DNA of 64,000 nucleotides from Dimorphilus gyrociliatus (Eukaryota; Animalia; Annelida). How positions within the stretch are numbered: the stretch's first letter is position 1; each line of letters opens with the position of its first letter. The stretch spans positions 243,310-307,309 of the forward strand of contig CAJFCJ010000005.1 of NCBI GenBank assembly GCA_904063045.1, read 5' to 3'. The notes beneath the pieces are model-generated. The model made no database searches and was not told the origin of the DNA. It was given only the letters and a program-made list of their open reading frames with translations. Positions 1 to 64,000 of the stretch are shown here, one piece after another. The translations under genes and the position numbers were made by a program.

Positions 1-5
1 CATCT

Positions 6-254
6 TTGAGGAGAAGAATAATAAATCATCGTTGCTTAGGTATTTTTTACCCTTTAGAGAATAGTCAAAAATTAATTGACTTATTACGGGAGGAATATGA
101 ATGTTTTGAAATTGGTAGAGATGATAGAGATATTTCAAGTTTTTTGTTACAGACTTTATCGAAAGAATCTTCAACGACTTTAATTCTCCTACCAATAAAT
201 TATCCATATCTCGATCACGCTCTTTTATTTTCTATAAAACGTTCGCATCACTGA
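6..254 (+). CDS. Possible 3' end of a gene entering from the previous window; product unknown
   Basis: 82-codon open frame at the window edge with protein-like composition; no recognisable motif. Confidence 0.2.
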   Translation: MRRRIINHRCLGIFYPLENSQKLIDLLREEYECFEIGRDDRDISSFLLQTLSKESSTTLILLPINYPYLDHALLFSIKRSHH

Positions 255-751
255 GCGATAATTCAGTAGGATGTGGAACTCTCCTACTGGAACTGATTTC
301 ATTTTAACGTTTCGTCTTGACGTTTTTTTTTCTTTCAGTCAATTTAATTTAACGTTAAAACTATATATTAACTTATATTATGTAAATATGTGTACGTAAG
401 CAAAATTTACGAATTTAAAATTGTTAATAATAAAGGGTGAAAAAAAGAAGAAGGTAACAATAGACTTTATTTAAGGCGTATAGCTTTATTTTTATTATGA
501 AAATGGGACACCGTAACATCTTTGGAATATTATTCGACGCAGAGAGAATACATATAAAATCAATATTTGCATACGCTTTCTAGAGTTTCAAAGTAATTAA
601 ATTAACTAGGTTGTACGTATGAAAGTTTTTCATAATTACAGTCGAAAAGTATTCATATATGTACCATAAACTTATTTTTTATTATTTCATTTTATCGCTC
701 AAAGACTAATGATCATTTATTAAATGGTATATATTAAGTAGTAATATACAA

Positions 752-2500
752 ATGGATACAATTGAGAATTCTTGGAATATATTCTTATCATTAAGAAGTC
801 AATGTTTAGAATTTATAGCAAAAAATTTGCTCAATATTCGTAAACTTTGCCAATTTCATAATTTTATTGTTCCCCATCAATTAGGTGATCTTATCTTTGA
901 ACACGCGAATAGAGAAAATGAATTTTTAACTAAAGATGAATTGAAATTATTCTCATCGAATATATTAACATTAACAAAAGTGAATATAGACAAGGAAAAA
1001 TTTGGTAATGAAGAGAATTTTGAATTTTTAAAAAATCATCCAATTTGCAGTTTTCATACTTCAAGTTTTGATTATTTAGATAGTTTAATGTTGAATATCG
1101 ATGCAAAGAATATCAAAGAATTATCATTATACAATTGTTCTATAAAATCGAGTCAAGTTTCAGAGTTTTTTAAAGCGGCTTCTTCGTTGAGAAAGTTGAA
1201 AATTAATAGTATGAACCTTGAAGGTGAAGAATGTAAAAATATCTTTAAAGAATGCCTTCCGGTATGCTGTAATTTGAAGGAGATTCACTTGAATTTTTGT
1301 CAATTATCACCGGAAGTTGGTGAATATATTGGAATATTTATAGGTCATCAAACTCAATTAAGTATATTAAATCTTTCGAATACAAACCTCGAAGACGATA
1401 TTGGTAGATGTATGTTTGAAAATATTACGCCATCTTGTTGCGGTGTAAGAGAATTGAATATGAAAGGTTGTAAATTCTGTCCAAAGATGAGCGGATACCT
1501 GTGCAAATTTATAGGATATCAGACTCAACTCGTTACGTTGAATCTAGAAGATACAAATCTAAAAGGAGATATTGGAAGAAATCTCTTTCAAAACACGTCT
1601 CCCTTGTGCTGTAATATTGAAAAATTGTATCTTATCTACTGTAAATTTTCACCGGAAATGAGTGAACATTTAGGTAAATTTATCGGAAATCAAAAATACC
1701 TTAAAGTAATTAATTTTAAAGGAACAGACCTTAAAGGAGATATTGGAAATAATATCTTTAGAGATACAATTCCTTTATCCTATAATCTAAGAAGTATTGA
1801 CCTAAGCCATTGTGAATTTTCCAGTGAAATGAGCGAAAATTTAGGAAAGTTTATTGGAAGACAAATTCAGTTGACAAGGTTAAAATTCTTTTTATCAAAT
1901 CTTAAATCGGATATTGGTATGAATATTTTTCGTAACATTTCAAAGTCTTGCTGTAATTTAGAATATTTGAGTTTAAGTAGTTGTTACTTGTCGTTGAGAA
2001 TGAGTAAATATCTTGGAGAGTTTATTGGACGACAAACAAAATTGAAAACGCTCCTTCTAGACGAAACTAATATTAAAGATGATATTGGAAAGAATATATT
2101 CCAGAATACACCATCGTCCTTTTGTAATTTGAATGAACTCCATCTTAATGGTTGTAATCTTACGGCCGATATGAGTGGATGTCTTGGTTCGTTTATCGGT
2201 AATCAAACTCAACTAGAAATTCTTTTACTTATTGGAATTGACCTTAGAAATGATATTGGAAAAAATTTGTTTCAAAGCATTTCGTCCTCTTGTAATAATT
2301 TAAAGAAATTGATTTTAAATTATTGTCTCTTCTCTCAAGATATGAGTCAACATCTCGCAGTATTCATTCAACGTCAAAAGCGTCTAAATACTTTTGAATT
2401 TTTCCAGACCAATCTCAAAGGAGATATAGGAAAAGATATCATTCAAAGCATTCCTCCATCTTGCCGTAATTTAGGAGGTTATTCAAATTTATTTGTTTAA
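752..2500 (+). CDS. BC-box/cullin-2-box (VHL-box-like) protein with ribonuclease-inhibitor-type LRRs; putative CRL2 E3 substrate receptor
   Basis: N-terminal SLRSQCLEFIAKNL (BC-box pattern [ST]LxxxCxxxI) followed by VPHQLGDLIF (cullin-box-like P-x-x-L-x-x-x-I). Seven regular 57-aa units (CxNLxxLxLxxC...FIGxQxxLxxLxLxxTNLKxDIG). No intron evident. Confidence 0.8.
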   Translation: MDTIENSWNIFLSLRSQCLEFIAKNLLNIRKLCQFHNFIVPHQLGDLIFEHANRENEFLTKDELKLFSSNILTLTKVNIDKEKFGNEENFEFLKNHPICSFHTSSFDYLDSLMLNIDAKNIKELSLYNCSIKSSQVSEFFKAASSLRKLKINSMNLEGEECKNIFKECLPVCCNLKEIHLNFCQLSPEVGEYIGIFIGHQTQLSILNLSNTNLEDDIGRCMFENITPSCCGVRELNMKGCKFCPKMSGYLCKFIGYQTQLVTLNLEDTNLKGDIGRNLFQNTSPLCCNIEKLYLIYCKFSPEMSEHLGKFIGNQKYLKVINFKGTDLKGDIGNNIFRDTIPLSYNLRSIDLSHCEFSSEMSENLGKFIGRQIQLTRLKFFLSNLKSDIGMNIFRNISKSCCNLEYLSLSSCYLSLRMSKYLGEFIGRQTKLKTLLLDETNIKDDIGKNIFQNTPSSFCNLNELHLNGCNLTADMSGCLGSFIGNQTQLEILLLIGIDLRNDIGKNLFQSISSSCNNLKKLILNYCLFSQDMSQHLAVFIQRQKRLNTFEFFQTNLKGDIGKDIIQSIPPSCRNLGGYSNLFV

Positions 2501-2818
2501 TGGAGAAAATGGCGAAAGATTTTACGGAGAAGAGAGATTTTCGAGAAAAGCGCTGGATTTACATTGAAGAAGAGAATGAACATGTAAAAAAAAATTAACA
2601 TATTTAATGTTTTTTCTATATTTTCAAAATTTATTATTTACATCATCAAATCAAAATTGATAAGATAACATAAACACATTGCTTTTATATACAGATTTAA
2701 TCTTTGAAAATATCATTTTAACTAAGGTTTAACTTGGAGTTTGATAGCAGCAATAAAAGAATAATATACAGCACAGCAAATCTTGCAAAATACTTATGAA
2801 ATATGGCAAAAAGTACAA

Positions 2819-5800
2819 TTAATTATTGTTCCCTTCAGAAAAACAAGAAATGTTAGATCTGTCACTAGAATAATTTGAAGTATCGGGAAATCTTCTACTC
2901 ATCTTATCTTTGATTTTTAGCCAATATTTCGGTACATTCTCCCCGTCGAATAAAATATTAAACATAATTAAATGTTGATTGTTCAACTGTTTATTAAGAA
3001 ATTTCCAAAATTCATCAGATAGTTCCGAATTGCCACTTAGATCCAACAAAGTCAGTTTTTTAGGTTTGGATAAATAATTAGTTATACCATTTAAAATTGT
3101 ATCGTTCAAGTTGCATTCCATCATATAAATTTCACTTATATGCTTTGAAAATTTATGCAAAACCGTTAGAATCTTTTCACCAGATCTTCCATTCAATTTA
3201 TTTTCACTAATATCAAAAATTTGTAAATATTCGAAATATTTCAAAGATGTAATTAACGAATTTGTAATTGAAGAAGTGAAATCACATTGAGATAACTTTA
3301 ATACTTCCAATTTTCGATTATTCTTACATAATCCATTTAATAGAACTTCTCCGTATTCATCAAAGAGTTCATTTTCACTAAGATCCAAAAATTTCAAATT
3401 CTTGTTTCTGTTAAAACTATCTTCTAAGTATTTTAAAGGTTGATCAAGACAGCTCAATTTAATATCTCGTAATTCAATGTGAAGAAGGCTTTTCTTTTTG
3501 CTCAAGCAGTCAATAATCTCTTTAGAAAAGACGCTAAAATCATTTTTCATAATATTTATAACTTCTATTTTGTCTAATTTCATTAAAAATTCAACCAAGT
3601 AGCTATCTTCTCCTGGCATTAAATTGTTGTCGTACAAATATAATTCACGAAGTTGGCTCTGCCGTTCATTCAATGAAAGCAATAATAGTTTACATACTTC
3701 GTCACCTATCTTATTTTCGCTGATTGAAAAGCTAGTTAGATTTGAACAATTCACCAAAACTTTACAAATCTCAAGATTGTCGAAACCCTCTGGACTTATC
3801 CTCAAAGATCGAAGACCTAATTTTTCTAATAGTTTCGGATTAATTTCTTCCGATTGAAATAGTCTATTTGTATTGCCGAATGTACAGAATGCAATATCTA
3901 ATGTCCGTAGAGAAGGAATTGATTTTAACATATCACAGAATGTTTTGTTATTAATCTCTTCCTGTTTACGTAATCCTAGTTTTTCTATTACACTTCCTGG
4001 ACGAGATATAATGGGGAATATTGATTCACAGTTTAGATTTTCAGTGTTTAAACATCTGCCGATTTGGTCAATCTCATTGCATGTTTTGCATTTTCCCAAT
4101 TCTAAATATTTTATTTTCGTATTTTTTTCAAAGATTTTTAGAAAACTATCTTGATTCCCTTGTAAATCAAGAGTACTTTTCCAGAACGATAACTCTTGAA
4201 TATTACTGCAATACTCTCCAATTTTTGAAAGAACTTTGAAACCTACTGTTGACTTATCTAAAAATAAAATACTCAAACAATCCTTACTATTCTGTATTAC
4301 TTTTGAGAGATTGTGCGTTACATCAATACATCCGTAAGAGATAGATAAAGTTTTCAATTTCAGCCCTCCTTCGTGGATTGTTTCCAGTATAGCATTCCAA
4401 CTGGAGCTTGTAAATTGTTGTGGTATGAAAGTTAACCTATATAATCGCAAAGTTTTTATATTTTCCATTGTTTTCATAAATGAAATATTATTCCAACAGT
4501 TAAAAAATATTACATCAAGAATTGACAAGGAATGATGCAATCCCTTGCTGTAGGACACCTTTGATAATAACTCCAAATGTTCATCATTCAGAACTATATT
4601 CTGAATATTCACAGACCATATTTCAAATTCTTTATTCTGTAATATCTCAAGAAAATATTTCAAATATTTAGACGGCGTGGCGTCTTCATTAATATCCAAA
4701 ATGTTGAATTTCAAAGTAAAATCAATAATGGAAATAATTTCTCTCAAAGCCGATAAATTAAAAATATCATAATCAATAAACTGTACGAGTTTAATATACG
4801 CAAAGTTTTTGCTTTTATCCGAAGAGAAAAATGTTGAGTTCTTTTTGCAGTTCAAAACTTTCAAGTTCACTAATTTTGAAATGCAACTTTCGATTGTCAA
4901 CAATAGACTTTTCTTTAATCCATTGTTATAAATATATAACTCTTCTAATAAGTTTGAATTATTAGAAATGAGGTTCAGTATATTTTCCATTTCACCGTTA
5001 AGTGCATTCGACGAGATATCTAGTATTGTCAGAACTTGAATGTTTATTATACGGATAATAGTCTCGTGTATACTTTCTCGCCTACTTTTAAAATAATCTC
5101 TTAAGATGATCTCTTTTGGCCAATGATCTTTCGTTGTTTGAAATTGTATACATGCCAAACCGTTTTTAGACAGGTTAATTCCTTGCAAATTAGCAAAAGT
5201 ATCATCTAAATCTAATCTAATGGTACCTTCTAAAAAGCAATCTTCCAAAGATAAATGTATCAAGTTCATTGATAAACTTCTCATATTAGATAAACTTTCA
5301 TATCCAGTTATACCAATTTCATTTCTACTCAAGTTTAAAATTTCCAAATTTTTTAATTCCCTTAAAAATTCCAGATTATCGTCTAATTGACAATTTTCTA
5401 ATTGGAGATTTTTCAATTTGGATAGCTCTGAGATTTTACCCGTCATAATGCTCCCAAACTCGTTACAAAATACCGAATCAGACAAATTTAGATATACGAT
5501 CGTTGAAGGAAATATTGCGGTATCTTCTTTGATATTTTCTCGCAGAAAATGGCAAGCAGTTAATTCTAAATGTGTCAAGTTGTTATATTGATAACGGATT
5601 GACTTATTTCCCAATAACGACTTGATATTATTGCCAGACAAGTACAACTTCTTTAATGATCGACTCTCAAAAGGTATTCTAGTATCTAAATCAGTTATAG
5701 AGCATTGACTCAGGTATAATTCAGTCAAACTTGTACATTTTCCAATTGCGTGATACAAGTAAACCATGCCTTTACTTTCTATTGAATTCTTGCTTAAACT

Positions 5801-7816
5801 CAATACTTGTAATTTTTCTAATCTTTTCAAACATTCCGAAAGATTACTAATTCCCATCGACGTTATAGTACAATCATCAAAGTATATTTCTGTTAATTTA
5901 TTATATTTGTTGCTGTTTATACAACTTACAAATTCAGTCATAATTCCATCTGTTTGAACAGTTAATATAGTAATATATATGTATTTTAAGAAATAAGTAA
6001 GAAAGTATTTACCTCTTATAGTATTCATAGAAAGATTTAAAGTTTTTAGATAAGGACACGATTTCAACCATTTAATGATTATTTCTAATTCTCTCTTTTG
6101 CAAGTTGCAATTGACTAACGATAACTTTAATAATTCCATTTTCACTTTTAAATCTAATTCGTTGTCTAAACTCTCTTTTTCAATGTAATTTCCTTCAATT
6201 TCAACAGTTTCTAATTGTGGATGAGTTTTAAGAAATATCAATAGATCTTTAAGAAATATCGGTTTTCGAAGACCTTCAATTACACTGATATGTTTCAGAT
6301 TGGGAAGTCGTTCGTCAACGAAATGCTCAAAATCAAATGTTACATTTGAAAAGTATATTTCAACAATTTGCGAATCAAGTTGAAAAAGGAAATGAATAGC
6401 TTGCGGAGGAATTCTTAGATTATGAAGTGAACAAATTTCATTTTTCATTTCAATTATTTTTAATATTTCGTCTGCAATATCAGTGGTTTTCTTTAAAATG
6501 ATAGGATATATTTGACACATATTCAGATAAATTTGCGGATTTATGGTTCGTAAGAACCTAAAGATATTCGCCTTTTGGATACAATCTATATCTTCTTCCT
6601 GAATATTATCTTTCATGTCGATTTCATTTTGTTGCATTGATATATATTTGGCGGCGAAATATTCTTCGTAAATACAATGCATTTCTAGCATTTTGCGTTG
6701 ATTTCGATTGTTAATATAGCGGTAAGGCAACGCTTCAGGTTGGTTATAAAAAATATTTCTAAAGGCAGTTTTACCAATTTTCCTAATAGTTGTTTCGTCT
6801 TCGCCAAAATCTAAATCAAGTATATGTTCATATATTTCACCAATATCTTTCAATTCGTTAAAGTCTGTACATCTCATCCAGAGATATTGTAGCAAAACCG
6901 CAAAAAGCGGTATCAAGCATTTATTATACAAAATAGGATTCTGTTGAAGATTATCGATCAATTTCAAGGCACAATACTCACTAGACTCAATGCCTCTAGG
7001 ATTACTTATATGAACGAAAGCTATATTATATGTCTTTTCACGAAGTAGCCTCTTAAAGAATATTTGTAGAGAATTTTGGGAAAATCCTTTAATTTCCATA
7101 CACGAATCGCAGATATCATTAATATTATTCACAGTGCAGCCTCTTTTAAAAATGATAACTTTATCTGCCCAAAACTTATTCTCTCTTATTCGTTGAATTA
7201 TTGGTTGAGCGAGACAACTTTGAGCATTATCTAAAAATAGAATCTTTTTCCGTTGAAGATTCGTTTCATATCTGAAATAGTCTTCAGCTCCATTGAAATC
7301 TTTCGTTACTTCTGCCAAGAAGTCATCAAGTCTCTCCGACCAATATCTTTGATTATGTTTCTCCTTAAAAATGAAAGGAATAAAGGCGTCGTGAAGATCC
7401 TCTTTTTTACACCATAAATCAATCATTCTATCTAAATAGAAACTTTTACCAACGCCATCTTTTCCTTTAATGAGAAAGACATGTTTGTCAGATTTAGATT
7501 GAATTTGATCCCAAACAAATTGTCCGTCGTCATTCTTCTCATCTGAAATAGTTATGTCTGTGAAAATGTCTTCCATTCGATATTCAATGCCATCTAGATA
7601 TAGTATGTTTATTTTGGTCAGTCGTTCGCTGTGAAATCCCTTGATGAGATCACATATCGTTTGTTCTGTATAGTTCATCATAAAAGTGTTATTCTGTATA
7701 TTTGTCGAAGAAGTTTTTGGAGCTCTGGTAATAAGTTTTAGGCGATAGTTGTTTCTGGATTGGCAGGTGGCTAGAACTGAACTGTATTTTTTCTTCTTAT
7801 TACCAAATTCTTTATT
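2819..7816 (-). CDS. NACHT-LRR (NLR-like) protein, ~1600 aa
   Basis: Walker A GKDGVGKS, Walker B-like KILFLDNAQ, CLIPLFAVL (NACHT C..PL motif), winged-helix EEYFAAKYI, then a very long LRR array. The frame stays open 45 codons upstream of the ORF-track ATG (7681) to a tttttcAG acceptor at 7817-7818. One probable in-frame 63-nt intron at 5950-6012 (GTAAAT...ttcaaacAG). Confidence 0.85.
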   Translation of the reverse strand, partial: NKEFGNKKKKYSSVLATCQSRNNYRLKLITRAPKTSSTNIQNNTFMMNYTEQTICDLIKGFHSERLTKINILYLDGIEYRMEDIFTDITISDEKNDDGQFVWDQIQSKSDKHVFLIKGKDGVGKSFYLDRMIDLWCKKEDLHDAFIPFIFKEKHNQRYWSERLDDFLAEVTKDFNGAEDYFRYETNLQRKKILFLDNAQSCLAQPIIQRIRENKFWADKVIIFKRGCTVNNINDICDSCMEIKGFSQNSLQIFFKRLLREKTYNIAFVHISNPRGIESSEYCALKLIDNLQQNPILYNKCLIPLFAVLLQYLWMRCTDFNELKDIGEIYEHILDLDFGEDETTIRKIGKTAFRNIFYNQPEALPYRYINNRNQRKMLEMHCIYEEYFAAKYISMQQNEIDMKDNIQEEDIDCIQKANIFRFLRTINPQIYLNMCQIYPIILKKTTDIADEILKIIEMKNEICSLHNLRIPPQAIHFLFQLDSQIVEIYFSNVTFDFEHFVDERLPNLKHISVIEGLRKPIFLKDLLIFLKTHPQLETVEIEGNYIEKESLDNELDLKVKMELLKLSLVNCNLQKRELEIIIKWLKSCPYLKTLNLSMNTIRGKYFLTYFLKYIYITILTVQTDGIMTEFVSCINSNKYNKLTEIYFDDCTITSMGISNLSECLKRLEKLQVLSLSKNSIESKGMVYLYHAIGKCTSLTELYLSQCSITDLDTRIPFESRSLKKLYLSGNNIKSLLGNKSIRYQYNNLTHLELTACHFLRENIKEDTAIFPSTIVYLNLSDSVFCNEFGSIMTGKISELSKLKNLQLENCQLDDNLEFLRELKNLEILNLSRNEIGITGYESLSNMRSLSMNLIHLSLEDCFLEGTIRLDLDDTFANLQGINLSKNGLACIQFQTTKDHWPKEIILRDYFKSRRESIHETIIRIINIQVLTILDISSNALNGEMENILNLISNNSNLLEELYIYNNGLKKSLLLTIESCISKLVNLKVLNCKKNSTFFSSDKSKNFAYIKLVQFIDYDIFNLSALREIISIIDFTLKFNILDINEDATPSKYLKYFLEILQNKEFEIWSVNIQNIVLNDEHLELLSKVSYSKGLHHSLSILDVIFFNCWNNISFMKTMENIKTLRLYRLTFIPQQFTSSSWNAILETIHEGGLKLKTLSISYGCIDVTHNLSKVIQNSKDCLSILFLDKSTVGFKVLSKIGEYCSNIQELSFWKSTLDLQGNQDSFLKIFEKNTKIKYLELGKCKTCNEIDQIGRCLNTENLNCESIFPIISRPGSVIEKLGLRKQEEINNKTFCDMLKSIPSLRTLDIAFCTFGNTNRLFQSEEINPKLLEKLGLRSLRISPEGFDNLEICKVLVNCSNLTSFSISENKIGDEVCKLLLLSLNERQSQLRELYLYDNNLMPGEDSYLVEFLMKLDKIEVINIMKNDFSVFSKEIIDCLSKKKSLLHIELRDIKLSCLDQPLKYLEDSFNRNKNLKFLDLSENELFDEYGEVLLNGLCKNNRKLEVLKLSQCDFTSSITNSLITSLKYFEYLQIFDISENKLNGRSGEKILTVLHKFSKHISEIYMMECNLNDTILNGITNYLSKPKKLTLLDLSGNSELSDEFWKFLNKQLNNQHLIMFNILFDGENVPKYWLKIKDKMSRRFPDTSNYSSDRSNISCFSEGNNN

Positions 7817-8289
7817 CTGAAAAATTTAAGTCGCAACAAAAATTCTCTTTGGGCATGATTGAATTAGATCATTTATTCTAGAATAAAAGTTTTTATTGTC
7901 GTATGATTTATTCCTTTGTATAACCTTTGTATATAACCATAGAGGTTATAGATTCATAGAGAAATTCTGACTGTTAGCTTATTTTTTATTAATCCTGCCA
8001 TAATAAACAATGAAAATTTTACAGTCCCAATAAGATGTTTCTGCAAGGGTTGTTCTTAGATTGAAAAAATATTTTTATTTATAAAATTTCAACAAAACCT
8101 GGGAGAAAAAATTTCGTACTTCGAGTAATTTAAAGATCCAAATCTGGGCAAGTGCAACCTTAGAGGAGGGAGATATATAGTATATATAAGAGACAGGTAG
8201 AGGTATAAAAACAGGCTTGTACTCGTAAGTCGAATTTCATAATATCTGTTCGGGAGAACAGACCTCTTCATTTATATATTATTTCGTTA

Positions 8290-8560
8290 GATTAAGCTTT
8301 TTTTCTCAATAAATTTTATACCGATGACTCTGTCAGTCAGAGGAGACTCGTGCAACTTCTTCATCTCCCCCTTTCTCTTTGTATTGAACTTTTCAACAAC
8401 TTTTTCAATTCTCTCCCATAATTCTTTCTTATTAGGGTGACCATTGAAGAATATTTTTATTCCTCATTTTCAGAAAACTTTATTACAGTATTTGCCTTAT
8501 TGCAATGCGCATTATCCAGCAGGAAAATGAACCTACGCTAAATTTTCTCACCAAAGAAGA
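8290..8560 (-). mobile_element. Degenerate Tc1/IS630-like transposase fragment
   Basis: Minus strand reads FIFLLDNAHCNKANTVIKF (DNAxxH-like catalytic motif) with a stop. In another frame it reads NKKELWERIEKVVEKF...KLHES, which resembles a Tc1 C-terminus. Broken by a stop and a frameshift; no TIRs found. Confidence 0.35.
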
Positions 8561-9343
8561 GTATGGCTCAGAATAATAATCAGTTTCCAATTGGTACTCT
8601 CTCGCATCCAATTGGAACATAGGATTGCGACTTTGTTGACAGGCTCCTTCTTAAAAGGGAAAATGACAGTTATATTCCTTCTCATCGACAACCAGTGACC
8701 ATAATTTATAGTTGAGTGAAATCATCGAATTAAAGAGTTATGTTTAGCAGTATAACCTTGAAATGTGAAAAGAAAAGATATCAAATGTGAAAAATTGCAT
8801 ACTTCAGCATAAAAATCAAGTTCAGTGGATTATTTTTACCAATCCCTAACAGTTAAAAATACGTATTTTTGTCTAAAAAAGTACAAGATACTATAGGTCA
8901 CATTGACCTTATAATTAGCGTAATTCTTCTTGATTAATTTAAATTGTGTAAAAGTTTGTCTTCCATTCGATTACGGGAAAGAAAAATCTAATAGTTATAC
9001 TACAAGTATTCAACGTACGATAGTTTTAATTCTATTAGTAAACATATAACTAAAAATACTAATAACGTAGACCGATATATTTCCAATGAAATTAGTCATG
9101 AATTGAAGAGAAATATTCTAGTTCCTGGTGAAGGTCGTAAGGTCACGCACGTCGTTGGCTAGATATATTGATTATCTTAGCTGGGTTTGAAAATTGCTAG
9201 GAGACGGTTGAAACTCTTTATATATTTCGATATTATTTAAGTTTGCCTTAGTATATAAATTTATATACAGTTAGACTGAAGTGAACTTTTTATACTTTCA
9301 TCTACTTTCTTAATCATGGAATAAACTTGATATTTCCTATAAA

Positions 9344-12300
9344 ATGAATCAATTACTTAACATTGTAAGGAAATATTCTCCTCTTTCCAGAATTGATGAT
9401 ACAGGATTTGGTAGACTGCAAAATGATATAAATTGCGTTGTTTTCAACGCTCCAGTCTCTTATCAAGACGTTATTAATCTTATACAATGCTGTAAATATG
9501 AAATTTGTTCTAAGGATGGTTTTACTTCAAATTCCTGCGGAGAACAAGCGTTAAACAGAGTTGTTCTATTTTTAGTTACTGCAATAGCTCAGTATGTTAT
9601 TCGAGTATTATTTTTTATTTTACATATTTGAAATAGTTGTTATTGTTTTTAAAACAGGAATTTTTCAATGAATATTCAATACTTATATGGAATTTATAAA
9701 GAATTATTTGATGTTTATATATATGTATACGAAGGAGATTTTATATCGTCAGGAGTCTATCAAACTCTAAATTTTCTTACAAATAATCCATACCAAGACC
9801 AATACTTGCAGGTATTAATAACATATTAATATTCAATTGGTAATTTATTCATATGTCCTTCTCTTAAAGACTCAATTCAATGAATTTTATATAAGAAAAT
9901 TACTGAAGGCGTTATGCCAACATTTTCAACCAAAAGCACAAGATAGAGCAGTTGGAGAATGGCAGTCGAACTTTTGTAATAATCTCTATCATATTTTCAA
10001 CCTAATGTCGTACGTATAGACACATCTTGTCGTATTATCTCTTTCTTATTCTTAATGTTTACTTTAACAGAAAGGTTGAACTTGAAAAGTGTAAATATGA
10101 CATTACAGAAGCATTATTATATTGGACTGATATAAGTATGGGATGCCCAGAAAATGATCAATCAAAGCAGCTTATCTTTGATTTTTCAACAAATATGATT
10201 GTTTTTTTAGACTGTACTGCTAAATTGATAATTCAATATCCAAATAGCCATTCACTTTATTATGTAAGAATTTAGAAAGATAAAATAGCAATTTTATAAT
10301 AAACAACTACTTTTAGGGTCTAAGCGATGAAGCCTTCGATTCTCTTTTAACAAGGATTCAAAGGATACTACTAACGCCAGATTTTCCTCAAAATTCTAAC
10401 GTAAATAATGCTATGATGCTATTAGTGCAAGATTGTTTGGCAGACTTTGTCCTGTAATAAATAAATAACAGAATTCTTCAGTTATAGTTCAATTTTTCAG
10501 AAAAAGTACAGATAATAAGATATTATGTAAGATTTATGGTTTATATACAAAATTACGTACGTCACCAAAATGGGAAGTACAAAATTTAATAGAAGACATG
10601 GAGGAACCATTCAGTGAAAAGATGAAATCAATTAAAGTAAGTTTAAAAGTGTTGAAATATTAAAAAAAGAAATTATACAAGTTTGAATTGTTTCTTTAGT
10701 TGACAGATTATGGAATGAAAAGTGAATTTGATATATTCCTCGATGAATTAAAATCATTAAATAACACACGAGCAGTAAATGAATTTGTTCAGAGACACGA
10801 GGACAAATTTAAGGAAGAGTATCTTCCGATTTTAAGGTAGTAGTATAGGTTATGAATAATATTCTAACGCCAATTTATCACTCTCTCTTTCTCTCTCTCT
10901 TTAGTAGCAACGTCGACAAATTTAAAGAATATTCATTAAATCTAATTGCAAATCCTTATTCATACATTTGTTGTAGTTTTTTTGAAAAATATGTTGCCAA
11001 GAGTAAATTAGTAAACTTTAAAGAAAATCCACAATTATTAAGTTTTCTATTCGATGAAATGTATAAAGCAAACTGCGGCTATTACCAAGACTCTAAAGAT
11101 GGATTTTGGGCAATTGGTAGAGGCATTCTAGGCGCAATTGAGTAGGTTAATTAATTTTCTAGATTCTTTAACGGAATATTCATAATCAATAATAATTTAT
11201 TATTAGAAAACAAGGCTTACTACAAAAGTTAAAGAAAGATCTATATGAATTTGTTGATAGAATGTACGATCTTCCTTTGCATCCTTATCATTATAGCGTT
11301 TGCTTTATTTCTTATAAACTTGATTGGAAGGTAAAATATAGAAATTATTGTAATAATAATTAATAAATAACCAATAATTAATCTCTTTTAGGGTGAATTC
11401 GATAAACTTGATAGAATTTTGAAAAAGTTAAAAAAACTATTGGAAAGAGATCATAGTCATTTCTATAAAAATGATATAATTGTTCAAGTGACCCAATTCG
11501 TCTTTGAATATTTTCATAATTCAAATGGGTACAATACCGTTTAATTCGTAATATTTTTAGTTTTTCTAATAATTATTTATCTACAGCAAAAATAAAAAGA
11601 TCATTGAATTTACAAGCGATTTTGCAGATCTGTTTAACTATTGTTTTACATTACCTTGGGCGATTGATTTAAAAGATGAGAGGTTGGAAGGTAAACACGT
11701 CGATCTGGAAAAGAGGAGAACGTTAGCTGGACAAATTTTAATACATTTTATGAGAGATATTTACAAAACAGTTAATAAAGAGAAATCTAATTCATTCTTT
11801 ATAAATATTCTCTATATGTTTCATATTTCAGAATAGAGATTTCGATGATTTCATAAAACCGATTGTTGGCACTGTAAAACGGATTAAAAATCAGAATGAT
11901 GATGAAATTTTACAGGTTATTATTCCTTTTCAAAGAATAGAGATATACGTAATTTTAATATAATAGGAACATGCTGCCACATTTTTAAGAAGCATTGCAG
12001 ACAAATTAGACCTTCTCGGCAATGAAGCTGGCGAAGAAATCATCAAGGAATATGTGGAGAGTCGTGATATTAGCCAATTCCGTAAGAGATATATACATAT
12101 AGAGTATATATACATGCTTTATTATTTGTTTACTTTAAAAACAGCCAATATTGTTGATATGTATCCCAATTATTGCGATGCTATCTACAAAAATCTTGAA
12201 ATTTTTGTGGATATTGTAAAGGAAGATGAAGAGCTAAGTACATGGAACATGACTCAATTATTGAATAAGATAGTTCACAATGACTATGCCAAAATTAATA

Positions 12301-14480
12301 ACAATATCTTCAAATATATGATGAGTCTTTTCGATTCGAAATATGGTCCGTCACTTATAGAAGCTTATAGAAAATTAGCTACAGCTCGATTTAGCTACTT
12401 TCAAGACTATCATACTAAAATTATGAACACTGTTAAATCTTACGAATATGGTAGTTCTTACTTACCTCTTTTACCAGACTTATGTCAAACTGAGCAACTA
12501 ACCAAATCTTATACCAAATTGGTCTGGGATAAAATAAAAGTTACTGCTCCAGAATATGTTAATACTGTATTCGCTGCTCTAAGAGAAATTGCTTTACGAA
12601 ATAAAAGTGCTGTTGCTGTTTACAAATCAGATTTGGAAAAGATGAAAGATAATCCTAAGATTCATGACCAAGTTCTTGGAATTTTGGATGTTTTAGAAGG
12701 TAGAACTTTGGAAAAAGTAACAAATGATATTGATGAACAAAGAGAGGACATTGAGAATCTCGATTCCAGAGTCACTGAAAATGAAGAAAAGATTGTTGTT
12801 CTCGATGCCGATGTTAAAGAAACAAAGAAAGATGTTGCTGCTGTAAAATTAGATATGAAGGAAGCAAAGAAACGCCTTGGTCAAATTGAATATACAATGA
12901 AAGGACTCGACGAAAGAGTTGAACAACTAAATCATATGACTCTATCACACGCTCCAGCATGGTCTCGTCATGTTTCAGAGTTAATGAATGTCAAGTCTGA
13001 TAATGATTGGAGACTTCTCTCTATGAAATTGAACTATTCTAATGATGATATTCGAAATTGGGCTACTCAACCAGATCCTTGTCTGTCAATGTTGGACGAA
13101 TGGTTCGCTACACACAAAACTAGAGAAGCTACTTTTGCTATTTTAAATAATTTGAAAGAAATGAACAGACTCGACGCTGCAGAAATTGTGGAAAATGCTT
13201 TAGCTGATGTAAAAAATGTTGTTAAAGATGATAAAGATGAAGAATTTGAAAAACCTGAAATATTCCTCAGCTATCAATGGGGACATCAACAAGAAGCTAA
13301 AATGTTAAAGAAACACCTAGAGATGGCCGGCTTTAAAGCCTGGATGGACATTGGTCAAATGGGTGGAGGCGATAAACTATATGCAAAAATTGATGATGGT
13401 GTAAGATCAGCTAAAGTAATCATTAGCTGTGTAAGTGAGAAATATGCAAAATCAGCCAATTGTTGTAGAGAAGTAAATCTATCAACTAACCTTGGTAAAC
13501 CAATGATTCCTTTACTTATGGAAAAACTCCAATGGCCGCCTGCTGGTCCGATGGGTCCAATTATGTCGGAATATCTATATGTTCAATTCTACAAAAATGG
13601 AGGCATGCAAAAAGGTGATACTGTATTTTGGATGCCTCCTAAATTTCAAGAGCTACTGATGCAAATTCGGTACTATGTTGTTCCTGATATGAAATTAATA
13701 ACTAAAGATTCTCCATATGCTGGATGGATGAATCCACCTGAAGAAATTATAATAATACCAAAGAGAGAGCAAAAGGCTATAGAATCTAAAAAATCAAATA
13801 CTAAAAATGAGGCAGAAGTGATAAGTCCCGATGTTTTCATCTCTTATCAATGGGATAAACAACCTCAAATCAAACGCCTATATAAGAAGTTGAGTGGATT
13901 GGGATATCATTGTTGGCTGGACATAATGCAAATGGGTGGTGGAGATTCACTATTTGATAAAATTGATAAAGGAATCAGAGGTTGTAGAGTTGTTATTTCC
14001 TGTGTCACACCGAAATATGCTTTAAGTGCTAATTGTCGAAGAGAAGTTTCATTATCGGGAGCATTAAATAAACCAATCATACCATTATTATTGGACAATA
14101 TGAAGTGGCCTCCAGAGGGACCAATGTCAATGGTATTTACTCAACTGTTATATATAGGTTTTCACAGGAAGAAAGATGATAAACTATGGGAAGGCGATGA
14201 ATTTAATCAATTGATTTCGAAAATTGATATGAATGCACCTGGTGGCAAAAATGAGCAGCAATCATCTAGCAAAGCAATAAACAATGAAACTGAAAAGAAA
14301 AATACACAGACAAAGAAAACGGATGAAGAGTCTAAGAAAGAAGAGAAAAATGTTGGAGATGAAGCCAAACAGCCTGAACAGTCTCCTCAACCTAAACAAA
14401 GAGATAACTCTGAACCCTCATCTCATAATACTAACAATACCCCTCCGCCTAAAACATCATCGACATGTAATATTCTATAA
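9344..14480 (+). CDS. Paralog A: multi-exon helical N-terminus + coiled coil + DEATH + TIR + TIR + CaaX protein
   Basis: Exons joined by GT-AG introns (e.g. 9592-9657, 9812-9869, 12082-12144). First exon (..KYSPL..) is homologous to the first exons at 57865 and 63580. Last exon has heptad repeats, a DEATH motif (DWRLLSMKL...MLDEWF...LKEMNRLDAAEIVE), two TIR_2-like domains (IFLSYQW, VFISYQW; SANCxRE) and terminal CNIL*. Confidence 0.85.
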
Positions 14481-15566
14481 CTGTTATTTCATATTTCTTT
14501 AATTCTGTTTAAATGGATTTCTCACAACAACCTCAAATTAAAGTGCAGGGTTAGGTTTGGGACAAATTCAATTTCATTCAGTAAGAAAACGAAAGAAATA
14601 ACTTTATTGAACGTTGGTTTAGGGATAGGGTCGGAATCTATAAAAACGGGATGTATAATATCATAGTTTGATAATCATGTGAATAGGTTGTGAATCGTAA
14701 CTATTTATTAAAATTGATAAAGAAATAAGAGGATTAAAGGTTAAAGAAGAGTTAACATTTTAAAAAGTAGTAAAAAACTATTAGAGCTAATATTTAAAGT
14801 GTTTTGAATAATAAACCTATACAAAAAATTTTATTAAAATATTTTGGAATTGTATTAAACTAGTAATAAAAGAAAGTACTCCACATACCTTTCTTAAATG
14901 ATATGAAAGAAGAAGCCATTATATCAAGTAAAAGGTTGATTAATGTTTAGTTGGAATGAAAATTATCAGTCAATGTTAAATCTTTGATTAAAATCTTCAA
15001 AGATATATGCAAACAGTAGGAAATCAAGTGTTCTTTCTTCAGATAAAGAAATATAAAGAAATTATAAAAATAAATTAGTTTTGTTAGTAGTCTCTATAGT
15101 TGAGGGGAAGTTATATTAAAAATATTCTATTGAAGACGAGCTTGCTTTGAAGCTGTTTGAATACCCATAAAAAAGTTTGATGTCAAGTTTACATATGATC
15201 TAAAAATTCGTATCTTTGTATTTGTAGAATTATATAAGAGATTTCCAACCGCCCCATTCGCTATAAAAGACTTCTTTGTATACAAACTCCCTCGATTTTT
15301 TATGTAATTTTAAGAAATATGTATCATTTCAAGGTGAAAGAAGGTGAAGAATTTTCCCTCCATTTGATATACGCGACACTTAGAGTAAGGAATGTAAAAT
15401 ATGAACATTTTATTCTGAAAATTCAATTTTCTTCTCGTCAATTAACTATTTAAAATATACAAAAAAGATAAAATGCCATTTCAAACAAACACATATACTA
15501 TGGAATTTGCATTTACAGTTTATCTGATATGTCTGTTATTTATGGTAGTCTTTTGTAAACTGTTAA

Positions 15567-16735
15567 TTAGAAATTCTGCAGATTAACTAGATCTTGAATA
15601 TTCAACAGCCAGCAAAATTGATTATCTTGTTTAATCTCTTTTGCTGTTGTTAATTTCTTATTGACTCTTAAAGTAGTAGTTTTGTCAGTAGATTCGCTAT
15701 TATTTACCATTCGTCTTCCTTGACGTTTGAAAAATTCAAATTGACTTTTACCAACTTGACCAAATAAACCTTCAACATTTTGGTAATCGTTTACAGCAAT
15801 TGAATAAATCTCAATATAGTAATTCAATTTATCGAGTTTTAGTTTTCTAAACGTTATCTGCGGATATCCGCCAGTTGAATTTGGATCAATTAACTTTATC
15901 TTCAAGGTATTATCATAGCAGAAAAGAGAAATTTTTGGCGAGTTCAACTGAAATACCTCTAGACAATCATTCCAGTCAATACTATAATATTTATCAACAA
16001 TTATTGCACGTGGACTTATTTTAATATTCATAAATGTAGAATTAATAAATACATTGCTGATTTTCCCTTGCTTTGAGAGGAGAGCTTGAATAGAGAATTT
16101 CTTTTGACGATCCTGATAAAGTTTTAAATGCCTCTTCTTACAAAATGAACTTAAATAGTAGCAAATATCAGAATATACTCCATGAGAGAAATCATATACA
16201 GTTTGCATAAAGAATGGTCCAACATCGTACTTGGGATTTCGTTTTGCAATCATAACTGATAGAGTTTCTTCAAAGATTCCTTCATTAAAATTACAAGTGA
16301 CTTTAATAGTTTTATTCTCATGGTTTATAACATTTTCATCGAGTAGTATATCAAGTGTAAATATAGCCGATCCAGTTAAAGGAGTTATAATAGCTGACGA
16401 AGCTCCAACTAATGTAAAACATGGATCCAAATAAGCTGAATCAATTCTATAAGAAGAAAGAGAAGAAGATAAAGATAAAGATAAAGATGAAGTATTTAAA
16501 TATTAATATATTTACCGACAAAATAAATCTTTATTTACATATTCAATAACTACATTCAAACTATCTCCAGAATATTTTACTGTTTTTCCATCTATAGATA
16601 TTATTGCCGATTTTGTATTGATTAAAACAAACAGTGTACCTGTATTAATAAACAGCAAATAATAATTATAATATTAGCGGGAACAAATTGTGTATTAAAC
16701 TCACCAAAAATAATTAAAACGGGTGATAATCTCAT
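15567..16735 (-). CDS. Secreted protein with a cadherin/Ig-like segment and an inter-alpha-trypsin-inhibitor heavy-chain C-terminal-like domain
   Basis: Three exons. ATG at 16735 gives signal peptide MRLSPVLIIFGTLFVLINTKSA after splicing (GTGAG donor). The last exon matches the ITIH C-terminal pattern by eye: DVGPFF..ICY..LKLYQD..IDW..VEGLFGQV..TLRVN..CWLL, versus DPHF..LCF..LRLIQD..SW..HGLLGQF..TLVVK..CWFV. Confidence 0.6.
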
Positions 16736-17221
16736 TGTATTTATACGCTTTACAAACGAGTTTGAAGAGTGTTTCTTACTGTGTTCTGTCAAGCTTTTAT
16801 CAAGGATATCTAAAGGAAAACGAAAGAGTAGAACACAATAAACGAAAATATTATTTAGCTATTCATTGTCTATTTCGAATTCATCTAGGGCCCATAGAAT
16901 ATCTTTAGGGTGATTGTCGGGCGAAAAAAGGAGTGAGTATAATATGTTTAGATAACATACATTCGAATTTTTCCTTATTTAGATTTCTATAAAGTTGAAA
17001 AGTTTAAGTTGATGGCCTCTATAGTTCTATATTTAACAATTCGATATATTTTATATAAAATAAATATACAATACTTATATAATAGGCCTAATGAATGAAT
17101 AAATTAATTATTTAATCGTTAATTACAAATTCTAGTTTTGGAAGAAAATAAAAAATTGAGATTAATTTTGTAATCTAAAGAGATAAAACGTTATCTAAAA
17201 CATTGGAAAAAGACGAATTTA

Positions 17222-17223
<2 letters not shown>

Positions 17224-17255
<32 letters not shown>
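17224..17255. repeat. (AG)n microsatellite
   Basis: About 16 uninterrupted AG units. Confidence 0.95.
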
Positions 17256-17258
<3 letters not shown>

Positions 17259-19193
17259 AAAATAACTAAACATCCCGTTACCTAGTTATTTATCGGATCA
17301 GACTATTATCCAGAGTTATAAAACAGTAAGGAAAGAATTGCATCCGTGCTACTTCGCTATTGAAATGTCGAGCCAAAATGAATTGATATTATTGGGCACC
17401 TCTCATTGGTTACAAGTTGTGTTGATCTTATCTATAGCGATCTTATTGAATACGGCGTCCGATAGAGAAAAACATCGGCTAGGAAAATATTAAGTTATTA
17501 AAGTATACCTGGACATTTAAGAAGAGAAGTGCTAACTCTATTTATAAAGGAAATATGAATGATAAATATTATTATCTATTGTATTTGAATATAGTTTTAT
17601 AAGAGGTTTTCGCAAGTGTGGTGCTGGTGATCATATTTCCTTTTAGCTAAATTTACTTTAATTCAATTTATTTTAATAGAAAAATACTTTACATGTTTAC
17701 TTTTTCACAGACAAACATCTATTCAAAATTCTTATGAAAATATTTGTTTAAATATTTAAAATAGTTTAGTCTAGGATTGTATGAGAGATATTTAATTTTC
17801 AAGTAATATTTAGTATCTTATACAAGATTTATTAATTATATTACATTTACATCTGCTTATTGAAACAATTGATTGTCGTGATTCTTGTTTCATTTTTTCT
17901 TTTTTCATCTCTTCCTCTTTCTCTTTCTCTCTATCATTTCTATTTTTATCAGCCTACTACAACGTTAATTTTATAAATACACATTCACTTTTACTCTCTA
18001 AAAATACAATTATACTATTCAAACAAGTAAAAAGAGATAAGAAACGAAGCAAAACGTTCCTTTTGTTGCAAATGGGCGTGTGCTCTTTTCTATATTGAAA
18101 TGAAGAAGAGAGCATAGATATCTTACTTTCAAAGTATAAAAGCCAAGAGTTCAAGAAGTAATCCTTTTTACCAAGTGCCAGATATAAATTATACATGTAT
18201 GCTGTGCATATATGTTTGATTTGTAGCTCAGCCTCGCGTCTAAGTGAGATTGAATCACTCTAAAGATATCTATATATATATACTGTATATATATTTAAAT
18301 TACGTTATTACAAACGAGTTTCAATGGTAATTGTATTCTCGAGAAGAGAAAAGTTAATCTTCCTTATATTGTCTGATCTCATACGTTGAATAATTACGAA
18401 ATATAACTACTGTCAGAGGAAGAAAATAAAATAAAATATGGTTATGATATTACAGTACTTCTATTTATGACTAATCGAGTTTTTAGATAGAAACACGACT
18501 CAAGATTTTGGAATGTGTGTATGAATATCAATTCACAGTCGTTAATGTTATGTCTCTCTCTTTTGGCTTTGCAATCTGTCTATACTCACATAATAAAATA
18601 CAATCAATTTATTTTATATTTACTGTTCATGTTATAAAATAAACGTAAAACTTATTCAATTCGGTAGTATAATAACACTTAAGATCATTTCATGTTCTCA
18701 AAGTATATAGACAATACATATTTGAATGTTCTTTCTCTTCGATATTCAAAAAAAGTTAAACACTTGTTGAACAATTGTTCAATGTAAAATTTTCAGATCT
18801 ACTGCAATCGACTTTGTCAAAGTCAGCTTTTGCAGTATTCGTTGTTGGTAATATAGAGAAATATAAATGTGTATTTAGGTAAGACGAGGAGGGTTACAGA
18901 CGGTAGCTACTCAATATTTACAAAGAGCCGAGTTAATATTCTTTATCAAAATGTATTCGAAACAACAATACTGTCCATAAAATATGACAATATTTTACTA
19001 TTGATTTTATTTTTAGTATGGTTTCTTCAATATTAAAGAGAAAAGAATAATTTCAATACTCCATTTTGATTACTACGATATAGTATTGGTTTTTGTTTTT
19101 GTTTTCTTCGTATAAAATCATAGAAGATTGGAACGTTTATCATCCTATTTTGGATAGTTAAACCTTCTAAAAACTAGGTGAATTATATAAAAT

Positions 19194-20845
19194 ATGAATT
19201 TTCATAGTTTAAAAGATAAATGCATTGAAATCATAACTGAAAATTTGGAAATAATTTATTGTTTATGCCGATCTAAAAATCTAAAAATTCCTTCAACGAT
19301 ATGCCAACTAATCTACGATTATATCAATGTAAATAACGTTGATTTTACTGATGGAAATATTAATATATTCAATGCTGAAATATCAAAATTATTAAGAATT
19401 CATCTATGCGAGAAGAAATTATTAAAATTAACAAATTTTTCATTTTTGTCGAATCATCAATTTCAAATGGTTCATTTTACAAATATTACTAATTTTCAAT
19501 CAATTATCCCTTGTATAAATCCTAAAAATATCATAGAAATCATTATTGAGAATTGTTATATAGATTTTAATGACTATAAACAATTTTTTATCAATATGAT
19601 ATCATTGAAAAAGTTACACTTATGGGATTTTAATTATGGAAATGATGAGTTTTTAAGTAAGATTTGCGATTTAAATCCTCAATTGGAAGAGTTCTATTCA
19701 TCCGATTGGATTATTAGTGATTATAGTATTGGGAAAAAATTAAAAAACTTACTAGTCTACGTCAATATTACAAAATGGCAACCGAATGAAGAGTTAATAA
19801 TGGTTAAAGATTTTAAATACTTAAAGAAGGTTGACGTATCAATATCCACTAATGAGAATTATGAAAATGAATATAAATGCATTCTAATTCAAGATGATTT
19901 ATGGAAAGATCTAGAAGTCTTTATTATAAATAATTATCATCCTAAATTTAATGAATCAATAAGGTAAAATGTTATTAATACTTTTCAAGGTTAAAAAGAA
20001 AACGGGGGCCATTGGGCTAACTCGTTCAAAATCCCATTTTCATGGTTGATTTCTTTCTAATGTTAACATAATCCTCCCTTTTCTTTTCTTCTATACCAGA
20101 GTTTTCATAAACAATCATAAGAAATTGAGATTTATTGGGTTATTATCGGATAATCCTGTTATCGATAAACGTCCAATAGTATTACGGAATTCAAGCATAA
20201 CCTTAATTTATAATGAATGTTCTCAGGTAAATGTAATAAAATCGTTCAAGATAAATTCATTTAACTTTTCATATTTTGTTTCTTTCTCTGAAGGATGCAG
20301 AATACTTGAATATGAATTATTTATATTCAATAATTGAATATATAGTTAATCATATTAGGGTCTTTTTTTACGATTGTTTATCGAAAGTTGTGGAAGAAAT
20401 GTTGACGAAAGAAATGTCGGATAATACCGATTTAAATCTATTTTATAAGGTAAGTAGAACAAATATGGCGGATAATACGACGAAATATACACATCAACAA
20501 CATTCTAACGTTTAGATCATATTTCGAATAATGGACAACTATCCTCTCGTTGAAAAGGGTAACGAAAGAGAGGATTATACGCTATTCCACTATATGCAAT
20601 GCTTTCTTATATTAGACTTCTTTAGAGAATATAATAGACTAGAATTTTTTAAATATGATTCATATTTCTGCGATCAAGAAAGGAAATTTGACGATTATTC
20701 AAGTAAATGTTGCCGTTATAACGAATGGATGGCTTATCAATTTAAACAGTGTTCATGCTATTATACAGACGGTTCAATTGTCGCTAATCAAAGCGTAAAA
20801 AGATTTCAAAACTTTTACGATAAAAAGATATTTTCATTAATTTAA
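19194..20845 (+). CDS. ZYG11/ZER1-like BC-box LRR protein (paralog 1), multi-exon; 3' end approximate
   Basis: SLKDKCIEII (BC-box) + IPSTICQLI (cullin box), degenerate LRRs. Exon 2 FINNHKKLRFIGLL resembles ZYG11-family FIxxxPxLxFVGLL. Downstream exons at 20276-20845 carry LFHYMQCF, shared with the paralogs. Confidence 0.7.
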
Positions 20846-21464
20846 AATTGATTTATTTATAATAAACATAGATATTTACTCATAGATTTACCATATTTAA
20901 GAATATCATCTGCATAGTTTTCATTACATTTACGATTTTCTAAATCATTTAGAACGAGATAAAAACTACCATTCTCCGTTCCATCCTTTAATTGAATAAG
21001 GAAAGAAACAATAGATTAAAAAAAACAAAACTATTATTGAATTCTATTTACGTAAATGATATCAGTTTCGGGAGTATCCCTTTTAAAACCTAATTTTAAC
21101 GTATGTATAGTAACCATTGCTTTGGAAATATCACGAAAAATAGTCATTATACTAATAATAGAAAAGTGTTTACAATCTTTCAATAACAGTTTTTTCATAG
21201 TAGAATCAGATTTAAGAAATATTCCATCGTAATTCCAGTTTTGCATAAATTTAAAGTCTAGTTTTTTAAGGGTTTAATAAAAAAAAAGCACAATTCAAAA
21301 CAATTGAATATTATACATTCTCTAAATTCCACAATTTCTTTTTCGATTAATAAATTCGCTCTTTGTTGAATGAAAAATATATTGTTAAAAGTGTTGAAAT
21401 AACGTTATTAATATGATATTATTACAGTTCGCTCTTTCTTCCCAGTTGAATTTCTTTATATTTA

Positions 21465-24400
21465 TTAACGAAATCGAAAAATTTCGTTGTACAATAGATT
21501 ACGGGATTAAATAATGAATTTAATGGCATAACTACTATAACAATCCAAGGATAAACTCTCTCGTCCAGCAATACTTTTTCGCTTATTGCAAAAAAACCTA
21601 AACGAAATTAATAAACTGTAAAAACAAAAGGTTTTTATTCAAAGTCTTAGATTATAGTTAACCTAAAATTGATATTGGCAGAAAGCATATTGTATTTGTT
21701 AATACAATAAATAGACTTGTTCTTACTATATTCACAATTCTCCTTCGAAAAAGTACTTTATTTATCTTCCTTGATTTTAAAATATGTTTAATAATTCCGA
21801 AATAGAAGAATACTATTAATAATATTTCAAATATCATAAAAGGACTAAAAGTTGCAAAAGAAAATTGCCATCCGCCAGTCTTCTCTGTAGTTATATGAAG
21901 TGAGAAACAAACAGCCGATCTTGAATAATATTCCTTTCAAAGAAAATAACCATAAGCTTTATTATTATACTTTATTTATGAAATTTATTCCAACCTCAAA
22001 TAAGAAAGGTGGTAGAAGAGATAGAAAGAGAGAAAAAGAGAGGAATATAAGCAATGTGATAACATAGTAAGTTAGCTTAAAAAAATATTTTTTATACAAT
22101 AATGAATGACAAATTGCAAAATATCGTTCGGCGGTTATCAGTAGTAAACAAAAATTTGAATACGTTATCGACATATTCGCTAATACGCCGCAAAATGTAC
22201 ACAAAGCGCTATATCTCCAATTGGAATCGTACTCCATATAGACACCTCTGTAATATAAATCAGCTCCAGCAATTATAACCAAATAGATGTTTAAAATAAA
22301 ATCCGAAATGTGAAGGCAAAGATATAAAATACTCAAGTTTTTAAAGTTTTTCAACTGAAGAATAATTGCTGTTGTATTACCTAATGATCCAAAAAAGATA
22401 ATTATCCAGATAACAACTCTTAGATACCAAAATCCAATTAAATCGGAACAAACTTTAATAACAGACGAATCTGGTACGCATTCAATCATTTTGAATTTAT
22501 ATTTCTTTGTCATACAACACAATTGAAAACTTTCCGAGTATAACGTTTGTAAAGAATTCAGATTACTCAACAACTGCAACGACAATACTTTTGGTAATTT
22601 TGTCTTATTTAGATGAAGATTTTCCAGATTTCTTAAATGTTCAAGCGAATTTCCATCAAAGTATTCAATGGACAAATCAGAAATTTTCATTGTAATTAAA
22701 CGTTTCAACGTGGAGAATGAACTCTGTTCAATTCTCTTTAATAAACTATTTGAAATGTCCAAGTAGGTCAAATTGTTTAAATGTTCAAAGAATTCGGTGG
22801 GCAGTGAAGAGAAAGGATTGCTGCTCAAATCCAAATATTGAACGTTTCTCATCTGTAAACTAGCCTCATTTAACGGCAATTTGTCTATTCTGTTTCTCCT
22901 TAGGATCAGAATAATCATATTGTTTCTTCCGAGACGAGGAAATTCATCTATTTCGCTATTTTCGATAGAAAGTTCAACCAGCTTATCCATCTTTCGAATG
23001 TTGAATGCAGTTTTGAACGGCATAAACTTTAAGGAAAGTCTCTTCACTTCGTATTGAAATGTGAGATTGATCTGTTTCAATTGTAAACTATTTACGCATT
23101 GAACTTGAATTATTGAATGGCAATTGCAAGTTGGAGGACAACTAAACGACGTTGAATCTATACAATGAGCTTCGTCGTTTCCCTGATCGCAGTCAATGAT
23201 TCCATCGCATACTCTACTTAAATTTAAAAAGTTTCGCTGATTTTTACATTTGAATGAAGATGGAGGACCAAAGTTTTCTGTTCCGATAGAAAATCCAATA
23301 AATACACGTTACTTTATCAATTAATTACATTATATTCTTTATACATACTACAAGCATCTTCGTCATCTCCATAATGGCATTGTATGATACCGTCGCAGAC
23401 GTGTTTTAAAGGGAGACAGTAGTTTTTACCTTTGCATTGATATTCACCAAACTGACAGACCATATCTTCGCATTGAAGCAACTCAGTGAATGGAAAAGCT
23501 GCTCTAGTTTGAAGTTTTCCAAATGAGTTATATTTAATACGACAATAGGTTTCACTGGCGTTTTTAGTAAAATTGTATGCTTTATAGATATCTTTTATTC
23601 GAATATGATTTTTCTCGAGCCAATTGTCCTTATTTCTATTAGGGAAGAAACGTTAAAATCTCTCATTGATCACCGTGTAAATTACTGAAAAGAGAAATAT
23701 AAATTTATACAAGGAAAGTATTGTTGAACGACATTGTTCTGTTTGTTCGTCTTTTATTGATGAATATGTACAATCCGGTTTCAAATCACAAATTTGATCC
23801 TTTTTAAGGCAAATTTGTTCACAATAGTAAGTGCTACACCACTCTTGAAAAAGAAGAGTAAATATAATCTCTTACTTTATTATTTATATAGAAATAAATA
23901 TGAGTTAGTTCGTACGTTCACAAATCTTGCTTTCATCAGTTCCATCGATACAATTCTTTTCATTATCGCAATGTTGATCATTTGGTACAACTTGTTTATT
24001 TTGACAACGATAACTGTTACCAATGACAAAATGATAACTTTTATTCTATCTAATATTCAATATACTAGTAACGTTTACCCGTTTTCAGCATCACTAAAAT
24101 ATTCTGTAAAAATTTTATTAGAATTGTTAAAATACAGATCAATTAGCGAGATTTTCAATAATTAATACCGCAAAATGATTCATCACTTCCATCTGAACAA
24201 TCGTTAATAAAATTACAAACGTAATTAATAATTATTTGTTGTTTGTTGAAACATTGAAATTTAATGATATTTTCACATTCCAATTCGTCACTGCCGTCGT
24301 AACAATCATTTTCCCCATCGCAAACGTTAATAATATTAATGCAATACCTATCAGTTATACACGTAAATAAACCAAGAGGACAATTCGTTGTAGGCAATAA

Positions 24401-26957
24401 TTTAAGATTTTCATAACGAAATTCAAGTAAGAGATTTTCTAAGTAAGATAAAAGGTTTTCAATACAAACTATTTGGTAAAAGATACAATGACAAACCTAC
24501 AGTTTGTTCGCAAATAAAGAAATGTATAAATCTTTCAGTTTTACATTTAATTGTAAAAATGTTTGAATAGTCCATAACGAAGCAAGTATCGTTAGTTTTA
24601 CGTATAACTAGGTATTTGAGATGATTTTTGAATAGTATCCTAGGTACTTGATCTTCAAACATGTACTCGCTTTGATAATAAATCAGTAGTTGATTGATAA
24701 GAAAGTTATATGTCTATAACATTCCAACCTGACTGAAAAGGTTCCATACATTCCAGTAATTTCCCTGGGAGATTGAAAATCAATTGGAATACGTACATTC
24801 GCCACATATTCACTTTCAATGTTAATTTTAAAAGTTGTTTGTATCTTTAATCGAAATAGAATCTTAACCATCATAGCTTCGCCAATAGAATCCGTACTAA
24901 TTAAAGATTTATTCTCCTTTTTACAAATTAATCCCGCCTCGTAAGCCGTATACTTTTTGGATTTATTAAAAAAATCAGAAGGGTTTGTATAATGCATCGA
25001 ATAGCATTTTGTATCAAAATTAAAATCATCCTTTGATTTACAATCTTAGAATAAACAATAAGAAAAACAGAAATTCCATTGTTAATTATAAATGATAAAG
25101 AATGATAATTTTCTCTTTTTTACCTCTTAATGATGAATCATTTCTGCAATTCAGCAAGATTTTAGTTGAAAAGACATATTTTAAATAGTCTTTCTTTTGT
25201 AAATTAGTTTGGCAACATTCCAAATTTGTACAATTATCAGAACAATAAAGCATAAGGAACATATCTCTCCATGAACTTGGAGCGGGTAAAGGAATTGAAA
25301 ATGTTGCGTAATTATAACCAAAATATTTACAAACTTTCTAAAAGTTTGTTAAAAAACAAAAAATTGAATGAAATTCTATTGAATTCTTACGAAAGATGTT
25401 CCAACAATCAATGGATTCATTAAAACGTTTAACCATAAATTAAGAAACTGCTTTTGTAAGTAACCAACAAGAATATTTGGTTTATTATGCTGATGCTTAT
25501 AAACTGGTTGCGATTCGTGTTGAAATATCCTGAATTTTTCATCTAAACAACGAATAATACTATACAAGTATCCTATATTAAACTTGAACGCTTAAACCTC
25601 TAGTTGTAGAATTTAAACATTGAATTGCGCATAGGTTAAGTAAGTTATCATTAGAGATTTTTTGTTTATAGTAACATTCATCCAATGAACTAATTTCCGC
25701 ATAGCATACCGTTTCGAATATAGCCATTCTGGTAAAATGTCTAGTATGCTTTGGACACTCTTCCTGTAGAAGTTTTCTAGCTGTAACGTAATTTAATTTA
25801 CGACAAAGTATATGTTGAGTGAAAAACATCATTTGTTTCATAGGGAAATATATTGAAACTGTAACGTATTTTCTTGATATTATATAAGGGAAATATCTAT
25901 GATTTCCTAATGGATAGAATTCAAATTTCTCAATTGCTAGATCTGAAAACAATTGAATGTTTGTCTATATGAAATTTGAATATTAGATAATTAAACCTTC
26001 GATAATTGATGTACATTTTACACCTGTACATTTTGAAGGTGATCTTCTACCTTCCAGAGTAAAATTAACTTCGTTACCGAAGAATTTTTTACCCCTGGCC
26101 TCTACGCTTCTATAACCATCCGTATTTAGGAATAGGTATCTCTTTTTGCAAACATCTACCATTGTCAAACTCTCTTTACACAAACTGTACGTTTCCTTCT
26201 TATATCTAACAAATACATAATCTATTAAATCTCTATGACGCCGTCTCTCTTGTTTCCAGGTAAACAAGTCTAGTTGGTTTTTATTTGAAAATGGAAGAAG
26301 ATATAAGGGATAAATGAATTAATAGTATATTTGAAAGTGTTACATAGAGTGTTGGTTTTAAAACAAGTAATCTTTAATATTGGAAGAACAGAGAACAACT
26401 TTGGACAGTTACGTTCCAATAAGCCCTTTCTATTTTCGTATAAAAATACATTTATCATATAGTCTATATCAATGTTTACTTACATATGTGTTCTAGGTTT
26501 ATAATACGAAAACAGTTTTAAAATTGCTGTATGATTTTCTTTTAAACAATAAAGATAAAAACGATTATTTAAATCTATTTAAATGATGTTTGTTACCAAT
26601 CTTAACCAATTCTTTAGATAGTAAATTATACATTGGATCAAATCCTCCTTTTTTACATAAGCTCCTTCCCAGTTTAAAAGTGTCGGCAACATTTTCAAAA
26701 TAGGCTATACTTAGAGATACATTGTATTGCTTCTTTCGTCTTCTTGGCTTATATTTCACATATGCCGTATACTTTAAAGGTGTTTCTTCAATTTTCTGAC
26801 CAATGGCAAAATATCTATAGCTAGTTTTCATACTACTCATAGTAATGGAAAGACAATATTTAAATTCCTTTTTCTTCTTTGCCGAATATAACTGATGAAT
26901 TTCTATACTGATAATATAAATAAACAATGCAATAGAACATTTGCGAAGATGAAACAT
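21465..26957 (-). CDS. GRL101-like LDLa-LRR GPCR with SRCR and C-type-lectin-like ectodomains (copy L)
   Basis: Signal peptide at 26957. SRCR-like exons (GYLQ...W..V...VCKYFGY), a CLEC-like exon (KCYSMH..AYEAGLICKK), LDLa repeats ([13 protein letters not shown]), LRRs. 7TM has ERY in TM3, TNTICFLP in TM6 and PLNSLFNPVIY in TM7; TAA at 21465-21467. Confidence 0.85.
22398..23400 (-). repeat. Left copy of ~1003-bp near-identical inverted repeat (partner 31067-32069)
   Basis: The reverse complement matches 31067-32069, including a 71-nt intron. I found about five substitutions by eye; similarity falls off abruptly at both ends. Confidence 0.9.
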
Positions 26958-27297
26958 ATTCGAAAAAGTAAAGAAATAGAGACAAGAGTTTCATTTCTTT
27001 CTCCTCATCATTTTCTCTTCGTTTTCATTCATGTAATCAATCTTCTTTTATTGTTTATAACAATGAAAGCTATATAATATATTATATTATTTTCAATGTA
27101 ATTCATACGTTCTTCTTTCTTTTATTAAAAAATATTCAACTTGGAGAAAAATGAATAAACAGAAATCATAACAAAAAGAAAATTGAACGATTGTTTTCGT
27201 GTTTATATTAAGAAATTCCATTGAAATTTTCTACTGAAAAAAAGAAAAGAAATGATTAAATGACGAAGAAGGAGACAAACTACGATCATAATTCATT

Positions 27298-30200
27298 ATG
27301 ACTTGTCTAAGACAGTTAATAATCTTTAATTTCATTGTTGGCTGCCTATTCGAAAAGGTAATTCCAAAGTCAAAATTACGGACTGACGCTTTCTTTTTGG
27401 ATGAAAAAATGACGAAACTAAGACTTGGGGAGACGTTGTTAGAAGATGATGAAAAGATAACGGCTGGAATTTTCTATTTGGACACAATTTCAGAGAAACT
27501 ATATCCGATTACAATGCAAGATACTGACATATTGAAATACTCTTTCACAGTTCTTATTGGCATTGGTTATACATTATGTAGAAGGAACAGTTCCTACGAT
27601 TGTCATTTTAATATTCCGAATGAATATCAAGTCTATACAAGTAGTTATTTTATATTTGTAACATTACATTCCTAATAATATTTTCAAGATGAGACGGTCT
27701 TAAGAGTGAAATTTGGAAAATCCTACACAGGAGGCATTCATCTGTAAATACTTTTAATGAAAAAACTATCTTCTCCAACATAATCCTTTATTATTCTTTG
27801 TAGATATAGGGATAATTGGGCAACTGGCTATGCCTATGTAAAATTACTTAGGATGAGTTGCTTTAAAAAGAATAGGCCGAGTTGGTTTTGAGAAAATAAA
27901 CAATTTACATTGAACAATGATTGATTAATTATCTTTCTATTTTTATCAACAGTGTTCTATAGTTGGATGTCTACTAATAACACTAAAGTTTTGGTTCGGT
28001 ACAATAATAGATCATATTATCTCATTCCAGATGAAACTACAAATAAAACTCAAATTTGTCAAGATTTCTATCTCTTTCCAAAAAAGTTTAAACCTTCAAG
28101 AAAGAGATATTTTTACGGGAATAAAACACTTTTTAAATTATCAGGACGTTCCCCAAAATCTAAAGTAAGAGTTCATTGTCCAAAATCACCTCACGGTATT
28201 CAATTTATTCTATTCTATAAAATCTAATGAATACAATCATCTTCCCTGTTATGTTTCTATTCCTAAGATATAAAATTAGAAAAAGTAATTGATATATCGA
28301 ATATGAGAAATTCTAACATTATATTACCTAGAATTATATCAAGGAAATATGGGATGTTAATGCCTATTTTCAATTATTACTATAGTACAGTGGTTGCTTA
28401 TCACCTTTGCCGTCTATACAATTTCGACACTTTTAAACATGTACCCAAATCGTGTCATGCCGGAATTCATCTAGAATCTCAAATTTTCACTGTTAAATGT
28501 TTCTTTAATTCAACATCTTTTTATAATTGCGAATACTATGATGCTCTTTCCCTGCAAATGTGTTCTATAGAATGTACAAATGTGTCCGACAACGTTCAAG
28601 GTTCGGAACTAAGATAAAATCTCTTTTGTAATTCCATCTGATTTGTTTCTGTTTGAAATAGCTAAATACCGTCTCTACACTGTAAGTGGTAAAGCTTTAT
28701 ATAAAGATTCCAACAAAAAACCGAATTCTATTATTGGATTTCTGCAAGTTAAAACATTTAGTAAATGGCTATATGTATCACTTCCATCATTTAGAAAAAA
28801 CGTCTCCAATGTATGTATATGTATTTAACTGTATTTGAATAAGTTATTTGGAGCTTTCTCTATTCTTCTTCTTCTTCTTCTCTCTGTCTCTCTGTATCTG
28901 TAGATTGTATGCAAATATTTCGGCTATAAACATTCAACTTTAAGTCTGGCCAAAATAGTTGACAAAGAAGTAATAGAAAGGGAAATGTCTTGCTCAAGTT
29001 CTGAGAGTAAATTGGACAAATGTTACTATAGATATCCAATAGCCCATAATAAGTTTCGCTTCAAACAAGCGTATTGCCGTAACGATCGACCATTCAAAAG
29101 TACTTGAACAAATGTTCTAAAAATAGAATAGCGATATTTAACATTGTTGCTTTGTTTAAAGCTTGCCCAGAAGAGAAAGATTTCTTCTACGATGGAAATT
29201 GTTACAAGTATTTTCATGATATACTTTCGGTAAATAATCAAAAGAGCGATAGGATCAACTATCGGGAAGCTCAAACTATTTGCAGTCGGTATAATATGAC
29301 TATTATCAGCTTAAACACTATTGAAGAGTTAGTGATGATGGAATTTTCTCAATCGGAAAAAGAAATGCATAAGGTTATAGAGTACGCTGTGGACGATATG
29401 ACACACCTTGTAGATTTTCAAGCAATAGGTAGGATTAATTAAGAGATTATGTTGAGGAAGAGTAAAAACTAATTTTCTCTATTGTTTAAAGCGTTCAACG
29501 AACTAACGGAAGTTACTGGATTAAATGGATATGTTCCCATATTGTATAATTATTTAAATATAAGCATAAAGCCATATAATGCTGACCTACTTTATTGCAA
29601 AACTATAGACTTAAACAAAGAAATGATATGATGTCAATAGAGAATTTAAAAGATAACTATGAAGGGATTTTGTATAATAGAACATGGGATAAATGCTATG
29701 GAGTGCAGAAGAGACAATTACGATCAATTGGTTGTTTAAAAAAGCTTCCTATTTTAATGTGTGAAGATAAAAATAGTAAAAAAAAATCACTATTGTTTAC
29801 TAAAACAATAATAAATACACGGCGAAATTCTAGATGAATTCTTTCCAAAAATTCAATTTAACTATTCGCAAATCGTATCATTATCAATTAAATGCCCTAT
29901 TACTATGTTTACATGCGAAATTGATGGTTATTGTATTAATTACGTCTACGTTTGTGACGGTAAAAGGGATTGTTACGACGGTTCTGATGAAAAATCTTGT
30001 AAACGTTACTTTATACCTTTTAAATGTTTGAACGGTGAAGAAATATCAACAAATTTCGTATGCGATCATACTAAAGATTGTCAAGACGGAAGTGACGAAA
30101 CGTTTTGCTGTAAATATTGACCATTTTTTCCACAAGTAATCATTTCTTTATCATTCATTTCATTTTTAAAAGTTTTTGACTGTGCTCAAGATAACAATAC

Positions 30201-33038
30201 GTAATACTATCTTATCATAATTAATGAAAATAGGTCATTCTTTATGGTGTTTAAACATTTAGTTTTAGGTGTAAAAATGGGCAATGTATTGCACGAAATC
30301 ACTATTGTAATAATGAAAAAAATTGTATAGATGGTAGTGACGAAGGACCTCAATGCGAAAGTAAAAATAAGTAAGAAATAACCATTTTAATCGTAAAAAA
30401 CTATGATTTATAATGGCAGGTCTTTGTCCATTCTATTTTTGCGATAATATGTGTCATGGTTCAAGCCAATTCTGCCTTTTTAAACCGGATTGTTTCATAA
30501 AGGACAGAATTTTAAGGCATTTTAACTCTTGTGTGGAAACTTTACGGTAAAAATCTTTTATGAAATAACAAAATAAACTTACAACTGAAAGGTTAAGGTT
30601 AGGGTTAAATACTGAAGAAAATGTCCACAATTTTACCTCTTTACACCAATTCTAACAACCGGTCGACAAACTATTTCGTACTTTTTTCAGCCTCTAGTTT
30701 AGCACTAATTCTAGTACAGAAGGAAACTAAGTTTCGATAGGCCAAACACTAAAAATACCCATAGACTTGCCACAGACATTAACTTCAGTAGACATTTTCT
30801 AATTCTTATCTTTTAATATAAAAAGACAATCTCTTTCGATGAAAAACTTTTGGAAGGCTAAATATAGCACAGATGATATATTGAAGGCTCATGGTTATTC
30901 GAGAGAAAACAGTGAAACCTATTGTAGATTACGATACGATTCATTTAAACGATTAAAAACATTATCGAATTATCCATATAACGAATTGGCAAATTGCACA
31001 AACACAAAATGTCAGATTGGGGAATATCAATGCAGGGATAAGAACTATTGTATTCGATTAGAAAATGTCTGCGACGGTATTATACAATGCCATTACGGAG
31101 ATGACGAAGATGCTTGTAGTATGTATAAAGAATATAATGTAATTAATTGATAAAGTAACGTGTATTTATTGGATTTTCTATCGGAACAGAAAACTTTCGT
31201 CCTCCATCTTCATTCAAATGTAAAAATCAGCGAAACTTTTTAAATTTAAGTAGAGTATGCGATGGAATCATTGACTGCGATCAGGGAAACGACGAAGCTC
31301 ATTGTATAGATTCAACGTCGTTTAGTTGTCCTCCAACTTGCAATTGCCATTCAATAATTCAAGTTCAATGCGTAAATAGTTTACAATTGAAACAGATCAA
31401 TCTCACATTTCAATACGAAGTGAAGAGACTTTCCTTAAAGTTTATGCCGTTCAAAACTGCATTCAACATTCGAAAGATGGATAAGCTGGTTGAACTTTCT
31501 ATCGAAAATAGCGAAATAGACGAATTTCCTCGTCTCGGAAGAAACAATATGATTATTCTGATCCTAAGGAGAAACAGAATAGACAAATTGCCGTTAAATG
31601 AGGCTAGTTTACAGATGAGAAACGTTCAATATTTGGATTTGAGCAGCAATCCTTTCTCTTCACTGCCCACCGAATTCTTTGAACATTTAAACAATTTGAC
31701 CTACTTGGACATTTCAAATAGTTTATTAAAGAGAATTGAACAGAGTTCATTCTCCACGTTGAAACGTTTAATTACAATGAAAATTTCTGATTTGTCCATT
31801 GAATACTTTGATGGAAATTCGCTTGAACATTTAAGAAATCTGGAAAATCTTCATCTAAATGAGACAAAATTACCAAAAGTATTGTCGTTGCAGTTGTTGA
31901 GTAATCTGAATTCTTTACAAACGTTATACTCGGAAAGTTTTCAATTGTGTTGTATGACAAAGAAATATAAATTCAAAATGATTGAATGCGTACCAGATTC
32001 GTCTGTTATTAAAGTTTGTTCCGATTTAATTGGATTTTGGTATCTAAGAGTTGTTATCTGGATAATTATTCTTTGTATATTATTATTTAATTCGTTAGCG
32101 CTGGTTCTTGAAATAAAAAACTTTAAGCCGTCGAGTATTATATATCTATGCGTTCATTTATCGCATTTACTGTTAGGCGGCTATCTAATTATGATAGCAA
32201 GTACGGATCTAGTCTATAGAGGTTCCTATATGGAATATGATTCTGAATGGAGGTACAGTAATTTGTGTAGTTGTACTGGAACACTATTGAATGTAATAGT
32301 AACTTTTTCAAACTTGTGCCTTGTAATGTCAACTGTGGATCGATATTTATTGATAAATAGTGGATTTTCTTATAAGAATTTTCACAAGACAATGAATTAT
32401 ATAATAATAATGATGATATTATTCATATTTTCAACTATTTATGCTGGTTTTCCATATTTCTTTCTTGAGGTTAATATAATAAAAATACAAAGATTTCTCT
32501 CTGTTAAAAACTGTTATTCATTTCAAAAAGGACTACTACTCTAAGTCAATATTTTGCTTTTCAATACATTTAAATTGGAAATATTCAATGAATTGGTTCT
32601 ATTCAATTATATCTTTGAATATATTATTATCATTTAAAATATTAATGATTGTATCGTTATTCATACGATCTTTAAGTGTTTTATCAGAAAATAGAACAAA
32701 TGAATATAGAAAATTGAATAGTTGGAAAAAAATTCAAAATATCCTTAAATTATTCTATCTTTTATGTTTTTGGGATTTTGGATTAATAGTGCAATTATTG
32801 TATATTGGTATTGAAATTTCTCTGCTGTAAGATGGAGAGTTATATTATCTAATTCAATTTTTTTATAGATTTAACATCATTTGTACATGACGTTCAATTT
32901 GAAGAGGATCTCTATTCAATTATCTTTATTTTAGTAGTATGCATTCGTGGAATATCATTGCCTTTCACTATTTGCTATCGACATTTAATGAAGCTTTTTA
33001 AAAGTTTTAAAACACGTCATTTAGTATTAATGTATTAA
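27298..33038 (+). CDS. GRL101-like LDLa-LRR GPCR with SRCR and C-type-lectin-like ectodomains (copy R); TM6/TM7 motifs degenerate
   Basis: Signal peptide at 27298. SRCR ([29 protein letters not shown]), CLEC ([21 protein letters not shown]), LDLa repeats, LRR exon 31190-32469 and DRY in TM3. Last exon after intron 32808-32868 reads [12 protein letters not shown] (no NPxxY); TAA at 33036-33038. Confidence 0.8.
30661..30756 (+). mobile_element. Fragment related to the Tc1-like TIR at 50792, inside the long GPCR intron
   Basis: GGTCGACAAA and TTTCGATAGGCCAAACA both occur in the left TIR at 50792-50840, in the same order but with different spacing. Confidence 0.4.
31067..32069 (+). repeat. Right copy of ~1003-bp near-identical inverted repeat (partner 22398-23400)
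   Basis: Covers the end of an LDLa exon, an intron, the last LDLa, all LRRs and the start of TM1. The ORF-track proteins are identical apart from K/E until VVIWII. Confidence 0.9.
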
Positions 33039-33990
33039 TTTCGTATACATTTTTAAAAATGCACCATTCATACGAATTCCCCCTTCTATTTGTCTTTTTA
33101 TTCAGTGAGAAAGGAATATCGGATAGAAGTAATCTTGTTAAAAATCGATGTAGGCTTATATTCAAGTGAATTTAACTTTGGATTATTAATGTTATTTTTT
33201 TTTGTAAGGTTTCACTTTAATTCAAAATTGGCGGGAAAACAAAATTTTTATGGTATCTTATTCTTTATTTAGAAAGTTTACCAAACTTTCTATTAAGAAG
33301 TCGAACTATTTTACTATTCTTTCATTATCGAAAGATCTTTGTATAGCAATTAAATTTTTTCAAGCCAAGAATTTAACATTCAAACCGCAAAGTGATAAAT
33401 TAAACGTCTATTATACGGTAAGCATTAGTTTTTATAGGATGCAAAAATTGAATAGGATTTTTATTTTTGTTACTTTTTAGAGAAAGGTTAAAAGATTCAA
33501 GTTTTTCATATCTTTCCAAGATTTATGTTATAAAGAAGATTTAAAATCTACTTCTGAAGATATATTTGTTTATGGATCTTTTATTAAATCGATATTGGAA
33601 ATTAGAAATATCATTTAAAAATAAACAATAAAAACACCAAGCAGTAAAAAATTTATTCAAGTTTCTTGAACATTCAAAAAACGTTTTTAAAGAATTCAAT
33701 AAATAATATTTCCGACAATCATGTAAAGCAGGTATTCAAGCTAGTCGTTTTACGATTAAAAGAGAATAGTACAATAGGTTTCCACCACGTTTCTCACACT
33801 CTTTCTAGTTCCCTGTTCAAACAATGGTTAACTGAAACTAAAAATAAGAAAATTCCTTGCATGAACGTAAAAATTTGAATAAAGTAGAAAAAAGAAGTAA
33901 GAAATTTAGGGTATAAAGAGAAGGGGGAATTTTTTAAATTCATATAAAGGCAACAATTTTGAATTAGAAGAGGACATTTTGTTAATAAAG

Positions 33991-34850
33991 ATGAAGATAT
34001 TTATCGTTGCCTTATTGATTACTTGTATACAATATGGAGGAAGCATAAGGTGTCGAACTTGTACAAATTGCGATAAAGATCCTGGAACTATTACAAACTG
34101 TAAATCAGGAGAAGCCTGTCATACATATAAAAGTATTATTGAATTGTTTTTCTCGATATTTTAAAAAACCTTTCTACTCTTATTTAGCTAGTACAATAAC
34201 AAGGAAAGAATGCATGAACGCCACAGGAAAAATATATTATAACGTTTGTACAATTACAAAAGATAAGTTGGCTGTTTGTTTTTGTTCAACTGATGAATGC
34301 AGCGACAAATATGATCCAAGCCTTGAAAGACAATCAAAAGGTTTTGATCAAATTGCCTAAATTATATAATTTTATGTACTGTTATTTATTATTGATTTTC
34401 CCATTAAGAAATTAAATGCTGGAATTGTACTTCCAAAGAGCATTCTTGGTGTGGCAAATCACTAAAACCTCCTTCAGGGGAAAATGTGGAAAAATACCAA
34501 TGTTCAATTAATTTGCAAGAAGGATCATGTGGATTTTATGCTGATCAAACAGACCCCTCAAGTAAATTCTTGATATAATATTATATAGCCGTTTTATGTA
34601 TATATCATTTTGACTACTAAAAATATCTTCAGATATAATATATAGCCGAATATGTCAGCTTGTTCCCCTGAATGGTTGTGCTAAACTCAAAACCGATAAG
34701 GCCAAACACTGTTCATGTGGGTCTGACAAATGTAACGTAGACGAATCTACAGCGTCATCATCATCATCATCATCATCATTATCATCCCGTACTTTGCCTT
34801 CTTCATTTTTATTCTCTACCCTTTTAGCATGCATTCCCTACGGAATTTAA
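33991..34850 (+). CDS. Secreted, probably GPI-anchored protein with two Ly6/uPAR (three-finger, quiver-like) domains
   Basis: Four exons. Signal peptide MKIFIVALLITCIQYGGS; domain 1 IRCRTC...CFCSTDEC; domain 2 IKCWNCTS..WCG...CSCGSDKCN; then poly-Ser and a hydrophobic C-terminal tail; TAA at 34848-34850. Confidence 0.75.
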
Positions 34851-35056
34851 AATTTTATAAGAGAAAAGAGTATTTCTTTTATCGTAGTTATAGGATGATT
34901 ACATATATAATACTACAGTATAATGGAATCATAATTATTATCTATTGTTGTTTATTATTGAATAAAAGGACAATTTCTTTATTTAACTTTGATTATTCGA
35001 TACATTACAAACATCCGACATACACTAGACTAGATTTACACTAAACGATTCAGCTG

Positions 35057-35974
35057 CTAGTATTTTGAATTGTCATCGTTCAAGCTGACATCTTTCTGCA
35101 TTTTGTAGCAACCCTATAAATATAATATCGTTATCATTTTTCATATTATGATATTAATATCTTTCTTTCATATATAATATATTATATTCAAACCTTATCT
35201 CCGTACATAAAGGATGGTCGGGCCAGATGCATTTTAGATGTAATGTAACCAAAATCTTCGTAGAATCTTCTTAATTCAAAATCTTTAAACATAACGATCG
35301 AGGATAATTTCTGAAAATTTCATTTTTTCATATTAAGGGTATAGCTATATAAATTACATTTTTCAAGTTACCTTGCATCGTCTCTCTTGACACTCGTCGT
35401 CAGCAGCCTGTAAGAGTAGTCCTTTAATTTCTTTCTCCATCTTACATTCAGGATCTACGGATAGTATTTCTATAAGAGCTTCATCGTCTTCAACGTTGGA
35501 GAGATATTGGTTCATTCCAAAGGAGAATATAGTTTTTAAATGAGCCTTACTAAAAACTAGATTAAACGTTTCACTTGCTGATTTTGTTGTTTTGAGTTCG
35601 TCGCTGCATTATTTTTGATTATTAAGAAGAGAAATTAAAGAGATTAGACCCTACTTTGAATATTTAATAGAACAAATTCCTTGAATTTTGTCATCTTCTA
35701 AGGCAACTAATACATTTTGTATAAGATTTGGATTTGATTCGTAGCAATCTTTAATCATATCAATGAAAAATTCACGCTTTTCCTCTTCAAATAAATTAGA
35801 CAATCTCTCTCTATAACCATTGAGAAAGAGGTTGGCAACTGTATCAAGTTCCTCTTCTTTTGCTGGTCTAATTTTGATTCCAAAATTTTGAACATCGTTA
35901 TTAATTGATATAGAACTCTTACTATCAGTATCTATTTCAATCGTTTTAACAAACAAATTACATATAGAACTCAT
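35057..35974 (-). CDS. GNAT-fold acetyltransferase-like protein (copy 1), four exons
   Basis: IKIRPAKEEELDTVANLF (GNAT beta1/alpha1), VLVALEDDKIQGIC (beta2-3), IEILSVDPE (beta4), RRFYEDFGY (motif B), terminal YKMQKDV; TAG at 35057-35059. Confidence 0.8.
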
Positions 35975-36071
35975 TCTGATGTCTCCAATTAATAAATTTC
36001 TATTTTAGGCGTTTTCTCTCTCTCTCTTACTTAGTACACCTGTTATAAAGCTATTACTTTTATAGTAACCG

Positions 36072-36103
36072 ATCACGTGACTATTAGTCATTGGAAAATT
36101 TGT
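36072..36103. promoter_or_regulatory. Conserved upstream element of GNAT copy 1: E-box ATCACGTGAC overlapping palindrome TGACTA-T-TAGTCA
   Basis: 32-bp block nearly identical to 38441-38472; each lies about 100-135 bp upstream of its GNAT ATG. Confidence 0.55.
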
Positions 36104-36814
36104 AGTTATCAGGCCTATTGCTTCGTAAAAAGAACCTATACAAATTTTGATCACATGATGACCCGTTTCGTAAAATTCCAACTTATTTTAAGGGTGAAAA
36201 AATGGAGAATTAAGGAATTTGCATTTATTGCTTTTATAATGAAAAGTATAGTATATTAGAAATCCAAGTAGAAATAAGATTGGTATGATTTTTCCTAGTT
36301 GGAAAAGAATCTTTTTGTTATTAATTGAAATATCTTCAATTAATATATTTTACATAATACGAAGAATAATGAGTATTCCTTAAAATAGACCTGTACAAAA
36401 ACAACCTATACAGTTTACCTTTAGCAATCTGCAATGGATATTGATTATTTACTAGTCTGTATATGAAAATTTTTGCAATATATTTGATGTATGTTACACT
36501 GAAAGCGTCGTTATACTATATGGAAAATGAAGTGTAATAGATTAAAAAAGTACGTGGATTTAACAACGAATCTTGACGGAATAGTTGAATTTCGAGAATT
36601 TCAATCTTCTTTCTTTTAACTCTTACGTTCTCTCTCTCTCTCTCTTTCTAATGAAAATTACCCTTTAGCGTTAGTTTTCTATTGTAGATCATCTTCTTCT
36701 TATAACAGGGCAGAAGCTAACTTTTTGGCTAATATATAATGTATAGTTCACTGAACATTTTTGCCAATTTACAACAATTCCTACGCAAACAACACGAGTA
36801 GAAAGTTATACATA

Positions 36815-37190
36815 AGAATGTTGAATTCAGAACATATAGGTTAAGTAGTTTAGTATGTTTCATTATGAATTTAATAATTAATAAATTCAATCTATATATA
36901 GTAACATTTGAAAATATAACATACGTATATATACAAACTTATATAATTTTCCTACTGTAAAGCTTTAGATGCCAATAGGAGAATTTCGAAATCAGAACAT
37001 ATAGGCTAAGTTTTTGTTTGCGCATTTAATAATTTACAAATTTAATTAATATGTAAAAAACTAAGACTAATATTTACATATTGCATAAGTATAGTAACTT
37101 GTAAATAATACATTTTCTATTGTATGCTTTATCGCGCTTATCCCTACTCTTTAAGGAATATTGAAATCAGAACATATAGGTCAAAGTAGT
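36815..37190. repeat. Three dispersed copies of a ~35-bp motif (core TCAGAACATATAGG) at ~165-175 bp spacing
   Basis: Core starts at 36827, 36992 and 37167; flanks partly conserved (GAAT..TGAAA / AAGT..TT). Confidence 0.75.
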
Positions 37191-37382
37191 TTGGTATTTA
37201 TTTTTAAAAAATTACAAACGTAAATTTGGTGAATATAACTGTGAATAAAATTTAAAGAAACAACAACACTTATTCAATATCAAACGGTAGAAGAAGGTTA
37301 AGACGAGATTTTTCACTATCTGAGTATTATCAAGTAAATTTTTTGTTTTGTGAGAATAAAAGCAGCAAAAGTCTATTCCTAA

Positions 37383-38306
37383 TTAACAATACTGAAAAAC
37401 TTCTTTCTCCATTTTGTAGCAACCCTAATAAAGAGAAATTGAAAGGGAACTATTAGTATTTTAATGTAATTATATAGATTTATTAATACAAACCTTATCT
37501 CCGTACATGAAAATTGGTCTGGCAAGATGCATTTTGGCAGTAGTATAGCCATAATTTTCAAAGAATCTTCTATTTTCGAAATCCTTGAACATGACTATCG
37601 AAGATATTTTCTAAAAATATACAATATTTCGTATTAGAAAATTTCATTTCTTCCACATTTTAATAGTTAATTATTCAACTTACTTTGCATTTTCTATCTT
37701 GACATTCGTCACCAGCCGCTTGTAAGAGAAGGTTCTTGATTTCTGATTCCTTCTTACATTCTGGATCTACAGATATTGCTTCGATAAACGCTTCATCATT
37801 GCCAACTTTAGATAGGTATTGATTCATTCCGAATGAAAATATCGTTTTCATTAGACCTTTACAGGAACTACCTTTGAATGATTCTTCACATTTCTTTGAA
37901 TTCGTTGATGATTTACATTCTTCACTAGATTTTCAAGAATGGATATTAATTTATTTGCCAATTTGATATAAAAAGAGATTTGTACTTACTTTGTAAATTT
38001 CATGGAGCAGAGTCCTTGAATTTTACTATCGTCTATGGCAACTAATACATTCTCTATTAGTTTTGGATTAGATTGGAAACAATTCTTGACCATATCAGTG
38101 AAAAATTCCTGTTTTCCCTCATCAGCAAAAAATGGTAACCTCTTCTTGTAACCTTCGTAAAGAAGATCGGCTACTCTATCGAGTTCCTCTGCTTTGGCTT
38201 TTCTAATCTTGATACCTGGATTTGGTACTTCACTAGTAGTCTTGTAGGTATTTTCATCTTTGTCAATGGTAACAGTTTTAACGAAGAAACCACAAAGCGA
38301 CCCCAT
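37383..38306 (-). CDS. GNAT-fold acetyltransferase-like protein (copy 2), four exons
   Basis: Tandem paralog of 35057-35974 with the same exon layout (KTIFSFGMNQYLS, SVDPECK, GCYKMEKEV); TAA at 37383-37385. Confidence 0.8.
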
Positions 38307-38440
38307 ATTTAACGTTTATTTCTTAATAATCTTCAAATAAGAGTTTGGTAAAAATCTTTTTATTTTTGTTGTTTTTAAGACAAAATTTCTTTTGCTTCTA
38401 ATGCAGACAAGACTAAAGCTAGAGCTTTTATAAACAGCTT

Positions 38441-38472
38441 ATCACGTGACTATTAGTCATAGGAAAATTTGT
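38441..38472. promoter_or_regulatory. Conserved upstream element of GNAT copy 2 (E-box + palindrome)
   Basis: ATCACGTGACTATTAGTCATAGGAAAATTTGT, one mismatch to 36072-36103. Confidence 0.55.
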
Positions 38473-39180
38473 TATTACCTGGCGATTTTATACAAGCTAG
38501 GCTTACATTTCATCATATGACAATTTGTTTTATAAAAATTCCGACTTATTTTAAAGCAAGAAAAGGGTCAAAGGTTCTTAGAATTTTAGCGGGAGAATAT
38601 TAGAAATCGCATGCGATTGATCTTAATCCCGTGACTCTTTTCTTAACAATATAATAGTAATTGAGAAGAATTGCATTGCTTACAAATCATCTCGGCTGCA
38701 TAACGGAATTTTACAGTCTGTATTGATTTTTAATGAAATTCTAATAAAAGTGTAACATGGATGTATACATTATGTATATAAACTATTTGTGTACCTACGT
38801 CATAGCGTAACATTTATTATATTCTTCATAAAGTAACTAACTATCTAAAAATAAATATTATCTTGTATTCAAAACCTTTTTAAAGCCACGTAATGCTTGA
38901 ACGAGACGACGTTTACTCAATTCATTCAAAAAGATATTTTTAAAAATACTACTAAAAGAATTTTTGCTCTATTAATAATAATAACAATACCTATTTGCAG
39001 TAGAGCTCTCAAGCAAAAGGGAAGACTGGAAGAGTATGATTTATTCAAATGATTTTCCAATTGAATGTCAATCAATCAAGTAAAAAAGTATATTTTATAT
39101 TATAATACTGAAAATCATAAAGAAAGATAAAAAGTTAACAAGAAAATAGTTTCCTAGACAAATTGCGCTTGGAAGAAAAC

Positions 39181-40864
39181 TCAGAATTCATCGTAGAATA
39201 CATTTCTATTATAGATGATATAAGTTGGAAAGAGTGTTGATAAGAAATCTTTTATTCTTATATTCTTCTTTTCCGGTTGGTAAATATCTAAAATCTGTTG
39301 AAAAAAGTATATAAATGTTCAAGTAACTTTTAATATATCAATTAACAAGGGTTTTCTTTTTACCTTTTGAGAAATGTTTTGTTGATCTTCTAAAACGATA
39401 AATATCTTATCTCTGCAGGTGTGATATTCAGCTCCAGTTGTAAATTCTTTCAGAGCTTTAACACCCAAAGTAACAACGTCATACCAAAATTTATCATTTT
39501 TATATTTCTTAATTAAATGTAATATCTTAAAGCATTTTTTATAATGAAATAATGAAATATAAAGTCCAGATTCGCTATTTTGATGACAATCTAAAATTTC
39601 TGATATAATCTAAAAGAAGGAAATGAATAGACTTTTTTTTATTATAAAATAACAAGATAATTTGCAGTTTTGCTGTTATTTTTACCTGTAGAATATAGTC
39701 TAAATTTTTACTTGTTGAATTGAAATCATAATTAATAACTTCTTTTTGTAGGATTTTCTTAATACATTTATAAAAATATTTACTTGGACTATTTTTAAGG
39801 AAAGCATTAACTTTTAATAGAAATTTCCCATCGAAATATTCATTTTTCTATAAAAGAAATGAATTAAGAAATTAACGAATGAATATTTTAATCAACAAAC
39901 GTTGAAATGTTGAATAAAAGTTATTGTTGAATTTGTTGATTTTGAAGTATGAAAAGTTTCGACAGACTTTACACAACTATTCGATAATAAGGCAAAGAAC
40001 TTTAAATGATGATTATCAATGAATTTCCTTTTAAAAAGAAAACAATAGAATAGAGTATAATAATGAAAAAATAGAGATAATTTACTTGATCATATCCTCA
40101 GCTATATTATAATGTTTTTCAACAAGTAGAATAAACACTTCTAAAAATTTCCATGTATTCTTATCAATAAAGATACTATACATTTCTCTTCTTTCCTCAT
40201 CTATTGAAAAAACTGATATTTCTATTCTTTTTAAATAGTTTAAACTTCTTAGGTAAAATATTCCGTGATCGCCGTAGAATTTATTAATATTTTCATAAAC
40301 AATTAGATTCTTAAACTTTGATAATTCTTCAAAATTGAATAGTTTTACGTGTAAAAAACGTAATTTTTCAATATTTGACTTTTCTTCGCTAAACGAACTT
40401 AAATCGAATGTATTGAACGATACTGAATCGTTATAGATTGAATATTCTTTTAGAGACGTTATACATTTTAATTGATTAAGAAATAACTTTGAATCGACCT
40501 CGCAATTTTCTAATATCATCTTCTCCAGATAATTGTAATTGATCGATTCAATCAAGGCGTCTATTTTACCAAAATCTCTTACGTGAATCGAGGATAGAGG
40601 ATGATTTTTCATAAATGAGAAATTCTTCATAAAGCGTACACTCTTCTTGGACAGGCGTACCTTTGAGAGTGACGCTATTTCTCGACTAAAAAATAGCATC
40701 ATATCAGCCGATAATATCTTATGTCTATCGAAGAGAAATTGAAAGATCATCTCACTGATAGGTTGAGGAATATAAAAGCCATTTAGTATACATAATTCAT
40801 ATAATTCATATAAATTTTTCGATACAACTTCTAGGCATAGATACTTTAATTCAAAATTCAACAT
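39181..40864 (-). CDS. ZYG11/ZER1-like BC-box LRR protein (paralog 2), multi-exon
   Basis: ELKYLCLEVV + IPQPISEMI at the N-terminus, LRRs, W(KF)LEV motif. Downstream exon SLFHYKKCF...FWYDVV is homologous to paralogs 1 and 4. Putative last exon ends with TGA at 39181-39183. Confidence 0.7.
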
Positions 40865-40933
40865 TTTATTCCAAGCTTTCTCATTGGTGACTGCAAAAAA
40901 CGCTATAAAAGCATGTCATGTGTTTCTACGTAC

Positions 40934-40937
40934 ATAT

Positions 40938-40982
<45 letters not shown>
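40934..40982. repeat. (TA)n microsatellite, one interruption
   Basis: Direct reading. Confidence 0.95.
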
Positions 40983-40983
<1 letters not shown>

Positions 40984-41329
40984 CTATACAAATATAATAA
41001 ATGTAAAGTCGTACGAAAAAAGACAACGTATTACGGCATTTTGAACAATATTCGTTCATAGAATGAATCATGATTAGAAATAATACGGAATATAAAATAT
41101 TGAGACCAGTTTAAATAGAGATAGTCGATATTGAATTTCAAAGTATATTAAGCGATATCACTACTAGAATGAATGAAAATAGTCTTTTTTAAAAATTTCA
41201 ATTAAATGTATTAGATTTAAAAGAAATGGAAGAACTGTTGAATTGTTGAAAAGGAGTCGAGTTACCTTACTTTTTCAATAATTCGAAGGAAGAAGTGCAT
41301 TAGACTAACGTTATAATCAACTTTTAAAT

Positions 41330-42806
41330 CTATATATAAAGATATCTATAATTAATAACAAATTGAATAGAATTAAAGCATCTCTTACTTAATGTAAGTC
41401 CAACTTTCATAATAATATGACAAAGGCTTCTCCATTCATTCTCGTATTGTTTATTATAATCTGTCCATAGAACTATTTTTAACACCTTCTCTAATAAAAC
41501 ATTCTCATCTTGATTTAATAATTTCATTCTTTTATCTATAAATAGTTTTAAATAAGATCTCATTATCTGAAAAGATATTAATCGGATAAGATCGGATAGA
41601 ATAGGCCTATATTTATTTACTAGAAGTATTTTCTTATGATTTAATTTAAGAAGAAATTCATCCGTTTCCGTTTTGCTCATGACTTCTAAACTGGACGATA
41701 AGAATAGAAAGTAGTTTTTTAATTCTGGTGCAGGAATGATATAGTGCAATTCGTATAGAAGATTGAATTCCTCTATTATATAATTCTCATTCCAAATCTA
41801 TTTGTTTGAATAGGGCATTTGAACGTTTTCTTTTTAACCAAAAATCTATTTATATATTTACCTTATAAACTCTAGGAAAGATAATTTCTTTACGAATTTT
41901 AGAATTTTCACTAAAATTTACTTGAACATGTCCAAAATAACGTAATTTTGAATGTTTTTGAATAAATTCGCTTGAAAAATGTTGATTGAACAGTATAAAA
42001 GACCGTTTTTAAATACTTTTCCCCTCGTAAAACACTTACCTTACATCATTTTCCGTTAATTTACCGAACGACATTGAAATTTGAAATAAATTTTTCCAGT
42101 AGCAATTTGCAGATAAAATATATTTTACAGTTTCAGTAAAATTGAAATTAGTTCTTTGTTTAGATTTTCTAAATACAATTCTTTCTAAATTTTCTAAATT
42201 TGCTAAACTCTTTAAATCTTCAACTTGACAATTTTGCGGAAAAGCAATAAATACAAATCTCTTTAATCTCTTTAAATTTTCAATACAACTAAACCTTTCA
42301 ACTTGAGTATGAGATATTCTTAAATATTCTAAATTATGAAATTCTGAGCAGATTATCTCAAATCCATTAGTTTTTAGATTAGTATGTTTTAAATTTAAAT
42401 ATTTAATACTGCTAAAATCAATTCTTTGGCATAATCTATAAAATTTATTCTTTGGTGTTTTCTTGTTATTCTTTCTATTCTTCTTAATGAACGATATTAG
42501 ATCGTTCAATTTGATTTTCTCCAAATCGAATACTTTCCATTGTTTCGGCGGATATTCTTTAACGAACGATAAGATAGACGTTGTATTAATTTTTTCAGCT
42601 TCGAAATATAAGTGCCTCTCTTTAAACGAGTACTTTTTTATCAATGATAGATATTTCTTGGAAAATTTACCATATTTTTTCAAGTATAATTCAAATATTT
42701 CAGTTTTCAAGTCGTACGGAAAGCGAGTTTTCAATAGAAGTTTAACGTAAACTGGAAAATTCTCTACAATATATAGAATGATAATATTTTTCAATATAAG
42801 CATCAT
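41330..42806 (-). CDS. ZYG11/ZER1-like LRR protein (paralog 3) with a degenerate BC-box; 3' end approximate
   Basis: ILKNIIILYI..FPYDLKTEIF, LRRs (IKYLNLKHTNL, LEYLRISHT) and WKNL. Exon 2 EFIQKHSKLRYFG is homologous to paralogs 1 and 4. Confidence 0.65.
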
Positions 42807-43122
42807 GATTAAATTCTTAGCAGCGTAGTAGTAGCAGACATCTTGCTGGTGTAAAACTACTCACTATATACTATATAGATACATATATACATATAGTATT
42901 GAATTCTTGGGAAAGTGATTTTTAACCGCCAATTTCCCTATTGTTTCTTTTTATGTTACTTTTGAATTTTTGTTTGAATAGAATTAGAAAGCTAAAGACT
43001 ATTCAAACAATACAAAAGAAGGAAATACTTTCGTTCTATTGTGTTACTTTGCTGTTCGTCCTCTGATCGTTCGCGTCGTTCGTCAAAAATAGATATATTT
43101 TGGATAAAAACGTCGATTAACA

Positions 43123-44764
43123 ATGTATTTGTTAACTTTAAAACAATGTAGTTTGTATGTAATTGAGAAAAATCTATTTTTTCTATTTAAACTATGTACA
43201 TTCTTTAGATTATCTTTTCCGGAACAAATTTCCAATTCAATCTTTCATTTCGTTCATAACGAAAAAAGGAAATTACGTAATAGCGAATTAAAATTCTTTA
43301 ATTCAAATATTCTTAAGTTAACTGAAATTCGTCTATTCTACGATAAATATTCATCCAGTACCGATTGGAGTTTTCTAAGTAATCATAGACTTCGTGTACT
43401 ATATATTCATAATTTTCAAAAAATTGAATCGTTCATTGAATACGTTAATCCAGTATTCGTTAAGGAATTATTTATTGATAATTCATTTTCGTTGTCTGGA
43501 AAATTGAAATTATTCTTTAGAAATATGAAATCAATACATAAATTATCGTTAACTTCTAATTCTTTAAATAACTATCCTGTACATTTCTTATTAACGGAAA
43601 TACCGCATTTAAAAGAGATCTATTTCTATAATTTTACGTTTGTTGATGAAGATTTTGATAGTTTCTTTCCAAATTTGACGTCATTTGAAAACTTGAACAA
43701 TTTAACGCCTACAAACGATCTTTTGTATATAAAAGATATTGGAAATTTGACGAAAATTGATCTAGCTATACCATTTCGAAAAATAAAAGATGAAGAATTC
43801 ATAATGACTCTACAACATGCCGATGTATGGAAAAATTTGCGTATACTGATATTAAGAGAATATAGAAGAGTGTTCAATTTGTCTATGAGGTAAGTTTAAG
43901 TAATTGAAATAATTAGATTTCATTCTCTCTCTCTCTCTTTCTTCCCCTTTATAGAGAATTTATTGAAAATCATCAGAAATTAGAATTCGTTGCCCTACTC
44001 TCCAGTTCATTTGTTGATAAACAACCATCGAATATAAGTATTTCAACAGACGCGATATTGTTTAGCGACTGTTTCGACGTAAGTTTCCTTACTTTGATTG
44101 GAAGAAGAAACAATAAAAAACCTATTTGTTTATTGATATATTTTCAGGATAGTTTACACTTTACCGGTGAATTTTTATTCAAAGTTGTTAAATACCTAAA
44201 GCATTACTTTTGCCATTATTTCTATCATTGCCTAAACAATTGTATGAGAGAAGAAGTGAAAAACAGTAATTTCAAAAAAACCAACCCGAATATCGAATAC
44301 ATTTTAAAGGTATTCATTCATTAATATACAAAATACCTTTAAACCTTTATACTCTTATCTTTTCTATAGACTCTATTAGAAATACTTGAACATCATCAGA
44401 TTTTTCAAGAAGAATACTGTAAAACCTTCGAATCGCTTTCGCATTATAAGAAATGCTTTATATTCTTTGAATACTTAAAGAAGTTGGATCACGAGTATTT
44501 CTGGACGGAAGTAATAGTATATGCTACTAAAGTTGTTCGCAATAGAATATTTCAATCTTCAAGAGTTCTGTGGAATGATCGAGATTTATATTATAACATT
44601 TTTAAAGATCAAAGGCAACTCGTCGCAAAGGTAAATTAGCAAAAGGTAAATTATCATTTATTCTTATTATAATTCTATTGTTTTAATAGATGTACAATAT
44701 CAATTTACCTGAAAATGTGCAAAATGTAAACGCAATTTTGGATCCATTCTTCAAAAGCACTTGA
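43123..44764 (+). CDS. ZYG11/ZER1-like BC-box LRR protein (paralog 4), multi-exon
   Basis: TLKQCSLYVI + FPEQISNSI, LRRs, WKNLRIL. Exon 2 EFIENHQKLEFVALL; later exon SLSHYKKCF..FWTEV; putative TGA at 44762-44764. Confidence 0.7.
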
Positions 44765-45633
44765 TAGGAACAATGCAATTTCTCAAGAGGAACCCTTAAG
44801 CATTCTATTTTGTAGTAGTATACTTTGATATATCCTGTTTTTATCTAGAATCGTTGTATCTTCTGTGCAGTAATGATATATTATATTACAAGTAGTTCAA
44901 AAATATATATATTTATATATAATCATATATTATAGAAGCCGTTAAAATCGCCATTTCACGAGGACGGTTTAAAAGTCACCGAACAACAAAGTATTGCAAT
45001 TCATACTTCAGATGCCGTCTCTTTGTCTACTATCCTGACTTTTAAAAGAGACTAGCGACATCTATTTTCTATAAAGTTTTAGGCCTACTACATAATATTG
45101 CTAACATTTACCAAGATTTGGTTTTAGTTAACTATAAATTGGTTGATTCGTATTCCGAGTAAAAGGAAATTTGACTTTTAATCCTTTAAAAAAATAATCA
45201 ATGAAGAGTTAGTTGTAGTAGAGAAAATGCTTCAAGTCCCGGCATTGATTATTTAATTTTGGAGAAAAGGCTGAAATTAATCGAACTAATTGTTCTATTG
45301 ATAAATGAATACATTATTTTTACCGGGTTTTCGGGAAAGACTCTTTCCAAAGTCAACAAGAATTCAGAGGAAATTTTAATAATAAATATTCAAAGTTAAT
45401 TATTCATGAAAAACGGAACAAATTTCTTTTAAAAATGACAATATAACACTTTTTTTAAGGATTTTCTATAAGATAAAATCGATATACAATACAGTTGTAT
45501 GTGTGTGAATGCTTTAAAGGATAATGAAGGAACATAACTCCTTTCTTTTCGACAGGGTTAATCTATATAATAAATTTAAAATAGTTTAGTGCAATTAGTA
45601 TAGCACACAACTAAGGATTAGGTATAAGATCAG

Positions 45634-45657
45634 CCGGAAGTTGAGTTGAAAGGTAAA
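45634..45657 (+). promoter_or_regulatory. Possible ETS-type site (CCGGAAGT) and 5'-UTR exon donor for the TRPM-like gene
   Basis: CCGGAAGT is followed closely by AG/GTAAAT. The TRPM ATG at 46576 sits directly after a polypyrimidine-AG acceptor. Confidence 0.25.
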
Positions 45658-45951
45658 TGCATATTCTTTAAAATAAATTATCAATATCTTAATCTTAAAA
45701 TCTCCCTCATTTTGAATGTATTCCCCTGTTTAATCATTGTATTTTTTTGCAAGTTTTGTATTGAATGTGATTATAAACAATCTTTAAATTGATTTTCTTT
45801 GAACAACTGAAATTTCTAGTGTAAAATTAAAAAAAGATTATGATATTTTTCACTTTTTTATTATTCTCTCTTTTTCAATTATACTAATAAAGAATCTTTT
45901 GGGTTTTCCTTTGCCTGTGAATCATACCTGATTGTTATTAAAGTTTATTGA

Positions 45952-45967
45952 CCCCCCCCCCCCCCCC
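45952..45967. repeat. C16 homopolymer
   Basis: Direct reading; unusual in this AT-rich context. Confidence 0.9.
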
Positions 45968-46575
45968 TTTATATATTAATACTAGTTACCACAAATGTAT
46001 GTTTGTAGGCCTTAGATTCTTTTATACTTCATTGAAACTTGTTATTTAATAGACAAGTAGGAGGATTAACACCTTCTAATCCAAAAACATTTCAAAGACG
46101 AAAGAAAAGAGAAAATCTTTATTCTGGATCAAACTGAATTCTAGTAGCATACAAAGTTTGGGTTTTTTAATATCCGTTTCCATTTGGAGGAAATATGACT
46201 TAAACGCCGACTAAATTTTAATAAGCATAACTTATATAGAGGCTGAAAATAATCAATAAACATATACTAATATAACCTGTCTTTACCGTTTAATTCAGAT
46301 ATTCAACGAGAACAACTAACTATAGAATGCGTATAATCAATTAATGGTCAATAAATCTCCCTAGTGTTCTATCGAGAGAAAATGTCTTAATTTGAAACTG
46401 CGACTTTGCAGTTCAGCTTAAATTTTGTCTTTGTGCTTGAAATTTTGTTATGTAAGCACGTTTAGATCTTTTAATAAGAAGCTGTATAAAAGATTGTGCA
46501 AATCTCATTTATTCTTCGTCTTCCTTCTAACAGCATCAGAATCGTTAAACTGTTTAATATTTCTCTCCTGCATAG

Positions 46576-64000: not shown

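What the first reader, a model, noticed from the sequence alone, without database searches (positions are those of the whole stretch)
9344..14480. Family of helical-coiled coil-DEATH-TIR-TIR proteins with the catalytic glutamate kept in both TIRs
Seen in three paralogs (9344-14480, 52498-57865, 58289-63580): a large multi-exon helical N-terminus of unknown fold, an ~80-aa heptad coiled coil, a DEATH domain and two TIR_2-like domains. Both TIRs carry SANCxRE-V (in A, Glu codons at 13470-13472 and 14043-14045). Known: this alphaC Glu is the catalytic residue of NAD+-cleaving TIRs (SARM1, plant TIRs, bacterial Thoeris ThsB), whereas MyD88/TLR scaffold TIRs are not active NADases; activity needs TIR oligomerisation. 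Inference: a SARM1-like logic (autoinhibitory helical sensor, oligomeriser, TIR enzyme) built from different parts, with a tandem TIR that could pre-form the composite active site. I do not recognise this architecture as a characterised family.
Basis: partly seen in the sequence, partly recalled or inferred. Interest (0 to 1): 0.85.

Follow-up and report, generated by a model that had tools for sequence, protein, structure and literature searches.

The report
Annelid HEAT–Death–double-TIR immune gene family
Three neighbouring genes of the tiny worm Dimorphilus gyrociliatus belong to a family already catalogued in invertebrates (helical repeat sensor, coiled coil, Death domain, two TIR domains); both TIR domains keep the residue needed to cleave NAD+, but nobody has tested whether they do.

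Summary
Genes A (9344-14480, +), B (52498-57865, -) and C (58289-63580, -) each encode a long helical N-terminus, a 75-residue coiled coil, a Death domain and two TIR_2 domains. A is transcribed and spliced (14 exons).

The window is Dimorphilus gyrociliatus: A = DgyrCDS3196, C = DgyrCDS3205.

The architecture is not new. It matches "ecTIR-DC family 6" (Gerdol 2017, as cited in PMC6836662), also called "MyD88-like with Armadillo fold" (PMC9334734). Relatives occur in molluscs, annelids, a nemertean, a flatworm, echinoderms, hemichordates and amphioxus.

The N-terminus is not an unknown fold. It is a HEAT/ARM solenoid.

Added here:
- The catalytic-position Glu is invariant in both TIRs in 121/121 sequences.
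- The closest solved TIRs are the NADases SARM1, AbTIR and SPARTA.
- 108 of 120 homologues end in a CaaX prenylation box, usually after a basic K/S-rich stretch.
- The signalling core is 93-100% identical in DNA between A, B and C, while the rest of the shared last exon is only 35-65% identical (A-C tail about 80%).
- A 2026 screen listed this family as Glu-positive but did not test it.

Enzymatic activity is plausible (about 55%) but unproven. No pre-formed TIR1-TIR2 pair was supported. This is a new member of a known kind.

The parts
9344..14480 (+). Gene A (= DgyrCDS3196, P0002). The 14 coding exons are 9344-9591, 9658-9811, 9870-10009, 10071-10263, 10317-10453, 10501-10636, 10700-10836, 10905-11141, 11207-11330, 11392-11528, 11587-11770, 11832-11915, 11967-12081 and 12145-14480.
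   Evidence: A spliced contig in run X1 shows 12 GT..AG joints. The 13th intron (10837-10904) was inferred from the contig's piece coordinates and the sequence. All exons are open in frame and total 4362 nt. tblastn of P0002 maps along the gene at 77-98% per piece, with the last exon at 96%.
9344..12707 (+). Gene A: N-terminal HEAT/ARM-type alpha-solenoid of about 840 aa, encoded by exons 1-13 and the start of exon 14.
   Evidence: AF2 on P0002:1-850 gives pLDDT 89.6 and about 48 helices. Foldseek hits are karyopherin-beta, CAND1 and RRP12. ESM Atlas hits are coatomer-gamma/adaptin, DNAAF5 and importins. Homologues give weak Pfam hits to Adaptin_N and INTS7_N.
12708..12932 (+). Gene A: coiled coil of 75 aa with 11 heptads.
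   Evidence: 18 of 22 a/d positions are L/I/V/M in one unbroken register. Family-conserved residues fall on that register.
12933..13253 (+). Gene A: Death domain.
   Evidence: Pfam PF00531, E 9.2e-11. The model has six helices at pLDDT above 90. The nearest solved Death domains are p75NTR, UNC5, ankyrin and MyD88, all weak matches.
13254..13679 (+). Gene A: TIR1 (TIR_2 type).
   Evidence: Pfam TIR_2. PDB phmmer gives the SARM1 TIR at 2.2e-05. Foldseek's best hits are the SARM1 TIR and SPARTA.
13470..13472 (+). Gene A: TIR1 Glu at the catalytic alphaC position (in 'CCREV').
   Evidence: It aligns to SARM1 E642 and is invariant in 121/121 family sequences.
13824..14234 (+). Gene A: TIR2 (TIR_2 type), 48% identical to TIR1.
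   Evidence: Pfam TIR_2, best stretch. PDB hits are AbTIR, PdTIR and SARM1. TIR1 versus TIR2 gives BLASTP E 2e-49.
14043..14045 (+). Gene A: TIR2 Glu at the catalytic alphaC position (in 'NCRREV').
   Evidence: Invariant in 121/121 family sequences. It lies in the same motif as in TIR1.
14235..14477 (+). Gene A: low-complexity K/E/S-rich tail ending in the CaaX box CNIL (14466-14477).
   Evidence: Translation. 108 of 120 homologues end in C-a-a-X, 84 of them with X = L, usually after a basic K/S-rich stretch.
52498..57865 (-). Gene B, a paralogue. Features: last-exon ORF 52498-55134; coiled coil 54229-54453; Death 53908-54228; TIR1 53482-53907 with Glu at 53689-53691; TIR2 52924-53334 with Glu at 53113-53115; CaaX CLLL at 52501-52512.
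   Evidence: ORF list and coordinates. N-terminal exons were mapped by tblastn with paralogues at 25-49% identity. No RNA evidence was examined for B.
58289..63580 (-). Gene C (= DgyrCDS3205, P0001). Features: last-exon ORF 58289-60658; coiled coil 59975-60199; Death 59654-59974; TIR1 59228-59653 with Glu at 59435-59437; TIR2 58670-59080 with Glu at 58859-58861; CaaX CSIL at 58292-58303.
   Evidence: tblastn of P0001 gives 100% identity over 824 aa of the last exon. ORF list and coordinates.

Best explanation
Identity (shown). A, B and C are three locally duplicated members of the invertebrate family catalogued as ecTIR-DC family 6, also called 'MyD88-like with ARM fold'. The layout is an 840-aa HEAT/ARM solenoid, a coiled coil, a Death domain, TIR-TIR, a basic tail and a CaaX box.

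Proposed mechanism (inferred):
1. The protein is geranylgeranylated and sits on the cytosolic face of a membrane.
2. The fast-evolving solenoid is the recognition or autoinhibitory part.
3. On activation, the coiled coil and Death domain drive higher-order assembly.
4. Assembly brings the two Glu-bearing TIR domains into the head-to-tail contacts that enzymatic TIRs need.
5. The TIRs then cleave NAD+, either to make a cADPR/ADPR-type signal or to deplete NAD+.
6. The Death domain may in parallel recruit Death-domain kinases or adaptors.

The role is most likely innate immunity or cell death.

Shown here: the architecture, expression of A, Glu invariance, similarity to enzyme TIRs, CaaX conservation and homogenisation of the core. 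Inferred: prenylation, oligomerisation, catalysis and the immune role.
For: - Domains: Pfam. HEAT solenoid fold. Unbroken heptads.
- Glu is invariant in both TIRs in 121/121 sequences from Spiralia and deuterostomes. Human and fly MyD88 have Phe at that position (Table S2 of 10.64898/2026.04.20.719644, seen).
- The nearest solved structures by sequence and by fold are the NADases SARM1, AbTIR/PdTIR and SPARTA TIR-APAZ.
- The Death-TIR-TIR module is 50-69% identical to non-Dimorphilus homologues (50-53% to deuterostome members), against 11-16% for the N-terminus.
- Hurieva et al. 2026 found 12 of 61 Glu-bearing animal TIRs make cADPR in E. coli, in a Glu-dependent way. The Lottia member V4A9E8_1 is listed there as GLU and was not tested.
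- CaaX box in 108/120 homologues, usually after a basic K/S-rich stretch.
- At least 12 core copies in a 78-Mb genome, in local clusters. The genome paper reports that most of its nine expanded families are locally duplicated immune genes.
- Core DNA is 93-100% identical between A, B and C; the rest of the shared last exon is mostly 35-65% identical.
- Gene A is spliced and expressed.
- Mollusc members are reported as gill-expressed.
Against: - No biochemical data exist for any member.
- Only 12 of 61 Glu-bearing animal TIRs were active in the 2026 screen, so the Glu is necessary but a weak predictor.
- The position four residues before the Glu is Asn here, where SARM1 and plant TIRs have Trp.
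- AF2 gives no confident TIR1-TIR2 packing, pTM 0.43, and the complex test gave no answer.
- A Death domain plus TIRs at a membrane is also just what a scaffold adaptor would need.
- Prenylation and the oligomeric state are inferred from sequence only.
- The immune role rests on expression notes in molluscs and on family expansion.
Confidence: 0.55

Rival explanations
1. Scaffold-only adaptor, a giant MyD88-like protein. The TIRs bind receptor TIRs at the membrane, the Death domain nucleates a Myddosome-like kinase complex, and the conserved Glu serves structure or binding, with no catalysis.
For: - Death plus TIR is the MyD88 logic, and the literature treats the family as a putative adaptor.
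- The membrane anchor would place it next to TLRs. Arthropod MyD88 also has a C-terminal membrane-localisation domain (PMC7075850).
- Most Glu-bearing animal TIRs gave no product in the screen.
Against: - The TIRs lack the MyD88 hallmarks. MyD88 Box 2 reads RDxxPG; here the loop reads GQMGGGD. The catalytic position is Glu here, not the Phe of MyD88.
- The best structural and sequence matches are NADase TIRs.
- Glu is invariant in both domains in all 121 sequences from annelids to amphioxus.
Confidence: 0.28
2. Nucleotide-signal hydrolase rather than producer. Like Drosophila Raw, the tandem TIR would form one pocket that degrades cADPR or a related signal, acting as a regulator of SARM1-type or other TIR signalling.
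For: Raw has two TIR domains, both required, with a putative pocket between them and essential glutamates. It hydrolyses cADPR but not NAD+ (PMC13455253). This family also has an obligatory TIR pair.
Against: - Raw's second TIR has a different conserved residue set (Asp/Arg/Tyr/Asp) and no Death domain. Here both TIRs share one motif set and are 48% identical.
- No sequence comparison with Raw was made.
- No inter-TIR pocket was predicted with confidence.
Confidence: 0.1
3. Decaying duplicates or annotation artefacts without function.
For: The genes are recent local duplicates, and some genome copies are fragments or carry stops.
Against: - A, B and C have intact ORFs.
- A is spliced with 13 clean GT..AG introns and an open frame.
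- The module is strongly conserved across phyla.
Confidence: 0.02

Closest known systems
ecTIR-DC family 6 (Gerdol et al. 2017, Dev Comp Immunol 70:145, as cited in PMC6836662 and PMC5549309); also called 'MyD88-like proteins with Armadillo-type fold' in Aplysia (PMC9334734) and 'MyD88-like protein L1/L2' in sea urchin database names
   Same: [quoted passage not shown] Direct homology: 45-56% identity to mollusc and sea urchin members at E below 1e-170. The Aplysia LOC101850562 named in PMC9334734 is my hit P0085.
   Different: Nothing structural differs; these are annelid members. Added here, and not found in the open papers I could search: Glu invariance in both TIRs, the conserved CaaX box with its basic K/S-rich lead-in, the unbroken coiled coil, and core homogenisation. 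I could not read Gerdol 2017 itself.
SARM1 / dSarm / TIR-1 (ARM-SAM-SAM-TIR NADase)
   Same: A helical-repeat N-terminus, then an oligomerisation module, then a Glu-bearing TIR. The SARM1 TIR is the best solved match to TIR1.
   Different: There are no SAM domains; a coiled coil and Death domain take their place. There are two TIRs. The solenoid is about 840 aa, resembles karyopherins rather than the SARM1 ARM domain, and is hypervariable. The SARM1-specific loop is absent (gap in the alignment). A C-terminal CaaX box is present.
MyD88
   Same: A Death domain followed by TIR, with a presumed membrane-proximal signalling role.
   Different: TIR is of the TIR_2 type, with Glu where MyD88 has Phe. 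There is no RDxxPG Box 2. There are two TIRs, a huge N-terminal solenoid and a coiled coil.
Drosophila Raw (tandem-TIR cADPR hydrolase, PMC13455253)
   Same: An animal protein with two TIR-fold domains that are both needed, and with glutamates proposed as catalytic.
   Different: Raw has dimerisation domains rather than coiled coil plus Death. Its two TIRs have unlike conserved residue sets. No homology was tested here.
Plant TNL receptors and bacterial TIR-effector sensors (Thoeris ThsB, SPARTA, TIR-STING)
   Same: A variable sensor, induced oligomerisation and a Glu-dependent TIR NADase or signal synthase. SPARTA and AbTIR are among the top structural hits.
   Different: There is no STAND NTPase, Argonaute or STING partner domain. 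The Death domain and prenyl anchor are animal-type additions.

Membership tests
ecTIR-DC family 6 | Long N-terminal region with ARM-like helical repeats | tested here: met
   AF2 on P0002:1-850 gives pLDDT 89.6 and is all-helical. Foldseek and Atlas hits are HEAT/ARM solenoids.
ecTIR-DC family 6 | Central Death domain | tested here: met
   PF00531 at E 9.2e-11, above the Pfam cut-off.
ecTIR-DC family 6 | Two C-terminal TIR domains | tested here: met
   PF13676 at E 7e-43 in two stretches. TIR1 and TIR2 are 48% identical.
ecTIR-DC family 6 | Sequence homology to mollusc members, with spread in invertebrates and none seen in vertebrates | tested here: met
   Of the 215 hits, the 120 listed come from molluscs, annelids, a nemertean, a flatworm, echinoderms, hemichordates, amphioxus and a few unnamed assemblies. 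None of them is from a vertebrate or arthropod. The original definition (Gerdol 2017) could not be read.
MyD88 | Single TIR with MyD88-type Box 1 (FDAFICY) and Box 2 (RDVLPG) | tested here: not met
   The family consensus is FLSYQWG and WMDIGQMGGGD, and there are two TIRs. The MyD88 motifs are from PMC7075850.
MyD88 | Non-catalytic residue (Phe) at the alphaC position | tested here: not met
   Glu in 121/121 sequences. MyD88 Phe235 is from Table S2 of the Hurieva preprint.
SARM1 | Tandem SAM domains forming the octamer ring | tested here: not met
   No SAM hit in Pfam on the full-length P0002 or P0001.
SARM1 | Conserved ARM domain with an NMN/NAD+ allosteric site | tested here: not met
   The N-terminus is only 11-16% identical across phyla. 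Structural hits are karyopherin and CAND1, not the SARM1 ARM domain. A ligand site was not tested.
Enzymatic (NAD+-cleaving) TIR domains | Glutamate on helix alphaC facing the pocket | tested here: met
   It aligns to SARM1 E642, lies in the alphaC helix of the model and is invariant.
Enzymatic (NAD+-cleaving) TIR domains | Measured Glu-dependent NAD+ cleavage or cyclic ADPR production | not testable with these tools
   The family is absent from the 154 TIRs tested by Hurieva et al. The motif MGGGD does not occur in their complete Table S4, and V4A9E8 occurs only in Table S3.
CaaX-prenylated proteins (geranylgeranyl type) | C-terminal Cys-aliphatic-aliphatic-Leu | tested here: met
   CNIL, CLLL and CSIL in A, B and C. 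108/120 homologues have a CaaX box, 84 of them with X = L, usually after a basic K/S-rich stretch such as KKKSS. Actual lipidation cannot be tested here.
Raw-type tandem-TIR cADPR hydrolase | Homology to Raw TIR-1/TIR-2 and their residue sets | not tested
   No Raw sequence was available by reference. Only the paper's description was used.

The most novel reading that the evidence does not exclude
The family is a prenyl-anchored animal counterpart of plant TNL and bacterial TIR sensors. A hypervariable HEAT solenoid would detect a pathogen or danger cue. Assembly through the coiled coil and Death domain would activate a tandem TIR in which TIR1 and TIR2 supply the two halves of the composite NAD+ site. 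The result would be a cADPR-type second messenger at the membrane, together with Death-domain signalling, giving a dual-output immune receptor lost in vertebrates and ecdysozoans.
Probability: 0.25. Interest if true: 0.8.

Novelty: new member of a known kind. Interest (0 to 1): 0.5.

Why it matters
Until 2026 SARM1 was regarded as the only enzymatic TIR protein in animals. A 2026 preprint argues that catalytic TIRs are widespread, but it tested isolated domains and did not include this family.

This family has several features that make it a good test case:
- It is conserved from annelids to amphioxus.
- It joins an enzyme-type tandem TIR to a Death domain and a predicted lipid anchor.
- It has multiplied in a genome that otherwise shrank.

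A positive NADase assay would link NAD+-derived signalling to Death-domain signalling in animals, and would give a full-length sensor-effector to study. A negative result would show that an invariant catalytic-position Glu does not imply catalysis.

Tried and rejected
- Complex prediction on TIR1 (model residues 105-250) against TIR2 (297-434): 'no answer', score 0.00. This is neither support nor evidence against binding.
- The AF2 model of Death-TIR-TIR gives good domains but pTM 0.43, so I draw no conclusion on domain packing.
- Search with TIR2 alone: mostly fragments of the same family from unannotated assemblies, plus rotifer, coral and abalone short proteins. It did not link the family to the fish TIRs that were active in the Hurieva screen. 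The resemblance to those (SYQWD, WMD, S-x-N/S-C-x-x-E) is at motif level only and was not aligned, because I did not type their sequences.
- Gerdol 2017 is not held, so the family number rests on citing papers.
- No open paper combining CaaX, TIR domain and Death domain was found.
- The neighbouring ORF 46576-50541 was checked as a possible ADPR-gated partner. It has a TRPM-like transmembrane domain but no NUDIX hit in Pfam. Adjacency alone is not evidence, and I do not build on it.
- Only one sequencing run held the locus, as contigs, so expression level, tissue and transcripts of B and C were not assessed.


Full report
**What is there**

The last-exon ORF of gene A (12054-14480, +) carries a Death domain (PF00531, E 9.2e-11) and two TIR_2 domains (PF13676, E 7e-43, two stretches). 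ORFs with the same layout lie at 52498-55134 (-) and 58289-60658 (-).

The segment before the Death domain is a 75-residue coiled coil with 11 unbroken heptads, and 18 of 22 a/d positions are L/I/V/M. TIR1 and TIR2 are 48% identical, so they are an internal duplication.

**Organism and gene models**

A homology search returned Dimorphilus gyrociliatus proteins at the top. tblastn of those proteins on the window shows two matches:
- Gene C = DgyrCDS3205 (P0001), 100% identical over 824 aa of the last exon.
- Gene A = DgyrCDS3196 (P0002).

Gene B was not among the returned proteins.

One public run (X1) holds a spliced 2828-nt contig over gene A with 12 GT..AG joints of 47-66 nt. A 13th intron (10837-10904) lies in a repeat that the tool skipped. 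I inferred it from the contig's piece coordinates and the sequence. The resulting 14 exons all have GT..AG borders, are open in the implied frame and total 4362 nt, that is 1453 codons plus a stop.

For full-length work I used the deposited protein P0002 (1429 aa), which is 24 codons shorter. I did not resolve where the two models differ.

**The N-terminus**

AF2 on P0002:1-850, with an alignment of 46 homologues, gives mean pLDDT 89.6 and about 48 helices. Foldseek against the PDB returns karyopherin-beta2, RanBP5, CAND1, RRP12, SF3B1 and transportins. The ESM Atlas returns coatomer-gamma/adaptin, DNAAF5 and importins. Homologues give weak Pfam hits to Adaptin_N and INTS7_N.

So the N-terminus is a HEAT/ARM-type alpha-solenoid, not an unknown fold. 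It evolves fast. It is 11-16% identical between D. gyrociliatus and other phyla, and 26-37% between D. gyrociliatus paralogues. Spiralian members have about 800-900 residues before the coiled coil, and deuterostome members about 500-550.

**The C-terminal module**

Death-TIR-TIR is 50-69% identical between gene A and non-Dimorphilus homologues, with the deuterostome members at 50-53%. In an alignment of 118 homologues plus A, B and C, the Glu is invariant in TIR1 and in TIR2, 121/121 each. The motifs SYQW, (W)MDI.QMGGGD, KID.G.R, S.NC..E and WPP.G are nearly invariant.

By sequence, the best solved relatives of TIR1 are SARM1 TIR chains (2.2e-05). HMMER aligns 'CCREV' onto SARM1 'HKEIV', which contains E642. 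TIR2 hits AbTIR, PdTIR and SARM1.

By structure, the top Foldseek hits are the SARM1 TIR, SPARTA TIR-APAZ and AbTIR. MAL and MyD88 TIRs rank lower. In the AF2 model (pLDDT 83.5) both Glu residues lie in the helix at the alphaC position. The pTM is only 0.43, so the relative placement of Death, TIR1 and TIR2 is undefined. A two-chain complex test of TIR1 against TIR2 gave no answer.

The Death domain is generic, with weak matches to p75NTR, UNC5, ankyrin and MyD88.

**Membrane anchor**

A, B and C end in CNIL, CLLL and CSIL. This was already noted on this window as s1-081743. Across the family, 108 of 120 homologues end in C-a-a-X, 84 of them with X = L. The box usually follows a basic K/S-rich stretch such as KKKSS or KSKS, and this holds from annelids to amphioxus.

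From established knowledge of CaaX processing, X = L directs geranylgeranylation, and a polybasic stretch favours acidic inner-leaflet membranes, as in Rho and Rap GTPases. Lipidation itself is inferred. I found no open paper that mentions this for the family.

**Family dynamics**

The 78-Mb genome holds at least 12 full-length Death-TIR-TIR cores:
- four on contig C5, three of them in this window;
- four on C12, with identical core scores;
- others on C63 and C35.

Some pairs are probably haplotig duplicates.

At the DNA level the core (about 12.77-14.23 kb in A coordinates) is 93-100% identical among A, B and C. The upstream part of the same exon is 45-65% identical.

The genome paper reports only nine expanded families, most of them locally duplicated immune genes. 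It does not name this family in the text I read.

**What is known**

[quoted passage not shown] TIR domains' as characteristic of ecTIR-DC family 6 of Gerdol et al. 2017, and speculates on TLR signal transduction.
- PMC5549309 reports gill expression of family 6 in a mussel.
- PMC9334734 lists Aplysia LOC101850562, which is my hit P0085, as MyD88-like with an Armadillo-type fold.
- Sea urchin members carry the database names 'MyD88-like protein L1/L2'.

The architecture is therefore catalogued and is regarded as a putative adaptor. No functional study was found.

On enzymatic TIRs:
- Hurieva et al. (bioRxiv 10.64898/2026.04.20.719644) report that most non-TLR animal TIRs keep the Glu. In their screen 12 of 61 tested animal TIRs produced cADPR in a Glu-dependent way, including the TLR4 TIR.
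- Their Table S3 lists V4A9E8_1, the Lottia member P0042, as a cluster representative with GLU.
- Neither that identifier nor the family motif MGGGD occurs in their complete table of tested TIRs. So this family was flagged but not tested.
- Their Table S2 gives Phe at this position for human and fly MyD88.
- PMC7075850 gives MyD88 Box 2 as RDVLPG, which this family lacks.
- PMC13455253 shows that Drosophila Raw, another tandem-TIR protein, is a cADPR hydrolase that needs both TIRs. This is an alternative activity to consider.

**Interpretation**

Identity as ecTIR-DC family 6 members is secure.

The favoured mechanism is a prenyl-anchored HEAT-solenoid sensor, assembly through the coiled coil and Death domain, and Glu-dependent NAD+ processing by the tandem TIR, possibly with parallel Death-domain signalling. 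I put this at about 0.55.

The main rival is a scaffold-only adaptor (about 0.28), followed by a Raw-like hydrolase (about 0.10). The Glu is necessary but a weak predictor, since only one in five Glu-bearing animal TIRs scored in the screen. Its absolute invariance in both domains across phyla, together with the NADase-like TIR type, tips the balance.

The comparison with SARM1 holds only at the level of logic. There are no SAM domains, the solenoid is different and hypervariable, and there is a Death domain and a CaaX box.

**Verdict**

These genes are new members of a known kind, with a testable and still untested enzymatic hypothesis and a conserved predicted lipid anchor as the main additions. 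Interest 0.5.

Noticed in passing
window 46576-50541 (+): A single 1321-aa ORF without introns. It has an Ion_trans domain at residues 941-1207, and its transmembrane part best matches TRPM2-like channels (Nematostella TRPM2-like 6co7, E 5e-18). Pfam finds no NUDIX/NUDT9H domain and no TRPM N-terminal domain. Adjacency alone does not support that.
   Followed up: partly
G000:C12:339677-360446: Four tandem copies of the Death-TIR-TIR core with identical scores (86% identity to gene A), spaced about 6-8 kb apart. This is a second cluster, corresponding to DgyrCDS8667-8671, and it appears to be homogenised within itself.
   Followed up: partly
window 12771-14234 versus 52924-54390 and 58670-60136: Core DNA identity has sharp boundaries: 93-100% among A, B and C and 99-100% between B and C. 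The adjacent coding sequence of the same exon drops to 45-65% upstream. The tail is 35-52% identical for pairs with B and about 80% for A-C. This indicates gene conversion across 38 kb and between opposite strands.
   Followed up: yes
window 14194-14213: One contig of run X1 differs from the window at three places (G>A at 14194, A>G at 14201, G>A at 14213) at the end of TIR2. It probably derives from a paralogue or allele, since B and C differ from A in this stretch.
   Followed up: no
window 9592-12144: All 13 introns of gene A are 47-68 nt long, in keeping with the compact genome. The deposited protein model DgyrCDS3196 (1429 aa) is 24 codons shorter than the transcript-supported exon set (1453 codons).
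   Followed up: partly

Follow-up and report, generated by a model that had tools for sequence, protein, structure and literature searches.

A conserved, putatively prenylated C-terminus in an animal Death-TIR-TIR family with SARM1-like TIR domains

The location of a TIR protein decides its signal output, and the mode of targeting is what defines TRAM, TIRAP, and SARM1: TRAM is N-myristoylated, TIRAP (also known as MAL) carries a phosphoinositide-binding basic motif, and SARM1 is membrane-associated via an N-terminal mitochondrial signal. A different kind of targeting is raised by a 64,000-nucleotide stretch of the genome of the annelid Dimorphilus gyrociliatus (GCA_904063045.1, contig CAJFCJ010000005.1, positions 243,310 to 307,309), hereafter the window. 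Three genes in this window, here called A, B, and C, encode proteins with one Death and two TIR domains, and their C-termini, read directly from the DNA, are CNIL, CLLL, and CSIL, each followed by a stop codon and preceded by SST. An initial annotation regarded these ends as CaaL prenylation motifs and the products as TIR enzymes anchored by a lipid to a membrane. The question is therefore whether the three proteins truly end in this way, whether the ending is kept under selection, and whether a prenyl acceptor is its best explanation.

The coordinates of the three ends given in the initial annotation agree with our direct reading (Table 1). On the forward strand, gene A ends in K-T-S-S-T-C-N-I-L-stop, with the Cys codon at 14466-14468 and the TAA codon at 14478-14480, and on the reverse strand gene B ends in R-K-S-S-T-C-L-L-L-stop (52498-52512 and upstream) and gene C in K-K-S-S-T-C-S-I-L-stop (58289-58303 and upstream). 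According to Pfam, each of the three open reading frames (ORFs) contains a Death domain (PF00531) followed by two TIR_2 domains (PF13676), and the same order, PF00531 and then two PF13676 stretches, is found in five homologues. The cores of A, B, and C are ~99% identical, while their tails differ. The genes are best read as tandem paralogues belonging to a family of cytosolic proteins that is ancient among bilaterians. In each protein, helical repeats of the ARM type come first and are followed by a long helix, the Death domain, and the two TIR domains, which are SARM1-like; a mostly disordered spacer then leads to the CaaX box. For the long helix of gene A, a weak Pfam match to DUF1664 in B and C can also be cited. 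Elsewhere in the window, the neighbouring NACHT-LRR and LRR ORFs were found to have no CaaX end, and the ORF at 46576-50541 gives a generic Ion_trans match only; neither an identity as TRPM nor a link to A, B, or C is supported for it by this analysis.

Table 1. Positions of the three genes and of their features in the window (AF2, AlphaFold2 model; residue numbers of gene A are those of the last-exon ORF)
Gene	Feature	Position	Strand	Basis and remarks
A	Approximate extent	9344..14480	+	ORFs; 5' exons predicted from their similarity to ORFs of B and C
A	Last-exon ORF	12054-14480	+	ORF
A	Single long helix (candidate coiled coil) between helical repeats and Death domain	12708..12869	+	Helix 219-272, AF2 model
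A	Death domain	12963..13214	+	PF00531, E 9e-11; six-helix region 304-387 in model
A	TIR domain 1	13260..13673	+	PF13676; best solved relatives SARM1 TIR, E 4e-5
A	TIR domain 2	13830..14225	+	PF13676; 48% identical to TIR1; E664 at least 90% conserved
A	Tail/spacer (residues 725-804), K/E/P/S/N-rich, predicted disordered	14226..14465	+	
A	Ser at Cys-3, family-invariant position	14457..14459	+	Ser in 99/100 non-redundant tails; S802 nearly invariant in 69-sequence alignment
A	Putative CaaX box C-N-I-L and TAA stop	14466..14480	+	Direct reading
B	Gene (14 or more exons; intron length 56-101 nt; ~1500 codons)	52498..57865	-	RNA contigs; 12 GT..AG joints
B	Last exon (helical repeats, helix, Death, TIR, TIR, tail, CaaX)	52498..55010	-	
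B	Tail, E/R/K-rich predicted single alpha-helix of ~66 residues	52534..52731	-	AF2 single-sequence model
B	Putative CaaX box C-L-L-L and TAA stop	52498..52512	-	Direct reading and RNA contig
C	Approximate extent	58289..63580	-	ORFs similar to exons of A and B; RNA basis for the tail only
C	Tail/spacer, K/E-rich, low complexity, homologous to A tail	58304..58678	-	Tail alignment
C	Putative CaaX box C-S-I-L and TAA stop	58289..58303	-	Direct reading and RNA contig

A trivial explanation would be that the CaaL ends are artefacts of ORF reading, and that the mRNAs splice from the tail into a further downstream exon. We compared the tails of B and C (the latter as far as 58400) with the only public sequencing run found to cover this stretch, which is stored as assembled contigs and can be recognized as RNA because 12 GT..AG introns upstream are spliced out in the contigs. 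For gene B, one contig runs unspliced and with 0 mismatches over 52492-52925, covering the tail and the stop; for gene C, the final 37 codons of the tail are contiguous, within one contig, with the TIR core shared with the paralogues. Neither splice joints nor loose ends were seen in the RNA contigs of the two tails. The C-terminal stops of B and C are true 3' ends, and transcripts splicing past them, which had been named as a possible objection, are contradicted for both genes. The RNA support is limited to B and C, and assembled contigs drop rare isoforms, but independent annotations from dozens of species also end at the same motif, and we consider an artefact very unlikely. The same contigs define most of gene B, where an open frame in phase extends through 11 exons, from 57096 to the stop. 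A thirteenth intron at 55011-55071 (GT..AG), situated at a repeat, was deduced from contig arithmetic and sequence, and the three 5'-most exons (57198-57865) are not open in the deduced phase, with one joint there being incomplete.

The tails that lead up to the shared ending are of different kinds. As the initial annotation had proposed, the tail of B is unrelated to the other two: the A tail aligns with the C tail, and for the B tail the family offers no alignable partner. In the model of gene A, the tail has pLDDT values of 29-48 and no secondary structure, and 95% of its residues are disorder-promoting. The corresponding segment of B is indeed charged, but rather than the coiled coil previously suggested, one single helix of 66 residues is predicted (residues 103-168 of a 179-residue piece, pLDDT 94-98, AF2 single-sequence model). 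The idea of a flexible spacer of variable length is accordingly to be modified; tail length does vary, from 20 to 351 residues across the family, and the A tail is predicted to be disordered, but B would contain a stiff helix. Basic residues upstream of the Cys are also present as described, but few, with one Lys in A and two basic residues in each of B and C.

With cores that are ~99% identical, and thus either very recent or homogenised copies, and with A and C tails that are homologous throughout, the common ending of the three genes could in principle be due to gene conversion or to a recent common origin, with no selection acting on the motif. However, gene B keeps S-S-T-C-x-x-L at the end of a tail that cannot be aligned with any other, and its S-S-T codons differ from those of A and C (TCG TCC ACG vs TCA TCG ACA) by three synonymous changes and no amino-acid change. 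In addition, members from six phyla share the motif even though the rest of their tails cannot be aligned. This cross-phylum conservation in practice rejects chance or common descent, which we hold to be extremely improbable as the source of the shared ending.

The wider conservation was assessed by homologue searches queried with the last-exon ORFs, which gave 129 matches with E values down to 0, and 120 homologues were scored for their C-terminal end. A terminal C-x-[ILV]-[LMIV...] is present in 100 of these (103 of 123 when the three window genes are added), confirming that the Cys at position -4 is kept in orthologues, and members with a CaaX end occur in Annelida, Mollusca, Echinodermata, Hemichordata, Cephalochordata, and Rotifera. 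Nine of the 20 homologues in which the box is absent are plainly truncated models, and the other eleven have different tails; these are mostly divergent copies, with TIR2 identities of 47-54%, apart from three exceptions at 63-73%. Among 4851 pairs of tails, only 304 are alignable. Nevertheless, the Cys that would be prenylated occupies an invariant column, of which an alignment of 69 sequences has just 17, and since Cys accounts for a mere 0.27% of tail residues once the final eight positions are set aside, its presence is more than chance. The C-terminal motif of the family, as far as can be judged from the sequences, is [K][K/Q]-S-x-[TAS]-C-x-[ILV]-[L/M/I/V], and the CaaX box has probably been kept in Death-TIR-TIR proteins since the bilaterian ancestor.

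Position by position, the conservation fits the substrates of prenyltransferases. In 100 non-redundant tails, the Cys is fixed (100), a1 is free with nine residue types, a2 is Ile (52), Leu (35), or Val (12) in all but one case (Met), and X is mostly Leu (57) or Met (19), followed by Ile (10), Ser (6), Val (5), and Gln (3). Ile, Val, Ser, or Gln at X is found in some lineages and Met in rotifers, so the type of lipid and the enzyme would differ between groups, and some of the boxes are non-canonical. Conservation extends beyond the box itself: Ser is present at Cys-3 in 99 of the 100 tails and is thus kept more strongly than a2 or X. Prenyltransferases make no demand for this residue, and its conservation is unexplained by their specificity.

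The conserved Ser is one reason to consider that the S-x-x-C-x-[ILV]-[LM] end may instead be a docking peptide (of the PDZ type or another), a degron at the C-terminus, or a site that is S-acylated only. S-I-L and hydrophobic ends do resemble PDZ ligands, and a second Cys is located beside the first in 17 of the 100 tails. PDZ ligands, however, are fixed at positions 0 and -2, whereas here -2 (a1) is free and -3 (the Cys) is invariant; we reject PDZ-type docking because the free and the fixed positions are the wrong way round. S-acylation, for its part, does not require the Cys to stand at a set distance from the end, here four residues. Furthermore, the residues found at a2 (I, L, V) and X (L, M, I, V, S, Q) are those of substrates of farnesyltransferase (FTase) and geranylgeranyltransferase I (GGTase-I) (PMC11152559), and the exact boxes CNIL, CLLL, and CSIL are proven prenyl acceptors (PMC2998424, PMC11152559, PMC12609287). 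Taken together, we regard docking, degron, or acylation-only functions as unlikely.

The reading of the ends as prenyl acceptors draws on work with each of the three boxes. Human GBP2 carries CNIL, the box of gene A, and its labelling with 3H-mevalonate is sensitive to GGTI (PMC2998424). CLLL is prenylated by both human FTase and human GGTase-I in a humanised yeast assay, and human GGTase-I accepts CaaL, CaaI, and CaaM (PMC11152559). In Arabidopsis, CSIL serves ROP1 and PGL2 as their geranylgeranylation box (PMC12609287). The box does not always set the localisation of a protein, because GBP2 without CNIL is distributed like the wild type, yet is gone from the membrane fraction (PMC2998424). 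In A, B, and C, the Cys lies four residues from the C-terminus, a2 is aliphatic, and X is Leu, and on these sequence grounds we conclude that their last four residues constitute a genuine CaaX box.

Prenylated proteins of the CaaX type are cytosolic, with neither a signal peptide nor a membrane span. Death and TIR domains are cytosolic. No segment resembling a membrane span was found: the maximum Kyte-Doolittle mean over 19 residues is 0.86-1.31 in the three last exons and at most 1.21 in the 11 exons of gene B that are in phase. The first-exon ORFs have a hydrophilic start. Sequence and models thus depict A, B, and C as cytosolic proteins with an accessible C-terminus.

The closest relationships of the TIR domains are to SARM1, which, like its C. 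elegans counterpart TIR-1, is an ARM-SAM-SAM-TIR NAD+ hydrolase. By sequence, the nearest solved relative of TIR1 is the SARM1 TIR domain, and the top structural matches are TIR-1 (8p2m, E 8e-7) and the SARM1 TIR domain (TM-score ~0.72 by target length). The Glu of C-C-R-E-V in TIR1 aligns with that of H-K-E-I-V in SARM1 (the KE-IVTAL motif), which we take to be the catalytic position equivalent to SARM1 E642, and TIR2 has R-R-E-V at the equivalent place. E473 and E664 are each at least 90% conserved in the 69-sequence alignment. This kinship with SARM1 and the conserved Glu suggest, at the level of sequence and model, that the label of TIR enzymes given in the initial annotation may be apt. 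The family also shares a general layout with SARM1 and TIR-1: the N-terminal part is helical and ARM-like, the middle is oligomerising, and the TIR is C-terminal. However, SARM1 and TIR-1 have SAM domains and one TIR domain, where A, B, and C have a helix and a Death domain, two TIR domains, and, in place of an N-terminal targeting sequence, a C-terminal CaaX box; no Pfam match to a SAM domain was obtained in A, B, or C, and the Death domain and long helix take their place. The three proteins are SARM1-like in their working at most, and are not SARM1 orthologues.

We consider it likely that the family is a geranylgeranyl-anchored, SARM1-like TIR signalling protein, with prenylation being a prediction, and that it probably works tied to a membrane. 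The lipid-anchored interpretation of the initial annotation is in this way supported, and we infer the attachment itself from the sequence. In the mechanism that we propose for the window genes, GGTase-I would put a C20 isoprenoid on the Cys, this enzyme being proposed because X is Leu in all three, and cleavage of -aaX and carboxyl-methylation would then follow as usual. The protein would thereby come to lie on the cytosolic side of a membrane, from which the spacer would hold the twin TIR domains and the Death domain some nanometres away. Two-dimensional clustering at the membrane would favour assembly driven by the Death and TIR domains, and the signalling output could be either an adaptor role or cleavage of NAD+, the latter being suggested by the SARM1-like TIR domains with their conserved catalytic Glu. 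If the TIR domains are NADases, animals would have in these proteins a membrane-localised source of nucleotide signals. A more far-reaching version, which we think doubtful, is a lipid-anchored, twin-TIR, NAD+-cleaving family lost from vertebrates, in which phosphorylation of the Ser would tune prenylation and Death-domain clustering would switch the enzymes on to make ADP-ribose-type messengers at the membrane, for example for nearby channels.

Several known proteins share parts of this design. Like TRAM and TIRAP, the family would consist of TIR proteins targeted to membranes by a lipid or basic motif. MyD88 combines a Death domain with a TIR domain, and a sea-urchin member of the family has been deposited as "MyD88-like protein L1", but the TIR domains of the family are nearer to those of SARM1 and of bacterial NADases than to that of MyD88. 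All three adaptors differ from the family in its predicted C-terminal isoprenoid, its Death-TIR-TIR order, and its large N-terminal region. The tails of small GTPases (K-Ras4B, Rac1, Cdc42, RhoA, and Rap1) are similar in being disordered, in having Lys and a Ser near the Cys, and in having an aliphatic a2 and Leu or Met at X; Rac1 ends in CLLL, exactly as gene B does, and Cdc42 in K-K-S-R-R-C-V-L-L. Here, however, the box terminates a Death-TIR-TIR protein of ~1500 residues with a spacer of up to 351 residues, and in the window genes the cluster of basic residues is weak. A role of the Ser at Cys-3 as a phospho-switch, as in such tails, is only an analogy. GBP1, GBP2, and GBP5 are likewise CaaX-anchored innate-immune effectors, but they are unrelated, dynamin-like GTPases and have no long spacer.

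Searches of the literature for TIR, Death, or MyD88-like proteins together with prenylation returned artificial CaaX tags, ICMT/Ras, and unrelated reviews; no mention of a natively prenylated TIR protein was found in the searchable literature, nor any bench study of the Death-TIR-TIR family. The CaaX box gives this family a testable hypothesis of membrane tethering, which would perhaps be regulated by phosphorylation. A number of "evolutionarily conserved TIR-domain-containing" families have been described as widespread in invertebrates and absent from vertebrates (PMC6321704). The Death-TIR-TIR family resembles these in its distribution, occurring in Lophotrochozoa, Ambulacraria, amphioxus, and rotifers. 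A likely description of it is that by Gerdol et al. in 2017 (Dev Comp Immunol 70:145), where its C-terminal box may already have been noticed.

The Death-TIR-TIR proteins encoded in the window by the tandem paralogues A, B, and C are cytosolic, are composed of ARM-like repeats, a helix, a Death domain, and two TIR domains, and have a conserved, selected CaaX box (Cys, a1, a2, X) as their true end. The three C-termini reported in the initial annotation were confirmed by direct reading, and each closes a large terminal ORF containing one Death (PF00531) and two TIR_2 (PF13676) stretches identified with Pfam. The proteins are ~99% identical from the long helix through the end of TIR2, with divergence confined to the N-terminal part and to the tail that follows TIR2. 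The tails of A and C are homologous, and that of B has no alignable partner among the other tails of this Death-TIR-TIR family. B was thus correctly described as unrelated to the other two at its tail, and despite this it retains SSTCxxL, its S-S-T codons differing from those of A and C by three synonymous and no non-synonymous changes.

Positions of features in the window and in the gene A model
Feature	Position	Strand	Basis
Gene A large terminal ORF	12054-14480	+	
Gene A C-terminus K-T-S-S-T-C-N-I-L, TAA stop	stop 14478-14480	+	direct reading
Gene A Ser at Cys-3	14457-14459	+	
Gene A helical repeats	residues 30-215		AlphaFold model
Gene A long helix, 54 residues	between helical repeats and Death		AlphaFold model
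Gene A Death fold	residues 304-387		AlphaFold model
Gene A TIR folds	residues 403-540 and 594-727		AlphaFold model
Gene B large terminal ORF	52498-55134	-	
Gene B C-terminus R-K-S-S-T-C-L-L-L, stop	stop 52498-52500	-	direct reading
Gene B Ser at Cys-3	52519-52521	-	
Gene B tail, predicted single alpha-helix (66 residues, E/R/K-rich, pLDDT 94-98)	52534-52731 (-)		
Gene C large terminal ORF	58289-60658	-	
Gene C C-terminus K-K-S-S-T-C-S-I-L, stop	stop 58289-58291	-	direct reading
Gene C Ser at Cys-3	58310-58312	-	
NACHT-LRR ORF, 1620 aa	2819-7681	-	
LRR ORF	752-2500	+	
Single ORF adjoining gene B, 1321 aa	46576-50541	+	

Contigs of the single public sequencing run that covers the region, mapped to 52401-58400 (gene B and part of gene C), show that the transcripts of B and C are not spliced past these stops. 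The run is a transcript assembly, since all 12 of its joints read CT..AC on the + strand and thus correspond to minus-strand GT..AG introns, each 56-101 nt long. One unspliced contig (52492-52925, 0 mismatches) spans the B tail, the CLLL codons, and the stop, while a separate contig connects the last 37 codons of the C tail to the shared core, the mapped stretch having ended at 58400; no joints or loose ends fall in the B or C tail among the mapped contigs. For gene A, the ORF and the conservation of the motif point to the stop at 14478-14480 as the probable end. A 13th gene B intron (55011-55071), located at a repeat, was recovered from contig arithmetic and sequence, which places the last exon at 52498-55010. 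Gene B is ~1500 codons in whole length, and its 13 GT..AG introns, all very short (56-101 nt), lie within 55011-57620 (-). With the recovered intron, an open in-phase reading extends through the 11 exons between 57096 and the stop. It does not continue into the three 5'-most exons (57198-57865) when the phase is carried over from the 3' end, which means that the contigs miss part of one joint in that stretch. Within the core shared by B and C, eight positions (53017-53632) also have a different base in the contigs than in the window, probably owing to paralogue or allele reads collapsed onto near-identical copies.

A word search with an 808-aa query, whose length range would leave out the window's own full-length products (~1500 aa), returned 129 homologues. 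The top named matches are paralogue-level D. gyrociliatus proteins (61% and 49% identity), followed by proteins from many molluscs, echinoderms, hemichordates, amphioxus, rotifers, a flatworm, and a nematode; none of the 120 matches listed is from a vertebrate or arthropod. The family itself is already in databases as uncharacterised proteins; one sea-urchin member was deposited as 'MyD88-like protein L1'.

A C-x-x-X end is present in 100 of the 120 listed homologues, in addition to all three window genes, so the Cys at -4 is indeed kept in most orthologues. In 100 non-redundant tails, the Cys (100) is followed by a free a1 (S39 V16 L14 C11 I7 T6 A3 Q3 N1), an aliphatic a2 (I52 L35 V12 M1), and a restricted X (L57 M19 I10 S6 V5 Q3). 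This is the pattern of a prenyltransferase substrate as read from sequence, and it would not be expected of a C-terminal docking peptide. The Cys is also among only 17 invariant columns of a 69-sequence alignment. X is Leu in all annelid and amphioxus and most mollusc sequences and includes Ile and Val in echinoderms and hemichordates; rotifers mostly have the farnesyl-type CS[IL]M. Of the 20 boxless homologues, nine are truncated models, as they stop inside TIR2 or ≤25 residues past its end, and 11 carry other tails, most of them on more divergent copies whose TIR2 identity is 47-54% (63-73% in the three exceptions).

The upstream basic residues noted initially recur in the family (Lys in 50 tails at Cys-4 and 47 at Cys-5), but the cluster, strong in amphioxus, is weak in the three window genes. 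In 17 of the 100 tails a second Cys adjoins the CaaX Cys (6 at Cys-1, 11 at a1; including P0008, P0015, P0020, P0027, P0035, P0038, P0041, P0045, P0052, P0065, P0066, P0076, P0084, and P0088) and, by analogy with Ras, RalA, and brain Cdc42, could serve for palmitoylation or dual lipidation in place of the basic cluster. Position Cys-3 is Ser in 99 tails and Thr in one, and is thus more strongly conserved than a2 or X, which prenyltransferase specificity does not explain. Because K-Ras4B, RhoA, Cdc42, and Rap1 have a phosphorylatable Ser adjoining the prenyl-Cys, this Ser may be a phospho-switch, a lead that rests on analogy.

All three window boxes have precedents. Human GBP2 ends in CNIL, incorporates 3H-mevalonate only when this box is present, and is affected by GGTI; GFP-CNIL localizes to the Golgi in an inhibitor-sensitive manner (PMC2998424). 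In humanised yeast, human FTase prenylates CLLL, and human GGTase-I, which accepts CaaL/I/M and not CaaS/Q, does so in part (PMC11152559). In Arabidopsis, CSIL is described as the motif for geranylgeranylation of ROP1 and as that of prenylated PGL2 (PMC12609287).

The tails vary from 20 to 351 residues (median 87), with disorder-promoting residues making up a median 84%, Cys elsewhere at only 27 of 10,014 residues, and only 304 of 4,851 pairs alignable. The gene A tail (residues 728-808) is modelled by AlphaFold at pLDDT 29-48 and without secondary structure. A flexible spacer of variable length, as first proposed, therefore describes the family in length and gene A in disorder, but not all of B, whose predicted tail helix, absent from A and C and followed by 11 residues and CLLL, would form a stiff ~10-nm spacer ahead of the anchor.

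The AlphaFold model of the gene A last exon has a mean pLDDT of 79. The TIR domains resemble SARM1 most. In structural comparison, full-length C. elegans TIR-1 and human SARM1 rank first, followed by the SARM1 TIR, SPARTA, and AbTir, with the MyD88 TIR ranked lower. Among solved structures, TIR1 is closest in sequence to SARM1 TIR domains (E 4e-5), with a query Glu aligned to the catalytic Glu of the SARM1 K-E-I-V motif, and TIR2 to bacterial NAD+-cleaving TIRs. The two domains are 48% identical and share this Glu, whose conservation across the family is at least 90% at both positions. The window proteins are not SARM1 orthologues, because they have no SAM domain; nor do they contain membrane-span-like segments.

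While the CaaX finding is robust at the sequence level, lipidation is putative. Under established CaaX-processing rules, GGTase-I would geranylgeranylate the Cys of the window proteins, whereas rotifer members would be farnesylated; -aaX removal and methylation would follow, leaving the protein on the cytosolic face of some membrane. The spacer would hold the signalling domains out from the membrane, and tethering would concentrate the protein in two dimensions, such that assembly driven by the Death and TIR domains could be triggered there, perhaps along with NAD+ cleavage. Prenyl anchors and the targeting of TIR adaptors by lipid or basic motifs are already known; a full-text literature search found no paper on a TIR protein with a native CaaX box.

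Gene A is directly preceded by an NLR-like gene, whose ORF encodes a NACHT domain (PF05729) and many LRRs and ends in ...EGNNN without a CaaX box; an LRR ORF adjoins it. These genes and the three TIR genes make the window resemble a neighbourhood of innate-immune genes. The ORF adjoining gene B has only a generic Ion_trans match (PF00520, residues 941-1207).

Follow-up and report, generated by a model that had tools for sequence, protein, structure and literature searches.

Within a 64,000-nucleotide stretch of the genome of the small marine worm Dimorphilus gyrociliatus (GCA_904063045.1 CAJFCJ010000005.1:243310-307309, here called the window) we describe two neighbouring and divergently transcribed LDLa-LRR-7TM receptor genes, L on the minus strand and R on the plus strand. 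On balance, and with some reserve, we read them as an old L-type/R-type unit in which a canonical signaller would be accompanied by a partner stripped of its 7TM activation core, R being maintained and the LRR island that the two share stemming from recent gene conversion.

Organisation of the L/R locus and its receptor family

Gene L (21422-26957, minus strand; ATG at 26957, stop codon at 21424-21422) was delineated from its open reading frame pieces and from Pfam matches to LDLa, LRR_8 and 7tm_1, and gene R (27298-33038, plus strand; ATG at 27298, stop codon at 33036-33038) from tblastx collinearity with L and from Pfam. Cys-rich N-terminal exons, LDLa repeats and LRR precede a canonical 7TM in L, and R follows the same exon order with divergent N-terminal modules and a non-canonical 7TM. 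An earlier sequence-only reading had proposed two GRL101-like genes diverging from a 340-bp gap, which the start codons bear out; the span that it gave, from 21465 to 33038, is correct at the R end, whereas the L coding sequence runs on to 21422. The gap between the start codons (26958-27297) is AT-rich (24% GC) and is presumed to be a bidirectional promoter, and the divergent arrangement suggests co-regulation of L and R; no motif common to this spacer and those of the C60 and C44 pairs described below was found. The window contains no N.

The last LDLa, the LRRs, the hinge and TM1-TM4 lie in a single large exon in both genes (L, 21995-23277, minus strand, ending ..PPFLFE|GT; R, 31190-32469, plus strand, ending ..PYFFLE|GT; both phase 0), followed by a TM5-TM6 exon with a phase 1 donor (L, 21663-21933, minus strand; R, 32531-32807, plus strand) and an exon with TM7 and the stop codon (L, 21422-21597, minus strand; R, 32869-33038, plus strand). 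Pfam Ldl_recept_a identifies two modules (E 1.6e-14 in L and 7.1e-20 in R) as well as the last LDLa module in the large exon (E 1e-4), and LRR_8 (E ~1e-22) shares one exon with 7tm_1 in both genes. Since the 7tm_1 domain is spread over three exons, its scores per exon (27 bits) stay below the cut-off of 30.5 bits set for the whole protein. The large exon of L aligns continuously to RXFP1 (7tmw, E 5e-18) and also to LHCGR, TSHR, LGR4 and FSHR, and its TM5-TM6 exon matches 7tm_1 (E 4.9e-6), has RXFP1 as its best match (E 4.6e-5) and is 56-60% identical to that of four paralogues. By these matches L and R are LDLa-LRR-7TM receptors of the GRL101/RXFP1 kind (type C LGR).

The same combination of LDLa, LRR, hinge and rhodopsin-type 7TM is found in the type C LGRs RXFP1, RXFP2 and the mollusc orphan GRL101, and the full-length homologues P0021, P0022, P0029 and P0059 share the domain order together with TD/NxxCWxP and NSxxNPxxY; tblastn with full-length homologues gave no N-terminal matches in L or R. 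Unlike RXFP1, RXFP2 and GRL101, L and R carry several LDLa repeats and extra Cys-rich N-terminal exons, and their family, which counts at least 150 loci in the 78 Mb of this genome, includes R-type members without activation residues. GRL101-like receptors are expanded in molluscs and annelids, and their link to snail parasite resistance is by association. In Biomphalaria the SudRes2 region holds dense clusters of paralogous LRR-LDLa-(CTL)-GPCR genes that vary in presence/absence and in truncation, and for these genes a role in non-self recognition has been proposed (PMC12297450). These resemble the L/R family as local clusters of lophotrochozoan paralogues; however, the Biomphalaria report describes neither head-to-head pairing of canonical and degenerate members nor conversion tracts, and the C-type lectin domain of the Biomphalaria type has only sub-threshold counterparts here (UL45 CTL-like, E 0.1, in R; SRCR, E 0.023, in exon n3 of L).

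The 1003-bp block common to L and R

The L arm of the block (22398-23400, minus strand) and the R arm (31067-32069, plus strand) differ at exactly five of 1003 positions (22606, 22946, 23269, 23371 and 23386), of which three are synonymous (I, Y and D) and two change the residue (G/R at 23269, K/E at 22606). In ungapped register (x+y=54467) the identity per 50-bp window is 0.96-1.00 over 22400-23400 and 0.54-0.76 just outside, the fall occurring within ~20 bp on both sides, with ~8 of 18-19 positions differing beyond each border; an inverted repeat with arms at 22119-23457 and 31010-32348 was recovered independently. The block includes a 71-nt phase 1 intron (L, 23278-23348, minus strand; R, 31119-31189, plus strand, GTATGT...CAG) with zero differences between the two copies, and because this intron and the synonymous sites were carried along, the conversion was an event at the DNA level. 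Perfect identity extends for up to 339 bp where the coding flanks are ~40% diverged, which excludes chance, and genome-wide the only copies of the block are the two arms, the next relatives being 66-68% identical. Recent non-allelic (interlocus) gene conversion between L and R is thus well supported by the sharp borders and by intron and synonymous sites that are identical or nearly so, as the sequence-only reading had it, and the block and identical intron that it listed were likewise recovered.

From its start in the latter half of the penultimate LDLa, the block runs through the last LDLa, all LRRs and the hinge and takes in ~13 residues at the beginning of TM1; its end falls on codon 304 of the large exon. 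The earlier notion of a shared LRR ectodomain therefore holds only for the LRR and ~1.5 LDLa modules; the Cys-rich modules of the N-terminus and the remaining LDLa repeats are 30-60% identical and of two distinct types. Other tracts cover TM1-4 in the C146 pair, TM1-7 without the LRR in the C5:536k/543k pair, the LRR plus TM1-7 in the C36 pair and, as the second of two tracts, TM2-TM3 in the C116 pair, and TIR genes in the window are likewise homogenised by conversion. As the extents at C146, C5, C36 and C116 vary in this way, tract placement in the family looks largely stochastic.

The 7TM core of gene R

Gene L has the class-A residues D2.50 and ERY, TNTICFLPIS (with CFLP) in its TM5-TM6 exon and PLNSLFNPVIY in its TM7 exon. 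In R, where two motifs of 12 and 10 residues take the place of the canonical ones, D2.50 is replaced by H in TM2, DRY is kept in TM3 and the TM5-TM6 exon reads LLCFWDFG, with D for P6.50. An 11-residue stretch of its TM7 exon aligns without gaps to PLNSLFNPVIY and reads RG..LPFTI where L has NS..NPVIY, so that RG stands for NS at 7.45-7.46, N7.45, N7.49 and Y7.53 become R, L and I, and P7.50 is kept. Of the class-A activation residues R thus lacks D2.50, P6.50, N7.49 and Y7.53 and keeps DRY, and on these grounds it belongs to the family by descent and not by its class-A activation residues. Y7.53 also varies in family members that are canonical in other respects (NPIIT, NPYII, NPLIL), and loss of one motif alone is therefore no proof of lost signalling. 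The motifs given for both genes in the sequence-only reading were read as claimed, the losses of D2.50 and N7.45 coming in addition; its different 7TM regions stand as canonical and non-canonical cores, and different outputs would follow only by inference from sequence.

The TM5-TM6 exon of R is 22% identical to that of L and has no match in Pfam or PDB, whereas the L exon matches 7tm_1 and RXFP1; paralogue exons match the R exon at E 7e-8. No close relative of R came out of the protein searches, and no canonical TM5-TM6 or TM7 exon, and hence no NPxxY exon to which R could splice, lies 3' of R within the window.

We considered R as a dead gene, that is a processed or decaying pseudogene, and rejected this. 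All of its homologous exon pieces are open, the GT/AG sites and the phases (0 and 1) of its last two introns are conserved, R-L indels are multiples of three, and R retains its hydrophobic TM segments together with both cysteines of the extracellular loops. In simulations of neutral decay over 279 aligned 7TM codons, a stop-free outcome had P ~1e-4 with 30% of the L-R differences placed on R and occurred in 0 of 20,000 runs with 50%. Second codon positions are the least diverged between L and R (0.26-0.42 vs 0.43-0.69). Tajima-type counts gave 76-82 R-unique vs 18-25 L-unique amino-acid changes with C44, C116a and C271 as outgroups (chi2 25-41) and 61 vs 25 with C3 (chi2 15), by which R is evolving ~4x faster than L. 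That the reading frame of R is held open by selection is supported by the open exons, the splice sites, the simulations and the codon positions.

Recurrent pairing and competing readings

By their N-termini L and R belong to two types, and an L-type gene neighbours an R-type gene at four loci (L/R, the pair on contig C116, C44/C44p and C60/C60p), head-to-head at three of the four. Exons of the R-type N-terminus are confined to R, C116b, C60p and, weakly (by exon n2 alone), C44p, and every R-type gene adjoins an L-type gene. The tree of the exon n3 core groups the R-type genes with support of 83/92 and four shared indels (identity 31-34% within the R-type vs 18-29% between types) and exon n2 supports the clade at 51/35, moderate values from short exons with long branches. 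D2.50 is absent, through three different replacements, from all three R-type genes with a readable TM2 (R, C116b and C44p), while D2.50 and TNxxC[FW]xP are present in 6/6 L-type genes; L-type TM3 has E/DRY in five, DKY in C3 and is not readable in C60. In this genome of 29% GC the large exons of C44p and C116b are open for 554 and 530 codons. Two of the four pairs, L/R and C116, have a homogenised LRR: C116 carries a private 786-bp near-identical block, both tracts end near the start of TM1, five codons apart, and LRR divergence is ~0.5% within each of these two pairs. The C44/C44p LRRs are not homogenised (40% identical) and C60/C60p, likewise not homogenised, show no DNA match. The recurrence of the arrangement makes it likely that L/R is an old, maintained two-gene unit.

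In the unit that we favour, L would be the member with a normal class-A signalling core, and R would combine another N-terminal set with a 7TM lacking the conserved switch residues, the mid-gene segment having been copied between them. R may then be a membrane protein whose LRR presents a ligand-binding surface identical to that of L, probably unable to activate G proteins by the usual mechanism involving TM6 and TM7, and could serve beside L as a co-receptor, a trans-acting binder or a decoy. The identical island would persist as homology-dependent conversion feeds itself inside and halts where the sequences are too different, and tracts overwriting the distinct 7TM of either partner would probably be purged by selection. 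The shared LRR itself may be favoured or only tolerated.

A stronger version, in which LRR identity is itself selected and repeated conversion matches a signalling L and a decoy or biased R to a fast-evolving ligand, has precedent in Siglec-5/14 and Siglec-11/16 (PMC4042635, PMC5701461) and we hold it to be possible but rather unlikely. It would account for two independent pairs with private LRRs so little diverged and with 3' borders at the ectodomain/TM1 junction, for R-type genes maintained yet without activation residues, and for an LRR that diverges faster than TM1-4 among family members (38-58% vs 48-64% identity), as expected of a recognition surface; the neighbourhood has immune-type genes (TIR, C1q) and the snail GRL101-like clusters are candidate parasite-resistance loci (PMC12297450). 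However, these are two cases only, the other two pairs are unmatched, the remaining ectodomain is not common to L and R, tracts in other pairs cover the 7TM, and the LRR sits mid-gene in the longest intron-free exon, where tracts would fall most often anyway. With TIR genes converted too, the ligand matching proposed in the sequence-only reading is only a candidate target of selection, and R as a decoy or biased partner of L is at most an inference from its residues.

The opposite reading, incidental conversion in a birth-and-death family with R relaxed, untranscribed or en route to loss, the pairing functionless and the block merely the latest neutral tract, appears improbable. The four-fold rate of R, its five lost near-invariant class-A residues, the unrecognisable TM6/TM7 of C116b, the in-frame stop within the large exon of C60 and the many recent tracts of varied extent in so large a family would all fit, but an open 7TM at P<=1e-4, intact splice sites and phases, in-frame indels, preserved TM hydrophobicity and loop cysteines, and R-type genes with long open exons beside L-type genes at four diverged loci do not. 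It is more improbable still that read correction, consensus calling or haplotype merging overwrote one paralogue. The published assembly did start from early PacBio reads and was produced with PBcR, Quiver, Pilon, HaploMerger2 and SSPACE-LongRead (PMC7854359), and the comparable C146 pair has a run of N directly after its block; against this, the L/R block lies in exact register inside two complete genes otherwise 40-60% diverged, its borders are free of indels, its arms retain five real differences, truly 60-70% identical sequences would not cross-map in polishing, and similar blocks of different extents at four other pairs and in TIR genes fit biology better than a local error.

Among known systems, the old unit that we favour can be set beside the Siglec-5/14, Siglec-11/16 and CEACAM pairs, paired immune receptors homogenised by gene conversion (PMC4042635, PMC5701461, PMC2832619). 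As in those, L and R are adjacent paralogues with presumably differing signalling parts and a sharply bounded, near-identical segment that takes in non-coding and synonymous sites and the putative ligand-binding region; here the LRR and 1.5 LDLa are common, and the 7TM and the other ectodomain modules differ. Siglecs and CEACAMs are single-pass Ig-superfamily proteins whose ITIM and ITAM-adaptor outputs are proven experimentally, whereas L and R are both 7TM proteins known from sequence, and homogenisation extends to only two of the four L/R-type pairs.

Plant head-to-head sensor/helper NLR pairs (RGA4/RGA5, RRS1/RPS4) are divergent units with a short shared spacer and a canonical and a degenerate partner, duplicated whole; they are intracellular, belong to an unrelated protein class and are not known to have a converted recognition domain common to the partners. 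L/R resembles them as a divergent two-gene unit with canonical and degenerate motifs, with the converted LRR in addition. LGR4-6 are LGR-family 7TM proteins that act without classical G-protein coupling while keeping most class-A core residues, and in glycoprotein hormone receptors the ectodomain of one protomer can act on the 7TM of another (trans-activation). Both offer precedents for a possible role of R, any L-R interaction being hypothetical.

Interlocus conversion is ordinary in clustered receptor families, and the block alone is a routine, well-documented kind of example; what is unusual is its context, canonical and core-degenerate GPCR genes as recurrent divergent pairs. A narrow literature search found no description of GPCR genes as conserved divergent pairs of this kind, and even less on such pairs with a common converted ligand-binding domain. 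The 1-kb inverted identical arms should also permit inversion of the intervening 7.7 kb, which would exchange N-terminal modules between the L and R 7TM halves. A conserved paired-GPCR module, in which a canonical receptor of LGR type and a partner with a degenerate 7TM share one short bidirectional spacer, are duplicated as a unit, have their LRR kept identical by recurrent conversion and act jointly (as a heteromer, by trans-activation or with one as a decoy) in recognising non-self or the environment, is doubtful at present; if true, it would be the equivalent among GPCRs of paired Siglecs and plant sensor/helper NLR pairs. Should the pair prove functional, it would extend the paired-receptor logic of vertebrate and plant immunity to spiralian seven-helix receptors and would open a way into the study of the orphan GRL101-like receptors.

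A receptor pair sharing a near-identical tract

The two genes L (21422-26957, minus strand) and R (27298-33038, plus strand) lie head-to-head across a 340-bp spacer (26958-27297), within a window of 29% GC on contig CAJFCJ010000005.1 (C5) of a 77.9-Mb, 349-contig genome. Coordinates and motifs proposed for the pair by the sequence-only reading were all reproduced save one, as the L coding sequence ends at 21422 and not at 21465. Exon order is shared by the two genes: five or six Cys-rich N-terminal exons come first, then several LDLa modules, and next a large exon that encodes the last LDLa, roughly nine LRRs, the hinge and TM1-4, with TM5-6 and TM7 each on an exon of their own. All homology searches were run per exon. 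Pfam recognised Ldl_recept_a, LRR_8 and 7tm_1, the N-terminal domains giving only sub-threshold SRCR-like and C-type-lectin-like signals, and the top matches among receptors of solved structure were RXFP1 (E 5e-18), LHCGR, TSHR, LGR4 and FSHR. Full-length homologues in a representative library have the same architecture with the motifs TD/NxxCWxP and NSxxNPxxY, as do clustered GRL101-like genes of a snail in architecture (PMC12297450), and we assign L and R to the GRL101-like, or type C LGR, kind. A search of 1.84 billion representative proteins for close relatives returned family-level homologues only (best 46% identical). A query with part of the large exon of R (region 300-440) found no R-specific relative in a set of 5.8 billion proteins, and the large exon of L gave a single match, at 46%, from a Logan assembly. 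A narrow literature search gave only passing mentions of GRL101-like genes in annelids. Across the genome, at least 150 of 269 candidate matches to the L-type TM5-6 exon were scored, and nearly all are open; for a genome of 78 Mb this amounts to a very large family expansion of LDLa-LRR-7TM receptors. The D. gyrociliatus genome paper, reporting a PacBio assembly of ~78 Mb, describes the GPCR repertoire as canonical and conserved (PMC7854359).

A repeat search found a single long inverted repeat within 20-35 kb of the window, with arms at 22119-23457 and 31010-32348. In 50-bp windows of the ungapped register (x+y=54467) the arms are 0.96-1.00 identical from 22400 to 23400, then 0.54-0.76 for ~300 bp per side, before reaching a background of ~0.3. 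The block itself (22398-23400 in L, 31067-32069 in R) covers 1.0 kb comprising 1.5 LDLa, the LRRs and the start of TM1, and carries 5 mismatches in 1003 bp (22606, 22946, 23269, 23371 and 23386), three synonymous and two nonsynonymous (G/R, K/E), while directly beyond each border about 8 of 18-19 positions are mismatched. The arms agree without a mismatch over as much as 339 bp, against a divergence of ~40% in the flanking coding sequence, so chance does not explain the block. It includes a 71-nt phase-1 intron (GTATGT..CAG; R 31119-31189 on the plus strand, L 23278-23348 on the minus strand) without a single difference, and the identity of this intron and of synonymous sites rules out protein-level constraint as the cause. 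A repeat or transposon origin is likewise ruled out because the block is present in just two copies in the whole 78 Mb, the nearest other relatives being 66-68% identical.

An assembly artefact was also weighed, since the published pipeline (PBcR, Quiver, Pilon, HaploMerger2 and SSPACE-LongRead) could blur near-identical repeats; it cannot, however, render sequences of 60-70% identity the same, and biology is favoured by the five differences kept between the arms, by their exact register and by the many comparable blocks, varied in extent, that occur elsewhere, so that we regard an artefactual block as very improbable. There is no N anywhere in the window. The tract reflects DNA-level copying from one intact neighbour to the other, in exact register; it is an instance of interlocus gene conversion among clustered receptor genes, a phenomenon that is well known. 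As to the donor, the ratios of LRR to TM1-4 identity with outgroups are intermediate and favour neither copy.

An altered seven-transmembrane core in a maintained frame

The last two introns are alike in L and R, with GT/AG boundaries and phases 0 and 1, and the TM7 exons align without a gap, which places LPFTI of R exactly over NPVIY of L and RG over NS. The core of L reads D2.50, ERY, TNTICFLP and NPVIY, that of R has H at 2.50, DRY, CFWD and LPFTI. The TM5-6 exon of L matches 7tm_1 and RXFP1; that of R has no match in Pfam or PDB, though it is still homologous to paralogue exons (E 7e-8), and used as a query it found no R-like exon elsewhere. A tblastn search with the exons of six paralogues (E<=5) detected no canonical TM5-6 or TM7 exon downstream of R on the plus strand up to the window end; splicing of R to such an exon was therefore rejected for the window. 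Among family members that are canonical in other respects, Y7.53 varies (NPIIT, NPYII and NPLIL in genes on contigs C5 and C146, extracted pieces L020, L021 and L032), so a departure from NPxxY is not unique to R, and some of the same members also vary at C6.47 (VWLP, SWLP).

The two copies have evolved at strongly asymmetric rates. Counts summed across three exons gave 76-82 amino-acid changes unique to R and 18-25 unique to L with the paralogues C44, C116a and C271 (named after their contigs) as outgroups (chi2 25-41), and 61 against 25 with the paralogue C3 (chi2 15). Synonymous sites are saturated, third positions differing at 0.46-0.69 where the ceiling is about 0.71, and for this reason dN/dS was replaced by these relative-rate counts and a simulation of stop avoidance. 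Although L and R differ at 389 of the 837 nucleotide sites aligned, R has no stop. When composition-matched random substitutions were put on the L sequence, the result was stop-free in ~1 of 10,000 runs if 30% of the differences were assigned to R and in none if 50% were. The second codon position is the least diverged between the copies and R keeps its hydrophobic segments and both loop cysteines. Taken together these features indicate that R has been maintained as a coding gene rather than being a pseudogene of long standing; its function may nevertheless have been lost very recently.

A recurrent two-gene unit and tracts in other pairs

N-terminal exons of the family members related to L and R fall into two types. 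Exons n1-n5 of L match C44, C60, C116a and C271, while those of R match only C116b, the neighbour of C116a, and C60p, which lies upstream of C60 on the minus strand, and weakly (exon n2 alone) C44p, likewise on the minus strand and upstream of C44; whole-genome searches with the N-terminal exons found these members only. Trimmed n3 sequences group the R-type genes with support of 83/92, and these genes have in common four indels and the signature YPRxxSKKYGM, with identities of 31-34% within the R-type against 18-29% between types; n2 separates the types likewise, though weakly supported. The two-gene unit is recurrent, every R-type gene adjoining an L-type gene at four loci, head-to-head in the window, at C60 and at C44 and in tandem on C116. 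No common promoter motif of 9 bases or more was found among the three head-to-head spacers.

The R-type genes have lost activation residues and keep their frames. D2.50 is replaced by H in R, Y in C116b and N in C44p, the last also having YKY in place of E/DRY in readings that stop short of TM6/TM7; for C60p the data are match coordinates only. In C116b no TM6/TM7 motif is recognisable, the TM5-6 exon being open and devoid of any TM6 motif; its large exon has an open frame of 530 codons, and that of C44p one of 554. All six L-type genes retain D2.50 and the TM6/TM7 motifs and five retain E/DRY, C3 having DKY, with TM3 of C60 not readable. R and C116b are not close relatives in the 7TM region, with 33% identity over TM1-4. 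The simplest reading of these exon relationships is an old two-gene unit that was duplicated as a block with both members retained.

Other features vary among these paralogues. In C60 the large exon (L010:6176-7270) is interrupted by an in-frame stop inside the LRRs (..ESLT*TQL..), and the frame closes early in TM3, which makes C60 a possible pseudogene, yet one with canonical TM5-6 and TM7 exons. Intron loss differs among close paralogues, the TM5-6 and TM7 exons of C271 being fused in one ORF (L012:4164-4604) and the penultimate-LDLa exon being fused to the large exon in C116b (L014:3672-5261) and C44p (L008:1853-192), so that the 71-nt intron of L and R is absent there.

Tracts were compared in five neighbour pairs of the wider family. 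The C116a/b tract (L011:5433-6218 vs L014:~4050-4835) is 786 bp long with ~4 differences; it begins inside the last LDLa and stops where TM1 starts, with a 3' end 5 codons from the L/R block border, and a second tract of ~130 bp at 92-98% identity lies in TM2-TM3 (L011:6400-6530). A head-to-head pair of another subfamily on C146 (40.5-43.4k and 48.7-51.4k; L035/L036) has 2.4 kb in common, ~100% identical, that begins in the LDLa exons, takes in TM1-4 and reaches the start of TM5, with an N run just past the block in L036; a third fragment, 97% identical, lies at C146:55990-56418. From match coordinates only, the tandem pair C5:536k/543k shares 1072 bp at 97% over the hinge and TM1-TM7, LRRs excluded, and the tandem pair C36:147k/156k 2278 bp at 98% over the last LDLa, LRR and TM1-7. 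C44/C44p and C60/C60p are not homogenised, the former with LRRs 40% identical and no DNA block and the latter with no second match on C60. Sharply bounded homogenisation of the same kind is seen in the three TIR-domain genes of the window (52905-54465, 58652-60211 and 12681-14270), which have 1.56-kb blocks at 99.6% (direct) and 95.4% (inverted). Conversion between loci is therefore common in this genome, with tracts that fall in different places. On contig C83 a 636-bp repeat of 96% identity lies outside the coding exons of a family gene, on its downstream side (L025:5345-5979 vs L026:4064-4699). Two divergent 256-codon ORFs 316 bp apart in the window (42039-42806, minus strand; 43123-43890, plus strand) have weak LRR_4 matches (E 1.4e-4 and 0.023) and may be another head-to-head LRR gene pair.

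A tract confined to the ectodomain is seen in just the two homogenised pairs of L- and R-type genes. We would expect this pattern, at n=2, if selection removes tracts that overwrite a functionally distinct 7TM region; the LRRs also sit mid-gene in the longest intron-free exon, where tracts are likeliest regardless of selection.

Proposed working of the pair

R would be expressed from the common 340-bp spacer and would present an LRR surface identical to that of L, probably without G-protein activation through the usual TM6/TM7 switch, and might modulate or assist L. Head-to-head pairs of plant NLR genes are the nearest genomic analogy. Functionally the nearest analogy is with paired Siglecs and CEACAMs (PMC4042635, PMC5701461, PMC2832619), and a narrow literature search found nothing on gene pairs of a canonical and a degenerate GPCR.

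The tract may behave as a self-reinforcing island, in which conversion would recur inside and halt at the diverged edges because it needs near-identity, and this fits the sharp borders. Nucleotide identity between L and R is 63% in the LDLa exons upstream of the block, and 3' of it drops to 62% in TM1-4, 48% in TM5-6 and 42% in TM7, a gradient that would suit an island shrinking with time, although the acceleration of R confounds it. Since the identical 1-kb arms are inverted, inversion of the intervening 7.7 kb is possible, and such an event would join each 7TM half to the N-terminal modules and promoter of the other gene, leaving both genes unbroken.
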